24,572 nucleotides of DNA from a virus (taxonomy: Duplodnaviria; Caudoviricetes). The notes beneath the pieces were generated by a model. That model was not told where the DNA came from, searched no databases, and worked only from the letters and a program-made list of their open reading frames with translations. Shown piece after piece: positions 1-24,572 of this stretch. The translations under genes and the position numbers were made by a program. The stretch lies in IMG/VR virus record IMGVR_UViG_3300035397_000041, positions 1 through 24,572 of that record, one strand, 5' to 3'. Position 1 is the stretch's first letter. Each line of letters begins with the position of its first letter.

Positions 1-186
1 CATCTCCATTTCAGTAAAGATTTTACCTGTCCAATCGTTTTTACAATAAGATCTTTTCAGTTTAATTAAAGTAATACCACTGGGAGACACTTTACTTACA
101 ATACCAAACTGTTGGTAGCCTCCGGAGTATCCAGAATAAACTACCAAATCCCCTATCACAGCTTCTTGTCCTATTGAATCTTTCAT
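1..186 (-). CDS. Hypothetical protein, partial (runs off window start)
   Basis: Hand translation from ATG 186: MKDSIGQEAVIGDLVVYSGYSGGYQQFGIVSKVSPSG..., open to base 1; not in ORF track. Confidence 0.7.
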   Translation of the reverse strand, partial: MKDSIGQEAVIGDLVVYSGYSGGYQQFGIVSKVSPSGITLIKLKRSYCKNDWTGKIFTEMEM

Positions 187-195
187 GTTTTTTTT

Positions 196-228
196 AAAAT
201 AAGAAACCCCAGGTTATTAGCCCGGGGT
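196..228 (-). terminator. Probable intrinsic terminator
   Basis: Minus-strand stem ACCCCGGG/CCUGGGGU (one G-U), 7-nt loop, then UUCUUAUUUU, just after stop at 234. Confidence 0.7.
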
Positions 229-233
229 CAATG

Positions 234-485
234 TTATACTTCTCTAATTCCATTCGGTATAGAAGAATTTTTAGTTGTATTTTTAGGTACATTCTTCTTT
301 ACACTAGGCTTCTTAGTGTCGACGTCAGATTCCGATTTATCGTCGGTACTTTTTAGTTGTTTGATCTCAACTTCTTTTTCTTCTAGAAGAGCTTTTAGCA
401 GAGCAATTTCTAGCAGGGCTTGTTCAAGACTCTGAGCAGTTTCAGCTGCACGAATCTTGGCTTTTTGTTCTGGTGTTAGTTTCAT
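234..485 (-). CDS. Hypothetical coiled-coil protein (83 aa)
   Basis: Heptad-like LEQALLEIALLKALLEEKEVEIKQL, low-complexity tail; ATGA overlap with upstream gene. Confidence 0.7.
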   Translation of the reverse strand: MKLTPEQKAKIRAAETAQSLEQALLEIALLKALLEEKEVEIKQLKSTDDKSESDVDTKKPSVKKNVPKNTTKNSSIPNGIREV

Positions 486-904
486 TTAACTGTTAATTGT
501 TTATCTGGTGTAGCTTTAGCTATCGAGATAATAAGTATACCATCTGTTAAGTCTAGCTCAATGTCATCCTGATTGTAATCATCATTATCAATATCTAAGG
601 ATATTTCTTTAGGAATAACCATTTCAAATAGATATTCTTTATCAGAATCCACCTCGACTATCAACGATCCATTCCTTACAAAAGCGTTTAAATCAGTTGG
701 TTTGACCCCCGGTATCACTCGCTTCCATACAAAATGTGTTTTTGTTTCTGACTCAATCATAAGATCATCAACTGAAATCACTGACGAAGCTGTAACAATA
801 TTAGTAACAGCGGAATAGTCATAATACTGAGTAGTTGTAATACCTGGTCCTAGAACAGAATACGTGCCACTAGTTGTTCCTGTGGTAGTAAATAGATTTT
901 CCAT
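482..904 (-). CDS. Small heat-shock protein (Hsp20/alpha-crystallin domain)
   Basis: IPGVKPTDL...VRNGSLIV and LTDGILIISIAK match the ACD PG and L.nGvL.i..pK motifs; C-terminal LTV resembles the IxI motif. Confidence 0.75.
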   Translation of the reverse strand: MENLFTTTGTTSGTYSVLGPGITTTQYYDYSAVTNIVTASSVISVDDLMIESETKTHFVWKRVIPGVKPTDLNAFVRNGSLIVEVDSDKEYLFEMVIPKEISLDIDNDDYNQDDIELDLTDGILIISIAKATPDKQLTVK

Positions 905-905
905 A

Positions 906-1271
906 CTAATTCAATAACTTTTCGACATCTTCATTGGTGACTTCTTCACCTTGTATTATTTTTTTGGCCAACACAATAACATTATTCTTCAATTCAGGGT
1001 TTAATGTAAGTAGTGTTTTAAATGGTTCTTTATCAATAACTTGCTGAATCACTTGATATTCAAAAAACATATCATATAGTTCGACTGCTACAAATCCAAT
1101 TTGACCATCGTCATTAACTGAAAATAATGCTGATTTTACTTTATCTGGTTCGTCGCCAGTATAACCAACCGCTTCTGCAATTTTCTTATACTCAGGATTA
1201 TTCAGTTCGTAGTTGAGGAAATCCTCTAGTACTTGACGGAGTTCGTTCTTGATTTTTTCTGTTTTTTTCAT
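906..1271 (-). CDS. Hypothetical protein (121 aa)
   Basis: Clean ORF tightly packed in operon. Confidence 0.75.
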   Translation of the reverse strand: MKKTEKIKNELRQVLEDFLNYELNNPEYKKIAEAVGYTGDEPDKVKSALFSVNDDGQIGFVAVELYDMFFEYQVIQQVIDKEPFKTLLTLNPELKNNVIVLAKKIIQGEEVTNEDVEKLLN

Positions 1272-1512
1272 TGTTGTGTACTATTTCTTCATATGTTAAT
1301 AAAAGTTCATCGACAATAGGATCACGGAAATTTTCTGTCAACGATATTACAGCACATCTCTCAAGAATCTCTGCAGCCATGACTAAAGCTTCCAATCCAC
1401 TTTTGCCTTCTATAATTCTTTGTCTTAAATCCCCGCAAAAGATCATTTTAGATCCTTTACCAATCCTAGTAAATAACATTTCAATTTCAAAATCATCCAG
1501 GTTCTGAGCCTC
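1198..1512 (-). CDS. phoH: PhoH-like ATPase, exon 2
   Basis: Starts GAG GCT CAG AAC (EAQN) at 1512, continues LDDFEIEMLFTRIGKGSKMIFCGDLRQ (PhoH TRIG and GD..Q motifs); true 3' end may be near 1281. Confidence 0.9.
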   Translation of the reverse strand, partial: EAQNLDDFEIEMLFTRIGKGSKMIFCGDLRQRIIEGKSGLEALVMAAEILERCAVISLTENFRDPIVDELLLTYEEIVHNNEKNRKNQERTPSSTRGFPQLRTE

Positions 1513-2496
1513 CGCTCATATCATATATTTCTATATGGACTGACTATATCTTAATTAATTCAATCTTATAACCAAGTAATTTGGCTTTTTTAGTGTTTAG
1601 TTTATGACCTAAGAATTTTTCAGCCTTTTGTTTAGAGGTAAAAGTAGTAACAATATTATCTTTGGTTAAAGTAACTTTATACTGATCACTTCTACCACAA
1701 ATCTGAGAATCTAGTTTATCGGTCTTTTTAAATGACCATCTAAATCCACATGATGATTTACTTCTACCCTTTGCACATTCTCCTATGGTACCTTTAGTTG
1801 TTCCATAATATTTATTAGCTTCAACTAATGAATCCCATGAACGAATGTACGTACCATCTAATTCATACTGAAACACATGTTTTTTATGTGCATCAATACT
1901 ACGACTTCTGCCTCTTACATCTTTATATACACCCTTACCACCACTATCAGTATTAACTAACGAGAAACCCCAGCTTTTAAATTGAGAAATCCAGTATTGT
2001 TCTATTAATTCCCAATCTTCTGTTTCGTCTAATAGTTCAATTATTGGAACCTGACCAGTTTCCAATACCACTGATTTAATCCAATTACACTTATGAGACA
2101 TTTTATTCTTAGAATCCCATATATGTTGAGATAATCTTTGGTTAAGAGTTCCTGAAGTAACTCCAATGTATCTTACTTCTTTTGTGGTTGGATGCGATAA
2201 ACTATACACTTTCATAACTATAATTTTATATAATTATAGTTAAATTTTGAATTAATTCCCCCCGTTTCGAGCACAAAATATGCCCTACTCTACTAAGTTA
2301 CCTCTCGGCCTGTTCGATAGTCGATGAACTCACATCCATATGGATGCTTCGCTGCGTCGGTTGTCCAATCCTAAATCTTTTTACTATACCTTTGGAGTTA
2401 CCCATTGCCACTAATCATGTTACCATATTAGTTTAGTAAGTTAGGCTATAAGGAGTTTCCCGCAATTAGAGGGGTTTAATGTCGACAAGGCTATTT
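1513..2496 (-). ncRNA. Group I intron in phoH (984 nt)
   Basis: P1 GUCGAU/GUCGAC with U-G at splice site; P10 GAGGCU/AGCCUU; AAUUGCGGGAAACUCC; P7 GACUA/UAGUC with S = AAGAUAUAGUC; 11-bp P8 (2247-2257/1553-1563); P9 CAUAUA-GAAA-UAUAUG; terminal G at 1513; splicing restores IIIVDEAQN. Confidence 0.95.
1544..2215 (-). CDS. Intron-encoded GIY-YIG homing endonuclease with NUMOD1-type DNA-binding domain
   Basis: KVYSL...RYIGVT...QRLSQH, E..WI, LVN; C-terminal VFQYELDGTYIRSWDS...GFRWSF; lies in P8 loop, stop inside S element. Confidence 0.88.
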   Translation of the reverse strand: MKVYSLSHPTTKEVRYIGVTSGTLNQRLSQHIWDSKNKMSHKCNWIKSVVLETGQVPIIELLDETEDWELIEQYWISQFKSWGFSLVNTDSGGKGVYKDVRGRSRSIDAHKKHVFQYELDGTYIRSWDSLVEANKYYGTTKGTIGECAKGRSKSSCGFRWSFKKTDKLDSQICGRSDQYKVTLTKDNIVTTFTSKQKAEKFLGHKLNTKKAKLLGYKIELIKI

Positions 2497-2934
2497 ATCG
2501 ACAATAATTATCGAGTTTAAGAACGTTCTACCTTGAAGAAATGATAGCGGTACTATCTCTATTGTATTGTCTTTCATTAGAGAATCCAATTCTTCTTTAC
2601 CTCTATCAAGAAATTGTAACATGTTATCGTAGATAGGCTGTAGCCATGGATTAAACTTCTCTTGAATATCGCCTGGCAGAAATCCAACATTATGATCCTT
2701 TCTCATTACTGTTGCCCTGGTTATTACTATTCGCTGAGTATCAGACTGTTTGACTTTAAATAGATTTAATTGCTCCAGGGCGTAACAAACTGCTAGATGC
2801 GTTTTTCCTGTTCCTGCACGTCCACTCAACACTGTGAGTGTCTTACTGTTAATTACTTTTTTAGCTGCAGCTTGTTCTTCAGTTAGATGTTCGTTGAACT
2901 TCTTGATTGGAGATTTCAATACCCGATTTGCCAT
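2497..2934 (-). CDS. phoH: PhoH-like ATPase, exon 1
   Basis: Walker A GRAGTGKT, GFLPGD, LQGRTF, ends IIIVD at 2497. Confidence 0.92.
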
Positions 2935-2984
2935 AAATGTTAACTTAGATTATTATAAATCCATATTAACGATTATAGTTAAAA

Positions 2985-3213
2985 TTAATCAATTACCTCG
3001 TCTATCGATACTATGATTGGTTTTATAACATTACCTATCGAATCTGTAGGTGAAAAATGGATTATTATAAACTGCAAAAAGCACCTCATCTTTTACACTT
3101 TCTTCATCTTCTGCCTCGATATTAATAGTTTTATTCAAACATGTATCTCCATGACATGGTACCCTAACAATAGTATTAACAGGAAATTTTATTTTAACTG
3201 AATATTGTTTCAT
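2985..3213 (-). pseudogene. Hypothetical protein with +1 frameshift near 3055; paralog of 3210-3404
   Basis: Frame 0 stops at 3031; skipping one T in the T5 run gives NNPFSPTDSIGNVIKPIIVSIDEVID*, matching paralog end GPVEILSVEEDDD. Confidence 0.6.
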
Positions 3214-3404
3214 AGTAGATTATACAATATGTAATCATCATCTTCCTCTACAGATAGTATTTCAACAGGACCGAATCCCAATCTGTTATTTTTGATATTA
3301 AATAAGACCTGATCGTGTGCAAACTCTTTATCAGATTCGTATACTAATACACTGTCCACTATATCAGTGGTAATACTTTTAAATGTTACTTTATAAGGAA
3401 TCAT
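3210..3404 (-). CDS. Hypothetical protein (64 aa)
   Basis: ATGA overlaps on both sides. Confidence 0.7.
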   Translation of the reverse strand: MIPYKVTFKSITTDIVDSVLVYESDKEFAHDQVLFNIKNNRLGFGPVEILSVEEDDDYILYNLL

Positions 3405-4510
3405 TTTAACTTCATTTCCAGTAATATGTCATTTACCAAATCAGTAGATACATGAGATGGTAAGGAACTAGCTGCAAACTTAGCATCTAAAGAGGCTAAT
3501 TTCTCTTCGGCCATATTCAATAAATAATCATATTCAAACTCTCCAGTTCGAATCTTGAGTAGAAATTCTCTGTCAGGGCGTACTACATTCAACATACCGG
3601 TGTCTGCCAGTTCAATACCCATATTTAGAAGCCTCATACAATGCATAAGATTCTTAGAATCGTAACCTTTTCCATGTTCCTGGTTCGTAGCGTATCTTAC
3701 CGGATTTCTATTGGTTACCCAAGTTTGATAATTGTTATATTCCTTACAATGAGTAGTATATCCGTCCTGATTGAAATGGATAATTCCCATACAACCAACT
3801 TTAGCTACAGCTTCTGGAATAGACGTTAATCGTAGTTCGTTAGATGAGAGGTCAGTATTCACAATTCCTCTAGGCATCCAGTTGTTGATTATTTCTAAAT
3901 CTTCAGGAATAAAACATCTATGCTGAGCAAATCTTTTATTATACAAAGCATATGATGTGGGGAAGTTGGCTACCTTAGCTAACCCAACATTTGCCTGATC
4001 GATATGGCATACCTGTAGAAGTTCTGATAACGGAGATACTCGTTCATTACCATGGTAGAAATAACAAAAATCTATTGGAGTTTTCCGTACTGTACATGGA
4101 TTTACGATCATCTTCTTTTGACCACGAGCTTTTTGAATCTGGGCTGCTGCATATCCACCAAGACTATTTCTACATGCTTTAGTAAGAAATTTATCTCTGT
4201 GAATTAATAGAATATCAGCTTTAGAATTCTTACTTACTATTTTACCCTCTGGAGCGAACATTATCTCTAATATATTAGGATTAGCAGTGGCTGCAAGAGA
4301 TAAAAATCGTGCTATCTCATAATGGACTTCATCGTTTGTATCATCGTTGATTTGTTTAGGAGCGCCGATCTTTAAGTATTCTGATAGCGGTAAATTAAAT
4401 ATACCTCTAGTGTCGGTATCTGATGACGGTAGATTTAACCCGTACATATGCGAACCAGCAACTACAGTTAAAATTCCATAGTCGCTGGTTTTTAATTGTT
4501 CTAAATTCAT
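3401..4510 (-). CDS. Pol-beta superfamily nucleotidyltransferase (RlaP/YcgL-like)
   Basis: GSHMYG...SDTDTRG catalytic motif, NPNILE, KNLMHCMRLL, LLKIRTGE. Confidence 0.85.
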   Translation of the reverse strand: MNLEQLKTSDYGILTVVAGSHMYGLNLPSSDTDTRGIFNLPLSEYLKIGAPKQINDDTNDEVHYEIARFLSLAATANPNILEIMFAPEGKIVSKNSKADILLIHRDKFLTKACRNSLGGYAAAQIQKARGQKKMIVNPCTVRKTPIDFCYFYHGNERVSPLSELLQVCHIDQANVGLAKVANFPTSYALYNKRFAQHRCFIPEDLEIINNWMPRGIVNTDLSSNELRLTSIPEAVAKVGCMGIIHFNQDGYTTHCKEYNNYQTWVTNRNPVRYATNQEHGKGYDSKNLMHCMRLLNMGIELADTGMLNVVRPDREFLLKIRTGEFEYDYLLNMAEEKLASLDAKFAASSLPSHVSTDLVNDILLEMKLK

Positions 4511-5781
4511 ACTGAATACATTATCATTGAATTAGTAACTTGTTCGTACATTATAAAGTATCTGGTTCCGGAGGATCCTAATTTAAATCCATGGAACAAC
4601 GAAGTACAGTCTCTATCACGCTCGAGATTAGTATCAAATATATGTTTATAACCTTCTTGATTAATATTACCCTTAGTAAATCTTAAGAACATATTAGATT
4701 CCCATAAAGCAATACTATAGTTGGGAGAAAAAGCCACAACCCTATCAGGAAATTTATTACCCTTACGACTTTCTTTACCATGATTTTTATGTAAATCTAA
4801 CACTCCACTAAAAATTATAGCTTTACATTTATCTGATGATTTGATTCTCCTCTCTATAGCTGTCATATCTTCAACAATACTTAAAGGTCTAACAAAAGAC
4901 ATATCGATAGGAGGAGTATTAGCATCTTGTTGATACAGTATAAGCTTCTTGTTCAGATCAGCTATCTTATTATTTAGTTCATCAATTACCGATTGATCGG
5001 CGGGTTGTAGTGCTTTGATTGAGAGATCAGCTATATTGGCTTCTAATTGAGCTATAGCTTTTTCTCTTTTATTTAATCGTCGATATAATAATGAATTGTG
5101 TTCATCATTAACTTGAGTAGATAAATCAACCCACTGACCAATAGTAATCATATTTGCAGTAAGAGCGGATTGAAGACATTTCGTAACACGCTTAAAAATA
5201 ATAGTCCTGGTTTTAAAATCTGGAAAATATGTTAGATCTTTAACTAATTTTCCTAAAGAGATATTATGTTTAATCGCCAGTTCAATAGCAGTTAAAATCT
5301 TAGCAGATAAGTGTACACTAGATTTTCTAGTTGCTTCTCTATATGATCTTTTTAATGTTCTAGATGCTGTTGCATATTCATCAAGTTCTTCAGTGATTGC
5401 TGTAGTTAATCCAGTGTATCCTTTTGTGAATAACTCCTCGATTTTCATATCACACCAAATATCGAATTCTTCACTCATCCATCGAGAAAATACCATTCTT
5501 AACTTTGGATGAATCCAGGTACCGCCGTTTGGTCCTGATTTGGTAACTATCAGATCCTCAACTGTTATAGTATTGTCCTCATTTTGCGGACAATTAACAG
5601 CACCCATATCAATGAGTTTTTGAGCCCTTGGCACTAAAGTTCTATTCTTAAAACTATCGAACGTTGATCGAGATTTACCAGCAGATTGATAAATCTCAGT
5701 TGCATTGATAAACAAATTACCATCAAAAGCAACGTCACACGAGAAATCACTTCCTGTATATTTATATTTCTGTATTTCCAT
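4507..5781 (-). CDS. KilA-N domain protein with coiled coil and unknown C-terminal domain
   Basis: FINATEI...GGTWIHPKLRMVFSRWMSEEFDIWCD is a KilA-N signature. Confidence 0.85.
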   Translation of the reverse strand: MEIQKYKYTGSDFSCDVAFDGNLFINATEIYQSAGKSRSTFDSFKNRTLVPRAQKLIDMGAVNCPQNEDNTITVEDLIVTKSGPNGGTWIHPKLRMVFSRWMSEEFDIWCDMKIEELFTKGYTGLTTAITEELDEYATASRTLKRSYREATRKSSVHLSAKILTAIELAIKHNISLGKLVKDLTYFPDFKTRTIIFKRVTKCLQSALTANMITIGQWVDLSTQVNDEHNSLLYRRLNKREKAIAQLEANIADLSIKALQPADQSVIDELNNKIADLNKKLILYQQDANTPPIDMSFVRPLSIVEDMTAIERRIKSSDKCKAIIFSGVLDLHKNHGKESRKGNKFPDRVVAFSPNYSIALWESNMFLRFTKGNINQEGYKHIFDTNLERDRDCTSLFHGFKLGSSGTRYFIMYEQVTNSMIMYSV

Positions 5782-5787
5782 ATTTTA

Positions 5788-5865
5788 TATGTCAATCCCG
5801 TAATCGGGAATAATGTTATTATGGAGTAGCTTCTGTATGTCAGGATTACCTACTTGTACACTCCA
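5788..5865 (-). promoter_or_regulatory. Structured leader upstream of KilA-N gene
   Basis: Stems UGGAGU/ACUCCA, AGG-UAAU-CCU and UCCCG-AUUA-CGGGA; UGACAUA occurs twice. Confidence 0.4.
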
Positions 5866-5876
5866 GAAAATTAAAT

Positions 5877-6554
5877 TTAAGCCCACAGTATAGGTGTTTT
5901 ACCCATCTTCATTAAGGCGCTATCACATTCAGAAAAACAAGCACTACCAGAGAACGGATTAGATCTGTTCAATGGAGATGGATGTCCAGATTTAATAATA
6001 ACATGACTAGTGTTGGATATCTGATCAGCATATGCATGAGCATTACTACCCCATAATAACCATACTACTTTATCTTTACTATTAATAGCACTTATTACCG
6101 CTTTTGTAAATTTGCTCCATAATGGAATATGACTTCCTGCTTTTCCTTTTATTACACTATGTGCGGTATTAATAAGAAGTACTCCTTGTTTAGCCCACTC
6201 GTATAGTGAAGGATGAGGCGTTTCGCCATATAGAGATTTAACTTCGTTTAAAATAGCACGTAGTGATGGAGATATTTTCGTCACTGCCGGTTCGTTCGGA
6301 ACACCATTACCAAACGCTAATCCATTAAATGAGTTATCATGATAAGGATCCTGACCTAACACACAGACCTTCAACGAGTTGTATGGCGTTTCTCTAAATG
6401 CCTGAAATAATAGACTACTTCCAGCCGGAGGTAATACATCAGGATTATCAAGACGCTCTTGTCTAAGACTGGTATTAATATCACTAATCAGACTAATTAG
6501 ATTTTCCTGACCAATTATATCAATCCAGTCTTGAGTAAAATACTTTGTTAACAT
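5877..6554 (-). CDS. ung: Uracil-DNA glycosylase, family 1
   Basis: LGQDPYH, GLAF, WAKQGVLLIN, LLWG, HPSPL. Confidence 0.95.
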   Translation of the reverse strand: MLTKYFTQDWIDIIGQENLISLISDINTSLRQERLDNPDVLPPAGSSLLFQAFRETPYNSLKVCVLGQDPYHDNSFNGLAFGNGVPNEPAVTKISPSLRAILNEVKSLYGETPHPSLYEWAKQGVLLINTAHSVIKGKAGSHIPLWSKFTKAVISAINSKDKVVWLLWGSNAHAYADQISNTSHVIIKSGHPSPLNRSNPFSGSACFSECDSALMKMGKTPILWA

Positions 6555-6562
6555 AGTTCGGA

Positions 6563-6970
6563 TTAAAGACTTTCTAAGATATTATCCAAGACACTCTCAA
6601 TGTCTAATAGACCTCTATCAGTAGATGGTCGTATGTTTAACTTTCGGTTTTTAATTACCTTACGAGCCTTTGTAATATTATTCTTCAGTAACTGGATAAT
6701 ATGTTTTTCATGGAACTGTTTACATGAAACTATAAAGTTCTCGGTATCAGATTTGTTACTAAAATAATGTCCACAATCTGTATATTGATGTACACTACTT
6801 ACATCAACTTCTTCGATACTACCAAATCCACTATAATTTGCACTATACCCACCAAACCCATTTTTTGTTATTACGTAACTGACCCAGTACCATTCTCCAA
6901 TCGGAACAGGAGCACCATTGGCCAACAAAACTCCATCCACATACGTACCAAAGTAATCATCAATAACCAT
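6563..6970 (-). CDS. Hypothetical protein (135 aa)
   Basis: Clean ORF in operon. Confidence 0.7.
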   Translation of the reverse strand: MVIDDYFGTYVDGVLLANGAPVPIGEWYWVSYVITKNGFGGYSANYSGFGSIEEVDVSSVHQYTDCGHYFSNKSDTENFIVSCKQFHEKHIIQLLKNNITKARKVIKNRKLNIRPSTDRGLLDIESVLDNILESL

Positions 6971-6971
6971 A

Positions 6972-7622
6972 TTATTTATATATTATTGTAGTCACCTCAT
7001 AAGGAAACACTTCCCTAAAAATAGGAGCTTCAGGAATATTAACTTCAGTGAAATCTTTTTGATCGTCAATATTCACATCTTGGAAAAAGTTTGTTTTTAA
7101 AAACTTACCAGTGGATTTTTCTTTGACAACTAATTCAACTTCAACAATATTAAATTCTCCGCCAACAACTTCAGACTTAATATGATCGTAATCAGCATGA
7201 GTATCATTTACTATTCGCATTCTATCGGCGAAACTCAAATTATTCATTTCGTATAAATTTAAAAGATTAATACATTTATCTAACCATCCTTTCTGAAGAC
7301 AATGAATACCTTTTACAAAGGATCGATTAAGTGATCTCACCACCATATTATCATCATCTAAATGCCATATAAAACCCTCAGCTTCTAGAAATGGCCTTTT
7401 TTCTTCGTAATTACAAAAGATGATTCTATTTCTAGGTATGTCAAGACTATCTGTAACTGAGAATAGATCTTCATTACCCCAATTATCATACATTTTATCT
7501 TCGCTAGCACACCTAGCAGTGCACACCCATACTTCAACTCCTAATTGAATCAAAGAATAAGCCAAACACTGCGCTTCTAAGGTACTTAACGTATGATCAA
7601 AATCAAAACTAACTCTCTTCAT
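6972..7622 (-). CDS. HAD-superfamily phosphatase-like domain fused to a second ~91-aa unit starting at ATG 7247
   Basis: SFDFDHTL (DxDxT), VWVCTAR, WHLDDD; second unit MNNLSF...EVFPYEVTTIIYK. Confidence 0.75.
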   Translation of the reverse strand: MKRVSFDFDHTLSTLEAQCLAYSLIQLGVEVWVCTARCASEDKMYDNWGNEDLFSVTDSLDIPRNRIIFCNYEEKRPFLEAEGFIWHLDDDNMVVRSLNRSFVKGIHCLQKGWLDKCINLLNLYEMNNLSFADRMRIVNDTHADYDHIKSEVVGGEFNIVEVELVVKEKSTGKFLKTNFFQDVNIDDQKDFTEVNIPEAPIFREVFPYEVTTIIYK

Positions 7623-7632
7623 AATAAAAAAT

Positions 7633-7737
7633 TAATATTACACCGCAGGGTTCCTGGTTTACCTATCTTGTACTATGACCCCTTTTCCAGTTAACTAGGC
7701 CTAACAGCTGAACTTATCGAGTTTTGATGTAATACTA
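7633..7737 (-). ncRNA. Candidate structured RNA, unassigned
   Basis: 12-bp closing stem UAGUAUUACAUC/GGUGUAAUAUUA with two G-U pairs; internal stems; fills nearly the whole intergenic gap. Confidence 0.45.
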
Positions 7738-7740
7738 AAA

Positions 7741-8328
7741 CTACATACCCTCAAGTCTACGTTTGCTAATCACTTGCATGAATTCACCAGCAGACATAGG
7801 GGTAAAATTATTACCATCTACTCCAACATCGTGTTGAAATACACTTTGACCAGGTATCGGTTTCTTACTATGACAATGACCAAAGGCTTGATAAGCACCT
7901 TTATGACTATTATTCCAAGTAATAGATGGGAAATGATTCAATTCAATATCAATATAATCACTAGCATCCTCATGCATTGTAAATATTCTAATATCTAATC
8001 GAGTATGTACCTCCTCAAAGATGTTTTCTTTATCATTAGCCTTAATGACATCGTCATCGTGATTTCCGCGTATTAAGATTATTCTTCCATTTAGACGTTT
8101 ACGTACGTCTATAATCTGTTGAATAGAACAGTTCATTGCAAAGTCTCCAACCACAAAGACTATTCCAGTCTTGGGTACCTTTGCATCCCAGTTAGCCACA
8201 ATAGTATCGTTCATCTCTTGAACCGATTTAAAGGGCCTATCGCAGTACTTTATAATATTTTTATGCCAGAAGTGAGTATCTGACGTAAAGAATATCTCAT
8301 GAGTACCTAATTTATAGTACTTGCGCAT
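7741..8328 (-). CDS. Calcineurin-like metallophosphoesterase
   Basis: SDTHF, VGDF, RGNHD, NHFP, GHCH, DVGVD. Confidence 0.92.
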   Translation of the reverse strand: MRKYYKLGTHEIFFTSDTHFWHKNIIKYCDRPFKSVQEMNDTIVANWDAKVPKTGIVFVVGDFAMNCSIQQIIDVRKRLNGRIILIRGNHDDDVIKANDKENIFEEVHTRLDIRIFTMHEDASDYIDIELNHFPSITWNNSHKGAYQAFGHCHSKKPIPGQSVFQHDVGVDGNNFTPMSAGEFMQVISKRRLEGM

Positions 8329-8710
8329 AGTTCAATAATGATTGTTTTATATCATACACTTCCCGCATAGATTGTATATGCTGATCTCTCTTACAAAGAG
8401 CCTGTAGAGATTCTATTGCAGATTCTACAGTATTTTGTATTGATAGAAGATGAAGTTTTAAAGATGTTTCAAAAGCTTGGTTTGCTAATTGTTCAGTTGT
8501 ATAAAAATAACCCAAATAATATGGAGATAGTTTTCTACCTTTATAACCAGGGACATGTGTAATCGTTAAATCATCGCCTAAGATAATTTCCACAGGCTTT
8601 CGAAACGAAGTACACTTTAATGATTTACTTGAATACTTATAGGTATATGTCCAGAGATGTTCTCCAGGATTAACTATCCTATAAGTATTATCTACATATC
8701 TACTATTCAT
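8312..8710 (-). CDS. Hypothetical protein; paralog of 8714-9097
   Basis: Shared PG..LW...Y..S and aromatic-TT..L pattern. Confidence 0.7.
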   Translation of the reverse strand: MNSRYVDNTYRIVNPGEHLWTYTYKYSSKSLKCTSFRKPVEIILGDDLTITHVPGYKGRKLSPYYLGYFYTTEQLANQAFETSLKLHLLSIQNTVESAIESLQALCKRDQHIQSMREVYDIKQSLLNYAQVL

Positions 8711-8713
8711 GTT

Positions 8714-9097
8714 TTACTTAATCGATTCAGCTGATGAATAAAAAGAATCTATTAACTCTTTATGTTCTGGTGTAGTGGTAACTGATGAACACCTGTTAAT
8801 GGCTCTAGATGCCACATTAGCAGCATCTTTAACAATATACGATATTCTTCTAAGATGACCAGCCACCAATATTCTATAGTAATCCCAACATAAGTCAGAT
8901 GTAGTGAATAAGTGACACCATTGTACAATATTACCTTTTGCATCTACTGGTTTACCACTATCATCTACAGTAAGTGATGATGGTACCAAATTAGAATTAA
9001 CTCTAGTACCACTTCGCGAAACTTCATAATGACATCCCCACAGGACATCTCCAGGTTGTAATGAAGTACTAACAATTCCGTTAACTATTCTATTCAT
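8714..9097 (-). CDS. Hypothetical protein (start revised to ATG 9097)
   Basis: MNRIVNG... start avoids a long overlap with pnk and aligns with the paralog N-terminus. Confidence 0.7.
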   Translation of the reverse strand: MNRIVNGIVSTSLQPGDVLWGCHYEVSRSGTRVNSNLVPSSLTVDDSGKPVDAKGNIVQWCHLFTTSDLCWDYYRILVAGHLRRISYIVKDAANVASRAINRCSSVTTTPEHKELIDSFYSSAESIK

Positions 9098-9546
9098 CGT
9101 TGTGTATGTAACGTTTGTAGAAATGTCGAATAGTGGATTCCCCAACCGGATTGGGCCGTAAACTGTCCCGTTTAATGCACTCATCTAAGTCAGCTTCTAT
9201 TAATTTGAACTCTATTTCAGCCTCACACTCAACAGCTATTGCTGTTAAAGCAGCTATTGTTGCTAGATTAAGGTTAGTAGAATCCGATACAACATTGTAC
9301 CCTAATTTAAGGGCTGAACGAGTATTATCGAATTCCCATTGAGATATCAATTTTTCCTGAGATGGTATCCAGTATTTTCCACGCATATTACGTAGATCAT
9401 CGCGGTTAACTCTGACATAAGAAGTATCTTCTTCGATCAATTTCCTAGCGTAGGTGGTCTTTCCTGATGCAGGATTACGGTATCCCCTGTAGCACCAACA
9501 ACTTAGGCTTAGGGGATACTATTTCTTTGTTTAAATCGTTTATCAT
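9090..9546 (-). pseudogene. Polynucleotide kinase (AAA_33/T4 Pnk kinase-like) interrupted in Walker A by 7 nt; pseudogene or recoded
   Basis: ATG 9546 (TAATG overlap with ligase stop) gives ...LLVLQGIP*; after TAAT the +1 frame reads PASGKTTYARK...RVNRDDLR...DSTNL...CIKRDSLR; removing 7 nt gives a 149-aa protein with GIPASGKT. Confidence 0.85.
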
Positions 9547-10871
9547 TAATTATAAGTTTCAATATCTATTTTATTAGTGTCAAGATCTCTTGTCTCTTTA
9601 TCTAAGAAACGAAAACTTTTCTGCTTAAATGCCTCAGCCAGAGGACCTTCGACCTTCACCACAACTCCTTCTTCTGGTACTTTATTAACACATAAATAAC
9701 AGTCTTTCTCATTGTAAAGCTCTTTGATTTTAGCTAGTAAAAGATCTCTCCATTCATCGGTATCTTGACCATCCACATAAGGGACAAATTCCCAAGCATA
9801 GCCATAGAATTTCTCGATTACCGGAGTTAATCCACTAAGTTTACACCAGTCTTGTACCTGTTTAGCACTGAATTCGAATACTTGACCTTCGTTATTAGTG
9901 AAGGTGATTCGATACACATAGATCTTGTGTTCTCCGGGTTTACATCCATAATCCCATGACCCCTGAATGGAACCTCCACCAGGTAGATACCCAACAATTT
10001 CATAGTACAAAGTCATACCATTTAGCAAGTAAGATTTCAATTCTTCGCCAGCAATAGTCCAGATATCTTCTGAATAATAACCGCTTGGATTGGGATTTAA
10101 ATCTCCGTTTTTAATCACTTTACGAGACGAATTGATGTAATCATACTCGTAAGTAAAAATCCTAGCTAATTTTAATCGTTTCAGTATTCTTTCAAACCAT
10201 GTCAACTTACGTTTACATAGAACTTTGCTGCTAATACCACTTGTACCATGAACCTTATAGGTAATAGATATTAAACTATTCGGGGTAATCTTATGTAGAT
10301 TTCTTCCTAGTTGGGCAGTGTCGTAATGGAATCTAAATTGATTTTCAATTATTTTTGACTCCACAGGTTTACGACCTTTACCTTTATTACCTGATCCAGG
10401 CTTTCCAGGAGTACGAGTTCCTTTTGGGATATACTTTCTACAAATTTCAATACCGTATAATTCATCAAACTCATCTCCAAGCTCAACCATATCAGTTATT
10501 TCACTAATACCTCTTTTAGCTGCTATATACTTCAGACTTTCAATAGGAATAAATAAACCATTAGACTGGTGACCTCTGAATTTAATACACTTAATACGTC
10601 CATTCTCTTCAAAATAACCTTTTTTGGTATTATCGGAATTGGTTGTAGTGTCTCTAAATAGATTATTGGATGATAGAAATTCATTATCTAGCTGAGTCTC
10701 AACTGGAAAGTACAATCCAATTGTTCCGATTTCAGTGTCTTTGCCTATAATAACATGACACCCACAGATCATGGTACCCACGACATTGTCACAGGTAGCC
10801 AATTCTATCTTATTTTTAATTTCAACTACTGTAGCACAGTAATTAATGTTCTTCGGTTCTTTATGTTTCAT
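9546..10871 (-). CDS. RNA ligase (Rnl2/DRB0094-like) with N-terminal OB-like domain
   Basis: Motif I TYKVHGTS, YYEIVG, EEGVVVK, FKQKS; N-terminal IKFRGHQSNGL. Confidence 0.85.
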   Translation of the reverse strand: MKHKEPKNINYCATVVEIKNKIELATCDNVVGTMICGCHVIIGKDTEIGTIGLYFPVETQLDNEFLSSNNLFRDTTTNSDNTKKGYFEENGRIKCIKFRGHQSNGLFIPIESLKYIAAKRGISEITDMVELGDEFDELYGIEICRKYIPKGTRTPGKPGSGNKGKGRKPVESKIIENQFRFHYDTAQLGRNLHKITPNSLISITYKVHGTSGISSKVLCKRKLTWFERILKRLKLARIFTYEYDYINSSRKVIKNGDLNPNPSGYYSEDIWTIAGEELKSYLLNGMTLYYEIVGYLPGGGSIQGSWDYGCKPGEHKIYVYRITFTNNEGQVFEFSAKQVQDWCKLSGLTPVIEKFYGYAWEFVPYVDGQDTDEWRDLLLAKIKELYNEKDCYLCVNKVPEEGVVVKVEGPLAEAFKQKSFRFLDKETRDLDTNKIDIETYN

Positions 10872-11126
10872 CTTCTTTAATAAAATTTAAAGCTTCGACT
10901 AGACCGGCTTCTAAAGCCTCTTCGTATGAAAAATTTATCATTTGGACCACCGGTTAAGTACTTAATACAAGTACTTTTAGAAAGATCAATTATAGAATAC
11001 ATAAACCCATATCCAAATTGATTAACAGTAATACTTACTTACCCAAGAATGACCATACTTTTTATAGTAGGTTAGTAGTCTAGCTGTGGTTAATGCTTCA
11101 GCTTTTTCAATAGATAATCGTGTCAT
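10861..11126 (-). pseudogene. Small phage protein broken by two frameshifts
   Basis: MTRLSIEK...HSWVS, then +1 frame ITVNQFGYGFMYSII...GGPNDKF, then +1 again SYEEALEAGLVEALNFIKEDET*; the YEEALEAGL..AL tail is familiar from Bacteroidota phage proteins. Confidence 0.65.
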
Positions 11127-11368
11127 TTTACAAAATGGGGTTGTCCTGGCCTTGCTTTCCAGTATAAATGTTTCCAGCCTGCCGGAATATAGTGACTAAT
11201 ACCTTTAGCATCGAGTACTCTATGTCCTCCGTTGGTTGGATTAACACTTACATAACAAGGATCAGAAATTAGTAATTGAGTACCGTTTTACCAATCATAT
11301 ACTCTATATTCTTCGGTTGTTACCTCAAAGAATGTATAACTACCATTATTGATTAATTCTATACTCAT
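11123..11368 (-). pseudogene. Small phage protein (81 codons) with in-frame TAA at codon 27
   Basis: MSIELINNGSYTFFEVTTEEYRVYDW*NGTQLLISDP...GGHRVLDAKGISHYIPAGWKHLYWKARPGQPHFVK*; ATGA overlaps at both ends. Confidence 0.75.
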
Positions 11369-11715
11369 TTCTTAAATACTCTACCGAATAATTCGAATTG
11401 ACCTTCTATCTTGTCATGCTGTTTTTGCATAACTTCTTCCATTGTAACTCCCCATTTGTTCATTATTTGAACTAGATAGAACAATGTGTCTCCGGCCTCG
11501 TCAACAAATTGGTCACGAAATGTAGTTCGTTTACCACATGCTATATCATTATCTACACTTTCAGCATATTGCGACATATCTAGATAAAACCTAAATTTTT
11601 TAACCACATTAGCCAATTCCCCTAACTCACCGGCCAGAGCATTCATTGTGAAAAAATCATCTCTATTAGCTAGAGTATGTTCTTCTACGTATTTTACAAA
11701 ATCTTCTGTTACCAT
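11365..11715 (-). CDS. MazG-like nucleotide pyrophosphohydrolase
   Basis: LAGELGELANVVKK...DEAGDTLFYL. Confidence 0.85.
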   Translation of the reverse strand: MVTEDFVKYVEEHTLANRDDFFTMNALAGELGELANVVKKFRFYLDMSQYAESVDNDIACGKRTTFRDQFVDEAGDTLFYLVQIMNKWGVTMEEVMQKQHDKIEGQFELFGRVFKK

Positions 11716-11717
11716 AA

Positions 11718-12059
11718 TTAAAATTGAATAGATAATTGGTTACTACTGGATGATTGTTTTTTACCTATATTTACAGGAATACTACCAGCTACTCTACTGA
11801 TATTGTAGATTGGACGTAATTCATTGATGTATTGTTGTTCAGTAGAAAGCAATTCATTACATCCACAGAATTCCAAAACTCTAAATACAAATGAATCTAT
11901 TCCGATTTTATCCACTGCCCGTTGAAGTTCCCATGAATGATGAGTTCCCTTGTTTAACATTCTAACATGACTTTTAAATCTTCTATTAATATCAGAAGAT
12001 GACCCAACATAACAATCACCTGTAATATTGTTTATAATAGCATACACACCTGATTTCAT
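11718..12059 (-). CDS. Free-standing GIY-YIG endonuclease, catalytic domain only
   Basis: KSGVYAI...YVGSS...RRFKSH...EQQYI...YNI; ends just after a NUMOD3-like GKKQS. Confidence 0.8.
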   Translation of the reverse strand: MKSGVYAIINNITGDCYVGSSSDINRRFKSHVRMLNKGTHHSWELQRAVDKIGIDSFVFRVLEFCGCNELLSTEQQYINELRPIYNISRVAGSIPVNIGKKQSSSSNQLSIQF

Positions 12060-12260
12060 GGTAATTTATAGATATAGATTGTATCTGATACACCTCTTAT
12101 AGTAGTTATTCTTATCTCCGGAACTAACGGCGATGATACTTTTATATAATGATCAATCCATAACCAGTCTATAAGTTCGTATATACCACATAATAGTCCT
12201 ATACTAATAGCTCCTATTATCAATAAGAACCATATAAGTGGTCTTAAATCGATGCTCCAT
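12056..12260 (-). CDS. Small membrane protein; start uncertain (best ATG at 12260 is out of frame by +1)
   Basis: Hydrophobic LIWFLLIIGAISIGLLCGIY; in-frame alternative is TTG 12334 with a 71-nt thyX overlap. Confidence 0.5.
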
Positions 12261-12263
12261 ATA

Positions 12264-13442
12264 CTAGTATAAATGCGAACTTTCCAACATATAACGATGT
12301 TGAATAAATCCTTTAAAGTTATTACACCAACCAAGACTGTTAGGATAAACCCATATACCTTCTATCGATGGATGTTTAATAGAGTTGGGAACCCTCATTG
12401 TAAGGATTTCTCCTTTTATAAATCTGTTGGATTCTGTTATAGACATAGCTCTAGCACAATGTTCGAATGGAGACATATGTTTATTTGCTAGTAGTCGATC
12501 GTATAGTTCTAGATCCTTCTTAAGATCTATCTCTTTATCAAAAGTCATATACGATAATCTAGCACACCTAGCAATAGCTATTTTAACCGCTAATTTAAGT
12601 TCAATCGCAGAAAAATCATATGTTACCATACAACCGCTATCAGAGTTACTGTTCTCTTCTAGTTTATTAGCATAATCACAAGCTAGTGTCCTAAGAGCTT
12701 TAGGATCAATCTGATCACCAAATGGAATATGCCATTCTCCATATGCAAGTGTTTTAGGAGAACTTGCTTTCATAGCATCCCACATAGCTTCAGCTAACAC
12801 TTGCATATGAATCTCGGCTCCGGCCTGACTCATACTAAGCCAATCGGCTTCAGTCATTTGTTCCCAATCAGATGGAGTAGACCACCATCCCTCTACCGCT
12901 TTACGTAAGTCTTTACGACTCTTGTATGGAGTTTTGTTAGCATCGACTTTTATTGTATATTTCGGAGTTCTAAGATCAAAGAAGTTATCCCACTCGGTAG
13001 CAGTCACCAAAACGGTACACCATAAAAATGGTTCTAATAATCTATTACATAGTTGTTTAGTTAACCCTAAATTACTTGCGTAAGAAGACATCTTGATAGC
13101 CTCATTCCTAGCTTCTAACCAAACTTGAGTTAGATGGAATGGTATATCATCTTTAATTTCAGTGTCATTAGGTCTCACTAAGTCTTTTTCAGAGAAGTAT
13201 TCGGTACCTTGCATTCCTGTATGATCTTTCTGCCATGCTATAGGTATAAATGGATCATCGGATACCGATTCCAGCATTTTATTAAATGGAATAGCCCTAG
13301 AACTAGCTGAATTTTTAGTAAATAACCTATGGGTATTCAGTTCGGCAAGTATGAATCTAGGAAATGTGACCAACATCGATGTTATTCTATCTCCTGATGG
13401 GCCTACTGAGTCAGCCACTATTGTTGCACTAATTTTCTTCAT
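12264..13442 (-). CDS. thyX: Flavin-dependent thymidylate synthase, phage-type ThyX/Thy1
   Basis: AELNTHRLFTKNSASSRAIP, KQLCNRLLEPF, ARCARLSY, HMSPFEH. Confidence 0.88.
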   Translation of the reverse strand: MKKISATIVADSVGPSGDRITSMLVTFPRFILAELNTHRLFTKNSASSRAIPFNKMLESVSDDPFIPIAWQKDHTGMQGTEYFSEKDLVRPNDTEIKDDIPFHLTQVWLEARNEAIKMSSYASNLGLTKQLCNRLLEPFLWCTVLVTATEWDNFFDLRTPKYTIKVDANKTPYKSRKDLRKAVEGWWSTPSDWEQMTEADWLSMSQAGAEIHMQVLAEAMWDAMKASSPKTLAYGEWHIPFGDQIDPKALRTLACDYANKLEENSNSDSGCMVTYDFSAIELKLAVKIAIARCARLSYMTFDKEIDLKKDLELYDRLLANKHMSPFEHCARAMSITESNRFIKGEILTMRVPNSIKHPSIEGIWVYPNSLGWCNNFKGFIQHRYMLESSHLY

Positions 13443-13454
13443 AGTTACATTTTA

Positions 13455-13490
13455 AATGGCGACAGTAGTAAATCACCACTGTCGCTCATT
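13455..13490 (-). promoter_or_regulatory. Strong hairpin upstream of thyX (terminator or regulatory)
   Basis: GCGACAGUGGUG-AUU-UACUACUGUCGC 12-bp stem; weak U tail. Confidence 0.5.
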
Positions 13491-13494
13491 AATT

Positions 13495-13785
13495 TTATGC
13501 TTGACCACTCTTTGATAATAGAATACTTTCTTCATTAATTTTACCAGTATTCTGACTGTCTGCTGGCGCGATACCATCCACAGCGACATTTAGCGAGAAT
13601 ATAATAAAAGCATTGACTAAATCTTCTTTTTCAAATTTATTAAACGCGGGCCTGATTAAATCAACAGCATTTGGTATACTATTATCATTAGTGAGTTGGG
13701 CAGTAGTTAGTGCACCTATCAATTCTTTACGCATAGTGTCCAGAATCTCTGCTAGGATCTCTGGATTCTTAAATTTCTTACTCAT
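13495..13785 (-). CDS. Hypothetical protein (96 aa)
   Basis: ATGA overlap with upstream kinase. Confidence 0.7.
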   Translation of the reverse strand: MSKKFKNPEILAEILDTMRKELIGALTTAQLTNDNSIPNAVDLIRPAFNKFEKEDLVNAFIIFSLNVAVDGIAPADSQNTGKINEESILLSKSGQA

Positions 13786-14654
13786 AACAGTATATTTTTT
13801 TCTATAAAAGATAATAAAATCCGGTACATATCGTCCAGATCATAGTTATTTGTAATCACTAAATCAAAGTCTTTAAAATTGTCTAAAGCTGTCTCGGATT
13901 CATGATTGTCTGTAGATACTACAGAAGGTCTATTAACACGAATTATCAATCCATCGCGATCTTTAATAGCTTTAACTTCATTTGGAAAACGCATATCACT
14001 AATAAACCAATCCGGAAACTTGATGATGTCCTCAGATAATTCATTAGAAATGATAACACCTTTATAATCAGCCATTGTGGCATCCACCCAGGTATTATCG
14101 TTAAACTGTTTACGGAATAGATCAGTGCCTATAAACTGTAAAGCATCTCTATAGGTTCTTCTTTCTTGAATACAGTATCTACGATCGTAAAACATCATGC
14201 CATTAAATTCTGATAAATACCCATTATCATGAGATTGTTTAGCTTTGTTATACTTGTTAACCTCAATACTATCTGGTTTATCGAAATCTATACAATAAAA
14301 CTTAGGGTTATATTTAGTATAGAAAGCCTCATCTTGAATAAATTTATTACCACAAGACGCATACGAACCTCTAACCCTTTTATTCCATTCAATAGGCATA
14401 AAAGAGTTCTTAAACTCATCATCTTCAAGCTGTTCTCGAGTACATCCGGTAAGCATGCATATGATATCTTTTAACTTATCTGCATACTTCTTGAACTTCC
14501 ACCCTACATCGATTTCAATACTGTGATCTAGAACATAGTCTCTCATTGGAGGTAGTTGATCTTTACCTAATTTCTTAGATGCAATTATCCAGTTAAACAT
14601 TCTAGTTACAGAATCCTTACCATGTTGTTTCTTACCACTTACCCCAATAATCAT
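13782..14654 (-). CDS. Deoxynucleoside monophosphate kinase
   Basis: IIGVSGKKQHGKD, YADKLK, RDALQFIGTD, ISDMRFPNE, HESE. Confidence 0.9.
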   Translation of the reverse strand: MIIGVSGKKQHGKDSVTRMFNWIIASKKLGKDQLPPMRDYVLDHSIEIDVGWKFKKYADKLKDIICMLTGCTREQLEDDEFKNSFMPIEWNKRVRGSYASCGNKFIQDEAFYTKYNPKFYCIDFDKPDSIEVNKYNKAKQSHDNGYLSEFNGMMFYDRRYCIQERRTYRDALQFIGTDLFRKQFNDNTWVDATMADYKGVIISNELSEDIIKFPDWFISDMRFPNEVKAIKDRDGLIIRVNRPSVVSTDNHESETALDNFKDFDLVITNNYDLDDMYRILLSFIEKNILL

Positions 14655-14657
14655 TGA

Positions 14658-14933
14658 TTATTTTTCTGCTGTAGAGTTAAAATTCTTTTTTATCATCTCA
14701 TCCATTTCAAACATTGCTTTAGTGGAGTCAAGATCATCCATTAATTTATCTACACCACCGACTTTCTCTATAACTTGTTTAGTGCTAATAAGAGTAGCAA
14801 CAAACTCTAAATGACGAAAATTGTCATCGGACTGATCGTCAAGAAAATTCACTGATTTTTCCTTTACCATAATGGCTAAATCTTCTTTACTCATTGAATT
14901 AGCTATCAATGGTATCATTTTGAATATATCCAT
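14658..14933 (-). CDS. Hypothetical protein (91 aa)
   Basis: Clean ORF in operon. Confidence 0.7.
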   Translation of the reverse strand: MDIFKMIPLIANSMSKEDLAIMVKEKSVNFLDDQSDDNFRHLEFVATLISTKQVIEKVGGVDKLMDDLDSTKAMFEMDEMIKKNFNSTAEK

Positions 14934-14945
14934 GTTAAATAATTA

Positions 14946-15431
14946 TTAGTTTCCAGAACTACCAAATCCACCACTACCTCGTTCTGTTTCAGATAGAGTT
15001 TCTACTTCCTCGAATTCAATAGGAATTATTTCCTCGATATACATTTGAGCTACGCGGTCACCAACTTTATATGGAAACTCCGGATATTCAAAAATAACTT
15101 TTATAGGCTCATTAAGAACAAAGTTTCCGGGAGTGGTGTATCCACTGGTTGGAAACGCTCTAAATCTTACCTGATACTCACCTCGATAATCTGGATCTCC
15201 CAAACCAGGAGAATTCTGAATGTTCCACTGGGTTCCAGTTAAACTACTTCTTGGTACTATGGTAACTTTATGATTTACTGAAGGCTGCAAAGCAAATCCA
15301 AGTTTACAAATTACAAACCCAGGCTCTTTCTCAACGATTTCAGTAACCGTAACATCCCATCCTCCTGCCAATTCACTTCCGCGTTTAGGCAACTGGGCCT
15401 CCGGATGTAGTTTTTGAAACTGTACTTTCAT
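14946..15431 (-). CDS. dut: Trimeric dUTPase
   Basis: AGGWD, PRSS, GLGDPDYRGE, GDRVAQ, RGSGGFGSSG. Confidence 0.95.
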   Translation of the reverse strand: MKVQFQKLHPEAQLPKRGSELAGGWDVTVTEIVEKEPGFVICKLGFALQPSVNHKVTIVPRSSLTGTQWNIQNSPGLGDPDYRGEYQVRFRAFPTSGYTTPGNFVLNEPIKVIFEYPEFPYKVGDRVAQMYIEEIIPIEFEEVETLSETERGSGGFGSSGN

Positions 15432-15458
15432 ACTATCTTGATAAATTTTATTTTGTAC

Positions 15459-16172
15459 TTATTTAGGTATTGAACCAAAACATTGAATAAACTCTCTATT
15501 CGAGTATAATTCTTGACTAGAATCGCTTTGCCAGTACTCTTCGGTTTCCACATCCATAATAGTTAATTTACCAGCAAAACCAGCACCGGTATCCAGATTC
15601 CAGCAGTTGCATCTCTTCTCAGGCTTAAGCTGTCCGAGAGCAGTATGCCCTATGAAAACTTTATTATACTTCTTTGTACGATTAGCTGAGTGCCCATAAT
15701 GATGAGATACTCCTAGAGCTGCCCACATAGCACGATCCCATATATAATGAGATGGTCTATCATGTCCCAGACCCTCTTTATTAGCCCATCCCCCATGAAC
15801 ATAAGCATTGTTCAGCTCATCAACATAATAATAATGAGCCCTATCGAAGTATTCGACTAGATGAGTTACCATAGCACCAGGACATTCTCTATAGGAATCT
15901 ATAGTAGCCTGACCTCCTTGTTCAACCCACCGCAGTGGCTCAAGACCAAACTTTAACCAGTCACGAGTCCATTCATCATGATTTCCCATAATAGGAATCA
16001 TATTAGGTATGTTCAGTAGCGTTTCAACACATTCTGCTACGTCGGGCCACCCATCGCATACGTCCCCTAATACAAACAAACGGTCCACCTCTTTATCAAA
16101 GGCAGACCGTTGCAGTACTTGTTTAAGGGCTTTAAGATTTCCGTGGATGTCTCCAACAGCGAATGTTCTCAT
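15459..16172 (-). CDS. Metallophosphoesterase (lambda NinI/ApaH-like)
   Basis: GDIHG, LGDVCD, GNHD, VHGG, GHT, LDTGA. Confidence 0.92.
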   Translation of the reverse strand: MRTFAVGDIHGNLKALKQVLQRSAFDKEVDRLFVLGDVCDGWPDVAECVETLLNIPNMIPIMGNHDEWTRDWLKFGLEPLRWVEQGGQATIDSYRECPGAMVTHLVEYFDRAHYYYVDELNNAYVHGGWANKEGLGHDRPSHYIWDRAMWAALGVSHHYGHSANRTKKYNKVFIGHTALGQLKPEKRCNCWNLDTGAGFAGKLTIMDVETEEYWQSDSSQELYSNREFIQCFGSIPK

Positions 16173-16309
16173 TACCCTTTAATATTATCAACTATCTTAT
16201 TTACAATAGAATCACAAGGATTCATAAGATGATCGATAGTCAATATAATTGCTGGAATCACTGCATATATGCAAGCAATCAGCAGAATAACACTTAAAAC
16301 TTGTTTCAT
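16172..16309 (-). CDS. Small membrane protein (45 aa)
   Basis: Hand translation MKQVLSVILLIACIYAVIPAIILTIDHLMNPCDSIVNKIVDNIKG*; TAATG overlap with next gene. Confidence 0.65.
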   Translation of the reverse strand: MKQVLSVILLIACIYAVIPAIILTIDHLMNPCDSIVNKIVDNIKG

Positions 16310-16310
16310 A

Positions 16311-16547
16311 CTAAGTTCCTTCACATTGGTCTGGGTACTCTGTTGGAATAAAGAAACTCTTTACTTTTAGTATTCGGTGCGGGGGATAATGCTCAAACAC
16401 AACATTGTTATTGTGTCTGTACCCTCCAACAACTATAGCTGATGCATGTTCTCTTACTTTTTCAGCCGAATCAACTTTATAAGAGAAGACTCTGCCATCA
16501 TCTAGGTATACCCTGACAATAAACTCCTTTTTATCCACAGGCTCCAT
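16311..16547 (-). CDS. Hypothetical protein (78 aa; start revised to ATG 16547)
   Basis: MEPVDKKEFIVRVYLDDGRVFSY...EHYPPHRILKVK. Confidence 0.7.
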   Translation of the reverse strand: MEPVDKKEFIVRVYLDDGRVFSYKVDSAEKVREHASAIVVGGYRHNNNVVFEHYPPHRILKVKSFFIPTEYPDQCEGT

Positions 16548-18096
16548 AACCACATTCTTTACATTGTTTACATCCACCTTCCATATGCATCTCAGATCCA
16601 CAGTTAGGGCATGCTGATACACCACCATCAGTATCCGGTATGTATCTTTTCAATTGTCTTGCAATAACTTTACTGATATGAACTACAGACCCCTCAGACT
16701 TGTTTAGCTGTTCAACAACGAATTGTATAGCAGCACCATGCCTTAAAGCAGTAGAAATCAGTCTCATAACAAATCCCCATTCAGGAGTCTCAAACTTAGA
16801 TGTGATATCTTCGATCAACAAATGCCCAGATGTGTCTAGTAAGTTATACACACCGCTTTTCTGTTTCCGTAAAATACCTGTCTCTATCTTTGAAGATAGT
16901 ATTGTATCTCCTCGTTTAAAGGCCATAGCCTCGAATGGTTTACCATCGAATAGTCCAACTAGTACAATATATTTTTCACCAGAAATCGTTGGTTGAAAAA
17001 TATCACTCTTCAGATCCTTAGGCCTTTTAGGAGCATCTCGTTGTTCAAACTTACTTGAATTGCTTCCTAATGAATTTAATACACCGATACGACTACCATC
17101 ACGATAAATGGTTATACCTTTACAGCCTGATTTCCAGGCTTTCATGTAAAGATCTCCAACTACTTTCTCTGATGTAGTTGCAGGTAGATTTGTTGTATTA
17201 CTAATTGAATGATCAATATACTTTTGTATTTGACCTATCATTTTGATTTTAACAACAGGATCGATATCTGCAGAGGATGACTTAGCATACGGAGATTCTG
17301 CAACTAGTGCGAATATCTCGTCATCTGGTAGGTTTTCAGGTATTATTTTAGGGTATTTGATTCCTATCCATTCCTTGAAATAAGGATGAAATACTGGAAA
17401 TTCTTCCCACGAGTCACCTTGCTCATCTACAAAATCAATCTTTGAATGAGTATCATTAGGATTAACTTTACGACTGCGTTTGTATACAGGCATAAATACT
17501 GGCTCTATCCCGCTAGTCTGATTATTCATAATAATAGACATTGTACCAACTGGTGGAATCGTCAGCAATGCAATATTTCTACGAGGAATTCCATCTTTAC
17601 CGATACGAGCTAAGAAAGGATTACCGCGTTCTAGAGATGCATTAAATACAGGAAATGTACCGCGTTTTACAGCCAGCTCATGAGAAGCTTCGTAGACTTT
17701 TTCTGCAAATTGTTTGTGAATTCCGATAAGAAAATCAGAGCTATACTCATTACCATACTGAATACCCAACATAGCTAACATATCTCCATGTCCTATGATA
17801 GATATACCAGCACGTCTACCCTTTTCAGTGTTAATGCGAATATTAGTCCACATATCTAACTCAGCCCATTTAGTGTCAATATTTTCTGGATCAGCTTTGA
17901 TTTTATCAATTATTTGATTGATCTTTTTGATTTCAAGATCAATAATGTTATCCATCATATGAGTAACCATTGTGGCCATCTCAGCAAATAAATCATTATC
18001 AAACCTAGCAGAACTTTGAAATCTATCAATGACCATTTTAACTAAGTTAACTGATATCAATCGACAACTATCATAAGGACTTAAAGGAATTTCTCC
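16531..18096 (-). CDS. nrdJ: Class II (B12-dependent) ribonucleotide reductase, exon 2
   Basis: GEIPLSPYDSCRL, RRNIALLTIPPVGT, TSGIEP, KGITIYRDGSR, C-terminal CPNC..GGCKQCKECG zinc ribbon. Confidence 0.92.
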   Translation of the reverse strand, partial: GEIPLSPYDSCRLISVNLVKMVIDRFQSSARFDNDLFAEMATMVTHMMDNIIDLEIKKINQIIDKIKADPENIDTKWAELDMWTNIRINTEKGRRAGISIIGHGDMLAMLGIQYGNEYSSDFLIGIHKQFAEKVYEASHELAVKRGTFPVFNASLERGNPFLARIGKDGIPRRNIALLTIPPVGTMSIIMNNQTSGIEPVFMPVYKRSRKVNPNDTHSKIDFVDEQGDSWEEFPVFHPYFKEWIGIKYPKIIPENLPDDEIFALVAESPYAKSSSADIDPVVKIKMIGQIQKYIDHSISNTTNLPATTSEKVVGDLYMKAWKSGCKGITIYRDGSRIGVLNSLGSNSSKFEQRDAPKRPKDLKSDIFQPTISGEKYIVLVGLFDGKPFEAMAFKRGDTILSSKIETGILRKQKSGVYNLLDTSGHLLIEDITSKFETPEWGFVMRLISTALRHGAAIQFVVEQLNKSEGSVVHISKVIARQLKRYIPDTDGGVSACPNCGSEMHMEGGCKQCKECGYGACG

Positions 18097-18945
18097 CAAT
18101 TATGTTAATACCACAACTGTGGTATGGTAGTGTATTTCTAACTACCTCTCTATGTTACCATAGAAGTTCAGACTATGTCATCACCCACATTATTGTGGGG
18201 CTTTTCGTTCAATATTTTATATTGAAATGAGGGTGTTATGAAAGAACGAATACCGGACATAAATTTCTGTACATCTTTACTACGAAGTCGTAGATAATAA
18301 TACTTTCCATTCTTGTTAATATTCCATTCCAAATCCAGACAATCCTTTAAAGCCTTCTTAAGCAATAACAAATCACCATACGATAACCTCTTCAAATTCA
18401 AAGTTACATCGTATGCCGGTTTAATCATACCAATCGAAGGTCTGAAATCTGTCTTTAGAGATCCATCAGACATATATAAAAACGATAACGCTTCATAATC
18501 CAATAACTTAAGCGCATGGTTATCAATACTTTTATACTTATCTACATAGATTCGATCTCTCATTGTGGTGAAAAACGGATGAGACTTGGTACCTAGTCGT
18601 AGTTGATTTTGTCTAGACTCATCCTTAACCACTGATACAACTGTAGTCGATGTAATATTCTCTAGAATATCTCTACACAGTACAATATAGTCTAGGTTCT
18701 TCTCCACCATATTCATAATAAATGAGTGTTCCTTTCCTTGAGGGTACACTCCACCATCTCCCATTATCATAAAGGAGACAAGCTTAGTTAGCTCTTTCTT
18801 ATCGGTGATTTTTCTCATTTTGTAAAATATTATAGTCGTTACACAACCCATAACGGGTTAGCACGGCGTTTTCCTAAACCAGGATGTTCGCCGTTTTTAG
18901 AAAAGTTTGCAATATCCATTACTGAATATTGGTGCAATGAAATTT
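18097..18945 (-). ncRNA. Group I intron in nrdJ (849 nt)
   Basis: Exon ends UGU, P1 GUGU/GCAC with U-G; AAAACGGCGAAC/AACGCCGUG; P3 UUUUCU/AGAAAA; P7 GACUA/UAGUC; P9 CUAUG-GUAA-CAUAG plus two more 3' stems; terminal G 18097; splicing restores TNPCGEIPL. Confidence 0.95.
18168..18818 (-). CDS. Intron-encoded two-motif LAGLIDADG homing endonuclease
   Basis: LVSFMIMGDGG and ALSFLYMSDGS helices; likely start ATG 18818 after the R element; stop just past P7'. Confidence 0.85.
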   Translation of the reverse strand: MRKITDKKELTKLVSFMIMGDGGVYPQGKEHSFIMNMVEKNLDYIVLCRDILENITSTTVVSVVKDESRQNQLRLGTKSHPFFTTMRDRIYVDKYKSIDNHALKLLDYEALSFLYMSDGSLKTDFRPSIGMIKPAYDVTLNLKRLSYGDLLLLKKALKDCLDLEWNINKNGKYYYLRLRSKDVQKFMSGIRSFITPSFQYKILNEKPHNNVGDDIV

Positions 18946-19896
18946 ACACGGGTTGGTGGACACTGTTGTAAACCCACTTTTCCAGTAGCAATCCGGAACA
19001 GATTCACGAATAATAGTGTCCCAAAATAATGCACCAGGTTCAGCAGATAACCAGTTAGCTTTAATTAAAGCATTCCATACAGGTTTAGCTTTAACTCTAC
19101 GAGCATAGACAACTTTAGAATTTATAATCAACTTAGATAAAGACCCGTCTATAGGAAGAGTGGCCTCGTCAATAAGATCGGTATCTGTCTGAACAGGAAA
19201 TACTTGAGTATAATAACCATCAGCATCTACAGCCTGCATAAACTTATCTGATACTCTAACAGAAACATTTGCACCAGTAACTTTACCGGTATCCAGTTTC
19301 ATGTTTATAAACTCCAATACATCAGGATGATTAACGTGTATTGACAGCATAAGTGCGCCCCGACGACCGTCCTGCGCAACTTCTCTGGAACTATTACTGA
19401 ATCTTTCACAGAATGATACTACACCAGAACTAGTTCCAGCACTGTTGCTTACTGAGGTAGTTTTTGGTCGAAGATGACTAACATCTGTACCAACACCACC
19501 TCTACGTTTAGCAATTTGTACTATCTCTTGGTCAGTTTTTAAAATTGATCCATAACTATCTTCATCGTTACCAGATATCACAAAACAGTTACCTAATGAT
19601 GTCACCGAATACGGATTGGCTATACCATACAAAGATGACCCACCTGGACTAATTATTTGTTCAGATAAAACCTTATAATACTGATCTTCTGTATAAGTAG
19701 TATCTCCATAGGCGAGATCCACAGAATGAATCTCTTTTGCAATTGCACGGAATCTATCCAAAGGGGAAGACTCCACAAACTCGCCTTCTTTGTTTTTTAA
19801 ACAATACTTGTTCATCCATACTTTAGTGGCTAATTCATCTCCACCAAAGAATTTTAAACAATTTTTCTTTACTTCTTCACCTGTAAATACAGTCAT
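18946..19896 (-). CDS. nrdJ: Class II ribonucleotide reductase, exon 1
   Basis: KVWMNKY, LGNCFV, KRRGGVG, QDGRRGALM, GANVSVRV, AEPG, STNPC; spliced product about 838 aa. Confidence 0.92.
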
Positions 19897-19991
19897 TTTC
19901 AACTGATTAACTAAATTATAAATAAATTTTTATTACCATTTATATTAGTTAAATTTATCTTAAAAACTGAGATAGTAAAGCTCAATTAATG

Positions 19992-20330
19992 TTAATTTAT
20001 TAAATTAATAGCAGGAAACAGTTTTAGTAAAAATTGCTTCTCTGGACTATCAGATGACGGGCTAATAGTGAATCTATAATTAAGTTCCTTAGCAGGATCC
20101 TCATCATCCATCGATACATCCATTTGTAAAATTCCAAAATCATCAAATAGAGATTTAAGAAGAATTTCCAGAGCATCTAACTGATCTTTCGATGTAAGTA
20201 TTAGTTTGATATCCCTTTTATAAGTAGACCAATCTACATTCAAATCCTTGGTAACTTCTAAAGAATCTATTAGAAAATTAATTGTATTGATATTGGTGGT
20301 ATCGGATATTTTGATACGTGCGTATATCAT
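19992..20330 (-). CDS. Hypothetical protein (112 aa)
   Basis: Clean ORF. Confidence 0.65.
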   Translation of the reverse strand: MIYARIKISDTTNINTINFLIDSLEVTKDLNVDWSTYKRDIKLILTSKDQLDALEILLKSLFDDFGILQMDVSMDDEDPAKELNYRFTISPSSDSPEKQFLLKLFPAINLIN

Positions 20331-20375
20331 AAAAATTGTTGTTAAGATTATAAAGTGTTTTAACTAACCTTAACT

Positions 20376-20834
20376 TTACACAGAAGTGTCACCTTCTGGA
20401 GTAATTAACTTTAATAAATCCAACAACTCAACGGCTTCCTCTAACGAGAAAACAATATAACCTTTATAGTTTTTTAACTTGAAGAGTTTCCATCTCAGTT
20501 TAAATAACTCATCAGCATATCCTTTTACTTCAAGATAGCAGTCATAGTCAGGTAAAAAGAAATCAGGAGTATATCCTATTTTTCTTTGTGAAATGGTTTT
20601 TAATTCACCATCTTTAAATTCGGTAGTCTTTATACCATCAAACAAATTAATACTTGGTTGATATAGAAAAGCTATACCTTCATCGGTTAAATACTTCCAG
20701 ACTTTAAACTCAGGCATACTGTCAAATACTAACTTACCCGGATTCTCTTCTCTATATTTGGCTTCAGAACCATTGATATATTTACCCTCTTCAGTAACTT
20801 TTTTAACAACTACCCTTCCTTGATATCTAGTCAT
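20376..20834 (-). CDS. PD-(D/E)XK nuclease (DUF1064/T7 endonuclease I-like)
   Basis: FDSMPE...YTPDF...YLEVKG. Confidence 0.8.
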   Translation of the reverse strand: MTRYQGRVVVKKVTEEGKYINGSEAKYREENPGKLVFDSMPEFKVWKYLTDEGIAFLYQPSINLFDGIKTTEFKDGELKTISQRKIGYTPDFFLPDYDCYLEVKGYADELFKLRWKLFKLKNYKGYIVFSLEEAVELLDLLKLITPEGDTSV

Positions 20835-22410
20835 TGTTATCTGGAATAATTATTACCTTAGATTTGATTAATGTTTTAGTAACAGATGAAGCATTAATCA
20901 TAGCATTGATAGCCACCAAAGCTGGATCAATGATACCAAGAGTAAATGCATCTCCTATTTCAAGAGAGTCAATATCGAGAACAGTAGTTTCGCTATCTGA
21001 AAATCTAGGATCATCAGCATATTTACTCCAATCAATACCAGCATTGCTGCATAACATTTGAACAGGAGCTACACAGGCATTAACTACTATCGACAAAGCA
21101 GATTTAGCATCAAAAGACATATCATCGCGAACCTTACTTTTCATGAATTGTCCAGCATAGTATAAAGCCATTCCACCTCCAGGTAAAACTCCTCCATTTA
21201 CAGCTGCTGATACAGCACAAACAGCGTCATCAACCCTATCCTTCTTCTCAATAACCTCAGCTTGAGTGGCTCCACCAACTTTTATAGTTGCAACACTTGA
21301 ATACTTAGATAATCTACGTTTTAAGTGAGTACCGGGAGCAGAGTTGGCATCTAATCGCACTTCGTTATAAGCGATTTTTAGCTCTTTTACAAGCTTCTCT
21401 ACTTCTGGTGTTATCTTGTCTTCAAATGGAAATAATATCAACTCATTAGGTCCAATAATGGCTTTCTCGACCAGTCCATTGTGAATCACAGAATAATCCC
21501 GTACTAATGTCGAGGTGCTTCCATCTATACTAAGAATAGTAGCGCCGGTTATACTGGCTATATCTCGTAGAATTTCTAATCTATAAGAAGAAAATCCCTC
21601 GGCTTCCGCTAATGTTATATCTGCAAAAGATCTAGACCTATTAATATCCACAACACGTTGAACATCAGCAGAGAATTCTTTAGCTATAACTATATAAGGT
21701 TGTTTGCTTACGCTAGCTTGCCTAAGAACCTGCTCTATTTGATAAATATCCGATACTGGACCCTCTATTAATACTATATTAACATCAGTCTTCTCCGATT
21801 TAGTTTTAGTATACACTTTGGTATCTAAAGAAGCACCATTGGTTATAATAACCTCGGATACTAAATTATCAGTAGTTTCCACATTTATGATTCCATCCAC
21901 ACCAGCAGACTTAACAGCTTTATTTACAAGCTCTATAACTTCTTGATCATTATTACTTGAAATAGTAATAATAGAATGTAATAAATCCGAGTCTTTGTTA
22001 ATAATAGTTTTCGTATCTTCTAGATACTCAACAACATCACTAATAGCCTCATCGAAGAATTCCAGAAACGCTTTTGTAGAATCACATATATTTAGAGCGG
22101 TCAGACCATCTATTACCATATTCTTAACCAATAAAGTAGAGGTAGTGGTACCATCACCTACAGCTATAGCGGTTTTACGTGCAGATTCTTTAATCAACGA
22201 TATAATTGCTTGTTTGGTGGCATCAGCATATTTAATACTTTCACTCACAGTGACGCCATCTTTGGTGACATGAGGAATATCCCCATCACCATTAGCTATT
22301 ATCACTGTACGTCCTCCTGGACCCAAAGTACTACAAACCGCATCACAAAACTCTCGTACTGTTTCAATTACAATATCAGCAGAGTTCTTTATTATTTGTT
22401 TAGATTCCAT
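20827..22410 (-). CDS. groEL: Phage-encoded chaperonin, GroEL-like
   Basis: STLGPGG, VTKDGVTV, GDGTTT, IKVGGAT, EKKDRVDDA, PGGG, GIIDP. Confidence 0.92.
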   Translation of the reverse strand: MESKQIIKNSADIVIETVREFCDAVCSTLGPGGRTVIIANGDGDIPHVTKDGVTVSESIKYADATKQAIISLIKESARKTAIAVGDGTTTSTLLVKNMVIDGLTALNICDSTKAFLEFFDEAISDVVEYLEDTKTIINKDSDLLHSIITISSNNDQEVIELVNKAVKSAGVDGIINVETTDNLVSEVIITNGASLDTKVYTKTKSEKTDVNIVLIEGPVSDIYQIEQVLRQASVSKQPYIVIAKEFSADVQRVVDINRSRSFADITLAEAEGFSSYRLEILRDIASITGATILSIDGSTSTLVRDYSVIHNGLVEKAIIGPNELILFPFEDKITPEVEKLVKELKIAYNEVRLDANSAPGTHLKRRLSKYSSVATIKVGGATQAEVIEKKDRVDDAVCAVSAAVNGGVLPGGGMALYYAGQFMKSKVRDDMSFDAKSALSIVVNACVAPVQMLCSNAGIDWSKYADDPRFSDSETTVLDIDSLEIGDAFTLGIIDPALVAINAMINASSVTKTLIKSKVIIIPDNND

Positions 22411-22411
22411 A

Positions 22412-23551
22412 TTAGTCAGGTCTATTAATATCTATTACAACAGGAAATCGTAATTTTCCTTCATCAGTAAACCCAAAGTAACGAACAGTTGCTTTAAGGC
22501 CAACATAATCTTCAGCTCTATCGAGAAGATGTTTAAAATAACTTCTATTCCCCCTAATTCCACAGCCAACCATAGCCCCATTAACATCAACATCAATAGC
22601 ACCAGCCATGTTACCACGATTACCCTTACCAGGGAGTATCGCTTTGATGATATATTCAGCATCGTCAAATAATTTGATTTTTATCAAACATACCGATCTT
22701 TTATTCACATACTTACTATCAGGAATTCTGGCTATACTACCTTCATAACCATCCTCTAGATTTTTATCTAGTATTCGATTGTATTCGGCTATCGAAGACA
22801 CCAATATCCATTCTACAACATATACTTTAGGTATATTTGCAGACTTAAGATTGTTATCCAACCACTGCTTTCTTTCTAAAGCTGTCATATCCGGATTAGA
22901 TGAGTCATGCATATCATAAACATGATATTCAGCCACTTTCAGCATTTCCTCTAACTCTTCTGAATTAGGCTTTTCTTTCCTAAATAGTTTCATTAAAGTC
23001 TGAAAATCAGCATGATATTCATGATTATATAACTCACCATCTAAAGTAACTGTTGGATACTGTTTAAAGAATTCGGTTAAATTATTTTTAATTTCCACAG
23101 AAGCGGTAATAGATTTTCCTTTTCTGGAATGTATAATTATAGGCTGACTAACCATACGCATACCATCAAGTTTTGGATCAAGAATTACCTCGACCCCATC
23201 TTTCATTTCCCACTTAGCATCAATGGCCTTTTCAGCTAGCATAGGAGAGAAATATTTATGTCTGGTAGCTATGACCTCTTCTATATCATAAGAATAGTGC
23301 TCGCTGGAAATCTTTTTAGTATATTTTGCAGTAACCTCAGCTACAGACTGCTGCTCCGCGGTAGTAACATTGCTTCTCCCCACATTCTTAGGCTCACATC
23401 TAGTCCACTCAGTGGTAACCTTAGCACCGTCGATTAGACCGGTAATAGTTCGATAAGAACCTCCAGATATTTCCATCTGAAAAGTTCTTATCTTACCTTT
23501 TGAATCCTGTTTATATAAAATAGGTTCAAGATTATTAGACAAACTGTCCAT
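22412..23551 (-). CDS. ATP-dependent DNA ligase
   Basis: PMLA, KLDGMR, LDGELY, YHVYD, GYEGSIAR, IKIK, LRFP. Confidence 0.92.
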   Translation of the reverse strand: MDSLSNNLEPILYKQDSKGKIRTFQMEISGGSYRTITGLIDGAKVTTEWTRCEPKNVGRSNVTTAEQQSVAEVTAKYTKKISSEHYSYDIEEVIATRHKYFSPMLAEKAIDAKWEMKDGVEVILDPKLDGMRMVSQPIIIHSRKGKSITASVEIKNNLTEFFKQYPTVTLDGELYNHEYHADFQTLMKLFRKEKPNSEELEEMLKVAEYHVYDMHDSSNPDMTALERKQWLDNNLKSANIPKVYVVEWILVSSIAEYNRILDKNLEDGYEGSIARIPDSKYVNKRSVCLIKIKLFDDAEYIIKAILPGKGNRGNMAGAIDVDVNGAMVGCGIRGNRSYFKHLLDRAEDYVGLKATVRYFGFTDEGKLRFPVVIDINRPD

Positions 23552-23981
23552 AATTAATAGGTGTATCAGTTATCATAGGTAATCCATCTCTTTCTGTTAT
23601 TAATAACCATCCAGAAGTAGAACCTAGTCCTAATCTATCGGCGTAGTCATCTGTTGGTGCAAACGCCGGGCAGTGCATCTTACGATAACCAGCTGCATCG
23701 TCTTCTTTACCAATGATACGAGAATGATAATGACCTTCTAGAATAAGATTAAACATATCTTGTTTACCGTATTTCCATACTATCTTATCTGCTGATTTTT
23801 TATCAAGACCTTGATCGCCATGAAGAGTAATGAATTGTAAGTTACCATTACTGAATACTGTTCTATGGCTGGTGTGAGTAACTTCTATATCAGGCATACT
23901 ATTACCTAGCATATAGAATAATAGTTTAGAGCCTTCGTTGGAATCTTCTAGTTCTTTATCCGGTTGTAACCGATCATGATT
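23535..23981 (-). CDS. Metallophosphoesterase-fold protein, 3' exon
   Basis: Begins NHDR (rest of GNHD), then LHGD, GHYH; the ORF-track ATG is intron sequence ending in the terminal G. Confidence 0.8.
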   Translation of the reverse strand, partial: NHDRLQPDKELEDSNEGSKLLFYMLGNSMPDIEVTHTSHRTVFSNGNLQFITLHGDQGLDKKSADKIVWKYGKQDMFNLILEGHYHSRIIGKEDDAAGYRKMHCPAFAPTDDYADRLGLGSTSGWLLITERDGLPMITDTPINYGQFV

Positions 23982-24572
23982 CATTTATAATTTCGAGTTA
24001 AGACTTTACTAACTCTTCCTAAAGTTTCCTCTAGGGATCGGACTATATCTTACTATTTAGTTGAAAGACCAGGTAAAACCACCATGGCTCTTTCTTTTTC
24101 CATTACAACAATTACTAATTTTTGATTTTAATAACCCCAATTCTGATGCTGCTATCTGTCCGGATTCCCATGTTTTTATAAATATTCCATCCATTGTAGA
24201 TTGAATAACTTTAGTATTAACATTAGGTTGCCTTTTAGATTTAGCAATACCTATATTTGTATCATAGGCATATCTCCATTGGTATCCATACGCTTTATAT
24301 CCTTTCTGTAGTCTCGCAGCCCTATGAATAATAGCATCATTGCCATTTACATAACTAGCGGCAGAAACCACACTATCAAAATATCTGATAAAATTACCTT
24401 CTAATGTAAACTGAAATACAGCTCTACGTTCAACAGTAATATAATCATCTAAGGATGTACGAATATTCAAAAGATTAACTCCTAGGGATGTTAGATATTC
24501 AATCCACCACACTTCCCACCATTCTGGAGATAAACTTACTTCATCAATTAGTATTATTGTCGGGAGTACTCC
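23982..24572 (-). ncRNA. Group I intron, 3' portion (5' end outside window)
   Basis: S element AAGAUAUAGUC (24041-24051), P9 CCUAGAG-GAAA-CUUUAGG, GAGUUA/UAACUC stem, terminal G 23982 directly before AAU CAU GAU. Confidence 0.85.
24057..24572 (-). CDS. Intron-encoded homing endonuclease (GIY-YIG-type C-part plus two NUMOD1 repeats), 5'-partial
   Basis: Frame open to window end: GVLPTIILIDEV...WEVWWIEYLTSLGVNLLN parallels the phoH-intron enzyme; VFQFTLEGNFIR..GYQWRY and VIQSTMDGIFIK..GFTWSF. Confidence 0.8.
   Translation of the reverse strand, partial: GVLPTIILIDEVSLSPEWWEVWWIEYLTSLGVNLLNIRTSLDDYITVERRAVFQFTLEGNFIRYFDSVVSAASYVNGNDAIIHRAARLQKGYKAYGYQWRYAYDTNIGIAKSKRQPNVNTKVIQSTMDGIFIKTWESGQIAASELGLLKSKISNCCNGKRKSHGGFTWSFN

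Follow-up and report, generated by a model that had tools for sequence, protein, structure and literature searches.

The kinase gene of the phage contig analyzed here is interrupted, within the codons for its Walker A motif, by a 7-nt gap that opens with a stop codon, and junctions of the same design recur in other phages. We regard the kinase junction as a real, conserved, and selected recoding cassette, and we consider some form of ribosomal hop across it highly probable from its sequence pattern. Our fuller reading, to which we assign a probability of about three in four, is that a hairpin would drive bypassing of the stop-led gap, and that the gap lies in a replaced 5′ end, as part of a cassette of endonuclease origin that would give immunity from re-cutting. 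The leader, the hairpin, the CCG, TAA, and CCT triplets, and the intact downstream frame are seen in the sequence itself.

An interrupted kinase gene in an RNA-repair neighborhood

The window is the whole of a 24.6-kb record (IMGVR_UViG_3300035397_000041; 24,572 nt), an AT-rich phage contig whose main genes all lie on the minus strand and whose sequence occurs in microbial-mat metagenomes. Its kinase gene encodes a stand-alone polynucleotide kinase (PNK) domain directly behind an RNA ligase gene (9546..10871, minus strand; 441 aa; PHROG RNA ligase, E 3e-63), and the ligase TAA and the kinase ATG share one base. From the ATG at 9546 (minus strand), 23 codons lead to the G-I-P of Walker A, the last of them being CCG (9480-9478), the putative take-off codon, which is followed immediately by TAA (9477-9475). 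This first frame (ORF1, 9475..9546, minus strand) comprises an added leader of about 12 codons, the beta-1 strand, and the G-I-P. Beyond the TAA come a single T (9474) and the landing triplet CCT (9473-9471), which complete the 7-nt gap (9471..9477, minus strand), and the frame then stays open as far as 9090 (127 residues), matching Pfam AAA_33 (E 2.9e-15) and PHROG polynucleotide kinase (E 5.9e-25). Counted from the resume codon GCA, ORF2 (9090..9470, minus strand) holds the remaining PNK kinase domain in 126 codons plus a stop and has no start codon that keeps Walker A. An intact homolog (L001), 86% identical to the window, lacks the 7 nt, reads straight through, and aligns to the T4 PNK and Pnkp1 structures; since this alignment runs across the break, ORF1 and ORF2 are both needed for one P-loop.

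The wider RNA-repair neighborhood (3401-10871, minus strand) includes an RlaP nucleotidyltransferase and a metallophosphoesterase, and a 216-aa ORF (6972-7622) that starts with a DxDxT-like motif may be the separate phosphatase. An 81-codon ORF (11123-11368, minus strand) resembling phrog_27874 (E 2.6e-4) contains an in-frame TAA (11290-11288). A contig of another study (X2 record 16) covers this TAA without difference, and no homolog of the ORF was found among the fetched loci; it is either a pseudogene or a second recoding site.

The insert in other assemblies and in relatives

The initial annotation, which had proposed a hop from CCG to CCU, described the site accurately: the CCG-UAA-U-CCU insert, the AGGGG that lies 3 nt before the CCG (9488-9484), and a downstream frame free of further lesions are all present. 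It had also weighed a sequencing artifact and a pseudogene peculiar to this genome. The insert is present in contigs, rather than raw reads, of two other studies, one of which (X2 record 12) spans 9344-9532 without a difference and the other (X3 record 18) 9345-9616 without a gap, and it occurs in other phages as well. Bridging contigs and relatives together rule out an assembly error.

The insert of one relative (L073) is identical to that of the window. The closest relative with the same insert (locus L004), which belongs to a complete genome of 175 kb (G001), has CCG TAA T CCA at the same place, at 75% amino-acid identity to the window and a dS of about 2.8. The G001 terminase matches 84 GenBank records at 24-28% identity, and because those among the matches listed are crAss-like phages, the host of the window phage is likely, by inference, a member of the Bacteroidota.

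Other relatives lack the gap. In a strain about 96% identical to the window (X4; labelled RNA but probably DNA), 47 other letters replace 9453-9542, a difference of 43 letters that equals 12 codons plus 7 nt; the 5′ end is replaced, with no excision of the 7 nt, and we read it as probably a plain short 5′ end. In L001 (2938-3003), the leader, the 5′ arm of the stem, and the CCG are kept, the 7 nt are gone, and the stem is weakened by silent changes, which looks like a precise, revertant-like loss of the gap. Three further intact kinases (L110, L130, and L181) have leaders of about 25 residues that end in a P-K-L-L motif like that of the window; they are possibly old cassettes after gap loss.

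Reassignment of the stop codon was rejected, as a 7-nt gap shifts the frame and, read with table 11, the window ORFs terminate at each of the three stops; nor did tables 4 and 15 bring a clear gain on the coding strand for four gut loci. One 175-kb phage (L296) reads TGA as Trp in its kinase and has TAA at the take-off site.

Distribution among phage kinases

An unbiased survey of 233 sequences recovered 204 kinase 5′ ends, of which 191 were intact, 11 from six lineages had a stop at Walker A position 3, and 2 had other oddities. All six lineages combined a GGG glycine codon with a longer leader and an inverted repeat of their own. A pattern survey in DNA (R/Q/K-G-x-P/Q-stop-gap-G/A-S-G-K-S/T), which is blind to gaps longer than 23 nt and to other flanking residues, returned 67 viral loci: 55 were kinases by HMM, one was cut by a contig end, one belonged to the phage with TGA as Trp, and 10 were dropped as non-kinase matches. 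With the take-off codon left free and any stop allowed, 54 of 65 loci were kinases (11 were dropped), all with CCN or CAR, including two new ones with TAG. The non-GGG control scan gave 2 real matches among 19 loci (17 dropped), vs. 20 loci for the matching GGG form. An exact 16-mer scan yielded 1 real case among 11, and a scan of GTDB genomes with one pattern only yielded 1 among 50, a 153-kb MAG contig with the gut-phage junction. Two loci were excluded as non-elements: L196, with a single additional A in a run, and L089, which lacks the Gly.

By hand count, these searches amount to about 64 phage contigs, including the window, with 40 distinct junctions, all of which sit at the codon for Walker A position 3. 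Junction statistics below use 38 junctions unless stated otherwise. The patterns that yielded most junctions prescribe where the stop lies, GGG or GAGG, and G/A-S-G-K, the unbiased lineages numbering six; the junctions are not independent, such that p-values overstate; and the intact controls belong to the PNK clade only, whereas 23 of the 38 junctions fall in two other kinase clades without controls. Eight members tested were all AAA_33 kinases, two of them with a PNK phosphatase domain. No cultured isolate with the cassette was found by blastn of three cassettes or of the gut region. Regarding a second cassette in the same genomes, there was one pattern match in G001, and of the sites returned by a generic scan (4 in the window, 24 in G001) only the kinase site was recognized as a cassette. 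A scan for promoters and terminators stayed at chance level.

Gap lengths, take-off codons, and landing triplets

The gap measures 6 nt at 26 junctions, 5 nt at four, 7 nt at four, 9 nt at three, and 11 nt at one, and close relatives differ in frame (5 nt in L258, 6 nt in L259, and 9 nt in L242). Because gaps of all three frames occur in one architecture, readthrough or a +1 shift is not the general answer. Simple recoding that adds residues would have to be a +1 shift in the window, readthrough for 6 and 9 nt, and a −1 shift for 5 and 11 nt. Gaps of 5, 6, and 7 nt would each then yield two extra residues, and hairpins stimulate +1 shifts according to the parts of the literature covered. However, this explanation requires three mechanisms for one architecture, has no slippery site to act on (CCG to CGU is not cognate), and would insert three to four residues for gaps of 9 and 11 nt, into a loop where extra sense codons occur at none of the 193 element-free loci. 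We consider it extremely improbable.

A hop agrees better with the codons on either side of the gap. Across the 40 junctions, the stop directly after the take-off codon is TAA in 20, TGA in 18, and TAG in 2. [quoted passage not shown] Of the 19 non-cognate landing triplets, 18 have A as their last base and 14 could form a G-U pair with a UGG or UUG anticodon; five are ACA, which needs an A-G mismatch. In L242 (9 nt) and L290 (11 nt), the stretch from +3 to the landing site offers no acceptable triplet. The caveat of the initial annotation that the window codons are synonymous rather than identical has thereby become the rule of the family. At the take-off position, CCA is avoided (0/32 vs. 31/94 in intact genes) and CCG (20/32 vs. 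15/94) or CAG favored. Taken together, the landing and take-off bias is what would be left by a single U34 tRNA that exchanges a wobble pair for a firmer one at the third position. Some of the landing pattern could come from transition bias and from descent of the triplet from a duplicated Pro codon. Among the phage-encoded tRNAs of G001 and of the stretches covered of three other genomes (G002, G004, and G005), the Pro and Gln anticodons are UGG and UUG only, a weak indication as far as the host is concerned. Within L374 5248-12627 (G001), ARAGORN gives a tRNA with a CUA anticodon and three tRNAs with irregular anticodon loops.

The loose landing match is also accounted for by removal at the RNA level, in which an endonuclease would cut beside the hairpin and the phage RNA ligase would rejoin the mRNA minus 5-11 nt. 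If one cut fell behind base 2 of the take-off codon and the other just ahead of the final base of the landing triplet, every junction would yield Pro or Gln, and the neighboring gene encodes an RNA ligase. Such a process, however, has no need for an in-frame stop at the front of the gap, a near-cognate triplet at its end, or the avoidance of CCA; the gaps have no common ends, no room for a ribozyme, and no Rfam match; and many junctions lie in non-PNK kinases without an adjoining ligase. These features render excision very unlikely.

Selection speaks for a functional product. Downstream of the gap, dN/dS was 0.09-0.40 in all 20 chosen element pairs, over dS values up to about 2.8 (0.09 for the window ORF2 vs. 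L004), and downstream frames were intact wherever the flank allowed reading, such that the relatives exhibit both the conserved insert and the purifying selection that the initial annotation had proposed to look for. Together with the lack of a start codon in ORF2 that would keep the P-loop, and with the persistence of the cassette after endonuclease loss, this leaves scarcely any room for a defunct or nearly defunct gene that has hitchhiked with an endonuclease, or for two separate polypeptides, notwithstanding that phage PNK may be dispensable and that L001 appears reverted by loss of the gap.

A predicted hairpin before the take-off codon

The inverted repeat of the initial annotation (9511-9519/9480-9488; 9 bp, exact) forms the base of a predicted 40-nt hairpin (9480..9519, minus strand) that ends at base 1 of the take-off codon and would be the driver of the hop. 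The 5′ arm of this hairpin (9511..9519) belongs to the added leader, 27 nt downstream of the start codon's A, and the 3′ arm contains the SD-like AGGGG. The predicted energy is −20.8 kcal/mol (z −4.83), and none of 200 shuffles was as good. A strong hairpin is predicted in the 50 nt before take-off at 38 of 38 junctions (−16.7 to −30.8 kcal/mol), with a mean of −24.3 kcal/mol vs. −4.9 in 139 intact genes. The strongest hairpin among the intact controls (−20.6 kcal/mol) occurs in a GC-rich gene, and third place (−15.0) falls to the revertant-like L001, whose weakened stem has a z of −0.04 vs. −2.89 on matched regions.

The geometry of the hairpin is regular. Its 3′ arm ends at base 1 of the take-off codon in 26 junctions, one or two bases earlier in 11, and one base later in 1; positions −8 to −2 are paired in all 38, position −3 being G-C in 20, C-G in 13, and U-A in 5; and the arms differ among lineages and covary. 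The spacer from stem to landing triplet is 5-6 nt in 30 of 38, and in the window the hairpin ends 6 nt, and AGGGG 10 nt, before the landing triplet. In 27 of 37, the stem is preceded at 20-27 nt by the closest in-frame AUG, a distance that we infer would keep the initiation region free. Leaders have a median of 21 residues, vs. 10 in intact genes, and are uniform in length, with no sequence common to the lineages. Between the window and G001, the cassette is the best conserved 70-nt stretch (97% vs. a mean of 70% over 1240 windows), which can reflect either RNA constraint or recent transfer. A barrier hairpin downstream was not enriched (−6.0 vs. −7.4, p 0.07), and a small hairpin over the landing site is a consequence of the P-A-S-G codons.

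The role of a mask over the SD, which the initial annotation gave to this stem, is unlikely, as the ribosome must unwind the stem to reach the take-off codon, and it is the stem that is invariant and ends at a set distance from the landing triplet. This invariance and the 5-6 nt spacer are why we favor a refolding hairpin, the behavior of which would fit that of a mimic of the SD helix. The same hop might instead be driven by SD/anti-SD pairing at AGGGG, a compression like that of prfB, with the hairpin only masking or incidental. As at prfB, 3 nt lie between AGGGG and the P-site codon, the Gly codon is GGG in 6/6 unbiased lineages vs. 21/139 intact genes, and both real matches of the non-GGG scan read AGA GGT and so carry a GAGGU core. 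Yet stem strength would account just as well for G-rich 3′ arms, and the hairpin is universal and covarying. Moreover, the probable host belongs to the Bacteroidota, and Bacteroidia ribosomes sequester their anti-SD and shift at prfB without it, according to the portions covered of Naeem 2024 (PMC10798248), such that a duplex formed by mRNA only is favored. We therefore hold pairing with the anti-SD to be quite unlikely as the driver, although the two GAGGU cores make some contribution from an SD conceivable, and retain the refolding hairpin as the probable motor.

Association with homing endonucleases

An endonuclease domain lies within 700 nt upstream of 17 of the 38 junctions, vs. 2 of 99 intact lineages, and the difference holds in the PNK clade alone (8/15 vs. 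2/99). Four types are represented, namely LAGLIDADG, TnsA-like, GIY-YIG/NUMOD-like, and opposite-strand NUMOD3, and four of the upstream endonucleases have PHROG support. The other 21 junctions have no endonuclease Pfam match upstream, and none adjoins the cassette in the window or in L004. A GIY-YIG gene is located 2.2 kb upstream in the window, which is no evidence for a link because a gap-free relative (L003) has one there too. In the gut clade, a LAGLIDADG frame extends into the leader, stopping 20 nt short of take-off, and it is decayed in L236, L268, and L254. One near-identical cassette is found there on kinases with dS >1, interleaved with intact sisters, and on a quick tree the cassette label needed 14 changes, 8 of them forced by strong branches. 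A group I intron at the kinase was rejected: the gap has 7 nt, the ligase stop overlaps the kinase start so that there is no upstream exon, and there is no Rfam match.

Elsewhere in the window, phoH (1198-2934, minus strand) is split by a GIY-YIG/NUMOD1 ORF (1544-2215), with no Rfam match at gathering score; the flanks of this insert resemble, by short core motifs, what we take to be a group I intron. A ribonucleotide reductase gene (16531-19902, minus strand) is split by a LAGLIDADG ORF (18168-18851), again with no Rfam match and with flanks that are presumably group I-like. Further endonuclease-type ORFs are NUMOD/I-HmuI-like (24057-24512, minus strand) and a short GIY-YIG (11718-12059, minus strand).

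Proposed mechanism and significance

In the mechanism that we propose, a ribosome starting 27 nt before the stem would unwind it and arrive with Ile-Pro decoded and UAA in the A site, where termination would be slow; termination is known to be slow when Pro precedes the stop. The peptidyl-tRNA-Pro, weakly paired on a codon that ends in G, would detach, and the hairpin would re-form behind the ribosome and push it forward, like an SD helix placed too close, until the unpaired interval between stem and P site reaches about 5-6 bases. The tRNA would then re-pair on the first acceptable triplet, CCU in the window, and decoding would restart at GCA, giving a normal P-loop and a kinase of 149 aa; ribosomes that terminate at the TAA would release a 23-aa peptide. 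As to origin, a free-standing endonuclease may have cut the conserved Walker A DNA, its putative target, and copied in the cassette as protection from re-cutting; in the window, the endonuclease would since have been lost.

From the initial proposal, the hop itself is strengthened by the conserved insert, selection, gaps in three frames, and near-cognate landing, while two of its parts find no support, the masking of the SD and the gating of RNA-repair kinase synthesis. Nothing points to the latter, the link found being to homing endonucleases. A bolder extension, in which the frequency of hopping would also sense slow termination or tRNA damage and thereby adjust RNA repair, is improbable.

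More broadly, the cassette may be a portable "translational micro-intron," with which homing endonucleases of several folds invade Walker A codons and bring a new 5′ end, the hairpin serving as both piston and ruler in a push of 5-11 nt over the stop onto even a near-cognate triplet; we rate this generalization a little better than an even bet. If this holds, selfish nucleases would have a third means, besides group I introns and inteins, of residing in a conserved motif, catalytic motifs would be open to nucleases without any splicing, and in-frame stop hops would have natural examples. The cassette, of about 70 nt, fits one oligonucleotide pair. Its 40 natural variants, which span three stops, five gap lengths, cognate or near-cognate landing, and a covarying stem, bear on whether pairing of the exiting mRNA drives forward sliding and on how strict P-site re-pairing is. 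In practical terms, gene callers truncate or miss such kinases in gut crAss-like and environmental phages.

Comparison with known systems

Programmed bypassing is known from few systems, namely gene 60 and its homologs, Hau3, and the yeast mitochondrial byps, and the comparisons here draw on the covered portions of the papers cited. No report of the element in kinases was found in the literature searched, the scope of which excluded subscription journals; supplements, including the variant table of the preprint and Figure S10 of Antonov et al., could hold closer cases.

The cassette has a close likeness in the bypass of T4 gene 60, found within the MobA element (Manning & Atkins, bioRxiv 10.1101/2022.08.31.505936; Wills et al., bioRxiv 10.1101/2024.12.09.627546). 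In both, a stop directly follows take-off, the gap sits in an invariant motif, and a new leader peptide is present. A neighboring free-standing endonuclease of interchangeable type, the loss of which the cassette would survive, accompanies 17 of the 38 kinase junctions but neither the window nor L004. The gene 60 insert blocks nicking by MobA and outlasts the nuclease (10.1101/2022.08.31.505936), and the gut-clade arrangement resembles that of MobA, where the insert that prevents re-nicking outlives the loss or replacement of its nuclease. Pairing of the exiting mRNA has been proposed as the driver of gene 60 bypass (10.1101/2024.12.09.627546), and we ascribe the forward push in the kinases to the same force. 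The designs nevertheless differ. The gene 60 gap is about 50 nt, at topoisomerase Asp45/Gly46, vs. 5-11 nt in the AAA_33 kinases (7 nt in the window), and MobA split its host gene in two, whereas the kinase cassette replaced the 5′ end of its host gene. The 5′ stem-loop of gene 60 lies 9 nt away and is not conserved, unlike the single conserved hairpin that abuts the take-off codon here. The gene 60 take-off stem-loop holds the take-off codon in its 5′ side, as do folds at some kinase junctions (L245, L251, L249, and L303) but not in the window. Gene 60 has a mini-SD in the gap about 6 nt before landing, for which the kinase cassettes have no room and no counterpart, yet their 5-6 nt spacer from stem to landing resembles that spacing. 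Finally, take-off and landing codons of gene 60 homologs are always identical or wobble-matched (G/A, U/C) in the covered part of 10.1101/2022.08.31.505936, a rule that CCG/CCU in the window fails and CCG/CCA in L004 passes; with 19 of 38 triplets only near-cognate, the match is looser than in any gene 60 homolog reported there.

The terminase bypass of Streptomyces phage Hau3 (Antonov et al. 2023, PMC10732093) also has a short gap in a conserved junction (10 nt, and 7 nt in a prophage, as in the window), with a 5′ stem-loop and an SD proposed as signals, and its junction peptide was identified by MS in E. coli with UAA replacing UUA. The natural trigger of Hau3 is the rare sense codon UUA, a proposed developmental sensor, in contrast to the stop codon in a kinase of a crAss-like phage; bypass was seen in 3/100 genes, and the passages covered make no link to an endonuclease. 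The Magnusiomyces mitochondrial byps are likewise numerous and mobile inserts with tolerant landing, but they are 27-55 nt long and mitochondrial and follow an unused sense codon, not a stop.

With hairpin mimics of the SD duplex (PMC6321510, PMC3639245) and with prfB, the cassette would share a duplex by the E site and a slow stop in the A site that lead to a forward move; when 70S ribosomes stand at a stop, hairpins that refold upstream promote forward shifting, an effect that appeared in vitro only without RF2 (Huang 2018, PMC6321510). The prfB order of SD, 3 nt, P-site codon, and stop is reproduced in the window as AGGGG-ATA-CCG-TAA. Those systems move 1 nt, to an overlapping codon, the mimics in reporters and prfB with cognate +1 re-pairing, whereas the +1 triplet in the window is CGU, and the natural kinase genes would require moves of 5-11 nt (5, 6, 9, and 11 nt in relatives). 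A further parallel is the "stop hop" of synthetic constructs (Weiss et al. 1987, as cited in Atkins et al. 2016, PMC5009743). In the portion of that review covered, no natural in-frame stop hop is known; the probable hop in the kinases, by comparison, is natural, conserved, and putatively hairpin-assisted, and occurs out of frame as well.
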